Shown: piece after piece, positions 1 to 64,000 of the stretch
Position numbering within the stretch: position 1 is the stretch's first letter
How the letters are laid out: every line of letters begins with the position of its first letter
DNA from: Blastocladiella emersonii ATCC 22665
Taxonomy: Eukaryota; Fungi; Blastocladiomycota
Reading direction: 5' to 3'
NCBI GenBank assembly: GCA_025594325.1
Contig: JANHCV010000001.1
Location: 2,728,001 to 2,792,000, forward strand
DNA: 64,000 nt
The notes under the pieces: generated by a model
Told to the model about the DNA's origin: nothing
What the model saw: only the letters and a program-made list of their open reading frames with translations
Databases searched by the model: none
Made by a program: the position numbers and the translations under genes

Positions 1-897
1 CTCCCGACCCCGCCCGCATCGGCCCTCATCGACGACGCGATCCACCTGCTCGCCGTCCAGCGCGTGCGCGCCGCCGCGCTCTCCCTGATCCCGGACCGGT
101 TCGACGCGATGCGCCGCGCGTCGCTCGCGGCGTCGCCGACTCCGCCGCTGAGTCCCGTTATCACGGCGGCGGCGGCGGGTGGTGGCCCGCACGAGGATGG
201 GGATGATGAGGCCGACGAGGACGACGAGGAGGACAGCGAGGTCGATCTCGAGGGGCCGGGTACTGGCAACCAGCACGAGTATGGATACGGGTTCGAGTAC
301 AGCACGACCCCGTACGGCTACGGCCACGGCGGGTACGCGTTCGGCCGCGACGGCAACGAGACGGTCCCGGCGTCCCCGGCGCTCAGCAGCGACGACGACC
401 CGTACACGCGCCACTACGCGCGCCCCGCCACGGTGATCCGCACCACGGGCCGTATCGAGCCGACCCCGCCGCCCGTGTCGCCGCCCGTGCCCAAGTCGTC
501 CAAGTCGTCGAGCACCACTGCGTCCGATCCGGCCGACAAAGACGGCGGCCCGATGCAGATCTCAAAGTACTGCCTGGCGCTGCGCGACCTGGCGCGCGAG
601 CACGGGCCCGACATCTTCTACTCGTGCCTGCAGGTCGGCGAGTACCTGGCGAGCTTCGGGCCAGTGGTCGCGGGCGACGCGGCCGTCGCCGACGCGGGCC
701 GCCGCGCCAAGGCCGTCCGCAAGCAGCTCGAGCGGCTCGTCGACCGCCCCGTCCCGCTCATCGAGAAGCGCAAGGAGTCGGGCAAGGTCGGGTACCGGTT
801 CATTGGACCGCTCGACGACGCCGTGTTCGGCGAGTCGCTCGCTGCCCTCGCGGCCGCTGCGGCGGTGGACGGCGCGGCTGTCTCGGACGGCATGTAG
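1..897 (+). CDS. Hypothetical protein, 5'-partial (frame open from base 1); acidic stretch plus a small globular C-terminal domain
   Basis: Frame 1 is open from position 1 to TAG at 895-897, with host-like codon usage (GC3-rich, AAG/GAG/ATC). No family motif recognised. Confidence 0.6.
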   Translation, partial: LPTPPASALIDDAIHLLAVQRVRAAALSLIPDRFDAMRRASLAASPTPPLSPVITAAAAGGGPHEDGDDEADEDDEEDSEVDLEGPGTGNQHEYGYGFEYSTTPYGYGHGGYAFGRDGNETVPASPALSSDDDPYTRHYARPATVIRTTGRIEPTPPPVSPPVPKSSKSSSTTASDPADKDGGPMQISKYCLALRDLAREHGPDIFYSCLQVGEYLASFGPVVAGDAAVADAGRRAKAVRKQLERLVDRPVPLIEKRKESGKVGYRFIGPLDDAVFGESLAALAAAAAVDGAAVSDGM

Positions 898-1105
898 CGT
901 GGTGTATCACGGATTAGTTTGCTCGATCATAAACCCATCAGCAGAGTTAGACTCGGAACTTGAAGCGCGCATGTGTCTCCCGCCCGCCACGCCTGCTGGC
1001 GCTGTGACGCGCTTCGCTTCAGCCGGGACGCGTCGTTCATCGCTCTCCCACCGCCGTATCGCAATGTATTAAACTCTCGCACACTGGCACACTACGCAAC
1101 ACTCA

Positions 1106-3934
1106 ATGCATCCAAAGACTCCACCCGTCGACGCCGACGACACGGACAACGCATCCGCGCCGCTGCTCGGGCCCCCGGCGCCCGCCCGCCCGCGCCATGG
1201 CACCGTGTCGACCATCGGCACCACGGCCACGGGCGCCACCTCCACCGCCGCGCCCACGGTCGCAACAACAGCCGCAGCGTCGAGCACGCTGCCCCGCAGC
1301 TCTACCGCCGCCTCCTCCTCCAAGAAGCTCGACACCGTCGCAGGCGTGTTCCTACCCGTCTTTCTCTCAATCTGGGGCCTGCAGTTCTATCTGCGCTTCG
1401 GCGTGATCCTCGGGTACGCGGGCGTGCTGGGCACGCTCGCGATGCTGGGCGCCGGGTACGCCGTGACGACGCTGACGACGCTGAGCGTGTCGGCCATCTC
1501 GACCAACGGCCGCGTGCGCGCCGGCGGCGCCTACTACATGATCTCGCGGTGCCTCGGTGCCGAGTTTGGCGGGTCGATTGGCGCCGTCTACTACGTCGGC
1601 AGCGTGCTGGGCGGCGCCATGAGCGCCGTCGGGTTCGTCGAGCCGCTGCTCGACACGTTTGGGGACGTCCTCCCCGACGACGGCTGGGCGCAGACGGGAT
1701 ACGCTACAGCCCTGCTCGCCGTCGCCACGCTGCTCAGTTTCGGCGGCGCGGCGTGGTTCGCGAAACTCAACAAGGCGCTGTTCGTCGTGCTCAACCTGAC
1801 GACGATCTCGGCGCTCGGCTCGCTGTTCCTGATCCCGCACGCCGCGGGCGGCGGCGGTACGGGTCCGTCGTGGGCCGTGCTCCGCGAGAACCTGTTCCCG
1901 ACCTTCACGGCGCCGCACACGGCGCACGCGCTGTTCGGCCTGCTGTTCCCGGCGTGCGCGGGGATCCTCGCGGGCGCGTCCATGTCGGGCGAGCTGCGCA
2001 CGCCGAGCCAGTCGATCCCGCGCGGCACGCTCGCGGGGATCGGCGTCACGGGCACGCTGTATATTTTCGCGGCGCTCATCATGGGCTCCACGCTCCCCCG
2101 CGCGGTGCTGCAGACGGACCTGGGCGTGCTCGGCACCTACTCGCGCGCCCCGCAGCTGTACACGGTCGGCATCTTTTCCGCGGCCTTCTGCGCCGTGTTC
2201 GGCGGGGTGCTGGGCACCGCGCAGCTCCTGCGCGCGATCCTGCGCGACCGCGTCCTGCCGCTCCTCCCGCACGCCGCGTCGCCGCGCGCGTGCATCGCCG
2301 TGACGTGGCTGCTGACGCAGCTCGCGCTGGTCGCGGCAGGCGGGTCGCTCGACGCCCTCGCGCCCTTCTACACGACCACGACGCTGCTGTGCTACGCGAC
2401 CGTGAACCTCGCGTGCCTGCTGCTGCGCGTCGCGGGCGCGCCCAACTTCCGCCCGGCGTTCCGCTACTTTGGCCGCACCACCGCGGCCGCCGGGCTCCTC
2501 GCGTGCCTCCTCGCCATGCTCGCCGTCGACGCCGCGTACGCCGCCGGGTGCATCCTTGTCAACGCCTTGCTATTCGCGGCCGTCCACTACGCGGGCGAGC
2601 CGAAAGACTGGGGCGACGTGTCCCTCGCCCTCGCGTACCACCAGGTCCGCCGGCTTCTGCTCAAGATGGACCGCCGCCACGCCAGCGTCAAGGCGTGGCG
2701 CCCGCAGATCCTGTACCTGGTCCCGCCTGCGGCGCCCGCCGCCGTCACGGGCGACATCCGGTTCGCCAACGACGCGAAAAAGGGCGCCCTGTTCGTCGTC
2801 GGCGTCCCCGTCATCGGCCACCTGCACGACCAGGTCACGCAGGTGTACGCGGCGCGTGCCGCGTGGCGCGATGCCGTTGTCGCGGCCGAGGTCAAGGCGC
2901 TCGTCCATGTCGCCGTCGCCCCGACCCCGCGCGCGGCCGCCGCCGCGATGTTGCTGGGCACCGGGCTCGGATCGCTCGCGCCGAACATCGTCCTCGCCGG
3001 GTTCCCCGAGGGGCGCGCCGCGCCCGCGTTCCTCGGTACCCTCGACGACGCCGTCGCGCTCGCCAAGTCCGTCGGCGTACTGCGCCACTTCCGCGCTACC
3101 GACGACGAAGGCGAGGTCGCGGGGACTATCGATATCTGGCCGCTGTGCTTCACGTCCGCGCCCGCCACCGCTGCGCCCGCCGACGTCCCGTTCGGCCCGC
3201 GGTCGCCCGTGCGGCGCGCGTCAACACTGGCCCTGCGCACCGACCCGACCGCGGCTGCCGAACCGCAGGTCTTTGACGACGTGGCGACCTGGACCCTCGT
3301 CCTGCAACTCGGCGCGATCCTGGCGACGACAGACCGGTGGCGGCGCCGGTCGCGCGTGCGCGTGTTCGTGGTCGTCGAGCGCCGCGCGCACGCCGAGGAC
3401 GACCGCCGCGTCGTGCGCCGCGTCGTGCGCGACTTGCGGATCGACGCCGACATCCACGTCGTGTGTCTCGAGGACGAGCCCCCCGGCGTCGTCCCCGGCG
3501 GCGTCGTGGTGTCGAGCGACGACGAGGTGGTGGTTAAGATCGAGCCGGACGAGGAGGATGAGGATGAGGAGGACGATGCGTCGACGGCCGCGATCCGTGA
3601 CCGCGCGCGGTTCCAGCCCCCGCCGCGCCGCAGACTGCGGACCATGTCGAACAAGAACGGCGAGACCGCGACGGCGCCCGCCGCAGCAACAACGGCAGCC
3701 GAGGCGGATCCCGCAGCCCACACCCTGCACCGGCTGATCGCCAAGTACTCGTCGGCGGCGGCCGTGGTCCTGACACCGCTCCCGCCGTGGCCGCGCGGGG
3801 CGTGGCGCGACTCGAGCGCGGCGGCCGCGTGGTTCGCGACTGTCGACGCGCTGAGCGGCGGGCCCGACGGGCGCGTGCCGATGGCGATGCTGGCGGCGGC
3901 GCCGGGGCAGGTGCCGGTGACTACGCAACTCTGA
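1106..3934 (+). CDS. VHC1: SLC12/cation-chloride cotransporter family (vacuolar Vhc1/SLC12A9-like), 942 aa, intronless
   Basis: CCC motifs: GVFLPVFLSIWG..LRFG, STNGRVRAGGAYYMISRCLGAEFGGSIG, FPACAGILAGASMSGELRTPSQSIPRGT, APNFRPAF, KDWGDV, VKAWRPQIL. Multiple TM helices followed by a cytosolic C-domain. Confidence 0.9.
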   Translation: MHPKTPPVDADDTDNASAPLLGPPAPARPRHGTVSTIGTTATGATSTAAPTVATTAAASSTLPRSSTAASSSKKLDTVAGVFLPVFLSIWGLQFYLRFGVILGYAGVLGTLAMLGAGYAVTTLTTLSVSAISTNGRVRAGGAYYMISRCLGAEFGGSIGAVYYVGSVLGGAMSAVGFVEPLLDTFGDVLPDDGWAQTGYATALLAVATLLSFGGAAWFAKLNKALFVVLNLTTISALGSLFLIPHAAGGGGTGPSWAVLRENLFPTFTAPHTAHALFGLLFPACAGILAGASMSGELRTPSQSIPRGTLAGIGVTGTLYIFAALIMGSTLPRAVLQTDLGVLGTYSRAPQLYTVGIFSAAFCAVFGGVLGTAQLLRAILRDRVLPLLPHAASPRACIAVTWLLTQLALVAAGGSLDALAPFYTTTTLLCYATVNLACLLLRVAGAPNFRPAFRYFGRTTAAAGLLACLLAMLAVDAAYAAGCILVNALLFAAVHYAGEPKDWGDVSLALAYHQVRRLLLKMDRRHASVKAWRPQILYLVPPAAPAAVTGDIRFANDAKKGALFVVGVPVIGHLHDQVTQVYAARAAWRDAVVAAEVKALVHVAVAPTPRAAAAAMLLGTGLGSLAPNIVLAGFPEGRAAPAFLGTLDDAVALAKSVGVLRHFRATDDEGEVAGTIDIWPLCFTSAPATAAPADVPFGPRSPVRRASTLALRTDPTAAAEPQVFDDVATWTLVLQLGAILATTDRWRRRSRVRVFVVVERRAHAEDDRRVVRRVVRDLRIDADIHVVCLEDEPPGVVPGGVVVSSDDEVVVKIEPDEEDEDEEDDASTAAIRDRARFQPPPRRRLRTMSNKNGETATAPAAATTAAEADPAAHTLHRLIAKYSSAAAVVLTPLPPWPRGAWRDSSAAAAWFATVDALSGGPDGRVPMAMLAAAPGQVPVTTQL

Positions 3935-3957
3935 ATGAATATATTCACTAAACTAGC

Positions 3958-5633
3958 TCAGCCGATCTCGTGGACGATCTCGTGCACGACAAAGTCGTCG
4001 TACAGCAGCGTGACGCCGTCGCGCGCGTAGTGGAAGGCCGTGTAGCACTCGGCGCACCACCGGCACGGGTTGGCCACGGCGTGGCGGTCGCCGCGCGTCA
4101 CGTACCGCGCGGCGCGGTAGTCGCAGACCGTGCACCGCTGCCGCCGCGTGTGCCGCTTGAAGGTGGTCCGCGGGTACGATGTCTCGGGCGGGTCGGCGAC
4201 TGGATTCCACAAGCTAGGTTTGGGGGATGTTAGGGGACGGTGAGGTGCGAGTGTGGGGTGGTGGTGGACGCGTACCGAATGTTCTGGACAATGACGAGGT
4301 GCTCGCACGCGCCCTGGTGGACGAGCACGTACGGCTCGTTGATGCGCAGCGGGACCGCGTCGAGCGGCGTCGACTCCATGGGCAGCCGCTCGAGCGGGAG
4401 GTTGCGCGCCGTGTACCACTGCATGATTGGGCTACATTCCGACGTCGTCAGTGACACGGATCAGCCAGACCCGTCCAAGAAAAAAGCGTACCCAGCGACG
4501 TCGAGCAATCGGTACCCCGCGCGCCCGTCGACGAGGATGCGGCCGTCGACGACGAGCGCGCTCGGCGACGTCTTGGGCTTGCCGGCCTCGGGGTTGTTGG
4601 CGCCGGCCTGGCGCTCGTGCGGCGACGTGTAGTCGGCAGGGCAGAAGAGGTGGTCGCGGAGAACGGAGAAGGGCTGGGTCGAGAGGACCTCGATCTCGCG
4701 CAGGCGGCGCTGCGGGTGCACGGGGTCGTGCAGCGAGATAGTCACGACGGACAGGTCCCGGTACGCGGGGAACGGCGGCAGGTGCGCGGTCAGGATGGTC
4801 TTGGGGACGCCGTTGACGTTGAAGCCTTGCGGCGCCATGCTGGTCGCGGGCTACGAGCGAGAGTGCGGTCGTGAGTGGACGTGCCGACCGCTGAGAAGTA
4901 ACCAAGTAGTACCAGTCGCTCGTGCGTCCCGCGCTCACCCGACTCCTCGGGCGGCGTGGCGGCATTGATCTCGGGCATCAGCGGCATCGGGGCGAGCTCG
5001 AACGTGTCGTCCTGGGCCGACCGCAGCCCACTTGCCTCGCGCATGACCGTGATCGTGTCGAGCTGCTGCTGCAGCGTCGACGGCGCCTCGGACAGCACGA
5101 GCGCGGCCGGGAGCGGCTTGCGCACCGGAAAGTCGGCCGACCGGCGCTGCGCCGACTCGGCACGCTGCTGCTGCAGGTGGTGGAACAGTGCGCTCTCGCG
5201 CAGATACCACCCGGGGTCGCGGTCGTGCCGCCCCGGCCAGTCCTCGGCGGCCGGGTCCGCGAGCGGATCGCCGGCGGCGGGCGGCGGAATGAAGGGCCAC
5301 CGCCGTTCCTCGGGCAGTTTCCACATGGGCGCGTCGGGGTTGGCGGACGCGATCACGGCGCTACGGTTGGTTCGGCGAGTCAGGCGTGTCATGCCCACTG
5401 GAACGTCCAGAGAGAGCACGTACTTACTCGATGGCGGGCTCTAGCTCGGGCCGCTCGTACGCCCACCACACGTTGGCGAGGATGCCCTGCAGCTCGTGCG
5501 ACGCGCGCGCGGCGTGGGCGCGGGCGTAGGCGTGGAACTCGGGCAGCGACACGGGCGGGCTCGCAGCCACGTCGCGGAACAGCACGCGGCTCGGCCGCCA
5601 TGCGCGCGGGCGGGTCGGGTCGGACTGATTCAT
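3958..5633 (-). CDS. SNAPC3: snRNA-activating protein complex subunit 3 (SNAP50), about 5 exons
   Basis: Spliced minus-strand exons give [13 protein letters not shown] and C-terminal CTVC..A.YVT..D.....PC.WC..CY..FHY..DG, the SNAP50 C-terminal zinc finger. ATG at 5633. Exon boundaries approximate. Confidence 0.85.
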
Positions 5634-6013
5634 GGTTGCATGTGGGGGCGGGGTCTGGGGTGAGAGAGCGACGGAGGGACGACGAGCAGCAGAGAGAGGA
5701 GCGGCTCGACGACTCACGTGGGCGAGCCGGGCGCGTCGTGCTCAGCAGCGCACGCGAGGCGAACGCCACACCGCCGCCGCTGGCCGGCCCTCCATCCGGG
5801 ACTCGCCCTCCCCTCCCCTCCCTCCCGACCCGCTAGTGCCACGCGCGCATCCCACGAGACTACCTGCACTGCATCTCTCCCACGTAACGCTACGCAACGA
5901 CACCCGGCACCGCACGCCCCGCCGACCCCCCGACCCGTGCTCGCCCGCCCCATCTCGATCGCCCCTCGAGACCTGCCACACCCAAACACGCACCAATCTC
6001 TCGCCAGGCAACC

Positions 6014-6809
6014 ATGTCTGCACCCGCCGCCCCCAACGCCGCGCCGGTCCAGGTCAAGCTGGTCCTTCTCGGTGCGTGCGCCGCCTCCCGATGAGCGAGC
6101 GAACGGTTTCCGGGGGAGCGATCCGTTTGCTGACGTGTGTGCGCCACCACGCCTCGTTGTGCGTAGGCCAGGCCGCCGTCGGCAAGTCGTCGCTCGTGCT
6201 GCGCTTCGTGCGCAACGAGTTCCAGGAGAACCGCGAGCCGACGATTGGCGCCGCCTTCCTGACGCAGAAGTGCAAGGTGGACGACAAGGTGGTCAAGTTC
6301 GAGATCTGGGACACGGCCGGCCAGGAGCGCTTCCACTCGCTCGCCCCCATGTACTACCGCAACGCGCTCGCCGCCATCGTCGTCTACGACGTGACCTCGG
6401 CCCAGTCCTTTGACAAGGCCAAGTCGTGGGTCAAGGAGCTGCAGCTGCAGGGCAACTCCAACATCGTCATTGCCCTCGCCGGCAACAAGATTGACCTTAT
6501 CAAGTCCGAGGGTGAGGGAGTCCGCGAGGTCAGCGACCAGGAGGCCCGCGCCTACGCCGCCGAGACGGGCCTGCTCTTTTTCGAGACCTCGGCCAAGGAC
6601 GGAACCGGCGTCGAGGTCATCTTCAACGACATTGGTACGCTTGCTCGCTGTTTCGCTTCTGTGTGCAACCCACGCTCACCTCATCGCCCGCTTTCACGCG
6701 TCTAGCCAAGAAGATCCCCTTCGAGCAGATCCTCGCCAAGGCGAACGCGCCGCGCCAGGGCGTCAACCTGCACGAGCCGCAGCCCGCTGCCCCCAGCAAG
6801 TGCTGCTAA
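6014..6809 (+). CDS. RAB5: Rab5/Ypt51-family small GTPase; exons about 6014-6071, 6167-6634, 6706-6809
   Basis: VKLVLLG|QAAVGKSS, effector loop [38 protein letters not shown]-terminal CC prenylation motif. Confidence 0.95.
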
Positions 6810-7415
6810 ACGCACCCCCGTATCGTGTCGCCCCCGCTCGATCGGGTCATTTTGCCTCCCCTCCCTCCCGTCCCCCGCATCATCTTCTCTCGTGTAATCA
6901 TTCGTCTGCTCCCCCCTTGCTTTCCCCCCCGTTGTTTGCTTTCTGTTGACAAGATCCCGCTTTGTACGCTTGTGGTCGATTGTTGTTGTCCAAAGGGCCG
7001 GGATCTGGGAGACGGCCCACGCCGCACGCACGCGTGCATGTCTCGCATCTCACATCGCGTCTCGCGCCTTGCTTGACCACCACGCGCGCCCACCGACGAC
7101 GCGCGCCGCCTTCTGGTCCGCCTCGCGCACATGAGCGACGCGCGCGTGCGCATGGAATCAATCCCGATTCCAGCTTGCTCCGTGCGCCAGCGCACCACGT
7201 ATCACTCGAACGAAGCAGCGCACTTGACGCACTGGCACCCGCCGCGGCCCACCTATCGCATCGGCCGCGCTGGGCGCTCCATTTTCTCCATCCGCGGGCC
7301 CATGAACGCTGGCCGTGCCTGCCGCCGCGCCTGATGCATCCCACGCGACGCAAGTCGCGGCTGCGCCACCTCCCCGACACGACCACGCTGTGGCGCAACG
7401 CGTCATCCTGAAACC

Positions 7416-10400
7416 ATGGCCGCTACCGACGTTGCCGCCGCCGCACCGGCCGCACGGCGGCGATCTACTTCCCCGTATCCGCAACAACGACAACATCTGC
7501 CGTGCGATGGCCGGGCAAGGCCACGTCGATGCCGCGCCACGGCTGGGCCGTGGACTGCTCTCGCCGCGCTCGTCGTGACGCTGGTCCTGTGTGCTGGCTC
7601 GACCCATGCGCGAATCACCATCGCCTTCACCAATGCGCTGCGAGGAGAGCTCGACGGCGTCAACGTATGATGATGGCTCCGATCTGTCCCGAGTCGAAAC
7701 CTACGCTGACACGGAGATCCTGTGGCTAGGGCGTCGGCGGTGTCCCGCGGCTCAAGACGGTCCTGTCGCAGTACCCTTCCGCACTCCGCATCAACACCCA
7801 CGGCTTCATCGGGAGCGGCGCCATGTTTGCCAAGTCGGCGGGTACCGTGGAGACGGACGTGCTCAGCACCATCTTTCACGCTACGGGGTGCGCTAACCCG
7901 CGCTTGTTCCTCATCAACGCCGCGACTGACCTTCCCCGAATGTAGTTTCGGGACCCGCGAGCTCGGCCTCGGCGTTTCCAGGCTCGCATCGAGTACGCTC
8001 CAACTACACCGACATGATCGGAGCGAGCTCACCCGTCTCCGTCATGTCTAGACGTGGTTGCGCGAGCAGGAACCACAGCAGTCCTCGCGTCGACATGGTC
8101 GTTCGCCTCGCGCTCGTCGCTGTTCACGGGCGTCAAGCCGTACACGGTCCTCTCGGCCGTCGACAGCGTGACCAACGCGGCCGTCCGAATCGGCGTCGTG
8201 ACGCTCGGCAACCCTGGTACGCGGTCCGATCGCCGACTCGACAACGCGGCTGACTCCTTCGCCGTGTAGCAATCTGCACCGTCGCCAACTGCAACGACCT
8301 GACGGGCCCGGTCCTGCGGCCCTCGCTCAACGCCACGACGCGGCTCCGCGAGCTCGTCGCGCAGCTCACGGCCATGGAGAGCGTGCAGCTCGTCGTTGCC
8401 ATCGGGACGAGCGCGTCGCCGTCAGCGGCCGCGGCCGAGCTGGCTCTGGCCCACACAGTCCCCGGCATCGACGTGGTCCTGCTCGGCGCCACGGCGGCGG
8501 CGCTCCCGGGCGTCGCGAGCCCCGCCAACTTCCCGTGGATCACCACCAACGCTGCCGGCGGGCATCCTCTCCACGTCGCGCTCCTGCCCGGCGACTCGGG
8601 CGCCGCGGTCGGTATCGTCCATCTCGACGGGATCACGTCGGCGACCTCGCCTCTCACGTCCATCGTCACCGTTTCGGGGGCGCGGGTCGCGCTGTCGTGC
8701 CCCGACCCCGCGGCCACGACCTGCGTGCAGCCGGACTCGGCGACACAGACGGATATCACCAACCGCCTCGCCGCGCTTGTCTCGGCCTCGTCGTCGTTCT
8801 CGCTCTCCCTCGGCTCGGCGCTCCGCGCGAGCGCGTGCGCGAGCAACACCGAGTGCGCGCTCGGTGCGCTTGTCGCGCGCGCCGTCCGGTCCACGGGCTC
8901 GTGCTCCGCATCGCTCGTCACCGTGGCCCCGCTCGTTAACGTCACGACCCGCGACGCGGGCACCTCGCTGTCGTGGGACGACCTGCGCGCCGTGTACCCA
9001 GCCAACGACGCGGTCGGCGTGGCGATGGTCTCAACGCTCGACCTCGTCGACTGGGTGACGTGGGCGCGCGCGAGCGACGGGTTCGCGCAGGCGTCGGGGC
9101 TCGCCGTGACGCTCAACGCGGCCGGCGCCATCATCGACGTGGCCGTCGGCGGCACGTCCGTCGTCACGGGCGACCAGGCGCGGACCATCACCGTGTGCAC
9201 GACGGGCTCGATGCTGGCGCGGATGCCCGACGCCCTGCGCGCGCGGCTCGCGGCGGATGCGTGGAATATCAACGTGATCGACGCCATGTACCTCGCGTAC
9301 GTGGGCAGCCCGAGCGCGTTCACGTTCGCGCCCGAGGGCACGTGGACCGTGTCGTCGGCGTCGCAGGCCACGGCGGTCGTCACGGGCACCTGCACGTACA
9401 ATGCGTCGGCGACGCTGGCCGGGTCGCCGAAACCGGCCGCGTCGCAGCAAGAGCAGTGCACGGGGATCCGGCTCGGCGCCGACTTTACGCACGAGCTCTT
9501 CGCGCCGGGCGGCGGGGCGCAGCAGCTCGTGGCCATGGCGCTCAACCTCACGCTGCCCGACTTCACCGGCGGCGATGCCGCGTACATTGCGTCGTCGCCG
9601 TCGGCCCCGCCCGCCGTCACGCTCACGTCCAGCGGGATCGCTACCGCGCCGTTCGCGCCCGCGTACGTCCGCATCGTGTACACGGGCCGCCGGATCTCGT
9701 CGGCGCCCGTCACGATTGCGGCCACGGGCCTCACGGCGTGCCCCGACGGGTACATTCCGCTGGGCTCCAACGCCTGCGAGGCGTGTCCCGCGGGCAGCTA
9801 CCGGAACGGCACGCTGTCGTGGTGCGCGCCGTGCCCGGCCGGGACGGTGGCCAGCGCCACGGGCTCGACGTCGTGCACCCCGTGCAGCGCGGGCTCCGTC
9901 GCCGCGTCCGCGGGCCAGTCGACGTGCTCGGCGTGTCCCGCGGCCATGTACGCGCCGGCCATGGGTCTCTCAGCGTGCCTGGCGTGCACGGCGCCGCGGA
10001 TCCGCGCGTCGAACGCGCTGTGTGTGTGCCCGATCGACGGGCACGTCTTTGACCCGTCGACGGGCGCGTGCACGGCGCCGGGCGTCATGTCGTCGATCGC
10101 GATCACGTCGTCGTTCCTGGCGGGCGCCGCGGGCCTGCTCATCTTCGCGACGGTCGTGAGCGTGTACATGTGGAGCAAGAAGCGGCCGCGGAGCAGCAGC
10201 GGCGGGAGCGGGAGCAAGGGGTCGGGGCGCACGCCGCGGTCCGTGATCCAGTCGCAGCAGCAGGCGCAGCTCAGCAGCCAGATCCAGAACCAGCTGAGCT
10301 CGTCGGCGGCCGCGAGCCAGCTGTCGGGCGGCGGCGTCGACGCGCAGCTCGACGCGCCCATCAAGCGCGCCATCGATATCTTGCAGATGCTCAAGGCGTC

Positions 10401-13067
10401 AACGGTCAGCGCGCGGCTCAAGAAGCAGATCGACCACGTCGTCGCGATCCTCGTCGCCGGCGACATGTTCTCGCCGCAGCTCGACCAGCTCGAGGGCGAG
10501 GATATGGATGACGAGGTCAAGGAGTGGCTCGCGACCACGATCGTCGGGAAACGCACGTCGACGACGAGCGATACGCGCGCCGTGGTCGGGACCGCGACGC
10601 GGATGCACGCGACGGTTGGCCGCGTGGCCAACGCCGGCAGCATCCCGTTCGAGCAGCCGGCGTCGCTGGTCGCGGACGCGATCCCGGCCATCGAGTACCT
10701 CGCCAACGACGTGTTCCGGCTCGGCACGCTGCACACGACCCGGGTGCGCGAGATGCTCGAGGCGAGCCACCAGTGGGATTTTGACATTTTCGCGTTCACC
10801 GAGGCGACCAACGGGCACCCGCTGCTGTTCCTGTCGTACTACATGATCAAGAAGCTCAAGCTGCTCGAGGAGATCAAGGGCGTCGAGGAGATCATCCTGC
10901 TGCAGTACCTGGACGAGATCGAGCTCACGTACCAGGACAACCCGTACCACAACGCGATCCACGCCGCCGACATGACCCAGGCCATGTGGGTGTTCCTGCA
11001 CGACGAGCGGCTCGCCGGCGCGTGCTCGCCGCTCGAGCTGTTCGCCGTGATCCTCGCCTGCGCCATGCACGACGTCGACCACCCGGGCGTCACCAACGCC
11101 TTCATCGTCAAGTCGCGCCACCCGCTCGCCCTCCTGTACTCGGACACGTCCGTCCTCGAGTTCCACCACGCCGCTACGGGCATCTCGGTCGCCGAGCGGC
11201 GCGGCTTGTTCAAGAAGATGGGCCCGTCGTACGAGGACCTGCGCAAGATGATCATCGAGCTCGTCATGGCCACCGACATGGCCAAGCACTTTGAGTTCCT
11301 CAACAAGTTCAAGTCGCAGCTCGCCGCCGCGACCGCCGAGTCCCAGTCGAACGCTACAGGCGCATCGGCGGGAAGCGGCGCCCCAGCGTCTCCGTCGAGT
11401 GCCAACACGGCCGTCAACTCCCCAACGGGCGGCGGCGGCGGCTCGCCAGCCACGCCGACTGGGTCGAGCGCCGCGGGCTCGCCACCGAGCGAGGGCGTCA
11501 TGCTCAAGCTCGACAAGCCCGAAATCAAAGTGCTCGTGCTGATCATCGCCATGAAGTGCTCGGACCTCAACAACCCGACACGGCCGCGGCCAACGTCGCT
11601 CGAGTGGACCGGACGTATCATGGAGGAGTTTTACGTGCAGGGCGACCAGGAGCGCGCGCTCAACCTGCCCATCTCCAAGTTCATGGACCGCATGAGCCAG
11701 GCCGACGAGAACGTGGCCAAGTGTCAGGTACGGCGAGGTCGTGATTGACCGCGCTGATTCGTCCGCTCACGAACGCGAGCACGCGTGTGTAGACCTCATT
11801 CATCGACGTGATCGTCAGTCCGCTATACCAGGTGTGGACGTCGTACCTGCGCTCGTCCGTGACCAACAGCATCATGGCCAACGTGCACGCGAACCGGCAC
11901 TACTGGTCGCAGGGCGCTCGGTCGCGCGACAACCTGACCAACAGCCCGTCCATGGCCGCGGGCGGCGGCGGGTCCAAGTTCACGGTGAACGGGTCAACCA
12001 ACATTGTGGCCTCGGGGCTCGTGTCGGGCGCGTTCCCAGCGAGCGCGGCCGGGTCGCGGTCCAACTTCCACTTCCGCAAGGAGCGCTCGGCGAGCTTCAC
12101 GGGCAGCACGGGCACCACCGGTGCCGCGGTTCGCGGCGTGCGTCCGATCCCGCTGCCCGCGTCGAGTGCACCGGGGAGCGGCGCGGTCGGCGGGTCGCGG
12201 TCCGACAGCCACGGGTCCACGGCGTCGTCGCTCGGGTCCACGGGGACCAGCATCGCGTCGATCCGCACTAACAACACGGGTCACGCGTCGCTGCGGTTCC
12301 GGTCCACGAGCGAATACACGCACGGCGCCATCAACTACAATGCGTTCCACTACGGCTTCACCGCGGCGGACGCGGCGGGTGGCGGCGGCGGCAGCGGGCA
12401 AGGTGCCGATGGACAAACCGCAGGCGACGAGCCGGGCGTCCCGCTGGGCGCGGGCAACGGGCCGACTGTGTCGTCGATTCTCGCCAACATCACCGAGGAC
12501 AGCAATAGCAGCCTGGCCAAGACGCAGGGCAGCAGCGCGCTCGACTCGACGGCCACGGCGCTCGACGTGGTGAGCATGGAGGGCGGCGTTGGGAGCGTCA
12601 GCAGCAGCCACGCCGGGATCCCGACGTCGATGCCCGCGCTCGAGACGGCGGGCGGCGGCGGCGGCGGAGGCCTCCGCATCGCGGCGCCGTCCAACCGGCG
12701 CAGCAGCTTCAGCAGCACGGCGTCGGCCGAGTACGCGACGAGCCGGCGCGGGAGCATTGGCGGCGCGCCGCCGCCCATGACGCTCCCGGGCGCGACCGCC
12801 GCCGTGCCCTCGCCCGCGGCCCCCGTCCCTGTGCGCCGCGGGTCGGCGTCGCTCCAGGGCCTCCGCGCGCTGCCCAGAGCCATCTCGTCGCAGGGCGCGA
12901 TCGGGATGCCCAACGTGATCCTCGAGGAGGAGGACGGCGTGCACGAGGACCCATCACGGCCCGCGGCGCAGGGAAAGGAGGCGGTGCAACCGAGCGCAGC
13001 AGCAGAGGCGCCCGTCCCCATCCTCGTCGACGAGCCGCCAAGGATCACGCCGTCGTTGCAGCCGTAG
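7416..13067 (+). CDS. Single-pass transmembrane class I cyclic-nucleotide phosphodiesterase: degenerate 5'-nucleotidase-fold ectodomain + Cys-rich (GCC2/GCC3-like) repeats + TM + PDEase catalytic domain + Ser/Gly-rich tail
   Basis: Predicted introns about 7665-7729, 7888-7946, 7993-8050, 8217-8270 and 11728-11792. Hydrophobic signal-like segment WTALAALVVTLVLCAGSTHA. CxxCPAG repeats at about 9770-10080. TM segment LAGAAGLLIFATVVSVYMW. PDE motifs YHNAIHAAD, HDVDHPG, LEFHH, ATDMAKH, KCSDLNNP, EEFYVQGD, and CQ|TSFIDVIV across the last intron. Confidence 0.85.
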
Positions 13068-13329
13068 TGGGTGGCCTCGCTCAGTTTTGACGGCGCGCGC
13101 GCGTTGTGCCCTAATACATTTGCTCGCCTGATTCTTTCATCCGTCGCCGTGCTGGCCGCCGTGTGGGTCGGCCGAGGCATGCGAGGAGTAGTCGCGGTGT
13201 TCAGGTTTCAGCCGTCAAGCCTGCACCTGGCCTTCGATGGCGCCTCCTGCTCCCTCTCTCCCCCTCAACAACTACTCACCCTCCCATGAAAGCATAGCCG
13301 ATTGGCACCCTTGCAACTTAGCACACACC

Positions 13330-15313
13330 ATGGCATCGACTTCCAGCGACTGCGCCGTGGTGGCGCAGTTCCAGTTCGTCGCGCTCCCGGCCAACGTCAC
13401 CGCGACGGACTGCTGCAAGGTCCCCGGCGTGTCGTGCGAGGCGGGCGACCGAGTCACCGCGCTGTACGACGCTGTGCGAGGAGAGCACCATCGGCAGGAA
13501 TCCAACCGTCGTAATGTGTAGCCGGTTCACGCGGCACACCATCAACGGAACCATCCCCGACGCTATCGGGTCGCTCAGCAGTCTGGTCCTGCTGTACGAT
13601 GCGCTCTTGCAGTGTTAGTGACTGAATGTGCGCTGACCCTGCGCACGCCTCGCTAGCGACCTGAGCACGAACCAGCTCTCAGGCCCCATCCCGTCGTCCA
13701 TCACGAACCTGCGGCGGCTGCGTGCGCTGTACGTTCTGCTCCACCCCCTGCGAGTCTTCCCTCGCTCACCGATTCGATTGCGGTGTAGAGACCTGTCACG
13801 CAACGTGCTCAACGGCTCGCTCCCCGCTGAACTCGACAAGCTCGACCAGCTCGCGTCGCTCATCGTCACCGACAACCAGCTCACGGGCCGCATCCCCGAT
13901 GGCGTGTTCAAGATGAACCGGCTGGCCGCGCTGGATCTCTCGGTCAACCGTCTCGAGGGATCGCTGCCCGACTCGCTTGGCAACATGGTCGGGTTACAAA
14001 CGCTGTACGCCGCTCGATGTCTTCTCCGTGCCCGAGCCGAATGCTGACTTTCGTTGACAGGGATCTCTCCAAGAACCAACTCTCGGGCACCATTCCGGCG
14101 ACGATTGAGCGGCTTAGCCAGCTCCAGGAACTGTACGAGCCATCGGTGCTGGTGTGTGTTGCGAGAAACCTCGCTGACTTGACGCCCGCCTTGTAGCATC
14201 CTCGCGTACAATAAGCTCGAGGGGACGATCCCGCGCGGAATTGGCAAGCTCAAGACGCTCAGTCACCTGTACGTTATCTGACCCGTGCTACCATCATCGT
14301 TAGCGAGCGCTGACTCGCGCACACTCCGTAGGTCCTTGGCGTTCAACAACCTGACGGGTCCGATCCCCGCTGCTGCCCTTGGGAACCTAACGAGCCTGCA
14401 CACTCTGTACGTCGTTATCCATCGAACACGTTTCTCGAGCGGTACCTGATCCGCGCTCGACGGTGTGTAGGGACCTGAGCGAGAACCTGCTGTCGGGCCA
14501 GATCCCGATGACGCTCGCCCACCTCAAGGAGCTCGAGTTCCTGTGCGTCGACCGCTTCGCCTGACCATGGCATGATTCTCATTCGCGCGACCTGTAGCGC
14601 GCTTAACAAGAACCGGTTGACCGGGCCTGTCCCGCCGCTCCCACCGGTCCTGTACGTCGCGCGCCGATCCGCCGAGTGCAAACGATCATGTTCTCACGAG
14701 TCTTCCCGAATGTAGCATCGACTGCACCCTGATGCGCCCCGCGCGCACCGTGGCCGAGGACCCCGAGGGCAACGATTTCTCGTGCCTCGTCAATCCCGAC
14801 CCAGCTCTGCGCATGTGCTACAACGGACTCGCCGAGCACAACCTGCGCACATGCACGACGGCGGAACTGGACGCGGCGACGCGCGCATCAGCCGAGTCAG
14901 ACGGCCCCGCAGACCTCGCGGCCGGCACCGGGGCCGGGTTCAACTGGATCACGGCCGTCCTGGTCCCGATCCTCGCCGTCGCCGCGCTCGCCATGGGGTT
15001 CGTCCTGTGGCGGCAGCGGCAGAAGCGGAAGACGCGCGGCGCGGCGTGGTTTGCGCTTGGGGGAGGCGGCGAGGCGCCGACGCCGGGGCCAAGTCGCGCG
15101 GGCGATGCGCCCGAACGCGAGTTTGTCCCGTCGGTCAGCGGGCCATCGAGCGCGCGCGTGCTGGCGTCGGCGGCGCTCGCGGTCGGTGAGAAGCCGCGCG
15201 GCGGCGGCAGCGGCGGCCACGAGCTGGTGCCGATGGGCGACCTCGATCTGGGCACGGCCACGACCGCGCTGGCCGATGAGGAGGCGGATGGGTCGCCGCC
15301 GCGCTACCGCTGA
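13330..15313 (+). CDS. Plant-type LRR receptor-like membrane protein (9 full LRRs, TM helix, short tail), 10 exons
   Basis: Exons 13330-13463, 13522-13593, 13657-13728, 13789-14004, 14061-14132, 14197-14268, 14332-14406, 14471-14542, 14598-14651, 14716-15313. Consensus LxLxxNxLxGxIPxxLxxLxxL. TM segment WITAVLVPILAVAALAMGFVLW followed by RQRQKRK. The true start or signal peptide is uncertain. Confidence 0.85.
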
Positions 15314-15581
15314 TGGCCGCCGTCGCTGCCACCGTCTCGCGATGTCTCCCTCCCGACTGGCACGCATAGCCCACTTGTATCGATAATCTCACAGCACATG
15401 CACCGAATAAACCTTATCATCGGCCATCCCTGGGTGCCCCGCGTGGGTCAGAGGGAACCGCAGTGGCGCAAGGCGACCAACTGAAGGACAGGGCAGAGTG
15501 CACTCAGTCGCACTCGCTCGAGGGCGCCAAGAACTCGACCCACTCCTTCTCCCCCATCAGACTTTCATGAAGCGCTAAACC

Positions 15582-16925
15582 ATGTCAACGTTTACATGCA
15601 GCAAAGACAACCCGTGCCGCGAAGACCTGTGTTGCGGCCCTGACGGCTTGTACGGCTCCGTCCCTCACCCCCCACGACCGCGGTCGTGGAGCATCGCGAC
15701 CTGCGACGCGACCCGGCACCCCTCTGCAACACGGACGAGTCAGCTCACGCGATGTGAGGTGCACGGTGTAGCTGCTCCAAGTCGGGCAACGCGTGCGACG
15801 CGTCGCGCGGGTGCCAGGGCAACTGCCGCGCGATCCCGGACCCGGCCAAGTGCGACGACTTCAAGTCGGCGCTGTTCCCGAACCTGACGGCGACCGACTC
15901 GGTGACGCTGGCCATTCCGGCGCGCCGCCCGGCCGAGTGCGGCGACACGGTGCCTGTCCATGCCCTGCACCCGTGCGAGTTGGTCGAGGCCATGGGCGGA
16001 GCAGACGAGTGCCCCTACTGCACGTACTACTACGACCGTCTCCGCGAAGCCGCCGAGATGTACGACGTGGCGGCAGGCGACTGCTCGCGGTCCGGGTACG
16101 GCGCGACGCGGTACGCGTCGTTCCTGGCGCAGGTGCGGCACGAGACGGGCTCGCTGACGACGCTGCACCAGCCGCTCGACAACGGCGCGGGCGGCCTGCA
16201 CATGATCCCGCGCCAGTGGTTGACGGCCATCGACGCGGTGCCGCGGCTCAAGGAGGCGTGGGCCAAGGAACCCATGTTCCGCGGCATCACCGACGACCAG
16301 ATGAAGAACATTGAGAGCAACAAGACGCTCGAGCGGTTCGTCGGGCTCTGGTTGCAGTGGCCCGAAAACGCGTTTGGGTACTCGGCATGGTGGATGCCAG
16401 CGGGGGCAGCTCTCCTTGAAGAGCCCGAGTGCGGAGACCTTCGAGTTCAAATGGACATCGGCCTCGGTTCATGGGACCGCAAACGCAACATCAGCTCGGG
16501 ATACTACGAGGTGTCGCGGTGCATCTACGGGGTACGGACGCGCGCGGGCATCGACGACCCGCGACCGAGTTGACGCTGACCCCACCCCACCCCACCCGCA
16601 CGTGTAGTCGCTGTGGGACGACTGGGGCCGCGACGCGCGGCTCAAGGTGTGGCAGGCCGTGTACCCGGTCACGCAAAAGTGGAAGTCGGACGGGTACTAC
16701 CACTCGCCGGGGATCGGCGCGGGCGGCATCGCGGGTATCGTGGTGTCGGCCGTCCTGGTCGTGATCCTCGGCATCTTCGGCATCTACTTCCGCCGCATGA
16801 AGCTCAATACCCCCGGCACGCCCAAGGCCAAGTCGTCGGACGCCACGCTGTCCATGGCCGGCTCGCAGTCGACGGAGCGCCTCACGCCAGCGCAGCCGCA
16901 GCGGACCGCGAGCCAGGTCGCGTAG
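15582..16925 (+). CDS. Hevein-like (CBM18-like) domain + GH19/lysozyme-superfamily-like domain + C-terminal TM anchor; 3 exons (about 15582-15649, 15772-16530, 16608-16925)
   Basis: CSKDNPCREDLCCGPDGxCSKSGNACDASRGCQGNC matches the hevein cysteine pattern. YASFLAQVRHETG matches the GH19 FLAQ..HET motif. TM segment GIAGIVVSAVLVVILGIFGIYF followed by RRMK. Confidence 0.7.
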
Positions 16926-16988
16926 CTCGATGTACTTAGATACACGTGTGAACTAGATTGTGTCTATATTGCGTAGGTGGTGAGCTCG

Positions 16989-17407
16989 TCACGCGGAACC
17001 GGCCTCGGATTGCCGCTGGCGCGCCTCGACGTTGGCGATCTTGGCCAGCAGCGACTGGCGTTCCCGCAGCGCGTTGTGGTGCAGCGTTTCGGTCCTACAA
17101 CAGGTCGTCAGCGGACGCAACGCGGGACGCGGCGACGCGAGCGCAGGCAGTACCGCTCGAGCAGGCCGCGGCACTCTTCGAGCGACATGGCGGCCACGGG
17201 ATCCATGGCGGGTCCCCGGCGAGACGGAGCGCTCTCGCTGGCCCTTGGTGGTGCGGCAGCGGCAGCAGCAACGCTCGCGGGGTTCGGGAGCTGCACGCTG
17301 GCCGGCGCGCTGTCGCGCAAAAAGTAGCCGACGCCGAGGCACGGGATGATGACGCCGAGCGCAATGCCGACAGTCTTGGCCGTGGACGAGATGGCGGGGG
17401 CTGACAT
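16989..17407 (-). CDS. Small hypothetical membrane protein with one N-terminal TM and a coiled C-terminus; one intron at about 17098-17152
   Basis: ATG at 17407, hydrophobic segment VGIALGVIIPCLGVGYFL. A GTACTG...CTGAC...TAG intron joins it to TETLHHNALRERQSLLAKIANVEARQ...*. Confidence 0.45.
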
Positions 17408-17673
17408 TACTGCTTCATGGAGGGGTGGGTGGAGAGAGCGAGAGAACTGCCGATCGCCGCGCTAGGAAGTGCGGCGGCTGCCACGGCTGTCAGCCCGCGA
17501 GCGCACGGGGGCGGCGCGAGACGCGTCTGCGAGACACTTTTTTCGTGTGCGCTCGCGCGTCGACGCGTCGTCAACATCGTCACTCTCCGGCGTCGAACGA
17601 TAGAGCAACTCCACTTTTATGAAGCACACCCTGTAACCTGCAGCAACGCGCCGATCCATCGACACACGCAACC

Positions 17674-19764
17674 ATGAGCCGAGCGCAATCCGTGACCTCG
17701 GGCGAGGCCAACGATGGCGCGGGTACGCTGCCGCGCGTTGCGACCTGCATACTCTGAGCGCAGAGTAACCTCAACAACGCATGTGTAGTCGAGCTCGAGT
17801 ACAACAAGCTCCAGCGCACGTTCCGCCTCATGGAGAGCGAGCGCAAGTCGTACTCGGACGAGGCGCGGCTGCTGATCAAGAAGCAGCGGTCGGCCATCGA
17901 CAAGATGCGCCGCGACAACGAGTACCTCCTGCAGGAGCTAGCGCTGATGCAGCGGCGCGCCGAGGACTCGCGGCGCAACGGGACGGGCAGCGAGAAGGCC
18001 GACGCGCTGCACGCCGCAGCCGCCGCGTCGCAGGCGCGGATGCGCGCGGCCGCCACGGCCATCACGGCGCTCGACACGCAGGTCGCCGAGACGCACCGTG
18101 CGATCGCGGCGCAGCGGCAGGCCATGGGCGGGGTCAACGCGGCGCTCGTCAACAGCCTTGCGATCGAGAAGCAGATCCGCGTGCTCGAGAACCGGCTCGA
18201 CCAGGCCCTCGTCAAGTACAACCGCGCCCTCGCCAACAACAAGCGGCTGCGGTCCGCCATCGACAACCTGCGCCGCGAGCGGCTCGTCTTCGACACGGTC
18301 TACACCAAGTTCGAGCGCGAGCTCGCCGACCAGAAGAAGGCCATGGCCGAGATCATCGAGAGCTCCAACGCCGCCTACGAGGCCCGCGACGAGGCCCAGG
18401 CCAAGATCGTCATCCTGTCCGAGAAGGCCGACAAGGAGTGCCAGGCGTACATCCAGGAGATCAAGGAGCTCGATCGCACGCTCGAGCAGGACCGCAAGCT
18501 CAAGAACTTCCTCGCGACCAAGGCCGCCGACCGCCTCGCCGAGTCGTCGACGGGCGCCGACTCGCTGCGCAAGGCCAAGCAGCTCACCAAGACCGCCAGC
18601 AGCTCGCAGGACGTGCTCAACGCCAGCGTCGCGAGCTACGAGAAGGTGCTCTCGCACGTGCAGGAGGTGACGGGCGTCAGCAGCCTCGACGAGCTCGTGC
18701 AGCGGTTCAAGGACGTCGAGGACCAGAACTTCTCGCTCTTCAACTACGTCAACCAGGTCAACAACGAGGTCGAGAAGGTCGGCGAGGAGCTGGTCCGGAT
18801 CCAGCGCCAGATGGACCGGCTCGACGCCGAGAACGCGCAGGCCGAGGTCGACCGCAAGAAGAAGCTCGCGATCCTCGAGCACCAGCTCGGCGAGACCCGC
18901 CGCAAGACCGCCGCCATGCACGCGCGCAACGCCGAGATCCAGGCCTCGGTCGACGCCCTGTACTCGGGCGTGCGCGGCCTCGTCGACGCCTTCCGCGCGT
19001 CCTCGGTCACCGTCACGAGCACCGCGCCCGCGGCCACCGACGAGAACGGCGAGCCGACCACCCCCACGTCGCCCGCGTCCGCTGCGGCGGCGGCCGCGGA
19101 TGCCGCCGCGGAACCCGCCGTGACGACCGCCCCGTTCGATATCCCGGAACTCCACCTCCCCGCGGGCGCGACCGCCGCCGAGGCCCTGCTCGCGCACCTC
19201 GCCGCCGTCGAGGACCGCGTCAACGCGCTCCTGATCCTGCACCAGATCACGACCAACCCGCGCGCCAAGCTGGCGAGCGCGAGCGCCGCCGCCGCCGCTG
19301 CAGCAGCCGCGGCGGCCGCGGCCGGGAGCGTTCCAGGAAGCGCCGCGCCGAACGGCGGCGCGGGGGCCGCTGGTTCCGGTGCAGGTGCCGGCGAGGGCTC
19401 GGGCGGGGCGGGCGGGAGCGCGGGCGCCGGCGGGAGCGCGTCTGCATCCGCCTCAGCGACGCCCGCGGGAGGCCACGGCGCGCACCTGCGCGGCCCTGTT
19501 CCTGTCGTCGTGTCCATTGTGGCGCCGAACACGGGCGATGCGGACGACAGCGACGAGGACCACGGCGGGGCGGGCGGCGGCGCCGCGGACGACGACCGGC
19601 CGCTGTCGCGCAGCGAGCTCGCCAGCAAGACGATGCGCGGGCTCACGCGCCGCATGCAGCACGGCGGGTCCAGCAAGAAGCGGCGCGGGCGCCGCGGCAA
19701 CGGGAACGCGAACGGCGGCGCGCAGGGCGCGGGGAACGCCGTGGCCGCGGGCGGGGATAAGTAA
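17674..19764 (+). CDS. ODAD1: Outer dynein arm docking complex subunit DC2/ODA1 (CCDC114/CCDC63 family); intron about 17722-17789
   Basis: Coiled-coil with family motifs LQRTFRLMESERKSY, IRVLENRLDQALVKYN, LRRERLVFD, QDRKLKNFL and EDQNFSLFNYVN. Confidence 0.85.
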
Positions 19765-19983
19765 GCGTCGAGGTTTGTTGTTCATTCGAGAGATAGAAGA
19801 GGGAGACGTCGGTACATGGAATCTATCAATGTATTACAAGAGGGGGAATACCACCGAGAGGTGCAAAAAGGCGGGCGAGGAGGGATCGTGTACAGGGAGG
19901 AGAGGAAGGAAGCGATGCAAGCGATGCAAGCGAGAGCAAGGGAGCGACACACACAAAAAGAGAGGGGAGGTGAGGGAGAGGGA

Positions 19984-22900
19984 TCACCCGTGCAGGTACG
20001 CCGGCCCCATGGCCGAGAACTGTGACGAGTACTGCTGCTGCTGCTGTTGCTGCGGGGCCAGCGGTGGACCGCCAGCCAGGTTGGTTGGCGGCGGGCCGTT
20101 GACCACGACGACCGAGCCCGAGTGCATCGGCGGCAGCATGCCCGGCGGGAGCGGGATCCACACGCCGCCGGGTGGTGCACCGGGAGGCGGCGGAGGTTGG
20201 TGCTGGCCGGGCGGCAGCGAGTCGAGGAGTGGTGGTGGCGGGGCGGGCACGAACGTCCACGACGACTGCTGTTGCTGCTGCTGTTGGGACTGCGGCTGCG
20301 ACTGGGACGGCTGTTGGAACTGCTGCTGCTGCGACGGCTGAGACTGGGACTGGATCGATTGCGGCGCGGGATGGAACCCGTACGATACCTGCTGCTGCTG
20401 TTGCTGCTGCTGCGGGGGCGACGGACCGGAGACCATGAACTGCGGCGGCATCGGCGCGAACCCCGTCTTGGACTGGCATTGCTGGAGCATCGGCGGGAGC
20501 TGGATCTGCTGCTGCTGCTGCGACACAGGCTGGATGGGCTGCTGCTGCGACTGCGGCTGCTGCATGACGACGGGCGCGGGACCTGACGCCGCCGTCGACG
20601 GGGGAAAGTGGCCCTGGACGATAGTCGGCATGCCGTGGTACGACCCGTTGGCAGCAGCAGCGGCCGAAGCAGCGGCCGCGGCCTCGACGAGGTGCGCGGC
20701 CGGCGGTGGCGGGAGCGGCGGGACGAGCGCGTCGTCGCCAAACTCGCACAGCGTGGGCGACATGACGAGCGACGACGTGGCCGAGAGCTGGCTCGGGATC
20801 CGCGACTTCCACGCGTGGTCGACGCTGAGCAGCCCGTTACCCGCGCCGCTGCCCGCCGCCGTGAGCGGGATCGACGACATGGACATGGACATGGACATGG
20901 ACGCCGAGACGGCGACCGTGGACGTGCCGGGCGACGGGTGCGACAGCGGCGGGGTGTTGGCCTGGTGCTGCTGCTGCTGGTAGTGCTGCTGCGGCGTGGT
21001 GCCGGGGACCGACATGAACCCGGGGACGTGTCCAAAGTTGGTCGGGACCGAGCCCGTGGCGCCGAGGTCCGACGACATGGGCGTCGGCTGCATGCGCACC
21101 TCGGCCGCGGCCGCCGACACGGTGCGCAGGCCGGGGTTCGGGGTCCCGCTCGCGCTGCCGCCGTACGTGGCGCCGAACAGGTCCGAGAAGAGCGTCGACG
21201 CGAACGACGAGGTCTGCGAGGGGGCGCTGCCGTTGGCGTTATCGCCGCCGACGCCGCCCGCGTCGCCCGTGGCACGGGACCGCCGCTTGGTCTTGGACGC
21301 GGACGACGACGACACCTTGCTCGGGTTATCGTCGACGGCGTACGCCGGGATGAACATGCCGGGCCCGCCGACCATGGACGACCTGCCCATGAGCTGCATG
21401 ATCGGGAACTCGAGCATGGCGCGCTTGGACCCCTCGGCGGGCGGCGCCGCGGCCGGCTGCTGCTTCTGAATCGTCTTGTTCGGGATCGTCGCGCGCGTCA
21501 TGAGCTTCTCGGCGAGGAGCGTCGACGAGTTGGACGGCGTGCGCCGGTGGCTCGAGTGCCGCGCCGAGCCGTGCGATCGCGGCGCGGGACCGCCGCCGTA
21601 CGGCACGTTCGAGAAGTCGCTGAACGGCCGGCGCGCCGAGTCACCGCCGCCGCCGCCACCCAACGCGTCGTCGTCCTCGTCGTCATCAGCGTCGCCTGCC
21701 CCAGGCCCGCGGTGCGCGCGCTTGCGCGGCGGCGGGTTCCCGGCCACGTCCTTTCCGGCCGTCGACGCGAGGCGCGCGTGTGGTGGTGCAGTCGAGGTCG
21801 TCGGCGTCGGCAGCGGGCGCGTCGCCGCGTCCATGGATCCGGGCTGCGACAGCGGGTCGGACCCGAGCGGGACAGGCGAGGCGACCGAAGACGCCGGACC
21901 GGACGCGATCCCGGATCCCGGGACCGAGATTTGCAGGCGGCGGTGCGCGGCGCGACGCGTGTGCAGCGCAGACGACGAGGAGGAGGTCTCGGGCTCCGGC
22001 GCGCCCTCGCGCGGGGTCCCGGGAACCGAGCGCGGGTCGACGGGCGGGGTATGCAGCGGGCTTGGGAGCGGGAAGGTGCCGGGCGGTGCGGGCGGCTTGG
22101 CGGGGGCGGGGGCGATGAGGATGGGTGTGGGAAGCTGGGTCGAGGCGGGCTCGGCAGGCGTCAATGGCGGGGCCGACGTGGGCGGGGACGCGAAGGCGGC
22201 GCCAGTCGCCTCGGCCTCGTCGTGCACGGGCTTGCACGCGGGGTTCTCGCGCAGGTGCTTGACGAGACCCTCCTTGCGGGTCCACCGCTTGTCGCACGCG
22301 TTGCACGCGAACGGACGCTCGCGGAAGTGAGACCTAGATGCGACGAGGGTGACGAGTCAGCGCTGGGCCCAGGCCAGTCACACAGGCGACACGATCGTAC
22401 CGCTCGTGACGCGTGCAGTCGGCCCTCCGCTTGAAGGCGCGGGCGCAGTGCGTGCACGCAAAGGCGCGGCCCTCCTTGTCCTTGTCCGAGGTGTCGGGCG
22501 CGAACGAGGGCGTGACGATATCGACCGAGGCGAGTGGTGGCGCGGGCCGCTTCGCCGGGGCGGCGCCGGCGGCGGCGCCAGCAGGACCGGAAACGGCAGG
22601 CGCGGGCGGCGCCACGGCGGCGGCGGTGGCAGCCGGGTCGGCGGTCAGGGCCTGGGCGTGGGTGATCAAGTGGACCTGCAGCGTCGGGATGGACTCAAAG
22701 TAGCCGCCGCAGCCCATGACGGGGCACGCGTAGAGGCCGTTGGGCGCGGGCGCGATGCGGATCGGCTGCTGCGACCGCATGCCCGCAGGTAGTGGAGGGA
22801 CGGGCGGCGCGGACGCGTCGTCGCCGTCGGGGCCAAACAGGTCGGCGAGGTCGGCGATGGCCGACATGACGCCGTCGCTGTCCATGGACTCCTGGCGCGC

Positions 22901-23596
22901 GAGCGCCGCGGGGCCGGGCGTCGGGCTGGTGAGCATGAGGCCGCGCAGGCCGGCCGAGAGCGGCGGCGGCAGGGACGCAATGGAGCTCCCGCGCGCCGAG
23001 GTGGCGGGCGTGGCCGAGCCGGGTGCGTGGAACTGGTGCTGCTGGTGCTGGTGGTAGTGCTGGAAGAGCGACGATGATGGCGGCACCGAGTTCTCGGGCG
23101 AGAGCGAGGGCGGTCCGAGGCTCGATCCAGGACCGCCGGTGCCGAGGCGGCCGGTCCCGGTCCCGGTGCCGGTCGAGTCGCTCGACAGCCGCGGCTGCAT
23201 GTGTTGTGGTGGTGGCGGTGGTGGCATGGGCTGCTGCTGCTGCTGCTGCTGCGGGTCGTACTGGAGCTGTTGCGGGAAGCCATGGGCATGTGGGTGGGGA
23301 TGAGCGTGGCCGTGGTGTTGGTGGACCTGCTGCTGCTGGATGTGGTGGTGGTGCTGCGGTTCGGCGTGCGGCGGCGCCACGAGCGAGTAGTACTGGTACT
23401 GGGTGGGGTCGGCGGGGGCAGCGACGGCGGTGGCGGGGACGACGGCGAGGTGGGTAAGCTCGGGCGGCGGCAGCGGCGGGCGCGGGGTGGACTCCTCGAG
23501 CAGGGCGAGGGCGTGCTGGTTGAAGGAGAAGTTGGCCGCGGGGGCATGGTGCAGGGCGGCGTTGACGGAGGCGCCCGCGAAGTTGACATTGTGCAT
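19984..23596 (-). CDS. Large C2H2/C2HC zinc-finger transcription factor (Crz1-like finger arrangement) with Q/S/P-rich regions; intron 22334-22400
   Basis: Fingers YACPVMGCGGYFESIPTLQVHLITH, FACTHCARAFKRRADCTRHER|SH and FACNACDKRWTRKEGLVKHLRENPAC (terminal C2HC). PolyQ tracts. Confidence 0.8.
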
Positions 23597-24924
23597 GGTG
23601 GGCGCAGCGAGGGCGGGAGGCGACGAGGAGGTCGGCTGCGCGCTTGAGGAACGGGTTCGAGAAGGGCGGGGGAGGGTCTAGCGTGGTGGCGGCGACGTCC
23701 GTGGTGGAGGGCGGGCGTCAGCGAGTCGATGGCGGCGCTGTGATCGCGAGCATGACGGCCGAGGTCAGTCGAGCACAGTGCAGCAAGTCGGGAGGCGGGG
23801 ACGGCGGTCGGCAGGATGTTGGGCGGGGGAGAGGAGCGGGCGAGGGCGGGGGCGGTGATACTCGGCCGGGCTGCAGGAACAGAGGGAGGGTCGAGTCGCA
23901 GGTCGCAGCGGTGCGGCGGTGTGGCGTCGGCGACGGACGCCGAGTTGCGCCATGGCCGCGCCGCGGGTCGCGTGGGCCGCGCAGCGCAGGGCAGCGTATG
24001 GACCGAGCCAACGCCGAGCCGAGCCCACGCCCAGGTCACGGTCGCGGTCGTGGTCGCGAGCGGCTCCACACGGCCACGGTGGGGGGCGGGCGGGGAGTCC
24101 CGGGCGGGTCGCGGCTCGCCCAGGCGGCGGCAGGACGCATCGTGCGATGAGCTCGGGCCGCTGCGCCGACACTCAATCAAGCGCGCAATCAAGCTCTCGG
24201 CCGCGAGCGGGCGTGCCCATGCCGTCCGCGGCCCGCGCTGGCCACCGTGGCCCACGTTGATCCCGTGCGAGGTTGCGCGCGAGTTGCTTCGATTACGGCG
24301 CGCGCGCCAGGGACGACAGTGCATGGTCGGGGAGAGGGAGGAGAGGGGACGGCGGCAGCGACCACGACGGCGAAGTGGAGGAGGATGGCGGGGATGCGAG
24401 GGATGGACGGCTCACGGCCGTGGCGAGCAGCGAATCCGAGGCACAGGGGGACGCACCTGGGCGAGGACGCAGACGTGTCGGTTATGTCGTCGAGACCGCG
24501 ATGGTGGCGGTGAAGAAGAGCGTCGTCGTCGCGGTCGAGTTGGGGAGCGCGGGGAGAGCGGCGGCGGAGAGCGTCGGCGGAGAGGGCCGCGGCCGTCGCG
24601 GCGAAGAGGAGTCGCGCGCGATGACGCGATCGCGCCGTAACCCACACGAACGCTGAGTTGTGCGAGCTGGAACCCCCGCTGCAGCACCGGCTTGGCCGAT
24701 GGTCGTGGACAGTGGAGCACGGCGAGGGTCGCGGTCGGGGTCGACGGGGACGCGGCGGACGACGCGTGCGCGATGCAAAGGGCGGGCGCGGCGATCAGCG
24801 GCAAGTCGAGGTCGGCGCGGACGCGAGGCGCCGCCGCAGCGAGCTTGGCGGGAGCGGGCGGTGTTGTGCGTGCGCGTCGTCGCCGTCGTCACGGCGGGGA
24901 CGGCGCTTGCTGGAACTTGGAGCA

Positions 24925-24975
24925 ACGGCGAGAGCGGCAGTACGGCGAGAGCGGCAGTACGGCGAGAGCGGCAGT
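24925..24975. repeat. Tandem repeat, 3 x 17 bp ACGGCGAGAGCGGCAGT
   Basis: Three exact adjacent copies in the long upstream region of the zinc-finger gene. Confidence 0.9.
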
Positions 24976-25550
24976 TGCCGAGGGGATCTTGGTCGAGAAA
25001 AAGAGAGGAAGGAAGAGAGCGCGGACCTGCAACTTGGAGCCACGGAGCGTCAAATCTTGCGAACGGCGTTGTGAGAACAACTCGGAGGTGCGGTTCCCAG
25101 CTCCACACCTTAAATATACGTAGAGCAACGAACAACAGAGAGCGGGAGGCTATCGGGTGATTCTGGCCCACGCAAGGAGAAACTGCGCGAGCGGCCATCT
25201 CGCCCTCAGGCACACGCCTCCGGCGGCCACGGCCACGGCCAACGACGGCCATGGCCACGGCCACGGCCACGCGCTTGATGACTGGGTTCCCTCTGCGCTC
25301 CCGTGCACCGTGGCCAAGTCTGGCCACGAGCGACCAGCGACCAGCGACCAGCGTTTGCAACGAGCGACGGACTTGTTTCGGCGGTTTTAAATCTGTCACG
25401 AGGACTCTCCGGTCCCGTCCAATGGTCGCTCGATGTGGCGCGCATGACTCGAAGCGATTGCGCCTTCCTCGCCTTCCTCACCGAGTGACGTCGCCGGTCG
25501 CCCTTCGCGACTCGCTCGAACCTCCCCTCACGGTGCCCACCACATGGAAG

Positions 25551-26753
25551 TAGTGTACACCACCGCAATCGCAACTCACAATTGCACACAAAGATTTGAG
25601 TGAACGTAGCCACAATCACAATTGTCGGCCGGAATTGTGGGGTGAAGGGCGAAGGGCCTAGCAACCGATCACGTGAGACGCACTTTGACCTAGTCGCCGC
25701 TGCCGCGGCACTGCTGCTCACCCGAGTTGAGCGCGCGCTCGTTGTGAAACTCGATCGCCTCCCCGACAACCAACGCCGCTGTCTGTCGACTTCGGGCTGC
25801 CGCCGCGGCGATGCCCGCTCGTCCACGCTTGCCATCGGCGCCCGTCGAGCGCACCATCGACGCTCGTCCTCTTCACCATCGCCGCGTGCCGAACACAGCG
25901 CCGATGCGCTGCCCGCCGACGGGCCTCGCCGTCGTTCTCGGCGCACGGTGGTCGGCGATGCTTCGCGCACGGTGAGTAAGCGCGGCGGCCGGCCCTCGCG
26001 CGCCCGCCGGCAGCCTCGCCATCTCGTTGCGACGCTGGCGCCCCCGCCAGTCGCGGCCGCGGCTATATCGCTGATCGAGGACGAGATGTGCGGCATTGAG
26101 ACCAACAGCGACACCGAGATGGAGGGCGCGGGCGAGGACACGGGCAACGACATTGAGGAGGTCCGGCCGTCCAAGGCCAACGTGCACCACCAGCTCGCCG
26201 ACCTCGGCCTCGTCTCGGGCAACACGGTTGAGGACGACTTCTCGACCCTGTCGGACGCCGAGCAGGCGCAGATCATCGAGGTGGGCTCTAAGCCCATCGC
26301 CCTCCTGGTACTCGAGGCGCCCATTGTCGGCCTCGCGCGCCCGGCCCTCGCGAACCGCGTCATCACCAACATCTCCTCGATCGCTTCGACGTTGGTCAAC
26401 ACGGCCTTCGATCTGGCCGCCCTCCCCGACTCGCTTGACGAAATGCCTCATCCTGACGCCTTCATGGCGGCCAGTCGCGAGGACCAGATTGAGCTTGACA
26501 TCGATGAGCTCGCCGATAATGTTAACGTGTGATGAATGAGTACACACCTTCTTTTCTGTGGCATCCCTCCGTCCGTCTCTCGTGCGCCGATTCTGCCTGT
26601 CACTCGCGTCAAGTCGTCCTTGCGCACTCACATGACTGCACGTGAGCGCGTTCCTCGCGTCGTCCCCGAGTTTTCCACAAACCGCAATCACAATCGCATG
26701 TCGAATTGTGGGTCCGCATTCACAATTTTCGGGAATTGTGGTGGTGTACACTA
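25551..26753. mobile_element. Non-autonomous hAT-superfamily DNA transposon (1,203 bp)
   Basis: TIR TAGTGTACACCACC at 25551 with its reverse complement ending at 26753 (18/19 match when extended). Exact 8-bp TSD CATGGAAG at 25543-25550 and 26754-26761. Multiple subterminal CACAAT/ATTGTG motifs at both ends. Termini fit the hAT (T/C)A(A/G)NG consensus. No transposase motif inside. Confidence 0.85.
26087..26532 (+). CDS. Acidic 148-aa ORF inside the hAT element (transposase remnant or captured fragment)
   Basis: Coding-like codon usage (MCGIETNSDTEMEG...DIDELADNVNV*). No recognisable domain. Confidence 0.35.
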
Positions 26754-26818
26754 CATGGAAGTGTGCAAGTCTGTGTATTTATCACCCATCCCCCGAACCA
26801 ATGATCATCATGCCCGAT

Positions 26819-27723
26819 CTAGTCCTGCCCCACCCCGAGGGCCGCGAGCATCGCGTCGAGCTCGGCCTCGTTGACGTCGAGCGACGGAAACCCGGTCGCC
26901 GATGTGGATCCGGCGTTCCCAAGCAACCCTTCTCCCACGAGATCGTGGACCGCGTGGCCCAGTGCTGCTGCTGCTGCCGGCGCTGCCGCTGACGCATCGT
27001 CCACGGCGAGCGGGGGCGTGACCGTGATGGTGGGGATCGCGCCCGGTCGCACGCCCGGGTGCAGCTTGCCGAGCATGCCGAGGGGAACGTGCGATCCCAG
27101 CGTGCCGTCGTCGCCTTCCGCGTCAGCATCGCCGCTGTCGTTGTCGCCCATGGAGATGCCGTTGTCGCCGCCGTGGAGCCGTGGGAACGCCATCTGTAGC
27201 GCGAGCCGGACCATCCACTCGGACCGCTCCACCTCGCGACCGAACGCCTGCTCGAGCACCGCCACGTCGCTGGTCATGGGGATGGACCACGCCGAGGGCG
27301 CGACGGGCGACGGTGCGCGGCGCACGATCATGTCCTCGTCGCTCGACATGGGTGAGAGCCGGTCCGAGTCGCACAGCGTCAGCGACGCTTCCCACTGCGC
27401 CGTCATGTCGCGCTACATGGGGTGCCGCGAGTGTGAGCCTCCGACCTTGTGGAGCGCTTCTGGACAGGCAGTACCATGATCTCCGTGTGGAGTGCATTCT
27501 CGTCCACTTCATCATCCACGTCCATGCCGTCCGCCTCGCCACCGTCGTCGACGACCGCTTCGTCGAACGTGCTCGTCTCGTTCCCCGTGAAGATCTCGGT
27601 CGCGCTGTCGTGTAGGTCCGGCAGGTGCTTGGACGCGATGGGCCACGGAGACCGCCCCGCCACCGCCGTGCCGCGCGGGTGGTAGTCGTGTTGCAGGTGC
27701 TCCTCGTCAAAGTAGTCTTTCAT
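26819..27723 (-). CDS. Hypothetical acidic, largely disordered protein; one intron at about 27414-27474
   Basis: MKDYFDEEHLQHDY...TEIM joins in phase 0, via GTACTG...TAG, to RDMTAQWEASL...LGVGQD*. Host-like codon usage. Confidence 0.5.
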
Positions 27724-27985
27724 TGCAATGGTCGCGTTCGTGGAGGTCGAGGAATCTCCGGCGCTGCGTCTCGAGCTGCGCACGCGACGCGTCTCGCAAC
27801 GAGGCGCAACGCGCTCGGCAATGGGCCAGCTGAGCTCACCTGACGCGAGACTCTCTCTGGTCTCCCGGCTCGTCTCCTCGCGCACACATCTTGCCATCGC
27901 CGAATCCTCCCCCGCAAAGCTATCTACGCTACCACGTAACGCAACGTAAACCCCACGCAACGCACACAACCACCACCTGCCCACC

Positions 27986-29025
27986 ATGCCACCAGCTGCC
28001 GGCGTGCGCAAGAAGCAGCTCTCCGTCATGGAGAAGCGGTTCCTCGACGCCCTGGCCGAGGCGCAGTCCAACGACGAGGGCGTGCCCGTGTCGCGGTTGC
28101 AGACGATCGATGGCTTCAAGGACGACATCCTCGCCAAGGTCATGACCGCGCTGATGCGCAAAAACTACATTGCCGTGTCCGAGGACTCGGGCGAGCCGGT
28201 CGTGTTCCTCGTCAAGGCCGAGGAGCAGGAGAAGATCGAGGAGCTCAACGTGGAGGAGAAGCTCGTGTACAACTTTATCAAGCAGGTTGGGACCGAGGGG
28301 ATCTGGGTCAAGACTCTGCAGGCGCGCACCAGCCTGCACACCAACGTGCTCACCAAGGCGCTCAAGAAGCTCGAGAGCCGCACGCTCATCAAGACGGTCA
28401 AGTCGGTCAAGCACGGCAACAAGAAGCTGTACATGCTGTTCGAGCTGCAGCCGTCCAACGAGGTCACGGGCGGCGTGTGGTACACGGACCAGGAGCTCGA
28501 CGCCGACTTTGTCGACACGATTGCGCGGGCCGCGCTCAGCGTGATCTCGCGCAAGGTACGCCTCGTGCTCGCTCGCCCACTCTTGGCCGCCCGGAACTGA
28601 CCCTCGCGCGACGCGTCTAGTCGTACCCCGATGACGTGCAGAGCGTGTTCCCACCAAGCTACGCTGGGTACGCCAAGCTGAGCGAGATTGTCAAGTTCAT
28701 CGTGAATCGGCAGATCGCCAACGTGGAGCTGACGGCGGCCGACATCGAGATGGTCGTCGACATGCTCGTGTTCGAGAACCGCATCGAGCGGCTGCCGATG
28801 CCGGCCTACTCGCTCATGATCCAGGACGACGAGGACGACTACGGCGCCGACGAGGACGACGACTCGGGCGACATGTGGATGTACCGCTTGGTGCGTGACA
28901 ACAACGCCAGCGCAGGCTGGTCGCAGATGCCGTGCGGCGTGTGCCCCGTCCGCGCCGACTGCTCCCCCAACGGCGCCGTCAACCCCTTCGACTGCGACTA
29001 CCTGTCCAAGTGGCTCGACTTTTGA
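27986..29025 (+). CDS. RPC34: RNA polymerase III subunit C34/RPC6; intron about 28557-28620
   Basis: GIWVKTLQARTSLH, LKKLESRTLIKTVKSVK, KKLYMLFELQPSNEVTGGVWYTDQELD, and C-terminal PCGVCPVRADC...CDYLSKWLDF. Confidence 0.95.
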
Positions 29026-29323
29026 CCTGTCCCGTGTGCTCGCCGTCCTGAACATATTCCTATACATATCGCTTAGCCTTGACCCTGGCTGCTGCCGTGA
29101 CGACATGAGCTCCGCGATCACGGACCCGACGCCCACTTTCATGCGGGCGGGCGTGTGGGCGGGCAGGCGTTGCTCTCTGCGCCGCGCCTCGCCCCCTTCC
29201 TTTCTCTCGCAGCAGCGATATACCCCCCCCCCCCCGTACTATAACGTATCAACAAACGAGAGCCTGCAACCTCTGCTGGCTCGCCCTTCTTGCAACGCAT
29301 CAACAACCACATCCTCCGCGACC

Positions 29324-31249
29324 ATGATTGGAGCTCCTCCGCCACCCGAGGCGGACCCCGCTGCGGCCACTGCCGTCGTCGCTGCTGCCGCGGTGCCCGC
29401 GCCTGAGGTGACCTCGAGCAGCGACGCGACCGAGCCGGCCAAGGCGGTCCCCACTGCTGCTGATCTCCCCGCTGCGGAGTCGGCCAGCGAGGCCGCTGCT
29501 GCTGACGCGGCGACCGAGCAGACCGCCGTCCCCGCCTCGGAGGGCGCCGAGGAGCTCCCCGCGACGGTGACGGACGAGTCTGCGCCGATCCCGCGCTCGA
29601 CCTCGCCTGCGCCCGCGTCGATCCCTCGTTCGACCTCGCCCGCTCCCGCGCCGGTGCTCGCCGTCGACACGACCGTCGCTTCCGATAAGCCTGCCGTGGC
29701 GGCGGCGCCCACGACCCCGCGGACGCGCGGCCACTCGTCGCCGACACTGCCCGAGCCGTCGTCGCTCCCCGTGTCGACGGACCTGGTCGTCCCGACGGCG
29801 CCGACGTCGCCCGCGGGCTCCATCGACTCGGGCGAGGAGTCGGACCGCGAGCTGCACGACATCGACTTTGACTTCTGGCTCGACATTGCGGACGCGTCGG
29901 TCTATGACCTGATCGGGTCCGAGTGGGCGTCCGAGGCGTCGCGGCTGCTGGCCATCACTACGGGCCGCATCGAGAAGCTGGACGCGGACATGCAGTCGCC
30001 GCTGTCGGCGGGCGACTCGGACAGCACGCAGAAGCGGCGGATCCGGCGTCGCGACCGGCTCGCGGCGCGCGTCGTGTCGCACTGGCAGATCCTCGAGTCC
30101 AAGTTCCGCAACCCGCAGATCACGCGCACCCGCGACAAGGTCGCCTTCTTCTTCGGCGTCACCAACCTGTGGGTCACGGCCCTCATCGCCGGCATGTTCC
30201 CGGCGCTGATCCCGCTGTGGTTCACCCTCAAGGCCGTCGTCCTGCTGTCGATGCGCTGGGGGATCTACCGGGCAAAGCGCTGGCACCTGTTCCTCGCGGA
30301 TTTCTGCTACCTGATCAACTCGCTGGTGCTCGTCTTCATCCACGTCATGCCCTCGTCGCGTGCCCTGTTCCACCTCCTGTACGCGTGCGCGCACGGCCCG
30401 CTCGCCTGGGCGATCGTGACGTGGCGCAACTCGCTGGTCTTCCACTCGCTCGACAAGATGACGTCGGTGTTCATCCACCTGTCGCCGCCGCTCACGCTCG
30501 CGGCGATGCGGTGGCTCGACCCGACGCACTCGACGGCCGCGTCGCCATACTACTCGGGGGTGCCGGGCTCCCCGCTGGCCGAGCCCGTGTACCTCGGGAT
30601 CACCGAGGCCCTGGTCGGCGGCACCGCCATCTACGCCGTGTGGCAGCTCGCCTACTACCTGCTGATCCTGCAGCGGCGCCGCGACAAGGTGTACCGGCAG
30701 GGGTACGCGACGTCGTTCACGTGGCTGCTGGGCGACTCCAAGGGCGCCATCTCGCGCGCCATGAACGTGTTCGGCGAGCGGTACCAGCTCGTCACCTTCA
30801 TGGCGCTCCAGTACGTCTACTCGATGGTCACGGTCATCCCCGCCGTCCTGTGGTCGCGCTCCATGATACTCAACCTGCTGTTCCTCGTCGCCATCCTCTC
30901 GGCGTCCGTCTGGAACGCCGCCAGCTTCTACATCGACGTGTTCTCGGCCCGCTACGCCCGCGACCTCGCCAACCTCGAGGCCGAGTTCAAGGACCGCGTC
31001 CAGAACATCTCCGCGTCCGCGCCCTCGTCCGCCGTGCCCAACTCGGCCGACGGGTCCGAGTCCAAGGACGGTGCTGCCAAGACCGCCGCCGCTGCTGCGA
31101 GCGTCATCACGCCGCGCAGCCTGTTCGACGCCGCCAAGGCCGCCGTGACCGCGCACCTCACCAAGGACGGAGACGACGACGAAGACTACCTCGGCTGCCC
31201 GCCCGGCGCGTGGCCATCGCTGAAGCCGCGCAAGGCCAAGTCGGAATAA
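29324..31249 (+). CDS. GPC1: Glycerophosphocholine acyltransferase (Gpc1/DUF2838 family)
   Basis: RDKVAFFFGV, RW..Y....WHLFLADFCYLIN, LAWAIVTWRNSLVFHSLDKMTSVFIH, multiple TM helices. ATG at 29324 in ACCATG context. Confidence 0.9.
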   Translation: MIGAPPPPEADPAAATAVVAAAAVPAPEVTSSSDATEPAKAVPTAADLPAAESASEAAAADAATEQTAVPASEGAEELPATVTDESAPIPRSTSPAPASIPRSTSPAPAPVLAVDTTVASDKPAVAAAPTTPRTRGHSSPTLPEPSSLPVSTDLVVPTAPTSPAGSIDSGEESDRELHDIDFDFWLDIADASVYDLIGSEWASEASRLLAITTGRIEKLDADMQSPLSAGDSDSTQKRRIRRRDRLAARVVSHWQILESKFRNPQITRTRDKVAFFFGVTNLWVTALIAGMFPALIPLWFTLKAVVLLSMRWGIYRAKRWHLFLADFCYLINSLVLVFIHVMPSSRALFHLLYACAHGPLAWAIVTWRNSLVFHSLDKMTSVFIHLSPPLTLAAMRWLDPTHSTAASPYYSGVPGSPLAEPVYLGITEALVGGTAIYAVWQLAYYLLILQRRRDKVYRQGYATSFTWLLGDSKGAISRAMNVFGERYQLVTFMALQYVYSMVTVIPAVLWSRSMILNLLFLVAILSASVWNAASFYIDVFSARYARDLANLEAEFKDRVQNISASAPSSAVPNSADGSESKDGAAKTAAAAASVITPRSLFDAAKAAVTAHLTKDGDDDEDYLGCPPGAWPSLKPRKAKSE

Positions 31250-31356
31250 CCACCGCCACCAACCACCAGAACCACCAACATCATCAAGAAGAAGGGAAAA
31301 AACTGAACCATGTACTCTAAATTGGAAGCCAAACTTTTGCTACTCCTCGCTCGCCA

Positions 31357-33838
31357 CTACATGCCCAGTGCCTCGCACACGACCTCGTTCCACGTCGCGC
31401 GACCCGGCCCCGCGTCGTCGCCGCCGACCTTGGCCGTAGCCAGGTACACGGTGCCGCCGCCGCCGCCGCGCCCGCCGAGCGCCGTCGCGACGCGCTGCAC
31501 GACGTCGCGCGCCGACACCCTGCCGGTCCCCGCCGTGTGCACGAACGCCGTGACCAGCGTGCGGTACGTCATGACAACAATCTCGCCGCGGCGCAGGCGG
31601 TCCTGGACCACGGCGGTGCGGCGGCGGACGTACGTCGGGTCCATGGCGGGATCGACGTGCTCGACGCGCACGTTGGGCGCGAGGTGGTCCGTAGCCCCAA
31701 CGACCAGCTCGGCCGACGCGACCGCGTTCACCATGCTCGTCACGGAGCGCGCCGAGTCCTTGGTCTGGCGCACCATAGTCTCGACGCGCGCGCGCATCGC
31801 GTCGGGCGATGCCGCAGCCTCCGCGCCGAGCCCCGCCGATGCCGCGGCCGCGAGCGTCGCCTGCATGGCCGCGATGCGCTGCTCGGCCGCGAGCCCCGCG
31901 ACGGCCTCGACGCGGCGCGTGCCGGCGGCGACGCTGCGGTCCGAGAGCACGATGACGGGGAACGCGTCGCGCGCGCGCGCGACGTGGGTGCCCGCGCACA
32001 GCTCGAGCGTGTCGGGCCCGATCCCGACCACGCGCACGTCGCCGTCCGGGTACCGGTCGCCGAACACCATGGCGGCGCCGCGCGCGCGCGCGGCCTCGAT
32101 GGGCTCGTGCGTGATGGCGGTGGCCGAGTCGTCAGCCGCCAGCGCGTTGGCGCGGGACTGGACCGCGATCAGCTGCGCGGCCGTCAGCGCCGCCGTGTGC
32201 GTGAAATCGAACGTCAGCCGCGACGCGTCCACGTGCGACCCGGCCTGCACGACGTGCGGGCCCAGCACGTCGCGCAGCGCGCGGTGCAGGAGGTGCGTCG
32301 CCGAGTGGTGCGCGGCGGTCCGGTGGCGCGTCGCGGCGTCGACCTCGGCCGTGAGCCGGGAGCCGGGGGCGAGCGACGGGAAGGTGCCGGTCGCGGGGTC
32401 GCGCGAGATGGCGATCCCAGGGCCCGAGGGCGTCGCCGCACCGGTCGCTGGGTACCAGGTGAGCGTGCCGTCGGGGGACGTGACGCCGACGCGGCCAACG
32501 TCCGGGACCTGGCCACCGCCGAGCGCGTAGAACGGGGTGCGGTCGACGAGCACGACGAGGGTCGGGTCGGCGGCGGCCGACTTGGACTTTTTGCTCCCAC
32601 TCGTGCGCTTGTTCTTGGCCGCGTCGGTCTCGACGGCGGTATCGGGAGTCGACACTATCGCAGTCACGGTCGCCTCGGTCTCGAGCGTGTCGTAGCCGAC
32701 AAACTGGGTCCCGGCGGCGGCAGCCGGTGCAGCAACCTTGACCGCGCTCGCCTCGGCCGGCACCGGCGCGTCGACAGTCGCCTCACCCGTCGGACTCGCT
32801 CCGCTCGCGATCCGGTGGGCTTCCATGAGCTCCTGTGCGCGAACCGTGTCGACGGACCATCCGCGGTCGCGGGCGAGCCACTCGACGACGTCGAGCGGGA
32901 ACCCGAGCGACGCGTGCATATCGAACGCGACATCGCCAGGAACGACGCGATCGACGGGAGCAGTCCCACCGCGGACGTACTGGTTGACGGCGCGGTCAGC
33001 GCGCGCGAGGAGCGCGCGGAACGCCGCGTCCTCGGCGCGGAGGATCTCGGCGGTCTGGCCGATGCGCGCGTGGAGGTCCGGGAACGCGTCGGCGGGGTAC
33101 ATGTCGAGGACGTGCGGCGCGGCGAGGTCGGCGAGCGGGGTCGGGACGCCGAGGACCGACGCGGCGCGCGTGGCGCGGCGGATGATCTTGCGCAGGACGT
33201 AGCCGCGGTGCACGGCGCTCGGGATCACGCCGTCGGTGAGGAGAAACAGGGCCGCCTTGGTGTGGTCCGCGATCACCTTGGCGAGCGCCGGGTCGGCGGC
33301 CGGGTTGGTCGCGGCGCCGCGGACGGCGGCGACGAGTGGGGCGAACACGTCGGTCGCGTAGTTGTCAAAGGACCCGTCGAGGACCGACAGGATCCGCTCG
33401 AGGCCCATGCCCGTGTCGATGCACGGCACGTCGAGGCGGTCGAGCTGCGCGTTGGGCCCGGTCCCGCCGCGCGAGTAGTGTTCCATGAAGACCACGTTCC
33501 ACACCTCGAGCCACTGGTTCGGGTCGTTGCTGCCGTGGTCCCAGAAGATCTCGGTGCACGGGCCGCACGGGCCGACGTCGCCCATGGACCACCAGTTGTC
33601 GGCGGCGGAGAGGCGGGCGACGGACGCGGCGGGGAGGCCCATGACCGCGGTCCAGATCTCAAACGCCTCGCGGTCCGAGTCGAGGACCGAGACCTTGAGG
33701 TGGTCGCGCGGCAGCTGCAGGACCTCGGTGAGAAACTCCCAGGCGAGGCGGATCGCGGCGCGCTTGTCGTAGGCGCCGAACGAGAAGTTGCCGAGCATCT
33801 CGAAGAAGGTGTGGTGGCGCGGCGTGTACCCGACGTTG

Positions 33839-33873
<35 letters not shown>

Positions 33874-34149
33874 CCGCTGTACCGTCACGGCCGACGGGTA
33901 CGGCGCGGCCTTTGGGTCGAGGAAGTGGGACTTGAACTGGTTCATGCCCGCGTTGGTGAACAGCAGCGACTTGTCGCCGTGCGGGATCAGCGGCGCCGAC
34001 GGGACGTGCCGGTGCCCGTGCTGCGTCGCAAAGTAGTCGACAAAGGCCGCGCGCACCTGGCGCGACCCGAGCGGGCGGCCCAGCGCGCGCGCCGTCGCGG
34101 GAGCTGCTGCTGCTGCACTCGACGCCATGGCGGTTGCAGCGAGTTTCAT
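31357..34149 (-). CDS. alaS: Alanyl-tRNA synthetase, bacterial-type, with a likely mitochondrial presequence; 930 aa, intronless
   Basis: [55 protein letters not shown], editing-site HSATHLLH and ELCAGTH, RRVEAVAG. Ala/Arg-rich N-terminus lacking acidic residues. Confidence 0.95.
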
Positions 34150-34344
34150 GGAGGGCGCGGCGGCCGTGGTTGGTTGATGGTGCGGCGTGATGGAGATCGG
34201 CGCGGATTCGCGTCCTCCGCGCGGGGGTCGCGGAGTTTGGAGGGCACGTGCGACGCGGCAGCTCGCTGTTGGCTCTCGTCGCTTGACGCGGGACGCTTCC
34301 GCTCTCGCTCCTCAGACGCACCACCGCTGCTGCTACGAATCATC

Positions 34345-35054
34345 ATGCTCCGCCGCCTCTACTCGACTGCCGCCTCCAACGCCACGGTGCGTGTGGGCTA
34401 CGGACGGCTTTGATGGACGATGGATGGAGGACTGACGCGCGCGCGGATGACTCGCGGTTCTTGCACCATGTAGCGCACGCGGATCAACCCCGGTACGCCC
34501 GGCCCGCGCCCACGTCGCGGTGTCGCTCGAGTCGCTCATCACCGCGCGTCCGTCCCCTGCGTGTAGTCGGCCTGAACCGCGTCACGCTGCTGGGCCGCGT
34601 CACGGACGCGGTGCGCGCCAACGTGCTGAACAAGGACGACGTGGAGAAGTCGGGTGCGCAGCCGCGGTACGCGACGACCGTCACCATGTCGACGTCCGAC
34701 AAGAAGATTGTGATCGACGGCGAGGGCAAGGAGACGGCGTCGTACCTGAACCAGTACCACAAGGTGGTCACCTTCGACCGCGGCGCGCACGATTTCCTGA
34801 CGACGGCGGTGCGCCCGGGCATGTCGCTGTACGTCGAGGGCAAGCTCGTCACGGAAAAGTACACGGACAAGGAGGGCAACACGCGCTACTCGACGTCGGT
34901 CCAGGCCTCGGCCCCGCACGGCCGCATCGTCATCGTCAACCAGCACGTCCCCGAGGGCTTTGCGCGCGTCGCCGCCGAGAAGGAGGAGCACGCCTCGTCG
35001 GGCTCGTCGGGTTCCGGCCGCGACCACTACACGGGCCAGGAGATCCCGCTGTAA
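34345..35054 (+). CDS. RIM1: Mitochondrial single-stranded DNA-binding protein; exons about 34345-34386, 34474-34492 (19-bp microexon), 34567-35054
   Basis: Presequence MLRRLYSTAA. SSB OB-fold motifs LNRVTLLGRV, YHKVVTF and GMSLYVEGKLVTEKYTDKEGNTRYSTSV. Confidence 0.85.
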
Positions 35055-35264
35055 GCCGGCGAGGGTCCGCTGTTCGAGCCCCGCCGCGCGCGGGCGAGAT
35101 TTTCGTTTTCACCTCGTGTCTCCGACCGCGTCTCATACACCCCCGTTTTACCGAGCGCGTCGCGTCTCATCAAACCGCTGAAGATCCAACGCGTCGGGAA
35201 CTCGTCCTCCCTCGCACTTGATGTCCACACCTCTACCCTCGATGAACGCTAGACACGAAGCAAC

Positions 35265-36213
35265 ATGAATCCGTCCGACGCGGCCGCCGACTTGCTGCAC
35301 ATTGCCGGCCTGGCCTTCCCGGGCATCGACGCCGCGGCCCCGGCACCCGCACCCGCACCGGCCGCGCCCGTTGTGCCCGTACCCGCGCCGACACCTACCC
35401 CGGCGCCAGTGGCAGCGACGGCCGGGCCGACGTACCGCCTCGAGATCCTGCAGCAGCCCGTGCACTGCCGCGTGTGCGGGTACAACGAAAAGGACCGCCG
35501 CCCCGTCGACCCACCGGTCGTCCTGCAGCTCGTCGCCGCGAGCGACACGGCGGCCGCCGACCTGCTCGAGGACCCGAACCACTGCGCGCTCGTGGCGCAC
35601 GCGACGCTGTGGTCCGAGGACGGCGCCGTCGAGGTGACGACGGGCACCGAGGAGGACGCGCTGGCGCTGGCCACGTCCGCTGCCGCCACTGGCGTCGCGA
35701 CACGCTCGCTGATGGGCTCGCTCGTGGCCAGCGGGCTGCGGCTCCTCGGGCTCGACGGCCGGCCGGGCATCTTCTTTGCGTTCCACGACCTCAGCGTGCG
35801 CGTCGAGGGCCGGTTCCGCCTGCGGTTCGCGCTGTTTGACGTGCGCGCCGCGGGTACGGGCGGCGGCGCGGAGAGCGGGGCCGAGTCGGACTCGGGCGAC
35901 GACGAGGGCGGCGCGCCCGAGATCGCGGCCGTTATGACCGACGTGTTCACGTCGTACGCGGCCAAGCGGTTCCCCGGCATGATGCGTACGTCGTGATGTG
36001 GATCGAGGCGCTAAGTGGGGAGAGCTGACGCGACGCGGATGTGTAGAATCGACGGCCCTCAGCAAACACTTCCGCAGCCAGGGCGTCAAGGTGCCGACGC
36101 GCGCCGAGGCGCGCCGCGAGACCCCGGCCAAGCGGCGGCTGCGCGGCGGCGGGGACGCGTCGTCGGCCGCCGACGGCGAGACCACGGCGCTCGACGACGA
36201 GTACGACGAGTAG
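35265..36213 (+). CDS. Velvet-domain transcription factor; intron 35986-36046
   Basis: YRLEILQQPVHCRVCGYNEKDRRPVDPP, FFAFHDLSVRVEGRFRLRFALFD, F..Y.AKRFPGMM|QSTALSKHFRSQGVKVP. Confidence 0.9.
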
Positions 36214-36402
36214 CGGCCCAAGAATGAAGTGGGGGAGGTAAATTGATGGTTCTCATTCCGTTACAGTCTGCTCTTGCGTTCTCGTTTGGGGTTGGGTGTG
36301 ATGGTGGGGGGATAAGATAGGAAGGGGGGAAGAGGGACTCTGTCTGTACACGTCGGCGGACCAGCTCAGCGACGGTGACGGCGACGGCGCGCGCGCGCTT
36401 GC

Positions 36403-38480
36403 TCACCGATCGAGCCGGAAGGTCATGTCGAGGGCGCGCAGCTGGCGGCCGTCCTCGAGGTGCAGCCGCTCGTAGCGCAGGTGCGGCGCCGCGCGCGACC
36501 GCTCGCGCGCCTCGTGGTCGACCTCGGGCAGCTGCACGAGCGACGCCGCCGCCGCCGAGGTGGAGGCCGAGGCCGCGCTGCCGGGACCCGTCACGTCGGG
36601 CCGCAGCGCCGGCAGCTTGAAGTCGGCGAACAGCGTGTTCGGTTTACCGACCAGGTCCGCGGTGGAAGAGGAGGAGACGGGTCCGGCGCCCGTGACCATC
36701 GTGCCGCCGGGACTCGCGCCGGAGCTCGGCGGGCCCGACGCGTGCTCGGCAACGGCCGCGGGCGCGAGCTGCGGTTGTGGCGGGAAGACGGCGGCGCCGA
36801 TGGGCGCGTTGACGAAGGCGGCGAACCCGGCCGCCGCGACGTTGCCGCTGGACGGGTACTCGTCGAGCGTCGCGAGCGACGGCTGCTGTTGCTGCTGCTG
36901 GAAGTACTGGTGGTGCTGGTGGTGGTGCATCATCATGGCCGAGGTCGGCGACGGCTGGCGGTCCACGGCCATGGCCATCCCCGACGCCGACGCGGAGGCC
37001 GGGTTGCGGAACGGGTAGGTGGAGATCTGCGTGGCCGAGTACCCTGGCTCGTAGGGATGTCGTGGCGGGATCCCGCCGTTGATGGTCGGCGGCATCGACA
37101 CAGGCACAGGCACGGGCGCGAGCGCCAGCGCTCGTGGTGGCGGTGGCGGGACCGGCGCGTACCCGTCCTCGGCGGCGGTCGGGACGTGGTACGGCGGGTA
37201 CTGGTGGTGCATCGGCGGCGGCTGGTGCGCGTGCGGGTGCGCGTGGTGATGCGGCGCGTAGCCAGGGGCAGTGGGTCCGCGCGAGTAGGGCGAGGCACGG
37301 CGCTCGACGCTGGACCCGCGGCGGTACGCGAGCGAGTGGGGTGGTGGTGGCGCGGGCGCGGACACGGCGTGGTGGTGATGGTGTGGGAGGTACCCGGCGC
37401 TGGCGGGCGGCATCTGGGCCGGATGCACGCCCATCATGGCGTCCTGCGACGGCATGGGCGGCGGCGCGATCGCGTGCGCGTGCGCGTGCGGGTGGTGCAT
37501 CTGCGGGGCGAGGACCATGCCGCCGGGCACGAGGAGCGGGTGGCGCGTAGCCGACTTGCGCGAGAGCGCGACGGGCACGTCGTTGCCGGCAAAGTAGATG
37601 GCGGGCACGTCGAGCGTCGCGATCCGCTCGTCGGCGTCGATGGTCGGCAGGCGCGCCGCGTCGTCCTCGGAAAAGTAGGAGATGAGGCGCAGCTTCTGGC
37701 CGTACAGCGTCGCGAGCGACAGCGCGCGCTTCTTGAGCAGCGTGCGGCGCGGCGGCGCCCCCGAGGTCGACGGCGCGGCCGACTGCGACGCGCGCCGGCG
37801 GCCGGGCGTCGTCGCGGCCGACGAGGAGCCCGTGGCCGACACCTCATCGGCGGCGGGGCCCGGCGACGTGCTGGCGCGGTTGGCCGCGTCGGCGTCGGTC
37901 GGCGGCGCGTTCGGGTTGGACGCGGCGAAGGCGAGGTCGGCGGGCGAGCCCTCGAGCTCCTTGTACTCGAGGAAGTGGCCCTTCATGCGCGACGACGACC
38001 ACAGGCGCGAGTCGGCCCAGCGGCGCACCTACACGACGATGATGGCGGTGATGATGGGAGGAGGGTTGACGCACGATGAGTCACGGATCGCGCGGAGTGT
38101 CTCGGGCGGGGTCGGCAGGGAGAACGCGCAAACACGCGTGCGTGGGAGCGGCCGGCGCGCGTCACCGCAGCGGCAGGCACGCGCGGGCGAGAACAAGGGG
38201 CGGGCAACCCGGTGGCCCGCGCAAGGCACGAGCTCTAGCCCGCGCACTACGCCACAGACTGCCCCGCAGCTGGCCGTATCATCACCACCACACGAGGGAG
38301 ATCGTAGCGTACCTGAGATTCGCTCTCCTCGAACACAAACGTCGCGCCCGAGCGCACCAGCGAACTCCGCTCCTCGTCCGTGAGCCGCCGCGTCACGCGC
38401 GGCAGGATGCCGCTGCGCGCCGCCTCGACGATGCGCAGCGCGTCGTCCAGCGATCGCACCAGGCCGTACCAGGTCTCCAT
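36403..38480 (-). CDS. Gti1/Pac2 (WOPR) family transcription regulator; intron 38029-38312
   Basis: METWYGLVRSLDDALRIVEAARSGILPRVTRRLTDEERS.LVRSGATFVFEESES|.VRRWADSRLWSSSRMKGHFLEYKEL, then LLKKRALS and LRLISYF. Confidence 0.9.
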
Positions 38481-40122
38481 GGCGGCGAGGTGGCGACGTC
38501 GTTGGGGGTGTTGCAGCGAGTCGGGATCGTGGGGAGACGCGTCCGTGGCTGGTCGGTTGGTGGGCACGGCACGGGCGACGCAGCGATGGCGGATGGAGAA
38601 GGAGTGGAGAGTGTGGAGATTGCAAGGGGAGAGAGAGAAATGAGCGCGGCGGGTGTTGCCGGATGAGCGGGGAGCGGGGACAAAGGGCCGGGCGCGGCGC
38701 GCGGGACGCGATTGATTGCGTGCGATTGAACTCGCGGGGCGGCACGGCAGGGCAGGGCGTCTTTCGTGCAGCCGAGTGCGTGAACGAGCGAGCGCGAACG
38801 GTGTGCGTGTGCGATGGCGGGGGGAGCGGGGGCCGGGGGCCGCGCGACGAGCGATGCGGGTGTGGCCGTGAACAAGCGAAGCGAAGCGCGGCGGGTGGGG
38901 GACACGCGAGGCAGGTGGCGCGACGCCGGGATTAGCACGGCGCAAAGTTGGCCTTGACTACGTTGCAGGAAGTAGGAAATGGAGAGCAGGGAGTCCCGCG
39001 CGGGGATCCAGGAGTTTTGAGCCGCGGGTCCGGGTCGAGCGTCGAGACGATGAACGAGATCGCTCGCTTTACACTCAAACCGCCCGCACACAAGGCACAC
39101 GCGCCAAGTCCGGTGGCGCAGCCAAGTTCCCTCGGCGCAGCCTTGTTGTTCGCGGACCCCCTCCAGCCCGCGAGCTCTAGCCTGGCTTTGCGCGATGACC
39201 GAACAAGGGCCGAGGGCGCGCGGCGCCCTCGATGTCCACCACCGCGACCGCGGGCTTCGCTCCGCCGGCTGCTACACACTGCTGTCCGCCAACTACACTA
39301 CGGCGGGGATTCAGCCCTGCCCATTTGATGCCTTGCAGCGGCTGCGGAGATTATCCCCGTCGATTGACCACGGTCTGCGCCATCGTGCTCTCATCGGACT
39401 CGGATTGCCGCTGCGGTCAACGCACCTTGTGCCACCTCTCCCATACGTGTGCCCTCTAATAGCACGCGCGTCCGCGGGCTACAGGGTCTCGACCTGGGTT
39501 CCGGCCACGCGCAAGACGCGAGGCACGCGAGGCACGACGTAATCGCGAAAATGTCTCACATCACGTGCGCTGGAGACACAGCGACGCGTTTCAGGCCGCA
39601 CGTGCGGGCCGTGATCCCGTGTCGCTCGCGGGCAGAATGGAGCGCCCTTGATCGCACACTAATTTATATATCGTCGCACGGTATCGAATATGTACTCGAG
39701 ACAGGGGGGGTATCTTGAGGCACACGGTCAGTCACCCGGGAAGGTTGCCTTCGGACCCTCATGGTTGGCCGCTCCCGTGCTCGGGCAAGACTTGAACGGA
39801 GGACGATAGTCACTTCGCGTCGTGCTACGCATCGTGGCACCTCGGAGTGTGAGAGATCGAACCGCGGCCATGGGGTGTGAGACGCCGGAAGTGGGGGCGG
39901 CGTGGAGTGCCGCCGGCGGTCGCGGTTGCGCCACCCACGCGAGCGGCCGCCGCCGCCGCCGTCGCCGTCGCCAAGTCGCTGCTGCCCCCGGTCTCGCGCC
40001 GCACTTGAATTGCGAAGTTGCACACTACACCTCCTGCACTTGCGAGCCCCGCGTGCAGGGACTCCGATCATCTCGCGGCGCCACTCCTGCGCCCGCCCGC
40101 CGCCGCCGTGTCCGCCGCCGCC

Positions 40123-42754
40123 ATGTCGCCGGCGCCCGCTGCGGCCACTCCGGCCGCCATGGCCGCCCACCACGTCCCACCACGATCGGGGCCGTCTCGG
40201 GCGACTGCTGCTGCTGCTGCCGCTGCCGCCAAGTCCGCGGCCGCCGCCACCAAGCGCACGCCGGCTGCGGCCGCCCGCTCGGCCTACGTGCGCGCCGACG
40301 GTCTCGCGCGCCGCCGCTGGCGCCGTATGCTGCGCTGGCTTGGGATCCGTCGCCGCCCGCGCGCCGTGGTCTCCCGCTCCGCGTTCGCGCCGTGGTCGTG
40401 GCTCACGGGGGCCGCCGGCACCACGGTCCGTCGCGTCCTGGCCCTCAACGATCGCGACGTCGAGGACCTCAAGAAGCTGTTCCCGCCCGTGGCCTCGCTC
40501 ATCTCGATCCTGCTGGTCCTCGTCGGCCCGATCTTCATGCCCGCCGTCTACACGGCCGTGTGCTGCGCCTTCTTCTCGCTGATCTTGTTCGTCAACTACT
40601 CGCACATCTTCCGCTACGTCGCCGTCCTCTTCCGCTTGCGGAAGGTCGTGACCGAGTGGGGTACGGTCGTCCCATCACGGCTCGCGCCTTTATGCAGGCA
40701 GGCTCACCGTCCGCAACCCTGCCGCCGCCTTCCTGGCACGTGTAGCCGCCAACCCGCGCTCCAAGGTGCCCTTCCACCACGTCCACGCCGTGATCCTGCC
40801 GCAGTACCAGGAGCCGCTCCCGCTGCTCCGCAACACGCTGCGCCAGCTCGCCCGCCACCGCGCCGCGCGCGAGCACTACATCATTGTGCTGGCCATGGAG
40901 GCCGCCGAGGGCCCCGACGCCGAGACCAAGGCCGCCGCGCTGCGCGCCGAGTTTGGCGACCGGTTCCACACCGTCATGGCCACCATGCACCCGGCCAACC
41001 TCCCCGGCGAGTGCCGCGGCAAGGGCCCCAACGTGGCGTGGGCCGCCGACCAGGTCGACCGCCACGTCCGCGCCGCGGGCATCGACGCGTCGCGCGTCAT
41101 CCTGACCATCGCCGATGCCGACGCGGGCATCCCCGAGCTCTACTTCTGCGAGCTCGAGCGCGAGATGGCCGAGAACCCGGCCCACGGCGCGCGCCCGCTC
41201 GTCGACACCCAGTACCGCGTCTTCTGCCCGCCCATCTTCTTTGCCCGCAACACCACCGCCGTCCCCGCCGTCGTGCGCACCACCGACGCCGCGTGGTCCA
41301 TCGCATTTATGCAGAACCTCGGGTCCGCGCGCGGCCTGCACTTCCCGTGCTCGAGCTACTCGGTCACGCTCCCGCTCGCGCGCCACGTTGGCGGGTGGGA
41401 CACGACCGCCGACGCGATTGGCGAGGACATGCACATGTTCCTCAAGTGCTTCTACCACACGCGCGGTCTCGCCCGCGCTACGCCGATCCATGTCCCCATC
41501 AACCTCGCCAACGTCCAGGCCGCCACCTACTCGGGCACCCTCGCCTCGCGGTTCACCCAGGCGCGCCGCCACTTTGCCGGATCCGCCGACTCGCTGTACG
41601 CGCTGCGCCACACGTTCTGGCCCGAGGCCCAGGGCCCGCTCTCGCCCGCGCTGCCCACGCGCGCCAACCCGCAGGGCCACTGCGTCGTCGTGCCGGCGGC
41701 GGGCGACGCGGACGAGGACGACGAGGATCTCGACGAGCTCGACTTTGCCGCCGCCGACGACGCCGAGACCGGGTCCGTGTCGTCGGTCGTCTACGACTAC
41801 GGCAGCTACCAGTTCGACCGCGTGCTCCTTCTCCTGCACGTCTTCGAGGCGCATCTCGTCCCCGCGACCACCTGGCTCGCGCTGCTCGGTCTCCCTATCG
41901 TGCCGCTCACCAACCCGACGCTCGCCGCCACCCCCGCGTTCGCGACCTACCTGACCACCCTCTCCATCTTCATGCTCCTGCCGTACCTGTCCATGGTGCT
42001 GCTGTACGAGTACGCGCACCGGCTCCTCGCTCGCACCGGCATGCTCGGCGACGATCTCGCCGCCGCGCGCGCCACGCGCCACTGGTCGCACGTCTTTGAC
42101 TGGCTCCTGCTCCCGATCAGCGCCATCGCGTACGTCGCCGCCCCCGCCACGTCGCACTGCGCCAACGTGTTCCGCATCCTCGTCCTCCGCCGCGGCGCCA
42201 AGGAGTTCACGTACGTGGTCGCCGAGAAGGGGCTCGTGTCGTCGTCCGACGACGATACCATCGCGCTCGAGTCGGTCGCGGTCGCGCCCACGGTCCCGCC
42301 AGTACCCGTCGCGGGTGCTGCTTCGAGCCGTCCCGCGGGTCTCGCTCGGCCGTCAGCGCCGCTCTCGGACGCGGACTCGGCCGTCGGCGACGACGATTCC
42401 GGGTTCAGCTCCATCTCGGCCGCCTCGACGCCCGGCGCCGCGCTGTCGCCCTCGCCAGCACCACCGGGCGCAGTCCCGCTGCTCCCGCCAGCGCTCTCGG
42501 GGATCGATGCGCTCTCGCCGCTCATCCGCGACAGCCGGCGCGGGCACTCCAAGCAGGCGTCGACCGACTCGGGATTCGCAGAACTCGACGCGGCAAGGGA
42601 CCGGTCCGCGGCCGCCGCGCGGTGGGTGGCGCGCGTCGCGTCGCTGCTTGAGTCCTCGTCGCCGCGGGATCCCGAGTCGTCGCCATCGCCGCAGCAGCAG
42701 CGACATCCGGCGGCGGCGGGGATCCCCGCCAGCGCGGCGCCAGTGACTGTATAG
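40123..42754 (+). CDS. Membrane-bound family-2-like glycosyltransferase; intron 40661-40745
   Basis: N-terminal TM helices, then HAVILPQYQE, LAMEAAE, PGECRGKGPNVAWA, ADAD, IGEDMHMFLK and QARRH, then C-terminal TM helices. Confidence 0.8.
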
Positions 42755-42865
42755 AATGGCGCCCCAAGATGACGGACGGAAATTGTTACCTTCTTTTTGA
42801 TATAGTTTGATCGTTTTATGCACGAGTAACTAGTCATGGTGGGCCCGCCCTCGACGCAGCCCGCG

Positions 42866-43992
42866 CTACACGAGCTGCGACGTGATGTACGCGATGAGCG
42901 CGAGCAGGATGCACAGCAGCACGCAGTTGACGAGGAACTTGTCGCCCTTCATGACACCGTCCAGCGCTTCCTTCATCTTGAGGTTCACGTTCTGGACGTG
43001 CTCGTTGGCCTTGTCGACCTTGGCATCGATCGTGTCCAGCATCTCGTTCTGCTTGTCGAGCTCGTCGCCCATCTGGATCGCAATCTGCTTGATCACCTGC
43101 ACGCCCGCCGAGATCTCGTCGAGCTCCTGGTCAATGTCCATGTTGCGCTGCCGGATCAGCGCCAGGTCCTCGGCCACCTCGATGTCGGGCAGCTCCTGAG
43201 AACCCGACGACGCGCCACCTGGGCCTGGTGGCGCCATGCCCGGCGACACGCTGCTCGCGCCCGCGGCAAACTTGTTGAACTCTACACGAAGCGAACGAGT
43301 CGGGTCAGACTTGACGATGGCCATGGTCAAGCGCAGCGACACGTACTCAGCGCGCTGCTTGGAGACGTGGCCCCGCCAATCCCGCTGCTGACGAACAGGT
43401 TGGCTCGGTCGCCGGCGAGCTTATCGTTGAACCGCGCGCGGTCGAGGTTCTCGCACTCTTCGAGGTGCTGGTTGCACAGCTGCACAATCTCCTTGCGCGA
43501 GTCGAGGATCTCCTGCAGGTCGGGCTTGTTCTTGCCCTTGATCTACCATGGCCGCGAAGTGTCAGAGCCATGGCCGGTTCGGGTGCAAGTGCGAGGGGAA
43601 TGTGTGTACCTTCTTCTCGGCCTTCTTCACGATCCCGTCGAGCACCGTGATGTCCTCCTTGATCGCCTTGAGCTGCGATCGGATCTTGAACGACATCTCG
43701 GCCGTCTCGGTCCCAGACCCAACGCCCTTCTTGGACGTCTTGTCGGCCTTGAGGATGTCGTTGCGCTGCTTGACCATCTGGACTCGTCGAGCGCGCGCAC
43801 AGTTCAGTAACGCGTCCACCCACGCCGTCGCGAGACACGGCTCCGCACCTCGCGCACGATCTTGACGTTGGCGGCAATCTGCTTCTTGACGCGCGTGAAC
43901 TCGTCGGCGTCGGGCTTCTCGGTCTGCTCCTGCGGGACGCAGGCCGCATGGATCACCGTCAACCGCTTCATGGCATCTTTCATGGACGTCAT
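42866..43992 (-). CDS. SYP7: Qc-SNARE of the SYP7 type; about 4 exons
   Basis: N-terminal helical region, ELPDI, SNARE motif IDQELDEISAGVQVIKQIAIQMGDELDKQNEMLDTIDAKVDKA, and C-terminal TM FLVNCVLLCILLALIAYI. Subfamily assignment by motif resemblance. Confidence 0.75.
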
Positions 43993-44270
43993 TTTGGCGG
44001 GCGGGCGGCGGGGTTGGTTCGTCTGTGTCTACGTTGCAGTGGGTGGTGGAAGTCGAGTCAAGAGTCCAGCTCCTGACTTTTGTGGTGCAGGGAGAGCGAG
44101 GGTCCGGGGTGAAGTGCCGAATCGGCCAGTGCGGGAGGAGGCGAGCGAGACGCGTCGCGCGACGCGTCTCGCGTCACATGATGTCTCCGCCGAAATGTCT
44201 CATGCCTCGCTTTCGCTTCACCTCGTCGCTTCGCCTCACATGCAAGTCCGATGCTGTTAGCGGAACGAGT

Positions 44271-45786
44271 TTATACCTTGGCGAAGAACCGCCGGTCGAG
44301 CACGGCATAGCGGAGCCAGCCGAGACAAACTGCCGCGGCGCCACAGAACGCGACCGCGTAGAGGATGACCCACGAGTAGGTCCCCGCCGGGAGCGCAGGC
44401 GCCGGGTCGGCGGACGTGATGAGCAGCGCGGCGAGTGGTGGGCCGGCGAGGTGGCCCACGGCCTCGGCGCTGTACACGGCCCCGATCGACGCAGCGAGTG
44501 CGCGGACGCCAAACAGCTGTGCTGTGACGCTCGGCATCAGCGACGCGAGGCCGCCGCAGAAAAAACCGAACGCGGCCGCGAACGCGTAGAGGAGGACCAG
44601 GCTGTCGCCGGCGGGAAGCCACAGCGCGAGACACGTTGCCGCCGCGCTGAACGTCGAGAAGAGGTAGAGATTGACATTGCCGAGCCGGTCAGCGGCGCGG
44701 CCCATGGCGATCCGGCCCGTGATGGACGCGACGTTGATGACGGTGAGCATCGAGGTACCCGTTGCGCTCGGGAGGCCTTGCTTGACGCAGTACGCGGGCA
44801 CGAAGTAGTACGGGATGAGGTAGCCAAACGGCGACAGGAACACGCCCAGCATGAGCGCGCCGGCGCCCTTGAGCTCCTTGAACGGAGTGAGGTCGAAGGC
44901 AGACGCGAGCACGTCACGGAGCGACCGTGGCGGGTGCGGCACGACTCGGACACGGAGCATCGCGGCGGCGGCCAACTGAAACGCTCCGGCAACGAAGCCC
45001 GTGATGGCGAGAGTCCAGCGCACGCCGAGTGAGCGGAGCAAGACCTCGGTCCCGTTGGCGAAGGCGAGCCCGCCAACACCGGCTCCAGCGACGGCGATCC
45101 CCGTGACAAAGGAACGGCGCTCGAGCCACCACTGCGCTATGACAGCGACGGCGGGGAAGTACGAGACGGCACAACCCACGCCAACAACGATGCCCTGGGT
45201 GAGAATCAGGTGCCACACCTCGGTTGCGAGGGCGGCCGCGATCAAGTGTCCGCCAACAAGGATCACGGTGCCGATGAGGAGCATGCGGCGGTACCCGTAC
45301 GAGTCGGCGAGGCGGCCAGCGGGGGCGCCGATGAGGTACATGACGCCGAACGATGTGCTACCGACGAGCGCGACCGCGGCTGAGGTTGCGCGGCCGTCGG
45401 CGATCTCGGTCGAGCCGGGAAGGAAACGCTGCCAGATGCCGTACGAGTACTGGATTCCTGCGGAGGGGACGTGGGCACCGAATGTTATGTTGTGCGGTAA
45501 CTGTGCAGCGCTAGGGAGCGGAACGCGCACCGAGAGTGACAAAGTTGACAAGGAAGGAGCTCACGACGACGAGGACGGCGTCGCGACCGCCGTCCGGCGG
45601 CGGGTCCGCGGCTCCGAGTGGAGCGGACTCGTCGCTCTCGAGAGACAGCTTCTTCTGCGGCTGCTCGGCCTCGTCGCCGTGCTCGGCAGCAACGAGCGGC
45701 ACGAGATGGTCGTGGCCGTTCGATGATTGTTCCAGCGGGCGCTGATGGTCATCGAGGTCGCCGGGCGCAGCATCCATTTGATTCAT
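44271..45786 (-). CDS. MFS monocarboxylate-permease-like (MCT/Mch family) transporter; intron 45458-45530
   Basis: PPDGGRDAVLVVVSSFLVNFVTLG|IQYSYG, GRLADSYGYR, LILTQGIVVGVG, QWWLERRSFVTGIAVAGAGVGG, GRIAMGRAADRLG. About 12 TM segments. Confidence 0.9.
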
Positions 45787-46189
45787 CGCAGCTAAGGAGC
45801 TAAGAGCGAGGAGAGAGAGGGCTGCCTCAACCGATGCGCAAGCTGCACCACAGCCAACAGCTGCAAAAATAAGCCTGCTGCAGCACGAGGCTGACGCGTT
45901 GCTGTCGTCTAGTCAGCGATCACGCGTCCCATCACGGACGTGACGCGCCAACTCGACACGAACGATCTGCCGTCACATCGCCCTCACGTAAGCTGAAGAG
46001 CGCTACACCTCGTGCTGGCACTAATGAACGCCAGTTGTAACTGAAGGCATACTGAGAGCAAGTACGACTGGCGGAAAACTTGTGTGACTTGCATCAAGTT
46101 GCTCGTACAGATCGGCCAAGGCCGAGGTCGCGAACCTTCCACACTCTTTCATCGTCGTCACCGCGTCTTCATGAGCCCTCGTTCAGGGC

Positions 46190-46685
46190 ATGCACGCGCC
46201 ACGCGTAGCCGACGACGAGCCGGAGAGGGCCGAGGCGAGACGCGTTGTGCACCTCTCGCACGGACTCATGCCGCAAGCAGGCGCGAATCTCGCAACGGGC
46301 AGCGACCGAGCTGGCGGCAAGCCAAGGTACGCGATCTCATAGGCGAGCGCTAAATCGACGAGCCGTCAGCCGAGCTGCACGGGGCCGATCCATGGGACGA
46401 GCGGGAGCAGGCAGTGACGAGGGAAGCGAAGATGCGTGCTCTCGAGATGAGCTGCACGGTCATTTTACTCGGTGAGCGCCGACAACGACAAAGTTAAGGC
46501 CTGGCCGGTGAGCTCTCAAGTGAAGTAGCTGATCCGTGTCCATGTCGCCACGCGAGCTTCTCGGCTCAGCGGGAGGGGCCGGGCGAGCGCGAGGACGACG
46601 GGCCGAAAGGCGAGTACACAAGGCCGATCCATGAAGTCAGAAGGAACTCGAGCATGAGCATGCAGCGACGGTAGCGAGCACGATC
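46190..46685. repeat. Diverged outer extension of the inverted repeat (pairs with about 58446-58960)
   Basis: Conserved blocks: 46367-46391 vs 58811-58835 (25/25); about 46433-46458 vs 58699-58724 (1 mismatch); about 46190-46217 vs 58932-58959 (1 mismatch). The blocks are separated by indel-rich sequence. Confidence 0.85.
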
Positions 46686-49600
46686 GTGAGTGATGCACGG
46701 CTGTGGCGGCGCCAGCGACGACGATGACGGGGAGAGGACGGGACCCGTTCAGAAAATCACGTCGGCGAAGGGCCCGAGGAACACGTTGTTCGGCGCGCGC
46801 CAAGACTCGGGGAGGGTGTGCGAGATCCGCGAGAGGGACCGACAAGGGCGGAGCGCAGGACGATGACGGAGGTGGTGCCAGCTCCATGTGTCTCCTCCGA
46901 GCAGCGGGCGCGCGAGCGAGCCCGGGCGGGTCCATGTGGGAGAGGCGGCGATCTCCAACAAACCATCGAGCGAGGCCGAACGAGGCGGGTGTGGAAAAAA
47001 AGGCGGAACGAGTGCGGAGCGGTTTGCGGCGCGCCACACGTTTTCTGGGCCGGTCGGCTCGCGGACCTCGCGGCGCGGCGCGGCGGCATGGAACACGTTG
47101 AGGCGCGCCCGTGCGGCGGCGCCATGGTTCGCTGCCGCCGCCGCCGCACTGTGGCGCAATCCTCGCCGCGTGGCGGAAAGCACGCACGCACGCACGCGAA
47201 CGAGGGAAACGTGTTTCTGAAGGGCCAAACGAGCGGGCCGCGCGCCCTCGCAGCCCCGCGTCCACGCCAGCACGCCGGCCCGCACACGGCTTCACGCCAG
47301 AGCCCTCCGGGACGGGACCGCACGCGCCGCGTGTGTGCGGCAGTGCGCATGCTATACGCCACGAGGGGAGCACGCGTGGTCCGCTCGCCCTCGAGCTCGA
47401 TCCTCCGCAGCAAAAGTATAAGTAGAGCGGCCGCCCCCCGCCCATCCCGGCTGCCGAGTCTCCTCGTCCGGATCTACCTCGCTACGCTTCACCCACTAGA
47501 GATCAGCACGGCCATCACCCACTCGCCCGCGCTCTCGCTCGCCCCCGCCCTCCCGTAAGAACCCCACCCGCATCGCGCGCATCACCAACCATGGGCGTCT
47601 ACGACGGTTTCTCCAGCTCGGAGAAGAAGAACCTCACCATCTACATTGGTGGCATCATGTTCTACAAGTTCGCGCTCGAGACGCTGACGGGCTGCATGTC
47701 CAACATCGTGCTCAACCGCTACAAGGTCGCGCCCGCCGCCACCTGGGGCGCCGTCGTGTCGGTCAACTACGCGTGCCAGTCGATTGGCTCGCTGCTCGTG
47801 TCGCCGCTCATCAAGCGCTGGCCCACTTCGCGCGTGCTCGCCACGTCCATCTTCCTGTTCGGCCTCATCGTCGCCATCATCCCGATCCTCGAGGCCGTCA
47901 ACGGCGGCGGCTCGACGGGCCTCGGCGACGAGAAGAACTACAAGAACGGCAGCTGGGACCCCTTCCTCGTCGCCATCCTGTTCCCCATTGTCGGTATCTT
48001 CCACGGCATCATCGAGCTGATCCGCCGCGTCATCCCGCGCGACATTGTCGGCTCGGACCCGTCCAAGCTCAAGCGCATGGACTCGACGGTGCACATCTTC
48101 TACGAGACGGCCGGCACGCTCGGCGCGCTGCTCTCCAAGTACTGGATCGCCTACTTCAACTACGCCTACTCGCTGGCCCTGATCCCGATCGCCTTCACGG
48201 GCGCTGCCATGATCTGGTCGCGCATCAAGGACGCGACGAGCGAGGCGTACGAGGGCCCGTCCAAGACCAAGCGCGTCTCGGGCAACATTGTCTCCGAGTT
48301 CTTCGCCATCGTCAAGGCCTTCTTCTACTCGGTCTGGGTCGGCCTCAAGCTCGTGTGCACCAACCGGTCGCTCGTGTGGCTCATCCCCGCCTACACGCTG
48401 CCCCTCGTCCTGCACCGGTACCTCGAGAACGTGCTGTTCGCGCACTACGCCAATTTCGCGCTGTCGACGGGCTCGTACCAGCAGCTCCTCGTCTCGGGCT
48501 CCAACTTTGGCGAGCTGTGCGGCGCCGCCTTTGTCCTCTTCTTCGCCGACGCCGTCAAGACGCCCATCCCGTGGCTGCGCCTCGACGCCATCATGCTGCT
48601 CGTCGTTTGGATCTTCCCGCTCGCGTCGCCGTTCGAGAACATTGAGGGCTGGGTCTGGTTCCTCGCCGCCATCATGATCCCCGTCTCCATGGGCTGGGCC
48701 GCCGGCGACGTGTCGCTCGTCGCGTACGTGCAGTCGCGCCTCGCCAAGATCGAGGACTCGGAGGCGACCGTGTCGCCGCTCGGCTCGGTCATGTCGTTCC
48801 TCTACGTGCTGTACATTGTCATCTTCGCCGTCGTCAACACGGCCATTGGCAAGGTGCAGGACTCGTTCGTCGCCGACCTGCTCAAGAAGTACGGCTCGGC
48901 CAAGAAGTTCCCCAAGCTCGCCGGCCTCAAGCCGACGCAGGACGCCATGTTCTACACGGCCGGCCTCGTCATGACGTGCTGCGGTGTCGTCGTGCTCCTC
49001 TCGACCTTCATCCCCAAGGGCTCGCTCGCCTTCAACCCCGACAACCTCGACGACGCCGAGGACGACCGTGCCCTCGCCCAGCAGCTCGAGCACGACAAGG
49101 CCTCGGAGACGGCTAAGGACCGCAAGGAGATGATCGAGGCCATGGTCGCGTAAAAGCGGCGCCCGCCTCCTCGCCTCGTTCGCTCGCTCACTTTTTCTCT
49201 CCTCCCTCGGTGTGACCCCCCCCCCTCCCTCATCCTGTCGTGCTTCGTGTGCTTGCTCGCCGCTGCGTTGGCCATCTCCTCGCTCAACGCAGCCTGCGGC
49301 GGCGGCGCGTGCGCGGCATCCACTCTCCTCTCCTCCCTGCTCAACTTTTTTGGTGTGATCGGCGGCAGTGCGCCTGGATCGCAAAGTGATATATAGACCG
49401 TTTTTGTGCTACTACTCTACACTTGTCTTCCGTGTGCTTGTGCCTCAACATCTGCTCTCGCGACGCGAGCATTGAAGTTGTTGCTCGCGAGCGCTCAGCG
49501 CGCCGCACCGCGTGTTCCGTTGAGCGAGCAAGAATATCGCCAAAGAAGCTCGGGATACGCCATGTACGATAGACGCAATGCGTGCGGTGCAAAGGGGATC

Positions 49601-50294
49601 AGCCGACAAGGGCGGTGGCGGCCACCGAGGGCGTGGGCCGCGATGCCCGCGCGGTCACGCCGACATGAGCGACGCGCGTCAAGACAGACGCGAGCGCTGA
49701 TCCCTGCAGCTCGCAGCACGTGACACGACTTAGACGTCTAAATTCACGATGCATCAGAATATTTTTTTCTGAGCATCGGATCGTCATCAGGGACCCTCAG
49801 GGACCACGTACATGCAAAAGTCTCCGAGTCGAAGTGTCGGGGTGTCGAGAAGTCGTCCGGCCGTGCAAAGTTGAAAAAAACTTTTGGTTTTGGTCGTTCG
49901 GACGATCTCGCGCCAATCCTGCACGTAAGACTTGGCTTCTTGAATCACACCATGTCGCCGATCCGGCCGAAACTTTGCGTATGAGCATCATATGTGTCTG
50001 AAGCTATTTTAGCGTCGAGAAAGTAATTTTGCAAATTTATGTGAGCCCGCTGCAGCGATGGGTCAACTTAGCTCACGTATTCGAGCGGCCATCGTGCGCG
50101 TCGGCGGCCATCACGCGCGGCCATCACGCGTGTGTTCGCTCGCTCGCGTTCTTGCTTCCCCGTTACCTTGCGCATCTCATCGCTCATGAACAGCGAGACA
50201 CTGGAAGCCGAATGATGCAGGAGAACGCTCGGCCACACCCCAAGTGTAACAACTTCACGCCCGAACGGCGCGCTCACCCGCGTGATGGATCGGC
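46686..50294 (+). repeat. Left arm of a large inverted repeat (3,609 bp)
   Basis: Reverse complement of 54837-58445. Paired coordinates sum to 105131 at both ends and at the ORF ends, so there is no net indel. Mirrored ORF translations are identical in all frames of the track, and spot checks, including a C10 homopolymer, match. Confidence 0.95.
47591..49153 (+). CDS. MFS-fold transporter, copy 1 (520 aa, intronless)
   Basis: About 12 hydrophobic segments. ELIRRVIPRDIVGSDPSKLKRMDSTVHIFYETAG resembles the DHA3-type loop motif. Strong host codon bias. Substrate unknown. Confidence 0.85.
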   Translation: MGVYDGFSSSEKKNLTIYIGGIMFYKFALETLTGCMSNIVLNRYKVAPAATWGAVVSVNYACQSIGSLLVSPLIKRWPTSRVLATSIFLFGLIVAIIPILEAVNGGGSTGLGDEKNYKNGSWDPFLVAILFPIVGIFHGIIELIRRVIPRDIVGSDPSKLKRMDSTVHIFYETAGTLGALLSKYWIAYFNYAYSLALIPIAFTGAAMIWSRIKDATSEAYEGPSKTKRVSGNIVSEFFAIVKAFFYSVWVGLKLVCTNRSLVWLIPAYTLPLVLHRYLENVLFAHYANFALSTGSYQQLLVSGSNFGELCGAAFVLFFADAVKTPIPWLRLDAIMLLVVWIFPLASPFENIEGWVWFLAAIMIPVSMGWAAGDVSLVAYVQSRLAKIEDSEATVSPLGSVMSFLYVLYIVIFAVVNTAIGKVQDSFVADLLKKYGSAKKFPKLAGLKPTQDAMFYTAGLVMTCCGVVVLLSTFIPKGSLAFNPDNLDDAEDDRALAQQLEHDKASETAKDRKEMIEAMVA

Positions 50295-50930
50295 ACGGTT
50301 GAACGCGTCGTGGGCGGCGTGTGCCGCATTCTCTCTCCTCTCGTTCCCGAACACGCTCACGCACACGCCATGAAGCGCGACCTGCGCCTCCCAAACAGTT
50401 GCTGCATTATGGCGCAACAGGTTGCACGGACTCGACCCGGAACGCGACGCGGCCCGAACGCGACGCGGCGCTTCCCTCTCTGCGGTCTCGACCGACGCCA
50501 CGCCGTCGTTGTCGGCTCCGTCGGCGCCGGCTTGGCCTCGGCCTCGGCCGTCTTCGTCGGCGCCGTGTCGGCCGTGTCCATGTCCCAACGGTGCTGCGGC
50601 ATGGAAGATGGTTTCCGGCATTGAGCATCGCATGAACGATACGCAATAATCGCCTTGCCGCACCGATCCTGCTGCGACCGTGCCCGCGCCCCTCGGTCCC
50701 GGTTTGGTTCGGTCGTGCTGCCGTTGCTGTCACTCGACCATTTCTCTCGGACGCGCTCTACGTCTGACGCGACCAGCAGCGCCGAGGCCGTCATTCCCCG
50801 CTCTTCTCTCGCGGGCAGAGGCGGTTGACGCACACCTGATCCGCCGGAGCTTGATTCGCGCCGTCTGAACCGTTCGTACTCGCGAGTCCGATCCGATCGA
50901 TCACGGCCCCAGTATGAGAGCACCCCCTCA

Positions 50931-50975
50931 CTTCACTTCACTTCACTTCACTTCACTTCACTTCACTTCACTTCA
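50931..50975. repeat. Microsatellite (CTTCA)9
   Basis: Nine perfect pentamer copies. Confidence 0.95.
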
Positions 50976-51203
50976 CGCCGCGGTCCTGCACTGCGATTGC
51001 ACGACGACAACGCCGAGCAGCGGGACTGAGACGAGAGCCGTCAGCTCCGAGATCGTCCTCGCTCAGAGCTCAGAGCTCAGAATTTGCAATCGTAGCTCAG
51101 AAAACCCTGCATCCGTATATGTACGACTCTGGCTGCATGAACAAAAACCATCCATCGGGCGGGCGTAGAGGTGGTGAAGAGCAGGCAGCACGCGCGTGTC
51201 CCG

Positions 51204-51655
51204 CTCCATTCACCCGCGCCCTGAGCCCCCAAGGGGACCGAACCAGAAGCGCGGGGGAGAAGACACGCGTCGACGGGCAGCCTCGCGTCCGTCACGATCG
51301 CACTTTCGCTCTCCATTCACCCGCGTCCCGAACCCCCATGGGGGTCTCGCCGGGAAAAACGCGGGGGAGAGGTACTCGGCGGCCTCGCACACGGCTCGGG
51401 GGGTCTCCATTCACCCGCGTCTCGAGCCCCCATGGGGGCCGAACCGAGAACGCGGGGGAGAGCCCGTTCGCGGCCTCGCTCGCTCGCGCGCGTCTTCGTC
51501 TCCGTTCACCCACGTCCCGAGCCCCCATGGGGACCGATCCGGAGACGTGGGGGAGAGTACTCGGCGGCGGCGGCGGCAGCCTCGTGTGCGCTTTCGTCCC
51601 CATATACCCGCGCCCCGAACCCCCATGGGGGTCTAGCCGGGAGCGCGGGGGAGAG
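51204..51655. repeat. Array of five ~57-63-bp imperfect palindromic (hairpin) repeats, period about 94-107 bp
   Basis: Units at about 51204-51260, 51309-51371, 51405-51462, 51500-51557 and 51597-51655. Consensus CTCC-ATTCA-CCCGCGY-CYCG-A-RCCCCC-AT-GGGG(GY)-n5-CGRG-A-RCGCGGG-GGAGAG. Confidence 0.9.
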
Positions 51656-51771
51656 TACTCGGCGGCGGTATCGTGCGGGGGGCGCCCGCCCGTCGGCTCG
51701 TGGCCGTGGCCGTGGCCGCGGTCGCGCTGCTGCTCCTGCTGCCACTCCACTTGAACTGCGACGACGTGTCG

Positions 51772-51843
51772 CCGCGTACGACTTGCGACCGCGACCCCGC
51801 GTACGACTTGCGACCGCGTAACCGCGTACGACTTGCGACCGCG
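51772..51843. repeat. 3 x 22-bp direct repeat CCGCGTACGACTTGCGACCGCG with 3-bp linkers (25-bp period)
   Basis: Exact copies at 51772, 51797 and 51822; linkers ACC and TAA. Confidence 0.9.
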
Positions 51844-51899
51844 AGCGGCTGCTGCGGCACGGCCGAGTTGAACTTGACCGTCCGTTGGTCGAGGCCGGG

Positions 51900-52530
51900 C
51901 GCCGAGCACCGTGTTCTTGAGGATCAGGATGAGGACAATCGTGACGCGGATGGCGATGCCGGTCTTGCGCGACAGCGACAGCGACAGCGACCCGTTGCAG
52001 CGGCCGATGATCGAGTTGAACGAGCGGCCACCTTGGCCTGGCCTTGCCGTCGAGCTTGATCACGGCGAGCGACATGGTCTTGGTGGCCGACTGCTTGGTG
52101 GTGGTGGTGAACGTCGCGCCGTACGGTAGTCGTTGCGCGATGACAATCTACGCCGCAGGCAGGGGATCTTGGTGGTTAGCGTGCGGAGCGAGCGCGAGCG
52201 GATCAAGAAGCGAGCTGTGACCGTACCTGGCAGCAGCGATCGATGCACCACACCACGCCACGCCACGCCACGCCACGCCAGGCCAGCGAGAACCGGGACT
52301 TGACGATCTTGGCAACGGCGGCAGCGACGCGTCGGCCGTGTGCTTGATGATCGTGACGGCCGATGAGCGACGGCCGAACGGGACAGGAGCGGGCGGAACT
52401 CGGGGGCGCGCGCTCGTCAGGCCGCGACAGCTGCAGCGGGACCTCGAGTCGCCGCCGTGCCGTGGCTGCCGATGATCTCGAGGACGGGACGAGCGCCGAG
52501 GCAGAAGGTGGTCGATCGCGTTGATGTCAT
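51900..52530 (-). pseudogene. Possible decayed spliced gene fragment
   Basis: Intron-like AG|GTACGG...GCTAAC...CGTAG at about 52148-52226. It is followed by coding-like IVIAQRLPYGATFTTTTKQSATKTMSLAVIKLDGK and, after a frame change, RKTGIAIRVTIVLILILKN. No intact ORF. Confidence 0.3.
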
Positions 52531-53442
52531 GGTGAGAAGTCGAGACCGTCCAGCCCGGGAGGTGAGGTAGTAGTGAAGTGCGAGGGAGGAGGGCGAGTGA
52601 GGATCAGTTGAGCGAGGAGCCCGAGCGCATTTATGGGCTCCGCAGGCGTGCAGCCGCCGGCACGCGCGCGAAACCAGCCACGAGCGGGGGCAGCGGCAGC
52701 GGCAGCAGCGGCGCGACACGGTGCACGGTGGCAGTCCGAGCGAGCGAATGAGCGAACAAACGAACGAGAAACTCGGCGCGAAACCGCCGAGATACTGAAC
52801 AGGCGCGATATTGTCTCGCACCACGTCGCACGCGCGCACCATCGGTCCGTCGTAGCTGACCAAGGCGGCGCGCTCGCCATCGCACCAAGACAAGGAAATC
52901 CTCGATCGGTGCCGCCCGTGCGAGACGTTGCCAAGAGCCTGTTCCGTCGGAAGCGCGGCGCGGCGCGGCGCGGAGGCCGTGCACCAGCGTAGAGGTGCGC
53001 CGCTCTAGCTCACGATGAGTCAAACTGCGTCCCACTTTGGAACCGGAACTGGAACTCGAGCGGGCACGGGGGGCACGGGGGCACGGGGGCACGGGGGGAG
53101 ACGCGACGCGCGAGACGTGGCGCGACGCGTGTCAGCCATCAGCTGACTTTCACGTGGGAGGTGCGAGACATGATCACGATCGCGCGTTTGGGACAAGTAA
53201 ATATCAACGAGACTTGCCGCACGACAACCGACACTAGGTGAAACACGTGCTGAATGAACATGAAATGAGCTCGGCCTCGCGCAGGTCAACATTCAGACGA
53301 GATGTTCAAGGTTGTACAGGCAGATTCGACGCAACACGTCGAACGTAGTGTATTATGAAATAGGGGAGGGGAACGCACACGCCGGCACATCACACGCAAT
53401 ATGAGATAGGAAAGTGAAGAAAGAGGACGAGAGGGGAAAAGC

Positions 53443-54300
53443 TTAGATGCCGCCAAAGATCTTGGTGAGGATGGCCGCAAGGCGAAGGCCGCCCTTGAGG
53501 ACCTGGGCGTTGACAATGTCCTTGTTGGCCTTGTAGTACGCGCCGTTGGTCTGGTCGCCGGCCTGGAGGCCGTCGCGGTAGACGGCCGAGCACACGAGCG
53601 CCTCGCTGTTCTTGGCCCACGACTCGGCGCACGCGGTGACCTTGGCCTCGTTGGTGGGGTCAACCGATGCGGCGCACTCGGCCATGGTGTCAGCGGGCGC
53701 CGGCTTGGTGAGGAGGGCATCGACCCACTGCTCGGCCGAGCCGCCGAAATCGTCGGACTGGACCTGGCGGATGAGCGTCGAGTCCCAGAGGCTGTGCAGG
53801 TTGACGGTCTTCTTGGCGAACTTGACCTTAATGTTGTTGGAGCCGCGCTCGTAGCCCGACGCGTGGAGCGGCTGCGCAATGTCGCCGACATAGTGCACGA
53901 GGTAGGCGAGGGCCTGACCGGCCTCCTTGCCCGACTTGTTCGCGCTGAGGATCTTGGCCGAGGCGGCGATCGCGGTGACAACGCAGCCGGTGTCCTCGCA
54001 GCTGGTCGGCAGGGCGGCGGTGCGGCCGCAGTCACCGGGGGAGTCCGGGTACTGGATGTAGTGCTGCGGTGCGGTCTTAGGGCTCTTGTGGCGGTCGGGC
54101 CACGTCGACGCGTCCTCAATGGACTTGACGTCGGGGCTCGACTTGATCAGGGCGTCGACGCCGGCCTTGGCGCGCGGCGTCAGGTTGGCGTAGGCGATCG
54201 ACGCGACGGCCTCATGGCCCTCAGAGCCCCAAGCGTTGGCCGAGTTGGCGAGCGCGAGGAGAGCGAAGACGGTGATGAGGAGAGTCGAAGGGTTGGTCAT
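53443..54300 (-). CDS. Secreted S1/P1 nuclease (single-strand-specific nuclease/3'-nucleotidase), 285 aa, intronless
   Basis: Signal peptide, then mature N-terminus WGSEGHEAVA. Zinc-ligand motifs WPD, HYI, LVHYVGDIAQPLH and NLHSLWD all present. Confidence 0.95.
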   Translation of the reverse strand: MTNPSTLLITVFALLALANSANAWGSEGHEAVASIAYANLTPRAKAGVDALIKSSPDVKSIEDASTWPDRHKSPKTAPQHYIQYPDSPGDCGRTAALPTSCEDTGCVVTAIAASAKILSANKSGKEAGQALAYLVHYVGDIAQPLHASGYERGSNNIKVKFAKKTVNLHSLWDSTLIRQVQSDDFGGSAEQWVDALLTKPAPADTMAECAASVDPTNEAKVTACAESWAKNSEALVCSAVYRDGLQAGDQTNGAYYKANKDIVNAQVLKGGLRLAAILTKIFGGI

Positions 54301-54366
54301 GGCCGACGTCTACGGAGGATCTATGGTGATGAGGGACACAGTTGAGGCGCGGGGGACTCGATCCTC

Positions 54367-54372
54367 TTTATA
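54367..54372 (-). promoter_or_regulatory. TATA-like box (TATAAA) upstream of the S1/P1 nuclease
   Basis: TATAAAG on the minus strand about 70 bp upstream of the ATG at 54300, in otherwise GC-rich DNA. Confidence 0.4.
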
Positions 54373-54836
54373 CGGGCGGGTTCAGGGCCCGCCGCCGCTG
54401 CGGCGTGTTCCCGGGTCCTCAGCTTGCTTGCTCGAACGAAGCCGCGTCGGAAAGAACCGGCTGCAGTCCGATCGAGTCCGTGTTGCTCGCGTGCAAGATT
54501 TACGTCTGAAACACGGCGTAGCGTTTGCCGAGCCGAAGGCACGGACACGCGCACGACCTGGTGCCGCAACCTCCACTTTCAACTGGTTTGCATGCGGATG
54601 TGTTTCACTTTTGCTCCGCTCGTCACGAATGTCAAGCAGTCACGCGTTTTCTCGACGCGTGCCGCCTCGCGGACGAGTCCAAGCGACACAAAGACCGAGA
54701 AGTCACCCAGACCGCGAAGCTGCATCAAACGCATCCACGGGGCGATGATTCGCTCATCGCACTGAGTTGACCACGAGGCACGAGGCACGACGCACGACGC
54801 ACGAGTCATGAGCTGCGTACGATACGTTTCCACCAC

Positions 54837-57800
54837 GCCGATCCATCACGCGGGTGAGCGCGCCGTTCGGGCGTGAAGTTGTTACACTTGGGGTGTGGCC
54901 GAGCGTTCTCCTGCATCATTCGGCTTCCAGTGTCTCGCTGTTCATGAGCGATGAGATGCGCAAGGTAACGGGGAAGCAAGAACGCGAGCGAGCGAACACA
55001 CGCGTGATGGCCGCGCGTGATGGCCGCCGACGCGCACGATGGCCGCTCGAATACGTGAGCTAAGTTGACCCATCGCTGCAGCGGGCTCACATAAATTTGC
55101 AAAATTACTTTCTCGACGCTAAAATAGCTTCAGACACATATGATGCTCATACGCAAAGTTTCGGCCGGATCGGCGACATGGTGTGATTCAAGAAGCCAAG
55201 TCTTACGTGCAGGATTGGCGCGAGATCGTCCGAACGACCAAAACCAAAAGTTTTTTTCAACTTTGCACGGCCGGACGACTTCTCGACACCCCGACACTTC
55301 GACTCGGAGACTTTTGCATGTACGTGGTCCCTGAGGGTCCCTGATGACGATCCGATGCTCAGAAAAAAATATTCTGATGCATCGTGAATTTAGACGTCTA
55401 AGTCGTGTCACGTGCTGCGAGCTGCAGGGATCAGCGCTCGCGTCTGTCTTGACGCGCGTCGCTCATGTCGGCGTGACCGCGCGGGCATCGCGGCCCACGC
55501 CCTCGGTGGCCGCCACCGCCCTTGTCGGCTGATCCCCTTTGCACCGCACGCATTGCGTCTATCGTACATGGCGTATCCCGAGCTTCTTTGGCGATATTCT
55601 TGCTCGCTCAACGGAACACGCGGTGCGGCGCGCTGAGCGCTCGCGAGCAACAACTTCAATGCTCGCGTCGCGAGAGCAGATGTTGAGGCACAAGCACACG
55701 GAAGACAAGTGTAGAGTAGTAGCACAAAAACGGTCTATATATCACTTTGCGATCCAGGCGCACTGCCGCCGATCACACCAAAAAAGTTGAGCAGGGAGGA
55801 GAGGAGAGTGGATGCCGCGCACGCGCCGCCGCCGCAGGCTGCGTTGAGCGAGGAGATGGCCAACGCAGCGGCGAGCAAGCACACGAAGCACGACAGGATG
55901 AGGGAGGGGGGGGGGTCACACCGAGGGAGGAGAGAAAAAGTGAGCGAGCGAACGAGGCGAGGAGGCGGGCGCCGCTTTTACGCGACCATGGCCTCGATCA
56001 TCTCCTTGCGGTCCTTAGCCGTCTCCGAGGCCTTGTCGTGCTCGAGCTGCTGGGCGAGGGCACGGTCGTCCTCGGCGTCGTCGAGGTTGTCGGGGTTGAA
56101 GGCGAGCGAGCCCTTGGGGATGAAGGTCGAGAGGAGCACGACGACACCGCAGCACGTCATGACGAGGCCGGCCGTGTAGAACATGGCGTCCTGCGTCGGC
56201 TTGAGGCCGGCGAGCTTGGGGAACTTCTTGGCCGAGCCGTACTTCTTGAGCAGGTCGGCGACGAACGAGTCCTGCACCTTGCCAATGGCCGTGTTGACGA
56301 CGGCGAAGATGACAATGTACAGCACGTAGAGGAACGACATGACCGAGCCGAGCGGCGACACGGTCGCCTCCGAGTCCTCGATCTTGGCGAGGCGCGACTG
56401 CACGTACGCGACGAGCGACACGTCGCCGGCGGCCCAGCCCATGGAGACGGGGATCATGATGGCGGCGAGGAACCAGACCCAGCCCTCAATGTTCTCGAAC
56501 GGCGACGCGAGCGGGAAGATCCAAACGACGAGCAGCATGATGGCGTCGAGGCGCAGCCACGGGATGGGCGTCTTGACGGCGTCGGCGAAGAAGAGGACAA
56601 AGGCGGCGCCGCACAGCTCGCCAAAGTTGGAGCCCGAGACGAGGAGCTGCTGGTACGAGCCCGTCGACAGCGCGAAATTGGCGTAGTGCGCGAACAGCAC
56701 GTTCTCGAGGTACCGGTGCAGGACGAGGGGCAGCGTGTAGGCGGGGATGAGCCACACGAGCGACCGGTTGGTGCACACGAGCTTGAGGCCGACCCAGACC
56801 GAGTAGAAGAAGGCCTTGACGATGGCGAAGAACTCGGAGACAATGTTGCCCGAGACGCGCTTGGTCTTGGACGGGCCCTCGTACGCCTCGCTCGTCGCGT
56901 CCTTGATGCGCGACCAGATCATGGCAGCGCCCGTGAAGGCGATCGGGATCAGGGCCAGCGAGTAGGCGTAGTTGAAGTAGGCGATCCAGTACTTGGAGAG
57001 CAGCGCGCCGAGCGTGCCGGCCGTCTCGTAGAAGATGTGCACCGTCGAGTCCATGCGCTTGAGCTTGGACGGGTCCGAGCCGACAATGTCGCGCGGGATG
57101 ACGCGGCGGATCAGCTCGATGATGCCGTGGAAGATACCGACAATGGGGAACAGGATGGCGACGAGGAAGGGGTCCCAGCTGCCGTTCTTGTAGTTCTTCT
57201 CGTCGCCGAGGCCCGTCGAGCCGCCGCCGTTGACGGCCTCGAGGATCGGGATGATGGCGACGATGAGGCCGAACAGGAAGATGGACGTGGCGAGCACGCG
57301 CGAAGTGGGCCAGCGCTTGATGAGCGGCGACACGAGCAGCGAGCCAATCGACTGGCACGCGTAGTTGACCGACACGACGGCGCCCCAGGTGGCGGCGGGC
57401 GCGACCTTGTAGCGGTTGAGCACGATGTTGGACATGCAGCCCGTCAGCGTCTCGAGCGCGAACTTGTAGAACATGATGCCACCAATGTAGATGGTGAGGT
57501 TCTTCTTCTCCGAGCTGGAGAAACCGTCGTAGACGCCCATGGTTGGTGATGCGCGCGATGCGGGTGGGGTTCTTACGGGAGGGCGGGGGCGAGCGAGAGC
57601 GCGGGCGAGTGGGTGATGGCCGTGCTGATCTCTAGTGGGTGAAGCGTAGCGAGGTAGATCCGGACGAGGAGACTCGGCAGCCGGGATGGGCGGGGGGCGG
57701 CCGCTCTACTTATACTTTTGCTGCGGAGGATCGAGCTCGAGGGCGAGCGGACCACGCGTGCTCCCCTCGTGGCGTATAGCATGCGCACTGCCGCACACAC

Positions 57801-58445
57801 GCGGCGCGTGCGGTCCCGTCCCGGAGGGCTCTGGCGTGAAGCCGTGTGCGGGCCGGCGTGCTGGCGTGGACGCGGGGCTGCGAGGGCGCGCGGCCCGCTC
57901 GTTTGGCCCTTCAGAAACACGTTTCCCTCGTTCGCGTGCGTGCGTGCGTGCTTTCCGCCACGCGGCGAGGATTGCGCCACAGTGCGGCGGCGGCGGCAGC
58001 GAACCATGGCGCCGCCGCACGGGCGCGCCTCAACGTGTTCCATGCCGCCGCGCCGCGCCGCGAGGTCCGCGAGCCGACCGGCCCAGAAAACGTGTGGCGC
58101 GCCGCAAACCGCTCCGCACTCGTTCCGCCTTTTTTTCCACACCCGCCTCGTTCGGCCTCGCTCGATGGTTTGTTGGAGATCGCCGCCTCTCCCACATGGA
58201 CCCGCCCGGGCTCGCTCGCGCGCCCGCTGCTCGGAGGAGACACATGGAGCTGGCACCACCTCCGTCATCGTCCTGCGCTCCGCCCTTGTCGGTCCCTCTC
58301 GCGGATCTCGCACACCCTCCCCGAGTCTTGGCGCGCGCCGAACAACGTGTTCCTCGGGCCCTTCGCCGACGTGATTTTCTGAACGGGTCCCGTCCTCTCC
58401 CCGTCATCGTCGTCGCTGGCGCCGCCACAGCCGTGCATCACTCAC
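54837..58445 (-). repeat. Right arm of the large inverted repeat (3,609 bp)
   Basis: Reverse complement of 46686-50294. Identity stops after ...ATGGATCGGC (inner end) and ...GCATCACTCAC (outer end). Confidence 0.95.
55978..57540 (-). CDS. MFS-fold transporter, copy 2 (translation identical to copy 1)
   Basis: The ORF track gives the same 520-aa protein on the minus strand. Confidence 0.85.
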   Translation of the reverse strand: MGVYDGFSSSEKKNLTIYIGGIMFYKFALETLTGCMSNIVLNRYKVAPAATWGAVVSVNYACQSIGSLLVSPLIKRWPTSRVLATSIFLFGLIVAIIPILEAVNGGGSTGLGDEKNYKNGSWDPFLVAILFPIVGIFHGIIELIRRVIPRDIVGSDPSKLKRMDSTVHIFYETAGTLGALLSKYWIAYFNYAYSLALIPIAFTGAAMIWSRIKDATSEAYEGPSKTKRVSGNIVSEFFAIVKAFFYSVWVGLKLVCTNRSLVWLIPAYTLPLVLHRYLENVLFAHYANFALSTGSYQQLLVSGSNFGELCGAAFVLFFADAVKTPIPWLRLDAIMLLVVWIFPLASPFENIEGWVWFLAAIMIPVSMGWAAGDVSLVAYVQSRLAKIEDSEATVSPLGSVMSFLYVLYIVIFAVVNTAIGKVQDSFVADLLKKYGSAKKFPKLAGLKPTQDAMFYTAGLVMTCCGVVVLLSTFIPKGSLAFNPDNLDDAEDDRALAQQLEHDKASETAKDRKEMIEAMVA

Positions 58446-59736
58446 TTACGATCGCCGTACTCGCTGCTGCCGTCGCCCCGCCTCCTCGTCTTTGCCTGCT
58501 CTCGCTCGAGCTTCCGCCCGCCCCGTGGATCGGCCTTGCGCACCGCTTCTCGGCCTTACCTCGCGCTCGCTCGCCCCTCGCGTCGTCGAGCCAGCGGAAC
58601 CGAGGCGCCGCGCAACAACTTGGATCGGCGACTTTGCTTGAGAGGTCACCGGCTGCGCCTCCGCTTTGACGACGTCTGCGTTCACTGAGTGATGTGGACG
58701 TGCAGCTCATCTTGAGAGCACGCACCTGTGTCCCTCGTTGCGAGTCCCTGCTGCTGACGCTTCGGTTCTTCGTCGCTGCCTGCTCTCGCCCATGTTTCCG
58801 CCTGCCTCAAGGATCGGCCCCGTGCAGCTCGGCTGTCGGCCAGTCGTCTTCGCGCTCGTCCTGACGCGGGACGAGTCTGCCATGCGAGAGGTGAGTAGCT
58901 CGCATTGTCTCGGCCTTCACCAGTACCAGTCCGTCGTCGGCTACGCGCGGCGCGTGCATACCCCGCGCGAACACTCGGGGACTTCGCAGCGACGTCGACG
59001 AGGCAATGAGAGAGGTTCACGTTGTCGGCGTGGGCCGATCCTTACGAGCAACTCGACGCGCCGGATGCTGACGACTATGTCCTCCCTCCAGGTCCGCGCA
59101 TCGTCGTTGGAAACGGTCCAAGGTCGCTACTCGGTTCTCAAAGGGGCCGGCAACTTTCTCTCACCCGCTGTTCCGCCGTGAGTGAAGCGGATGGTTCCCA
59201 ACCTCTCGCTGTTCGTGCGTGCTGTGCTGCTGGCCCGCGAGCCTCGCTGCCCTTTCGCGTTGCCCTCTGCGCCAAACGCAAGAACTGTACATCGTAAGCC
59301 TTGTGCAGGCTAGCGATCATACGTAATGCACCTGTACTACTTGTGGCTTCCTCACAACTTACGCGCGGTAAACGAGGCAACGTCGCTCAAGTCGGCATCA
59401 CTGACCGCCTTTGTCGACAACATGAGCATGTCAAGTCCTTTTGTCAAGCGTCGGCTCCCTGGCTACCCTTGGGTGCCTTCGCAAACATCTCCAGCCGATG
59501 AGTCTGCGACGCGCAGGCGCGTGACAGCTCCGCGAGACAAAAGTGCGAGACGCGTTCGCCATCGCACGTGAGTGGCGCTCACAAGACGAGCGACGCGTCA
59601 CGTCAGCTGCGCCGCCTCGGCCCCGGTGTTGTGCCGCGCAGGGTTAAAACCGTCGTCGCAGCCCGCCGCGGCTCTCGCTCCCGCTCTCACCTGCCCCCTC
59701 CTTCCCATCATCTTGCACACATTCATCCATCGCACC

Positions 59737-61595
59737 ATGCAACCTCGCCCACTGCTCCGCCGCCTCGCGGTCCTGGCCGTCCTCCTTGTCAGCGCCGTCG
59801 CCACGGCCTCCTCCTCGCGCGTGTCCGACTCGGAGGTGATCCTCGGCCCAAGCTCGGCGTACTCGGACGGCCTCGACACGCTACGCGTCGGCTACTCGCT
59901 CGACATCGACGGCCGCACCGCCCTCCCGCACCTCTTCCCCTCGCCGCATGGCGTGCATGCTGCCGGCGCCGACGCGAGCAAGCCGATCCTCATCCGCCAC
60001 CCGACGTGGGACCACCTCGTGCTCAAGTACTTCGAGCGCGACGGTGACGATGCCGCCGAGGCGCGCGACGCGTGGCACGCCGCCGTGACCGAGTCCCTCC
60101 GCCGCGCCGTGGCGGACCGTTCGCCAGCCGGCGTCGACCTCGACCACGCGGCGACGCAGTTTGTGCTCCACTCGTCGGGCCGCCGCTCGGCCCCCATGTC
60201 CGAGCTGTACACGTCGCCGAACCGCGGCATCGTGGTCGTCGCCGTCGACCCCAAGTGGCGCATCCCGCTTCCCCCGGCTGCGGCCGCCCAGTCCATCTCG
60301 CCCGACGTCGCCGTGTCGGACATTCTCGTCGACGCGCTCCCCGGCAACACGCAGGTCCACCGCCTCCCGCTGCCGCCCGCTCGCGACACGGCCGCGGGGT
60401 CCATGACAGTGGATGCGGTGCTCGACGAGCACGTCCGCATCGAGCAGGCCCGCGAGCGCGGCGTCGCGCGTGCCATGGAGGTGCTCGCTGACCCGAAGCT
60501 GCAGCGCAAGCCGACCAAGCCGGCACCCGGCGACGAGCGGATCCACGCGCTGCTCGCCAACATCACGACGGACGAGCTACGCGCCGACGCGACGTTTCTG
60601 ACGGGCGAGAACCCCGACTCGCCGCTCACGACGCGCCACTCGCTGTCCAAGGGCCACCTGACGGCCGCCGAGTGGATCAAGAAGCGGTTCACGGCGTACG
60701 GGTGCGACTCGGTCGAGCTGGTCTCGTTCCGCGAGGGCTACGGGCCCAACGTTGTCTGGTACGCTTTCTCTCTATTCTTTGGTCGTGTCCGACACGTCAC
60801 TGACACTCCGATTCCTCGCACCTAGCACGATCGAGGGCGCTGATCTGGCCGACGAGCAGGTGGTCCTCGGCGCGCACCTCGACGACCGCGGCAGCCTGTT
60901 TGTGCCCTTCTCGCGCGCTCCCGGTGCCAACGACGACGGGTACGATCTCGAGTGTGTGTGCGAGCAGCGAGTGCCGCGCCGTCGCAAGCCACGACGTGTG
61001 CGGCATAGCCGTCGTCGCAGTAGTGTTGAACACGACCAGTTCTAACTCCCATCTCTTCCGTCATTCATTCAGGAGTGGAACGTCGATGCTGCTCGCCTCA
61101 CTGCGCCACCTCAAGGAGTCGGGGATCCGCCTGCGCCGCACGCTCAAGGTCGTCAACTTCTGCGGCGAGGAGCAGGGCCTGATCGGGTCCAAGGCGTACG
61201 CGCGGTCGGCCCGCGCGCGCGGCGACCCGATCGTGTTCATGCTACAGGGCGACATGCTCGCGTACCGGCACCCGGGCGAGCCGCTGCAGTGCGCGCTCCC
61301 CGCGGCGCACGCGTCGCCTGAGGCGTCGCTCGTGGTGCGCAAGGTGGCCGAGGTGTACACGCCCGAGGTGGTCGTCGGCACGACGTCGGCGTGCTGCAGC
61401 GACCACCAGTCGTTCTACGAGCAGGGCTTCATCAGCACGCAGATCTTCGAGCGCAACGGGCCCATCAAGGACCCCATGTACCACAACCGCGGCGACACGG
61501 TCGGCCGCATCGGCTACGACTTTGAGCAGCTGCAGGCGCTCACGCGGATCGCGCTCGCGACCACGGTCACGGTGGCCGAGATCGCCGAGGCCTAA
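59737..61595 (+). CDS. Secreted M28-family aminopeptidase with a long prodomain; introns about 60760-60824 and 60941-61072
   Basis: Signal peptide. Motifs GAHLDD, APGANDDG|SG, GEEQGLIGS, DMLAY, SDHQSF and YH. Confidence 0.9.
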
Positions 61596-61929
61596 GGCCG
61601 CGCGGGTTGTCCCTCCTTTCCTCTCCACAACCTCATTGCTCGGATCATCTTCCCCTCATACCTGCACATACATGTCCCCATTTTGCACACAACCTGCCCC
61701 GTCTCGAATCCCGTCGCCGACCGCGAGGGTCATCCGGCCGTGCCCTCACGTGGGCCAAAACCCGACGTGGCTGGCTCTCGCTCGCTGGTCGGCGGGGAGC
61801 GGAGCCGCCCAGCCGCCGCACGCGTCGCGCTCGCTCGGAGTCCTCTCTTCTCCTCCCCCACCCGGCTCGAGATCGGCCTCTTCTGCCCGCGGACTCGCAG
61901 CAGCACGAAGCCCGAGCAACGCACACACC

Positions 61930-62904
61930 ATGAATATCTTTCGCCTCGTCGCCGACTTGATGCACCTCGCGTCGTTTGTCATCTTGTTGCTCAAGATGCA
62001 CAAGACGCGCTCGGCTGCCGGTACGGCCGCTCGAATCGGCCACGGAAGCTCTGTCTTGCCCCTCCGGCGCGTCGCTCGGTATCCTGCGGTCTACGAACGC
62101 GCTTCGTGGGCGGCAAGCCGGACAGCGTGGCAGTGCGGTGGCTTCCGCTCAGTCGGGCCATGGTGCCTGACCCGCCGGCGAGCGCGCCGCCGTCGTTCCG
62201 TTCCGTGTAGGCATCTCGTTCAAGTCGCAGCTGCTGTACCTGATCGTGTTCCTGACGCGGTATCTGGACCTGTTCTACGCGTTCGTGTCCGTGTACAACT
62301 CGGTGATGAAGATCACCTTCATTGGGTGCACGGCCTACGTCCTGTACCTCATGAAGACCAAGCTGCGCGCGACGTGGGACCCGGCGCTCGACACGTTCAA
62401 GGTCGAGTACCTGCTGGGCGGGTCCGCCGTCATGGCCCTGGTCTTCCACTTCAAGTTCACCCTCTCCGAGGTGCGCCGCTCACGTGTCGTGGTTTCTCGA
62501 GCGATCCGCTGCTAACCGTGCCCACGAACGCGAACGCGCGTGTATAGCTGCTCTGGAGCTTCTCGATCTGGCTCGAGGCCGTGGCCATCCTGCCGCAGCT
62601 GTTCCAGCTGTCGCGCACGGGCCAGGCCGAGACCATCACGACGCACTACCTGTTCGCGCTCGGCGGGTACCGCGGCCTGTACCTCTTCAACTGGATCTGG
62701 CGCTACTTCACCGAGGGCCACTGGGAATGGCTGCAGTTTGTCGCCGGCATGATCCAGACCGTCCTCTACGCCGACTTCTTCTACATCTACTTTACGCGGT
62801 ACGTCGATCTGTTCCTCATCGTGGCCACGGTTGACTGACGGATGACCCATCGCACGCACGCCTCCAGGGTACTCCGTGGCAAGAAGTTCGAGCTTCCTCT
62901 GTAA
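61930..62904 (+). CDS. ERD2: ER lumen protein-retaining (KDEL/HDEL) receptor; 4 exons (about 61930-62020, 62211-62470, 62549-62798, 62869-62904)
   Basis: [84 protein letters not shown]. Confidence 0.95.
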
Positions 62905-63140
62905 CGAGGCCCTCGCCATCGAGTCGCTGCCGATCTCGGTTGGCCCATCCTGCACCACCTGGCATCACGAATGAATCATTTTTTCTCTTGGTTGACGCTG
63001 GGCCTGAGCCACTCGGGGCTGCGTCGTGTTTGGCTCGCTCGACGCTCCTGAAGCCAGCGAGCGACCTTCTCGCTTCCCCCTGCTTCGACATCCCATGTAA
63101 ACTGCCACGACACACAACGTAAACTACATGCAACGCAACC

Positions 63141-64000
63141 ATGATGCTGCGGACACTCGCCCGCGCCGGTCTCCGCCGATTCTCGACTTCATCGCTGGTC
63201 GCTACTGCTGCTGGGCCACGACGACCACCACCACCGGGCCGTGACAACAAGAAGGACTGGGCCGTTGCCCCTGTAGCCATCAAGCGAGAGAACTTTGACC
63301 CGCAAACGATCATCGACCGAAGGTTCCTCGCTGCCGTATCGGCGGGCTCGCTCGGCCTCGGCCTCCGTGCGCGAGAAGGAGAACCTGACGACCAGACCCT
63401 GTGCAACTTCATCGAGGTCCTCCTGAAGCCGAGCGCCACGACCAAGCAGCGCGACCTGCTGTGGCAAATGTACACGGACATCCGCGCCAGCAGCCCCCGG
63501 GGTGTCCTGGTGCAGCTCATCCCGCTCATTCCGCGGTTCCTCTCGCACCTGTCGTGCTCGTACCTCATCACCGACCAGGAGCGCATCCTGTCCATCTGCG
63601 ACGACGTCAAGGCCGCGCTGCGGCAGATGGACGGAAACTGCGTGTGCAGCCAATCCGCGGTCCTCGGCGACGCGCACAACCGCGAGATCCTCGCCAAACA
63701 CTGGATCTGCCGGGCACGAACGGACAAAACGCAAGTCAAAAAAACGAGAGGCCTGGTTGAGCGGCCGCGGTGCACCATCGCATCCGGGCACCTCACCCAG
63801 CGGGTCTTCGGGTACCGCATCGTGGCGCTCGCGCGGCTCGGGCGGCCCGACGACGCGCTGGCCGAGCTCGACGCGCACCTTGGCGTGAACCCGCGGATGC
63901 GCGAGTTCTCGGAGCACCACCTGTGCACGGTCATGGACGCGTTCGCGGCGCAGGGCCGCACCGAGCACGTCGTGAGCATGTACGAGCGGTACGCGGCGTG
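63141..64000 (+). CDS. Probable mitochondrial PPR-repeat protein, 3'-partial
   Basis: Presequence MMLRTLARAGLRRFSTSS. The frame stays open to the window end. PPR-like segments VALARLGRPDDALAEL and LCTVMDAFAAQGRTEHVVSMYER. Confidence 0.6.
   Translation, partial: MMLRTLARAGLRRFSTSSLVATAAGPRRPPPPGRDNKKDWAVAPVAIKRENFDPQTIIDRRFLAAVSAGSLGLGLRAREGEPDDQTLCNFIEVLLKPSATTKQRDLLWQMYTDIRASSPRGVLVQLIPLIPRFLSHLSCSYLITDQERILSICDDVKAALRQMDGNCVCSQSAVLGDAHNREILAKHWICRARTDKTQVKKTRGLVERPRCTIASGHLTQRVFGYRIVALARLGRPDDALAELDAHLGVNPRMREFSEHHLCTVMDAFAAQGRTEHVVSMYERYAA

What the first reader, a model, noticed from the sequence alone, without database searches (positions are those of the whole stretch)
7416..13067. Receptor-phosphodiesterase: dead 5'-nucleotidase-fold ectodomain wired through one TM helix to an intact cNMP PDE
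Seen in sequence: after splicing, the N-terminal part follows the UshA/CD73 5'-nucleotidase layout. The matching segments are ITIAFTNALRG, GGVPRL, FGTRELGLG, VKPYTV...RIGVVTLG, LAHTVPGIDVVLLG, ECALGALVARAVR, LSWDDLRAVYPAND and FAQASGL. The metal motifs are all replaced: TNDxH becomes TNALR, GNHE becomes GTRE, and GHSH becomes GATA. This is followed by CxxCPAG repeats, one TM helix, a short helical linker (APIKRAIDIL) and a class I PDE domain that keeps its His/Asp metal ligands and the invariant Gln. The tail carries RRxS PKA-type sites (RRSS, RRGS twice). Established knowledge: class I PDEs are normally soluble and regulated by intracellular domains such as GAF, PAS or UCR. Inference: this may be a cell-surface receptor in which ligand binding to a pseudo-enzyme directly tunes cAMP/cGMP breakdown, for example in zoospore chemosensing, mirroring receptor cyclases. 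I do not know of a described receptor with this architecture. The ligand need not be a nucleotide, because the substrate-binding residues also look altered.
Basis: partly seen in the sequence, partly recalled or inferred. Interest (0 to 1): 0.88.

Follow-up and report, generated by a model that had tools for sequence, protein, structure and literature searches.

The report
Surface receptor-like cyclic-nucleotide phosphodiesterase
A water mould-like fungus (Blastocladiella emersonii) encodes a single-pass membrane protein whose outside part is a catalytically dead copy of a 5'-nucleotidase and whose inside part is an intact cAMP/cGMP-degrading enzyme, a layout that looks like a receptor that would lower second-messenger levels directly, and relatives with other outside domains exist in other zoospore-forming fungi.

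Summary
Observation confirmed. Window 7416-13067 (+) is one six-exon gene of Blastocladiella emersonii ATCC 22665 encoding 1783 aa. In order it has an N-terminal signal/anchor helix, a two-domain 5'-nucleotidase (CD73-type) homologue, an unassigned ~140-aa region, Ephrin_rec_like Cys repeats, one TM helix, a 58-aa low-complexity spacer, a conserved ~70-aa linker module, an intact class I PDE domain and a low-complexity tail with a conserved RRGS motif. Every metal ligand, the catalytic His, and the conserved substrate Arg and stacking Phe of the nucleotidase are replaced.

One uninterrupted exon (8270-11727) runs from the nucleotidase-like domain into the PDE, so the fusion does not depend on splicing. 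The NCBI model truncates exon 1.

The same fusion occurs in B. britannica and on one metagenome contig. Allomyces has only the Cys repeats, and Sorochytrium has no ectodomain. Chytrids have ANF_receptor-TM-PDE proteins with the same linker and PDE clade.

Receptor function is inferred, not shown. There is no RNA or biochemical evidence, and the flexible spacer argues against rigid allosteric coupling. I found no paper describing this architecture. The scan also noted this stretch as s1-251627, and a second pseudo-nucleotidase gene elsewhere in the genome (s1-283565, untested).

The parts
7416..7664 (+). Exon 1. It encodes an Arg-rich N-terminus, a hydrophobic signal/anchor helix (residues 46-62, nt 7551-7601), a THA|R cleavage-like site and the first beta-strand ITIAFTNALRG (nt 7614-7646), which is the degenerate motif I.
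   Evidence: The B. britannica orthologue has the same helix, the same HARVTLLFTNAVNG strand and an intron at the same codon. phmmer aligns this strand to VTILHTDDLHG of bacterial 5'-nucleotidases. The NCBI model P0001 uses only the first 15 nt.
7730..8216 (+). Exons 2-4 (7730-7887, 7946-7992, 8052-8216). They encode the rest of the N-terminal half of the metallophosphatase-like domain, including INTHGFIGSG (degenerate GD motif, 7790-7819) and GTRELG (degenerate GNHEFD, 7950-7967).
   Evidence: The junctions are identical to the NCBI model. The intron positions are conserved in B. britannica.
8270..11727 (+). Exon 5, a single 3458-nt open exon. It runs from the nucleotidase-like N domain through the C domain, Cys repeats, TM helix, spacer and linker into most of the PDE catalytic domain.
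   Evidence: ORF 8374..11748 has no stop. Independent DNA contigs cover it with no differences.
7611..8694 (+). Metallophosphatase-like N domain of the pseudo-5'-nucleotidase (residues 66-348, introns included). The motif IV His is Thr (AIGTSA, 8398-8415) and motif V GHxH is GATA (8479-8499).
   Evidence: 3jyf E 7e-4. Clade profile vs 2z1a/CD73 E 1e-17 to 1e-15. Column analysis. AlphaFold pLDDT about 85-95.
8797..9321 (+). 5'-nucleotidase C-terminal-like domain (residues 383-557). The conserved substrate Arg and the stacking Phe are replaced.
   Evidence: Pfam 5_nucleotid_C E 9e-4, 19.7 bits, below the cut-off of 23.6..
9322..9738 (+). Unassigned ~140-aa region between the nucleotidase-like domains and the Cys repeats. 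It is conserved in B. britannica, the metagenome homologue and R. rosea P0086, and has two conserved Cys.
   Evidence: Alignments A1/A2. No Pfam hit. AlphaFold pLDDT below 60. The Atlas search gave only noise.
9739..10071 (+). Cys-rich stalk: Ephrin_rec_like (CxxCPAG) repeats, residues 697-807.
   Evidence: Pfam PF07699 E 4.6e-12, three stretches. Weak TNFR_ELAPOR1 and NCD3G hits.
10087..10173 (+). Transmembrane helix (residues 813-841), followed by KKRPR.
   Evidence: Hydropathy 2.08 and positive-inside flank. Conserved in Allomyces, Sorochytrium, B. britannica and the metagenome homologue.
10174..10347 (+). Juxtamembrane low-complexity spacer (residues 842-899, 74% S/G/Q/A/T/P/N). Its sequence is not conserved among orthologues.
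10348..10554 (+). Conserved linker module (LDAPIKRAIDIL ... DDEVKEWL, residues 900-968).
   Evidence: The motif is shared with Allomyces and Sorochytrium orthologues, chytrid ANF_receptor-TM-PDEs, kinase-GAF-PDEs and multi-pass PDEs.
10756..11900 (+). Class I PDE catalytic domain (residues ~1036-1395, intron 11728-11792 included).
- Metal and catalytic motifs: YHNAIHAAD (10945-10971), HDVDHPG (11068-11088), EFHH, ATDMAKH, CSDLNNP (11557-11577).
- The invariant Gln lies in KCQTSFID (11719-11807).
- A species-specific low-complexity insert lies at 11326-11496.
   Evidence: Pfam PDEase_I E 5.4e-63. PDB PDE4/7/8 E 1e-51 to 1e-46, with the motifs aligned. The exon 5/6 junction is matched by the Allomyces and Sorochytrium proteins.
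11901..13067 (+). Low-complexity C-terminal tail with RRSS (12696-12707), RRGS (12744-12755), the conserved motif RRGSASLQGLRALP (12834-12875) and the stop codon.
   Evidence: The motif is conserved in Allomyces (RRGSASLQGLRQLP) and Sorochytrium (RRGSIGLQGLKQLP).

Best explanation
The gene encodes a type I, receptor-like, membrane-anchored cyclic-nucleotide phosphodiesterase.

Shown:
- An N-terminal hydrophobic helix, and one internal TM helix followed by a basic cluster. By inference these place the first ~750 residues outside the cell or in a lumen and the PDE in the cytosol.
- The outside part is a homologue of CD73-type 5'-nucleotidases that has lost its whole dinuclear metal site, its catalytic His and its nucleotide-binding Arg and Phe. 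It is a pseudoenzyme sitting on a Cys-rich stalk.
- The inside part keeps every catalytic residue of class I PDEs and is closest to the cAMP-specific PDE4/7/8 enzymes.

Inferred:
- The bilobed, hinge-closing nucleotidase scaffold has been re-used as a binding module for an unknown extracellular ligand, probably not a nucleotide. This would be analogous to the ANF_receptor (periplasmic-binding-protein-like) domain that occupies the same position in the chytrid members of the same PDE clade.
- The TM helix is joined to the PDE by a long flexible spacer. Ligand occupancy therefore most likely acts by changing dimerisation or clustering of the conserved linker module and catalytic domains, not by a rigid push-pull. 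The result would be a local change in cAMP (or cGMP) hydrolysis at the zoospore surface.
- A conserved RRGS motif in the tail suggests feedback by cAMP-dependent protein kinase.
For: Architecture:
- Gene model and single open exon.
- Assembly confirmed by independent contigs.
- PDE domain and catalytic motifs.

Nucleotidase homology:
- Single-sequence hits to both halves.
- Protein-language-model neighbours are nearly all 5'-nucleotidases.
- Clade profile vs PDB E 3.5e-17 and vs bacterial 5'-nucleotidase ORFs up to 127 bits.
- AlphaFold model pLDDT 74 / pTM 0.71. Its 50 best Foldseek PDB matches are all 5'-nucleotidases, E about 1e-18.
- Loss of all conserved catalytic columns.

Topology.

Conservation:
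- The whole architecture is conserved at 40% (ectodomain) and 63% (PDE) identity in B. britannica, with the same intron positions.
- It is also present on a metagenome contig at 35% and 58% identity.

Family context:
- The same linker motif and a 98/95-supported PDE clade are shared with ANF_receptor-TM-PDE and kinase-GAF-PDE proteins. Sensor modules are therefore exchanged in front of one linker+PDE unit.
- The same pseudo-nucleotidase+Cys-repeat module occurs without a PDE in Rhizophlyctis rosea.
- The RRGS motif is conserved in three genera.
Against: - There is no transcript, protein, localisation or activity data. No RNA-seq run could be listed, and the public annotation is ab initio.
- The 58-aa low-complexity spacer and a second variable stretch before the catalytic domain make direct conformational coupling doubtful.
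- Sorochytrium has the orthologous TM-linker-PDE with no ectodomain, and Allomyces has only the Cys repeats. The PDE therefore works without the pseudo-nucleotidase, and the ectodomain could be accessory.
- The N-terminal region before the hydrophobic helix is unusually long (45 aa) for a cleaved signal peptide. No dedicated signal-peptide or topology predictor was available.
- The AlphaFold model was built on an alignment dominated by true 5'-nucleotidases, so its fold is not independent of the sequence homology.
- Substrate preference (cAMP vs cGMP) is not determined.
Confidence: 0.55

Rival explanations
1. Constitutive tethered PDE. The protein is a membrane-anchored PDE that shapes a local cAMP/cGMP pool, for example at the flagellar base or eyespot. 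The dead nucleotidase + Cys-rich ectodomain serves sorting, stability, adhesion or cell-wall/matrix contact and does not regulate catalysis.
For: - Orthologues lacking the nucleotidase-like domain (Allomyces) or any ectodomain (Sorochytrium) keep the TM, linker and PDE.
- The juxtamembrane spacer is flexible and non-conserved.
- The nucleotide-binding residues are lost.
- Membrane anchoring for compartmentation is established for other class I PDEs (own knowledge: PDE3, apicomplexan PDEs).
Against: - The ectodomain is kept alignable at 35-40% identity with conserved cysteines across three organisms, while the tail has diverged beyond alignment.
- The equivalent position in the sister chytrid clade holds a classical ligand-binding domain, ANF_receptor.
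- The same linker also follows GAF sensor domains.
Confidence: 0.3
2. Organelle-lumen orientation. The protein resides in an internal membrane (ER, Golgi, vacuole or zoospore-specific vesicles). The pseudo-nucleotidase faces the lumen and the PDE faces the cytosol, so it senses or is sorted by lumenal cues and not by extracellular ones.
For: The topology prediction says only lumenal/extracellular versus cytosolic. No localisation data exist.
Against: Ephrin_rec_like/TNFR-type Cys repeats and CD73-type nucleotidases are typical of cell-surface proteins (family knowledge). Neighbouring genes noted by the scan are also single-pass surface proteins (s1-251627, untested).
Confidence: 0.1
3. Annotation or assembly artefact. 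The ectodomain and the PDE belong to separate transcripts or to a mis-joined assembly.
For: There is no RNA evidence. Public models of the orthologues are fragmented (B. britannica) or chimeric (Sorochytrium Rab5-PDE).
Against: - One 3.4-kb exon without stop codons spans both parts.
- Contigs from other runs of the same sample match with 0 differences.
- The same colinear arrangement is found in B. britannica and on a metagenome contig.
Confidence: 0.04

Closest known systems
Ecto-5'-nucleotidase family (human CD73, Thermus thermophilus 5'-nucleotidase 2z1a, E. coli UshA, CpdB)
   Same: - The same two-domain layout: a metallophosphatase-like N domain, a long connecting helix and a 5_nucleotid_C domain.
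- Extracellular location after a signal sequence.
- Profile E 3.5e-17 / 2e-15 to 2z1a / CD73. Foldseek E about 1e-18.
   Different: - All conserved metal ligands are replaced: NDxH, GD, GNH, the motif IV His and GHxH.
- The catalytic His, the substrate Arg of NGGxR and the stacking Phe of PFxN are replaced too.
- The Pfam gathering score is not reached.
- It is followed by an extra domain, a Cys-rich stalk, a TM helix and a PDE instead of a GPI anchor or a free C-terminus.
Class I cyclic-nucleotide phosphodiesterases PDE4 / PDE7 / PDE8
   Same: The catalytic domain scores E 1e-51 to 1e-46, with identical His/Asp metal ligands and the invariant Gln.
   Different: - No UCR, PAS/REC or other known N-terminal regulator. 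Instead it has its own ~70-aa linker module.
- It is anchored by one TM helix behind a large ectodomain.
- There is a ~57-aa low-complexity insert inside the catalytic domain.
- The Tyr that in PDE4 fixes the Gln orientation appears replaced (alignment plus own knowledge of PDE4D numbering), so substrate preference is open.
Uncharacterised chytrid ANF_receptor-TM-PDE proteins (e.g. Spizellomyces punctatus SPPG_02406, P0041)
   Same: - The same PDE clade (98/95 support).
- The same linker motif.
- The same order: signal peptide, ectodomain, one TM, linker, PDE.
   Different: The ectodomain is a periplasmic-binding-protein-type ANF_receptor domain, not a pseudo-nucleotidase with Cys repeats. These proteins are database entries only, and I found no paper on them.
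Receptor (membrane) guanylyl cyclases such as NPR-A / GC-C
   Same: A single-pass catalytic receptor logic: an extracellular ligand-binding domain and an intracellular cyclic-nucleotide enzyme working as dimers (established knowledge).
   Different: It catalyses the opposite reaction, hydrolysis. It has no kinase-homology domain or coiled-coil signalling helix next to the membrane, and has a disordered spacer instead. Ligand control is not demonstrated.
Rhodopsin-phosphodiesterase (Rh-PDE) of choanoflagellates
   Same: A membrane sensor fused through a linker to a class I PDE, the one described receptor-PDE fusion (PMC7644710 / 10.1101/2020.04.14.040642, PMC8774190).
   Different: The sensor there is an 8-TM rhodopsin activated by light. 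Here there is a single TM helix and a large extracellular protein domain.
Class C GPCR ectodomain (Venus-flytrap module + Cys-rich NCD3G stalk)
   Same: A bilobed hinge domain placed on a Cys-rich stalk just outside the membrane. There is a weak NCD3G hit in the stalk (E 1.9e-4).
   Different: This is analogy only. The bilobed domain has a different fold, and the output is a single-pass PDE instead of a 7-TM bundle.

Membership tests
Class I 3',5'-cyclic-nucleotide phosphodiesterase (Pfam PDEase_I) | Profile match above the curated threshold | tested here: met
   213.3 bits against a cut-off of 24.8, E 5.4e-63.
Class I 3',5'-cyclic-nucleotide phosphodiesterase (Pfam PDEase_I) | Metal-binding His/Asp residues (HNxxH, HD, D of TDM, D of CxDLxNP) and the invariant purine-clamping Gln | tested here: met
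   YHNAIHAAD, HDVDHPG, EFHH, ATDMAKH and CSDLNNP are aligned residue for residue to a PDE4 structure. The Gln in KCQTSFID is matched by the orthologues.
Class I 3',5'-cyclic-nucleotide phosphodiesterase (Pfam PDEase_I) | Hydrolysis of cAMP and/or cGMP | not testable with these tools
   This needs an enzyme assay of the recombinant cytosolic part.
5'-nucleotidase / UshA / CD73 family | Homologous two-domain fold (metallophosphatase domain + 5_nucleotid_C) | tested here: met
   Clade profile E 3.5e-17 over both domains. Single sequence 7e-4 and 9e-4 for the two halves. Foldseek top 50 matches are all 5'-nucleotidases.
5'-nucleotidase / UshA / CD73 family | Pfam gathering thresholds for Metallophos and 5_nucleotid_C | tested here: not met
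   5_nucleotid_C scores 19.7 bits against 23.6. Metallophos gives no hit.
5'-nucleotidase / UshA / CD73 family | Dinuclear metal site and catalytic His (motifs NDxH, GD, GNHE, H, GHxH) | tested here: not met
   The motifs read NALR, HG, GTRE, T and GATA in B. emersonii. These columns are 87-100% conserved in 45 bacterial 5'-nucleotidases. Motif I was placed.
5'-nucleotidase / UshA / CD73 family | Nucleotide-binding Arg (NGGxR) and base-stacking Phe (PFxN) of the C domain | tested here: not met
   Arg is replaced by Asn and Phe by Ala (P0001 positions 352 and 373).
Ephrin_rec_like Cys-rich repeats (PF07699) | Profile match above threshold, repeated | tested here: met
   46 bits against 23.1, three stretches.
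Single-pass catalytic receptor (receptor guanylyl-cyclase-like logic) | Signal sequence, extracellular domain, one TM, cytosolic enzyme | tested here: met
   Hydropathy peaks at 46-62 and 813-841, an Arg-rich N-flank and KKRPR after the TM. No dedicated predictor was available.
Single-pass catalytic receptor (receptor guanylyl-cyclase-like logic) | Ligand binding to the ectodomain changes enzyme activity | not testable with these tools
   No ligand is known. The flexible 58-aa spacer is a point against rigid coupling.
Rhodopsin-phosphodiesterase | N-terminal microbial rhodopsin (8 TM, retinal Lys) | tested here: not met
   Only one internal TM helix and no rhodopsin domain.

The most novel reading that the evidence does not exclude
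Zoospore-forming fungi possess a family of true receptor phosphodiesterases, the hydrolytic mirror image of receptor guanylyl cyclases. In this family one linker+PDE unit is driven by interchangeable extracellular binding modules: ANF_receptor in chytrids and a dead CD73-like clamshell on a Cys-rich stalk in Blastocladiella. An extracellular chemical cue would then lower cAMP/cGMP directly and steer zoospore swimming, encystment or germination. The pseudo-nucleotidase would be the first 5'-nucleotidase fold re-purposed as a receptor ligand-binding domain.
Probability: 0.3. Interest if true: 0.88.

Novelty: new variant of a known kind. Interest (0 to 1): 0.72.

Why it matters
Cyclic-nucleotide signalling has well-known receptor enzymes on the synthesis side (receptor guanylyl cyclases, rhodopsin cyclases). 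On the breakdown side only the light-driven rhodopsin-PDE is known. A single-pass PDE with a large extracellular protein domain would add a chemically addressable receptor-PDE class.

B. emersonii is already a model for cGMP-based phototaxis and a source of optogenetic tools. The modular linker+PDE unit, found behind ANF_receptor, GAF and pseudo-nucleotidase sensors, could guide the design of ligand-controlled PDEs.

The finding also documents a clean case of a CD73-type enzyme turned into a pseudoenzyme. In addition, it corrects the public gene models of several Blastocladiomycota.

Tried and rejected
- RNA evidence: two run searches listed no RNA run, so the transcript could not be checked. 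Only DNA contigs were laid.
- First AlphaFold run with 5 sequences failed (pLDDT 32) and was discarded.
- Profile word-search with alignment A1 returned nothing, not even the query itself. The search was wasted.
- A metagenome scan with an alignment that included the Cys repeats returned only Cys-repeat proteins. An earlier attempt had no conserved stretch to search with.
- The exhaustive single-sequence search of 1.8 billion proteins found only 3 relatives of the ectodomain and no canonical nucleotidase. Homology had to be bridged through a clade profile.
- The isolated N-terminal piece of B. britannica gave no significant PDB hit. A clade profile against E. coli UshA aligned only parts. A pairwise alignment of B. 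emersonii to UshA was not above shuffles (43.5 against 37.6±7), although it starts at the expected strand.
- The region at residues 558-696 remains unassigned.
- The 1975 PNAS paper on Blastocladiella cyclic-nucleotide metabolism could not be opened.
- I rejected the NCBI 15-nt exon 1, because it removes the signal helix and first strand that B. britannica and all canonical nucleotidases have.
- I rejected the idea that the ectodomain still binds nucleotides in the CD73 manner.

Full report
**Gene model.** Reading 7380-8460 and 11640-11900 and joining exons by script gives six exons: 7416-7664, 7730-7887, 7946-7992, 8052-8216, 8270-11727 and 11793-13067. Every intron is GT..AG. The CDS is 5352 nt with a single terminal stop and encodes 1783 aa. 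Exon 5 alone is a 3.4-kb open stretch (ORF 8374..11748). It begins inside the nucleotidase-like domain and ends inside the PDE catalytic domain, so the fusion of the two parts does not rest on any splice prediction. Logan contigs from other runs of the same sample cover 7300-13200 with no differences. One contig spans the whole stretch, and separate contigs run 7300-9842 and 9818-11438. The assembly is therefore sound.

**Organism and public annotation.** The protein search returned a 100%-identical entry, P0001, '3',5'-cyclic-nucleotide phosphodiesterase [Blastocladiella emersonii ATCC 22665]', 1705 aa. It uses the same exons 2-6 but only the first 15 nt of exon 1. It therefore lacks the hydrophobic N-terminal helix and the first strand. 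The genome paper says the annotation was made with funannotate and ab initio predictors, and it does not mention RNA-seq or PDEs (PMC9730499).

The long exon 1 is supported by three observations:
- The B. britannica homologue (P0087, KAI9221107.1, locus L003) carries the same helix. It has the same '...THA|RVTLLFTNAVNGRLVDTN|GVGGFARIK' sequence, with an intron at exactly the codon where my exon 1 ends. Introns 2-4 are also at the same positions.
- phmmer of the B. emersonii ectodomain against bacterial 5'-nucleotidase ORFs aligns ITIAFTNALRGELD..GVNGVGGVPRLKTVL with VTILHTDDLHGHVD..GANMYGGYTRQATLV. The alignment runs straight across the exon 1/2 junction.
- Local alignments to E. coli UshA start at the same strand.

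**PDE domain.** Pfam PDEase_I scores 213 bits (E 5.4e-63). The best solved relatives are PDE4, PDE8 and PDE7 (E 1e-51 to 1e-46). In the printed alignment YHNAIHAAD, HDVDHPG, EFHH, ATDMAKH and CSDLNNP match the metal-binding and catalytic positions of a PDE4. The invariant Gln sits in KCQTSFIDVIV across the last intron, and the Allomyces and Sorochytrium proteins read the same through this point. A ~57-aa Ser/Gly/Ala/Pro insert (residues 1226-1282) is absent from Allomyces. Substrate preference cannot be decided. The nearest structures are cAMP-specific. By my reading of the alignment and PDE4D numbering from memory, the Tyr that locks the Gln in PDE4 is not conserved.

**Ectodomain homology.**
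- The single sequence gives only weak hits. These are CpdB 3jyf at E 7e-4 over the N domain, with GTRE under GNHE and LLGATAA under MFGHAHA, and Pfam 5_nucleotid_C at E 9e-4, 19.7 bits, below the 23.6 cut-off.
- The language-model neighbour search put 5'-nucleotidase clusters in at least 78 of the 100 nearest.
- The exhaustive HMMER search of 1.84 billion representatives found just three relatives. They are a JGI metagenome protein (P0085, 1.4e-36), Rhizophlyctis rosea KAJ3052925 (P0086, 8.5e-14, itself carrying a recorded 5_nucleotid_C hit) and the B. britannica fragment (P0087).
- A profile of these five rows (A1) hits solved 5'-nucleotidases over both domains. Thermus 2z1a scores E 3.5e-17 and human CD73 4h2f scores 2.2e-15.
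- I fetched 120 bacterial loci with a GNHEFD-type DNA pattern. The clade profile scored their ORFs at up to 127 bits.

Homology to the CD73-type family is therefore established, although the Pfam membership thresholds are not met by the single sequence.

**Dead active site.** I aligned 45 bacterial 5'-nucleotidases with the clade (A3) and examined the columns that are 80-100% conserved in bacteria.

| Conserved feature | B. emersonii | B. britannica |
|---|---|---|
| N-D-x-H | N-A-L-R | N-A-x-N |
| G-D | H-G | H-G |
| G-N-H-E-F-D | G-T-R-E-L-G | G-T-R-E-L-G |
| motif IV His | Thr | Thr |
| G-H-x-H | G-A-x-A | G-S-x-G |
| Arg of NGGxR | Asn | gap in the alignment |
| Phe of PFxN | Ala | Gly |

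No metal ligand survives. R. rosea P0086 keeps the motif II Asp, the motif III His, PFxN and GGDDY but has lost the other metal ligands.

**Structure.**
- AlphaFold with 5 sequences failed (pLDDT 32).
- With A3 (50 rows) it gave pLDDT 74.3 and pTM 0.71. Residues 5-479 of P0001 are mostly at 80-95, and the following region is below 60.
- Foldseek against the PDB returned only 5'-nucleotidases among the best 50 matches. These include 2z1a (1.1e-18), many CD73 entries, UshA and NadN. TM-scores are 0.5-0.6, as expected for a two-domain protein with a mobile hinge.
- The alignment was dominated by real nucleotidases, so this confirms compatibility with the fold and is not independent evidence.
- Residues 558-696 stay unassigned. 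They are conserved in the clade with two invariant Cys.

**Topology.** There are hydropathy peaks at residues 46-62 and 813-841. The N-flank is Arg-rich. A small-residue THA|R site is conserved in B. britannica. The outer flank of the TM has no charge and KKRPR lies on its inner flank. The ectodomain has an even number of Cys, eight of them conserved in the clade outside the repeats, plus five N-x-S/T sequons. Whether the first helix is cleaved or stays as an anchor, the ectodomain is outside or lumenal and the PDE is cytosolic. This is inference from sequence rules, because no dedicated predictor was available.

**Relatives and history.**
- tblastn of the 1783-aa model shows full colinearity in B. 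britannica (L003). Residues 31-844 and 901-1540 match at 40% identity in the ectodomain and 63% in the PDE. There are extra short GT..AG introns after WSKR and inside the PDE.
- The metagenome contig L002 is also colinear. Residues 294-843 match at 35% and residues 894-1410 at 58%. The contig starts inside the ectodomain.
- Three Allomyces species have orthologues with 60% identity in the PDE. These begin at the Cys repeats, and a SNAPC3 gene lies only ~700 bp upstream, which leaves no room for a nucleotidase-like domain.
- In Sorochytrium the public model is a Rab5-PDE chimera. Between the Rab5 part and the linker there is only a TM helix.
- Synteny supports orthology. SNAPC3 on the minus strand (window about 3973-4754) and a Rab5-type gene (window ORF 5632..6705, nearly identical to the N-terminus of P0034) precede the PDE gene in B. 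emersonii and Sorochytrium. SNAPC3 precedes it in Allomyces.
- The pseudo-nucleotidase + unknown domain + Cys repeats also exist in R. rosea without any PDE on the locus. There they are followed by ORFs with hydrophobic stretches.
- The ectodomain is therefore an older module that was joined to a pre-existing TM-linker-PDE gene in the Blastocladiella lineage, or was lost from it in Allomyces.

**A wider receptor-like PDE clade.**
- The PDE-region search returned chytrid proteins with ANF_receptor + PDEase_I. They come from Spizellomyces, Geranomyces, Borealophlyctis, Rhizophlyctis, Dinochytrium, Phlyctochytrium and Blyttiomyces.
- Pfam confirms the domain order. SPPG_02406 has a signal peptide, an ANF_receptor domain at 101-342, a TM near 490-515 and the PDE at 802-1029.
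- A two-part linker motif ([AGS]P.x[KR]A[IM][DE][IL]L ... D.[ED][VT][KR].W) precedes the PDE in several groups. These are the Blastocladiomycota single-pass proteins, the ANF_receptor proteins, large kinase-GAF-PDE proteins and the multi-pass PDEs of Catenaria and B. emersonii.
- A maximum-likelihood tree of the catalytic region puts three of these groups in one clade with 98/95 support. They are the Blastocladiomycota single-pass group (100/100), the kinase-GAF group (100/99) and the ANF_receptor group (100/100). The multi-pass group is their neighbour, and animal PDE4/PDE7 lie outside. The root is for drawing only.
- One linker+PDE unit thus sits behind several different sensor modules. This is the main argument that the pseudo-nucleotidase acts as an input domain.

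**Mechanism.**
- Shown: the architecture, the dead nucleotidase and the intact PDE.
- Inferred: 5'-nucleotidases are hinge-closing clamshells, and CD73 is a dimer (established knowledge). The ANF_receptor domain at the same position in chytrids is also a dimeric clamshell. A Cys-rich stalk below a clamshell recalls class C GPCRs.
- Against tight coupling: 58 residues of 74% S/G/Q/A/T/P/N follow the TM. They differ completely among orthologues.
- I therefore favour ligand-dependent dimerisation or clustering that brings the linker modules and catalytic domains together or apart, with PKA feedback through the tail.
- The tail motif RRGSASLQGLRALP (1707-1720) is conserved in Allomyces and Sorochytrium.
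- The main rival is a constitutively active, tethered PDE whose ectodomain serves localisation.

**Literature.** Searches on Blastocladiella + phosphodiesterase, single-pass PDEs, chytrid PDE/ANF_receptor and receptor-type PDE found nothing describing such a protein. The known receptor-PDE fusion is the choanoflagellate rhodopsin-PDE (PMC8774190, 10.1101/2020.04.14.040642). Avelar et al. recall that cAMP and cGMP PDE activities were described in B. emersonii in the 1970s and that a putative cGMP PDE cDNA exists (PMC4046227). Which gene that is remains unknown to me.

**Earlier scan notes.** The scan's own notes list this stretch again (s1-251627). They also list a second pseudo-5'-nucleotidase on a Cys-rich stalk with a multi-pass membrane part 1.15 Mb away (s1-283565, s1-283908). 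I could not reach that locus. It resembles what I saw in R. rosea.

**Verdict.** The ectodomain is a genuine 5'-nucleotidase-derived pseudoenzyme and the PDE is intact and cytosolic. The receptor interpretation is reasonable and gains support from the chytrid ANF_receptor-PDE relatives. It remains untested and is weakened by the flexible spacer and by orthologues without the ectodomain.

Noticed in passing
window 7416-7729: The NCBI model of this gene (P0001) joins the first 15 nt directly to exon 2. This deletes the signal/anchor helix and the first beta-strand, so the public protein is 78 aa too short at the N-terminus.
   Followed up: yes
L003:8052-14030 (B. britannica MU624754.1): The orthologue is annotated as two unrelated fragments, a 202-aa 'hypothetical protein' and a 312-aa PDE, with ~2.9 kb left unannotated between them. 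tblastn shows one colinear gene with at least eight exons.
   Followed up: partly
L206:8001-12543 (Sorochytrium milnesiophthora): The public model P0034 is a chimera of the upstream Rab5-type GTPase gene and the TM-linker-PDE gene. The same Rab5-type gene lies upstream of the PDE gene in the window (ORF 5632..6705).
   Followed up: partly
window 3973-4754 (-) and 5632-6705 (+): A SNAPC3 homologue on the minus strand and a Rab5-type GTPase on the plus strand precede the PDE gene. This order is conserved in Sorochytrium, and SNAPC3 is conserved in Allomyces.
   Followed up: yes
P0037, P0040-P0043, P0045, P0046, P0048 (chytrid proteins): Chytridiomycota encode signal peptide-ANF_receptor-TM-linker-PDE proteins. 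They appear uncharacterised and form a 100/100 clade next to the Blastocladiomycota single-pass PDEs.
   Followed up: partly
P0035, P0038, P0039, P0044, P0047: Very large (2100-2560 aa) chytrid proteins combine a protein kinase domain, GAF domains and a PDE of the same clade. They carry the same linker motif in front of the PDE.
   Followed up: no
L004:2540-6700 (Rhizophlyctis rosea JADGJD010000253.1): P0086 is a partly degenerate 5'-nucleotidase homologue (GTHDF, PFxN kept) with the same extra domain and Cys repeats but no PDE. Downstream ORFs contain hydrophobic stretches that look like a multi-pass membrane part, and the annotated C-terminus is probably wrong.
   Followed up: partly
window 11326-11496: A ~57-aa Ser/Gly/Ala/Pro-rich insert lies inside the PDE catalytic domain. 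It is absent from the Allomyces and Sorochytrium orthologues.
   Followed up: no
P0052 (B. emersonii, same 5.14-Mb contig) and P0051 (Catenaria): A paralogous PDE has several N-terminal TM helices and the same linker motif. B. emersonii therefore has at least two membrane-anchored PDEs of this lineage.
   Followed up: no
L001:9602-10090 (Allomyces macrogynus): The Allomyces orthologue as annotated starts directly at the Cys repeats. No signal peptide is present, and none is visible in frame upstream. Its true N-terminus is unresolved.
   Followed up: partly
window 9610: One low-depth contig of run X3 lacks one base here. The deep contigs of X1 and X2 agree with the window, so this is probably an assembly error in that run.
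   Followed up: no

Follow-up and report, generated by a model that had tools for sequence, protein, structure and literature searches.

[quoted passage not shown] The two arms, 46686–50294 and 54837–58445, are exact reverse complements over 3,609 bp, with 0 mismatches and 0 indels, whereas the mirrored DNA that borders them on the outside is strongly diverged. The elements of the locus are as follows:

46091–46685 (no strand): left outer flank, an old stretch of the inverted duplication that has diverged; non-coding; internal repeat, ~240–284 bp
46686–50294 (+): left arm, exact reverse complement of 54837–58445; two genomic copies
46686–47590 (+): upstream region of the left MFS gene, presumed promoter plus 5′ UTR; non-coding, GC3 periodicity absent
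47591–49153 (+): predicted MFS transporter gene, left copy; single exon, 520 aa, GC3 0.93–0.98
49650–50085 (+): dispersed, AT-richer, MITE-like non-coding repeat, left copy; core 49702–49945
50295–54836 (no strand): spacer, 4,542 bp, without mirror symmetry
51204–51668 (+): five tandem units of ~95–100 bp each; direct-repeat families D1 and D2, seen also in a self-BLAST of the window
53443–54300 (−): predicted S1/P1 nuclease gene; intact, single exon, 285 aa, GC3 0.87–0.97
54837–58445 (−): right arm, identical to the left arm; mirrored MITE-like repeat at ~55046–55481
55978–57540 (−): predicted MFS transporter gene, right copy; CDS with 0 nucleotide differences from the left copy, GC3 periodicity
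58446–59059 (no strand): right outer flank, diverged mirror of 46091–46685 by alignment to the left flank

Alignment of the arms gives 100% identity over 3,609 bp, with limits at 46686/50294 and 54837/58445, and base-level comparison thus bears out a sequence-only reading of this DNA that had given the same arm coordinates, no net indel, and a 4,542-bp spacer (the arm length of 3,618 nt returned by the repeat tool is a 9-bp overrun with 3 mismatches; 3,609 bp and a 4,542-bp spacer are correct). The composition proposed for each arm in that reading, about 0.9 kb of promoter, an identical MFS gene, and about 1.1 kb of 3′ region, agrees with what was measured: 905 bp of non-coding upstream DNA, a 1,563-bp MFS ORF, and 1,141 bp downstream. 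The non-coding share of each arm amounts to 2,046 bp and is without any arm-to-arm difference. A whole-genome search with one arm (E = 0) recovers two full-length copies in the 32.65-Mb genome, both at the palindrome. Inverted, kilobase-sized arms of >99% identity and an asymmetric spacer, which are among the traits of the palindrome class, are both found here. In a GC3 periodicity scan of 45.5–59.5 kb, coding DNA is recognized in three places only: the two MFS genes and a single nuclease gene. A gene spanning the outer limit of the arms was considered and rejected: the ORFs at 46516–47445 (−) and 57686–58669 (+) have neither a Pfam match nor GC3 periodicity and are regarded as spurious high-GC ORFs, and a Pfam match is likewise absent from the ORF at 46818–47558 (+). 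No homology was found between the upstream region (46686–47590) and the upstream regions of paralogs.

The two MFS genes are intact and converge on the spacer. Their ORF matches the Pfam profile MFS_1 at E = 3.9e-8 (33.0 bits, slightly below the cut-off of 33.4), and the encoded protein has 446 full-length homologs, mainly fungal, most of which bear PF07690 or are named MFS (the best is from Blastocladiella emersonii); among named Atlas clusters, the closest is an MFS domain protein (score, 0.99). From these matches, the arm gene is predicted to encode an MFS transporter; PDB, NCBIfam, and Atlas yielded no assignment of subfamily or substrate. The MFS paralogs form a B. emersonii-specific clade, with a dS of 0.28 to 0.34 between the arm gene and its paralogs, a dS of 0.28 to 0.40 over the MFS paralogs, and a dN/dS of 0.20 to 0.33 among paralogs, the last indicative of purifying selection and, together with the intact ORFs, in keeping with two functional copies.

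No inverted self-homology was found in the spacer, nor any arm homology running inward. Its gene is predicted to encode an S1/P1 nuclease, as it matches Pfam PF02265 at E = 5.9e-59 (200 bits) over profile positions 1 to 257 of 258, and an 84% paralog lies at C1:1928810–1929944. The spacer segment 51204–53190 has paralogs at C16:1.365 Mb and C16:1.718 Mb, and the tandem units within it have homologs of 82 to 83% on C16. The MITE-like repeat carried by each arm (~0.4 kb, with a GC content of 0.51 versus about 0.63 to 0.70 around it) has 33 genome matches (20 on contig C1) at 73 to 87% identity; its conserved unit was set by alignment of 23 copies, and Rfam and tRNA searches returned no match to it. 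The repeat occurs at several duplication limits and may help to seed or delimit palindromes.

The age of the duplication can be read from the outer flanks. Alignment of the left flank with the reverse complement of the right flank gives 71.0% identity across 528 aligned columns and K = 0.366; gaps take up 145 columns and represent 12 indel events, and an exact 25-mer block is kept between the two flanks. The sequence-only reading had described about 500 bp of outer homology interrupted by indels; the homology, the indels, and the 25/25 block all stand, and the length proves somewhat greater: mirrored homology reaches ~600 bp beyond the arms before it stops, and the genes that follow on the two sides are different. 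Coding periodicity is absent from the left flank. In a whole-genome search, the only match to the flank sequence is its own mirror, which rules out a dispersed repeat that seeded the duplication; since the flanks are absent elsewhere in the genome, they are part of the same duplication and not a chance repeat. Identity within the flanks is 68% adjoining the core and 72 to 78% farther out, with no rise toward the core, and the 40 bp next to the core limit already contain indels of 7 bp and 19 bp. The left-hand MFS gene at 44271–45551 and the right-hand ORF at 59572–60825 stand at nearly mirrored positions. Extension of the mirror symmetry to these neighbor genes was examined and discarded: the tblastx similarity is compositional noise, and the gene on the right is a peptidase M28 gene.

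At the rate of divergence seen in the flanks, the 2,046 non-coding bases of an arm would hold several hundred differences. The flank K of ~0.37 is close to the dS of the MFS paralogs, themselves a B. emersonii-specific clade, and the core has 0 differences; this calls for a duplication that is old on the scale of the MFS gene family and for a core that was homogenized later. The duplication is thus older than the identity of its arms implies, as judged by comparison within one genome, and the earlier proposal of an old inverted duplication with a homogenized core gains support from locus-specific flanks of 71% identity against a 3,609-bp core without a difference.

Similar structures occur elsewhere in the B. 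emersonii genome, in which near-identical arms were confirmed for five more large inverted repeats. Four of the five were aligned over whole arms and display, in ~25 kb, 2 substitutions and 2 repeat-length indels; the fifth, viewed over a 1,749-bp stretch only, is 100% identical there. Their arms measure 3.9 to 9 kb (one pair seen over at least 1.75 kb), with interiors of >99.9% identity and spacers of 1 to 59 kb. One of them, at C1:4.074–4.095 Mb, contains the sister paralog of the arm MFS gene, again as convergent genes and with the same MITE-like repeat ~0.5 kb downstream; alignment of this palindrome with the present one is confined to the CDS and the MITE-like repeat, with no upstream or spacer DNA in common. 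Inverted pairs at 2.19 Mb, considered as a decayed palindrome, turned out to be two short pairs, distinct from each other and separated by non-homologous DNA, and did not enter the evidence. Among the five palindromes aligned in full, the present one alone has a core bordered by diverged homology (~600 bp); long diverged flanks were detected in none of the four others tested, and because they are absent there, near-identity in those four could reflect recent origin. We advance tentatively, and at less than even odds, the broader proposal that B. emersonii keeps gene-bearing autosomal palindromes throughout its genome, often around transporters, identical by continual conversion; the present locus would then be the one to prove their age. 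The genome paper (PMC9730499) contains no description of a palindrome-rich genome outside sex chromosomes.

For the present locus, the proposed course begins long ago with the inverted duplication of 4.2 kb or more, which would have put the MFS gene, along with its upstream and downstream DNA, across a 4.5-kb segment. Non-crossover homologous recombination between the arms would have repeatedly overwritten one with the other, giving an identical inner 3.6 kb, and the outermost ~600 bp would have escaped conversion, probably after indels made a heterology barrier, and then diverged freely. The net result would be two identical, intact, convergent transporter genes, with doubled dosage and concerted evolution. 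The architecture of the locus, its single occurrence, the integrity of its genes, and the age difference between core and flanks are directly shown. Conversion as the homogenizing process, its recurrence, and the heterology barrier are what we infer from this one genome; the flat identity of the flanks and the indels near the core limit fit a fixed barrier.

A single recent long-tract event would be indistinguishable in this picture from recurrent conversion: one repair, by break-induced replication or by template switching primed within the old homology, might have recopied the 3.6 kb, with no continuing upkeep of identity. The sharpness of both limits, the lack of an identity gradient in the flank, and arms with zero differences are all compatible with such an event, as is the lack of an evident signal of GC-biased conversion (MITE-like copies inside palindromes are not GC-richer than those outside, and there is just one observation the other way, a GC content of 0.70 in the arm upstream region versus 0.63 to 0.655 in the flanks). 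We nevertheless consider a one-time repair unlikely, given that drift of the kind seen in the flanks (71%, with many indels) leaves, the coding part excepted, little unbroken homology for a 3.6-kb exchange and that arms are essentially identical in all five other large inverted repeats examined, which is unexpected from rare events of random age. An origin of the pattern in assembly or polishing, either through a false inverted join or through slightly differing copies equalized by consensus or Pilon, would draw on the facts that there is one assembly only and that it was haplotig-purged and polished with 65-bp Illumina reads. The assembly was built with LJA from HiFi reads (mean, 10.5 kb; ~186×) (PMC9730499), and the 3.6-kb arms are far below this mean read size; in addition, the locus is internal to a 5.14-Mb contig, its 4.5-kb spacer is unique and holds an intact gene, and unrelated single-copy genes lie on both sides (another MFS gene at 44271–45551 and the peptidase M28 gene at 59572–61595). 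With arms shorter than the reads, unrelated flanking genes, and an internal contig position, an artifact is therefore very improbable. None of the signs of a fold-back (a missing spacer, a contig end, or outward continuation of the mirror) is present, a fold-back chimera could not produce diverged mirror flanks, and polishing could mask a few SNPs at most, which would leave the conclusion unchanged.

The bracketing of a gene-bearing middle by inverted arms also recalls a mobile or programmed element, such as a long-TIR or foldback transposon or an invertible expression cassette flipped by a recombinase, and a 10-mer, GCCGATCCAT, is located at the spacer end of each arm and twice, in inverse orientation, in the outer flank, while missing from 134 kb of other B. 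emersonii DNA. As a TIR or recombination site, this 10-mer was rejected: similarity stops at 10 bp, its score does not exceed that of shuffled sequence, and any inverted repeat automatically carries such a match at its two inner ends. We regard it as a minor oddity. Transposase, integrase, and recombinase domains are absent from the tested ORFs of 44–62 kb (Pfam searches of ORFs in and around the arms found no transposase or other mobility domain), no TIR is found at the core ends, and there is no TSD at either the core ends or the homology ends; the Pfam searches and a reading of the end sequences thus agree with the earlier remark that the ends have no TSD or transposase. Moreover, arms and flanks occur at no other locus in the genome, and since each MFS gene lies complete within one arm together with its 905-bp upstream region, a flip of the spacer would leave the wiring of both genes unchanged. 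An element of this kind is scarcely credible here, and we retain recurrent arm-to-arm conversion of an old inverted duplication as the preferred reading.

The closest architectural counterparts are the palindromes of sex chromosomes. In those of the human and ape Y (P1–P8) and of the primate and mouse X, arm identity is explained by intrachromosomal gene conversion (Rozen et al. 2003, via PMC5490193; PMC8600007; PMC8327919; bioRxiv 10.1101/800185). The resemblance drawn in the sequence-only reading holds for architecture: inverted arms of >99% identity, a unique spacer, intact protein-coding genes, and an identity much younger than the duplication. Differences lie in size (arms of ~10 kb to 1.45 Mb versus 3.6 kb), in gene content (a testis gene family versus a nutrient-type transporter), in the basis for aging (cross-species comparison versus diverged flanks within one genome), and in the host, which here is a fungus without an identified sex chromosome. 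The zoosporic fungus B. emersonii is not known to have a sexual cycle. Autosomal, gene-bearing palindromic collinear blocks in a lineage without known sex are described, in PMC5490193, for Folsomia candida and, as cited there, for the bdelloid Adineta vaga; relative to the blocks in that account, the arms in B. emersonii are identical and require homogenization. Among fungi, Candida albicans has long inverted repeats whose role in inversions, CNV, and LOH was demonstrated experimentally (Todd et al. 2019, eLife, PMC6591007). Like the present arms, these are ORF-containing inverted repeats of a few kilobases and high identity, kilobases apart on a fungal chromosome (e.g., Repeat 124, at ~3.2 kb, 99.5% identical and ~11.3 kb apart); their median identity is 94.3%, against 100% for the arms in B. 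emersonii, and their rearrangements are demonstrated (PMC6591007), whereas the two spacer isomers of the B. emersonii palindrome are a prediction of the sequence-only reading.

Taken alone, the palindrome is an ordinary example of a known architecture. Inverted gene copies that are nearly identical may have arisen very recently, or they may be old and under continual correction, and in most palindromes the two cases look alike; here, the decayed flanks act as a built-in clock, and the main value of the palindrome lies in dating the process. As the duplication dates back roughly as far as the divergence of the gene family, the identity of its arms must have been maintained or restored by recombination. 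The locus thereby supports reading the other identical-arm palindromes of B. emersonii as conversion-maintained, and it offers a small, PCR-sized site at which mitotic gene conversion and spacer inversion could be measured in an early-diverging fungal model.

The two arms of the palindrome (46686-50294 and 54837-58445) are mirror copies over 3,609 bp, with 0 mismatches and 0 indels in base-by-base comparison, around a spacer of 4,542 bp, so that the arm limits, lack of a net indel, and spacer length claimed by the sequence-only reading are matched exactly. Its proposal to align the arms was carried out: identity is complete over the 3,609 bp, and the limits are located. A repeat finder returned a single dominant inverted pair within 44000-61000, at slightly extended coordinates (46686-50303 / 54828-58445) whose terminal 9 bp include 3 mismatches. 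Queried against all 21 contigs of the assembly (32.65 Mb, in which the window occupies C1:2728001-2792000), the arm has just these two full-length copies, and self-comparison of the 64-kb window yields no further large repeats. On the inner side of this identical core, mirror homology ends at once.

A scan of GC by codon position, in which true genes (GC3 of 0.87-0.98) stand sharply apart from spurious high-GC ORFs, finds only three clearly coding stretches within 45.5-59.5 kb; these are listed with the outer neighbors and with the copies of a short dispersed repeat.

Features of the palindrome and its surroundings (window positions)
44271-45551, minus strand: MFS_1 transporter of another subfamily, outside left, unrelated to the right neighbor
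47591-49153, plus strand: MFS gene, left copy (GC3 scan)
49650-50085: short repeat in the left arm, noncoding, MITE-like, unclassified
53443-54300, minus strand: S1/P1 nuclease gene in the spacer (GC3 scan; PF02265 full-length, 200 bits)
55046-55481: short repeat in the right arm, noncoding, MITE-like, unclassified
55978-57540, minus strand: MFS gene, right mirror copy (GC3 scan)
59572-61595, plus strand: peptidase M28 gene, outside right, unrelated to the left neighbor

Each arm comprises 905 bp of noncoding upstream DNA, a 1,563-bp CDS, and 1,141 bp downstream (about 0.9 kb, an identical MFS gene, and about 1.1 kb had been claimed), and both MFS genes point toward the spacer. The gene is an intact single exon encoding 520 aa; its match to Pfam MFS_1 is marginal (E = 3.9e-8; 33.0 bits versus a cut-off of 33.4), and its full-length homologs among fungal MFS proteins number in the hundreds, the best being annotated Blastocladiella emersonii ATCC 22665 proteins. 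Searches of PDB, NCBIfam, and Atlas gave no assignable subfamily or substrate. Two ORFs crossing the outer limits (46516-47445, minus strand; 57686-58669, plus strand) lack domains and coding periodicity and are rejected as genes. The outer neighbor genes lie at almost mirrored distances from the palindrome, yet are unrelated.

A paralog (84%) of the spacer nuclease lies at C1:1.929 Mb. The spacer also contains a (TCACT)n tract, five ~97-bp tandem units (51204-51668), and a 25-bp triple repeat; the tandem units and the DNA after them (51204-53190) have 68-83% homologs at C16:1364710-1366406 and C16:1718112-1719779, and ORFs in this stretch show no Pfam domain and no clear coding periodicity. 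In one gene model, from Mortierella polycephala, a homolog of the transporter is annotated as fused to a nucleoside phosphorylase domain (PF01048); together with the placement of a nuclease between twin transporters, this hints weakly at a connection to nucleoside salvage.

Outside the core, mirror homology reaches ~46091 on the left and ~59059 on the right, past which identity drops to 27%, the random level. The sequence-only reading had described about 500 bp of such homology interrupted by indels; the homology and the indels are borne out, and the measured extent is ~600 bp. From its onset to the core, the global alignment of these flanks spans 673 columns, of which 375 match, 153 mismatch, and 145 hold gaps from 12 indel events, for an identity of 71.0% and a Jukes-Cantor K of 0.366. 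Identity does not increase toward the core (68% in the adjoining block, 72-78% farther out), and the 40 bp next to the core limit include indels of 7 and 19 bp. In a whole-genome search, the flank matches nothing but its mirror; being unique to the locus, it is no chance-placed transposon copy but belongs to the ancient inverted duplication that produced the arms.

Were the arms as old as their flanks, several hundred differences would be expected in their 2,046 noncoding bases alone. With K = 0.366 and 12 indel events in the flanks against 0 differences in the arms, the earlier proposal of an old inverted duplication with a homogenized core is upheld, and homogenization is the only reasonable reading of these sequences. 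Continual arm-to-arm conversion bounded by a stable outer barrier would keep the core identical. A single late event could also have recopied the 3.6-kb core, but we favor continual conversion with a stable barrier, since sequences diverged like the flanks leave little unbroken homology for an exchange of that length.

The MFS subfamily offers a calibration for this age. It occupies three loci in the genome: the window palindrome (locus A, two identical copies), locus B (C1:4.074/4.094 Mb, two CDS-identical copies), and locus C (C18:0.579 Mb, single). Synonymous divergence is 0.34 (A-B), 0.28 (A-C), and 0.40 (B-C), and dN/dS ratios of 0.20-0.33 indicate that purifying selection acts on all copies, which are thus functional genes. 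When homologs from B. britannica, Allomyces, Catenaria, and chytrids are included in a tree, the three group as a clade specific to B. emersonii (support 82/91), within which A and B are sisters (92/92); noncoding DNA of A aligns with that of B or C only at the dispersed repeat. The flank K of 0.37 is thus of the same order as paralog divergence, while the arms show zero.

Could the palindrome be an artefact? The assembly, published as 21 contigs (PMC9730499), comes from PacBio HiFi data (mean read length 10.5 kb, 6.37 Gb) assembled with LJA, then passed through purge_dups and polished by Pilon with 65-bp Illumina reads. The arm is about one-third of a mean HiFi read at ~186x coverage, the palindrome sits within a 5.1-Mb contig rather than at its end, and the unique spacer bears an intact gene. 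Mirror homology stops 600 bp beyond the arms, with different genes on each side thereafter, and diverged mirror flanks would not arise from a fold-back chimera or haplotype mis-join. At most a few SNPs could be hidden by polishing. From methods and structure, we infer that the palindrome is not an artefact. Nor, on the features tested, does it fit a transposon, being a single locus with no mobility gene and no TSD (the sequence-only reading had likewise seen no TSD or transposase at its ends), or an invertible switch, having no recombinase gene. The 10-mer GCCGATCCAT occurs at the spacer end of each arm (50285-50294, 54837-54846) and again in the outer flanks, twice each and inverted (46384 and 46623 on the left; as variants, 58521 and 58805 on the right). 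A window should contain it 0.13 times by chance, it is absent from 134 kb sampled elsewhere in the genome, and the sites share no similarity past 10 bp.

The short repeat also occurs at other loci. Window positions 49702-50090 match ~30 other places, many as inverted pairs. Across 23 aligned copies, the unit is ~0.4 kb, noncoding, and AT-richer than its surroundings (GC 0.51); its core is conserved, as are its ends, which contain GACTTAG; the window copy has no strong terminal inverted repeats and no Rfam or tRNA match. At least 33 copies exist, 20 of the 33 on C1 and 14 in seven inverted pairs. For many copies, which fall into families, homology extends 0.6-1.9 kb into the flanks, so that copies are not independent and their association with palindromes is partly inherited via segmental duplication. 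The repeat may seed duplications or may simply accompany them. Examination of five regions with inverted pairs of the repeat revealed further palindromes.

Other inverted pairs in the genome
C1:4074304-4083341 / 4094535-4085523: palindrome B, holding MFS paralog B (convergent); arms 9.0 kb, spacer 2.2 kb
C1:1349241-1353133 / 1358143-1354251: palindrome; arms 3.9 kb, spacer 1.1 kb
C1:1199062-1204838 / 1213394-1207618: palindrome; arms 5.8 kb, 100% identical, spacer 2.8 kb
C15, up to 1834411 / from 1843827 (region C15:1828001-1850236): palindrome; arms at least 6.4 kb, spacer 9.4 kb
C18:989616-1052656: sixth pair; arms at least 1.75 kb, 100% identical, 59.5 kb apart

With edge over-extension set aside, arm interiors differ by 1 substitution and 2 repeat-length indels in palindrome B, by 1 substitution in the C1:1349241 palindrome, and by 0 in the C1:1199062 and C15 palindromes. 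The C18 pair starts within ~50 bp of the short repeat, which marks the limit of near-identical duplication at C18:0.99/1.05 Mb, as it does at C1:4076360, the exact start of a duplicated segment forming the inner 7 kb of the locus B arms. A third copy of that segment runs on from C1:4044751 (99.8-100% identical across 1.9 kb or more), another, at 88-93%, is found at C1:3.4994 Mb, and at locus B the repeat lies ~0.46 kb downstream of the MFS gene. The window palindrome has its copy not at the inner limit of the arm but 205 bp inside it. Near C1:2.19 Mb, two inverted pairs (95%, 87%) were considered as one decayed palindrome and proved to be separate short repeats. Arms of the 1.35-Mb palindrome hold a 36-bp tandem-repeat tract with relatives at C16:2.447 Mb and C18:0.99 Mb.

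The proposed likeness to sex-chromosome palindromes holds for architecture and inferred mechanism (PMC8600007, PMC8327919, bioRxiv 10.1101/800185). Among fungi, both are matched by the ORF-bearing long inverted repeats of Candida albicans (for example, ~3.2 kb, 99.5% identity, 11.3 kb apart), for which inversions, CNV, and LOH have been demonstrated as consequences (PMC6591007). [quoted passage not shown] The text of the B. emersonii genome paper names tandem duplication and contains no mention of inverted duplications, palindromes, or gene conversion (PMC9730499). The window palindrome is a further example of a known architecture and one of a class in its genome. Long diverged flanks are absent from all four other palindromes tested, making the window locus the informative one, of particular value because the duplication can be dated from its flanks.

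Follow-up and report, generated by a model that had tools for sequence, protein, structure and literature searches.

A tandem array of five strand-asymmetric, covarying hairpins in Blastocladiella emersonii and its possible reading as a minus-strand structured RNA

Introduction

Several homologous hairpins of about 55 to 70 nt, arranged in one orientation within one presumed transcript and with stems that change in a pair-preserving manner, are characteristic of tandem miRNA clusters of animals, such as those of the mir-430 and mir-17~92 type, and of the milRNA hairpins of fungi. A tandem array of five hairpins in the fungus Blastocladiella emersonii shares these features but differs in that its matches to Rfam are below threshold, its apex is conserved while the mid-stem varies, and its very GC-rich stems carry a 5-nt bulge. 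To our knowledge, no miRNA-type tandem precursor cluster has been described in early-diverging fungi.

Two further systems are built of palindromic units. Bacterial REP elements are imperfect GC-rich palindromes clustered near gene ends, and the array resembles them and their BIME assemblies in having short GC-rich imperfect palindromes, clustered in non-coding DNA near a gene end, with a strand-specific fold. In contrast to REP/BIME, it is eukaryotic, keeps one orientation throughout, has homologous linkers and no associated transposase, and shows no dispersed copies in the 64-kb window (the whole stretch of DNA analysed here) or in two other B. emersonii loci. Satellites derived from MITEs or foldback elements likewise carry palindromic units in tandem in repeat-rich non-coding DNA. 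The array differs from these in lacking terminal repeats with target-site duplications, in having no second locus in the same 64 kb and two loci, and in stems that are maintained by two-sided changes instead of decaying.

Finally, in short hairpins maintained by replication template switching (PMC8794818), the two arms also change in ways that look compensatory, whereas the array keeps asymmetric bulges and uncorrected G·U pairs beside compensated pairs, features that tract-wise copying should remove. Here, we describe this locus, which is a real, strand-asymmetric, covarying hairpin array without known relatives, and weigh the processes that might have produced it.

Architecture of the hairpin array

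The hairpins lie at about 2,779,204-2,779,655 of contig JANHCV010000001.1 of B. emersonii ATCC 22665 (record coordinate = window coordinate + 2,728,000), JANHCV being the accession given in the B. emersonii genome paper (PMC9730499). Unit starts are spaced by 107, 94, 95, and 98 bp, and the positions of the units and of the surrounding features are collected in Table 1.

Table 1. Features of the hairpin array and its surroundings in window coordinates, with fold energies of the hairpins on either strand (kcal/mol)
Feature	Position	Strand	Description	Minus-strand fold	Plus-strand fold
Inverted repeat, left arm	46686..50303	.	Perfect, 3618 bp; holds MFS transporter gene 47591-49153 (+)		
AT-richer stretch	51080..51150	-	55-125 nt beyond the final hairpin in minus-strand direction; with UACAUAUA and a U5 run		
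Whole tandem array	51187..51680	-	Five ~95-bp units, each a hairpin plus a linker; from repeat finding, alignment, and covariance model		
Hairpin unit 1	51204..51259	-	56 nt; loop CUUG; U·G at two positions; U-A at pair 23-46	-30.0	-23.8
Hairpin unit 2	51311..51369	-	59 nt; small bulge with three extra U; A-U at pair 30-43	-30.6	-28.3
Hairpin unit 3	51405..51460	-	56 nt; U-A at pair 22-47, a two-sided change private to this unit	-33.0	-30.6
Hairpin unit 4	51500..51555	-	56 nt; bulge UGAAC; A-U at pair 13-52, a two-sided change private to this unit	-30.9	-26.8
Hairpin unit 5	51598..51653	-	56 nt; bulge UAUAU; outer stem with U·G	-34.3	-30.7
Coding-like exons, unannotated	51883..52370	-	Upstream of the array; gene-like codon usage		
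S1/P1 nuclease gene	53443..54300	-	In the same spacer as the array; 1.8 kb upstream of it on the minus strand		
Inverted repeat, right arm	54828..58445	.	Perfect, 3618 bp		

On the minus strand, every unit forms a hairpin of four helices, P1 to P4, on which RNAalifold and single-sequence folds agree. P1 is a 5-bp outer stem followed by a 5-nt 3' bulge (UGAAU), P2 comprises 7 bp followed by a 1-nt bulge, P3 comprises 4 bp followed by a 4-nt one-sided 5' loop (GNNN), and P4 is a 6-bp apical stem closed by the loop CAUG. Across the five units, the bulges and the one-sided loop do not differ in position, and four units share the same apical loop. Conservation is highest at the apex, where the six columns beside CAUG are invariant, and the variable columns are those of the mid-stem. 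The hairpin of unit 2 also contains a U5 run.

A preliminary description, made from the letters of the sequence, had presented the array as five units around an apex CCCCC-AT-GGGG(G), or CCCCC-AA-GGGG in unit 1, and its sequence statements were all borne out. Re-reading places the 5-nt bulge as ATTCA in units 1-3, GTTCA in unit 4, and ATATA in unit 5, the variants of the main, next, and apical stems match those listed there, and the RNAalifold check that it proposed returned the same structure. Beyond that description, an outer stem CTCC/GGAG of 4-5 bp closes every hairpin.

The linkers, which the same description had found to diverge more than the hairpins, indeed have a mean pairwise identity of 55% with many indels, compared to 82% with few gaps for the hairpins. 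They are about 35-50 nt long, fold no better than shuffled sequences (z +0.2 to +1.7), and are diverged copies of each other with GAGTACTCGGCGGC and CCTCG blocks in common. Since the linkers are homologous between units, whole ~95-bp units must have been duplicated in place. Tandem Repeats Finder had no row for the array among the rows listed.

Covariation and strand asymmetry

Pairing on the minus strand is nearly complete, with 109 of 110 pair cells standard (99.1%), 10 of these being G·U. The sole non-standard cell is a U·C at the outer-stem end of unit 1, and every other substitution in a paired column keeps its pair. Two-sided changes have occurred at five pairs (13-52, 19-49, 22-47, 23-46, and 30-43), three of them confined to one unit each (units 4, 3, and 1). 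Being private to one unit, these three represent separate terminal events that shared ancestry does not explain. By our own calculation, a second substitution in a unit would fall in the partner column and supply the complementary base with a probability of about 1/43 x 1/3.

The covariation comes from five paralogous copies at one locus of one genome, for which significance of the R-scape type is not claimable, and within this frame no column shuffle out of 500 matched the observed paired fraction or covariation score, while five two-sided changes were attained in 3 of 500. Sliding the 3' partners by 1-3 columns left pairing at only 31-63%. The fold z-scores of single units taken as RNA are modest (-1.5 to -4.0). 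Together, the pair-keeping substitutions, the retained bulges and invariant G·U, and the freely decaying linkers uphold the core proposal of the preliminary description, namely, that structure rather than sequence is being preserved.

The two strands are not equivalent in this respect. The 10 wobble cells, confined to four columns, all read G·U on the minus strand, with one such pair kept in every unit; on the plus strand, 99 of 110 cells pair, with 11 mismatches and zero G·U. The minus-strand fold is also the more stable one in every unit, by 2.3-6.2 kcal/mol. This wobble pattern fits the classical G-C / G-U / A-U path for a minus-strand RNA, and it is suggestive of the minus strand as the folded strand. 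The strand call is short of conclusive because it is based on four wobble columns, and by our own calculation, wobble on one strand in four columns would arise by chance about 1 in 8 times, counting either strand. A strand-biased C-to-T mutation spectrum could mimic the asymmetry.

Known families and other classes of repeat

Searching the whole window against Rfam 15 at the gathering threshold gave zero matches. Under permissive settings, the best match, mir-202, scored 18.1 bits (E = 0.57) where gathering calls for 51, and is noise; the best of these non-significant matches are miRNA precursors on the minus strand. With respect to a tRNA or a tRNA-derived SINE, ARAGORN found neither tRNA nor tmRNA in the window. 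A covariance model built from the five units matches them with 79-89 bits on the minus strand only and found no sixth copy in the 64-kb window or the two other B. emersonii loci.

Outside this genome, pattern scans with the whole hairpin gave zero matches in metagenome and viral contigs. A looser pattern of the 3' half hit 15 metagenome stretches, mostly a dispersed repeat in metagenome Ga0070730, which scores 16-22 bits under the covariance model of the array and has neither the outer stem nor the bulge. We do not regard it as a relative, since its architecture differs and the resemblance was judged to be imposed by the search pattern. This repeat is about 110 nt long, often lies at contig ends, and forms a GC-rich double hairpin with a core reminiscent of the 3' half of the hairpin in B. 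emersonii, and is probably a bacterial REP-like element or an insertion-sequence end. The long, spurious open reading frames across the array, once translated, matched no similar called proteins, the one match (P0013) being an unrelated repeat protein. Neither the metagenome and viral scans nor the translated-ORF searches found an orthologue or a further copy of the array.

Other identities were considered and rejected. A coding repeat is contradicted by unit spacings that are not multiples of three, by the absence of third-position GC periodicity, by the lack of a codon-usage signal in the hairpin units (51204-51653), and by the blank translated-ORF searches; one weak plus-strand codon-usage window starts at 51685, at the right edge of the array. 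A CRISPR-like array was rejected because the linkers are diverged copies of each other (55% identity), not unrelated unique spacers. G-quadruplex DNA, which had been among the options first proposed, was not sustained, as a canonical motif is present in unit 5 only (minus strand, with loops up to 7 nt) and none on the plus strand. By inspection, a pseudoknot between the 5-nt bulge and the 4-nt loop is compatible with units 1 and 3 only, and the kink-turn, H/ACA, C/D box, B-box, and hammerhead-core motifs lack the required boxes or G·A pairs.

A proposed structured RNA and its alternatives

Pair-preserving substitutions such as those described above call for one of two processes: selection that acts on a single strand in its folded form, or mutation of a templated kind. 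We tentatively favor the first, reading the array as a lineage-specific minus-strand structured RNA with five repeated recognition hairpins, at a probability of about 0.4, because the asymmetries and the invariant G·U persist in all units, contrary to template switching. The predicted minus-strand transcript would begin at the decayed gene immediately upstream, with the array most likely forming its trailer or 3' untranslated part; alternatively, the array might originate as a separate non-coding RNA. Every unit would present one rigid GC-rich hairpin between unstructured linkers, and the five hairpins would be putative recognition modules for a structure- and sequence-specific RNA-binding factor, together making a multivalent site. 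We infer the transcription of the array, its transcribed strand, and its binding role from the sequence, and among the options raised in the preliminary description, a protein-binding RNA array appears to fit best. Weighing against a structured RNA are the absence of an annotated gene across the array, the finding of only five paralogous copies in one genome, the modest fold z-scores of single units, and the U5 run within the hairpin of unit 2.

The main rival explanation, somewhat less likely, is that the array is a functionless palindromic minisatellite, whose arms are kept complementary by replication template switching in quasi-palindromes together with gene conversion between units, and which perhaps arose from a small foldback or MITE-like seed amplified by unequal crossing-over. 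The homologous linkers, with their record of whole ~95-bp units duplicated in place, agree with such an origin, as do the simple-repeat-rich surroundings with (TCACT)10, a 25-bp repeat of 2.9 copies, and hexamer runs. The states of the paired columns are also shared in a mosaic manner, with pair 19-49 grouping units 1 and 5 and pair 30-43 grouping units 2 and 5, as expected of gene conversion. Moreover, hairpin complementarity is documented to arise and be maintained in a single step through template switching (PMC8794818).

However, under template switching, tracts are copied from the opposite arm and asymmetries should disappear, yet all five units retain both bulges (5 nt and 1 nt), the one-sided loop of 4 nt, and an invariant G·T. 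In unit 1, the two-sided changes 19-49 and 23-46 flank an uncorrected U·G (pair 21-48) together with the 1-nt bulge. The placement of all wobble cells on one strand and the lack of an additional copy within the 64 kb plus two other loci likewise speak against a minisatellite. Mimicry of covariation by template switching is a recognized pitfall for RNA-discovery pipelines, and if template switching without selection had produced the array, it would be a clean natural example of mutational mimicry of RNA covariation.

It is improbable, to our judgment, that the array is instead a polycistronic small-RNA precursor, in which, in the manner of tandem miRNA clusters, each ~57-nt hairpin would be excised and cut by Dicer to a duplex of ~21-23 nt. 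The length of the hairpins and their total stem of about 22 paired positions are within the range of animal pre-miRNAs, the hairpins are homologous, in tandem, and in a single orientation, and the best Rfam matches, though non-significant, are miRNA precursors on the minus strand. Yet these matches are noise (18 bits versus 51, E = 0.57), and the stems are very GC-rich with large one-sided bulges. In pre-miRNAs, the arms are usually more conserved than the terminal loop, and the array has the reverse pattern, with the apical loop and apex kept and the mid-stem variable. Dicer proteins, which such processing would call for, are present in some Blastocladiomycota and have been lost in others, and B. 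emersonii is not named in the available part of the source (PMC12663654).

Weakest of all, and very improbable, is that the hairpins act in DNA, as single strands or cruciforms, and are recognized by a structure-specific DNA enzyme, for instance a replication nickase or a HUH-type transposase: the analogy to the clustered GC-rich imperfect palindromes of bacterial REP elements and the folding of the minus strand with DNA parameters as well (-13 to -18 kcal/mol; z -1.6 to -4.1) would suit REP/BIME-like sites, but the neighborhood has no transposase, Rep, or helicase gene, the 64-kb window and the two other loci have no dispersed copies, the bulges make cruciform extrusion from duplex DNA unlikely, and the wobbles add little under DNA parameters, with the DNA fold of unit 5 losing its wobble-dependent outer stem.

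The structured RNA that we favor would, if real, have consequences beyond this locus. Structured non-coding RNAs of early-diverging fungi are almost unexplored, and a compensatorily maintained multi-hairpin element would offer a new entry point to them. Such an element could be relevant to how a model fungus with zoospores stores or regulates RNA, or to the biogenesis of small RNAs outside Dikarya. More doubtfully still, the array and other tandem hairpin arrays of B. emersonii may form one undescribed, blastoclad-restricted class of strand-specific modular multi-hairpin transcripts that would serve as scaffolds for RNA-binding factors or as small-RNA precursors.

Genomic setting

The array is situated inside a 4524-bp spacer (50304-54827) separating the two arms of the inverted repeat, in a window with a G+C content of 60-73% throughout. 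The arms are 100% identical and carry identical genes for a 520-aa MFS transporter, both converging on the spacer, and the palindrome continues to about 46344-58858 in flanks of lower identity (77-80%). Called genes in the neighborhood encode MFS transporters, a nuclease, a peptidase, a KDEL receptor, and a SNARE, with no transposase, Rep, or helicase gene near the array, and the public annotation has zero genes called from window position 49153 to 53443. No second haplotype copy is on record, the protein searches with the MFS transporter and the nuclease having returned this locus only.

Two neighboring nuclease genes lie at about 1.929 Mb of this contig, and the nuclease gene of the spacer is a ~1.15-kb duplicate (window 53327-54460) of one of these, with an identity of 84% in DNA and 86% in protein. 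The duplication shares the gene and about 120-160 bp of flanks only, and the array is absent from this paralogous nuclease locus.

Upstream of the array on the minus strand, the coding-like exons (Table 1) score codon-usage log-odds of 19-37 per 30 codons, where the nuclease gene averages 28. A canonical 79-nt intron at 52226-52148 (GTACGG, CTAAC, TAG) joins two of them in phase, and an apparent frameshift lies near 52020-52040. Both the Pfam and the homologue searches with these exons were blank, and the stretch is either the remnant of an orphan gene or a real small gene with an assembly indel. As this gene seems frameshifted and is without relatives, it is possibly no longer transcribed. 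On the minus strand, which both share, about 230 nt separate the last coding-like stretch from the array downstream of it, so the placement of the array would be that of the 3' trailer of a minus-strand transcript, in agreement with the strand of the fold. On its other side, the AT-richer stretch could be the 3'-end region of such a transcript or a TATA-like element for a plus-strand one.

Simple repeats abound in the spacer. In minus-strand direction, the array is immediately preceded by a 25-bp tandem repeat (51772-51844; 2.9 copies) and followed by a perfect (TCACT)x9.8 microsatellite at 50928-50976. In the otherwise non-coding spacer, the window 50484-50603 (+) also has gene-like codon usage, with log-odds of 21 per 30 codons, and its translation is a hydrophobic, transmembrane-like peptide.
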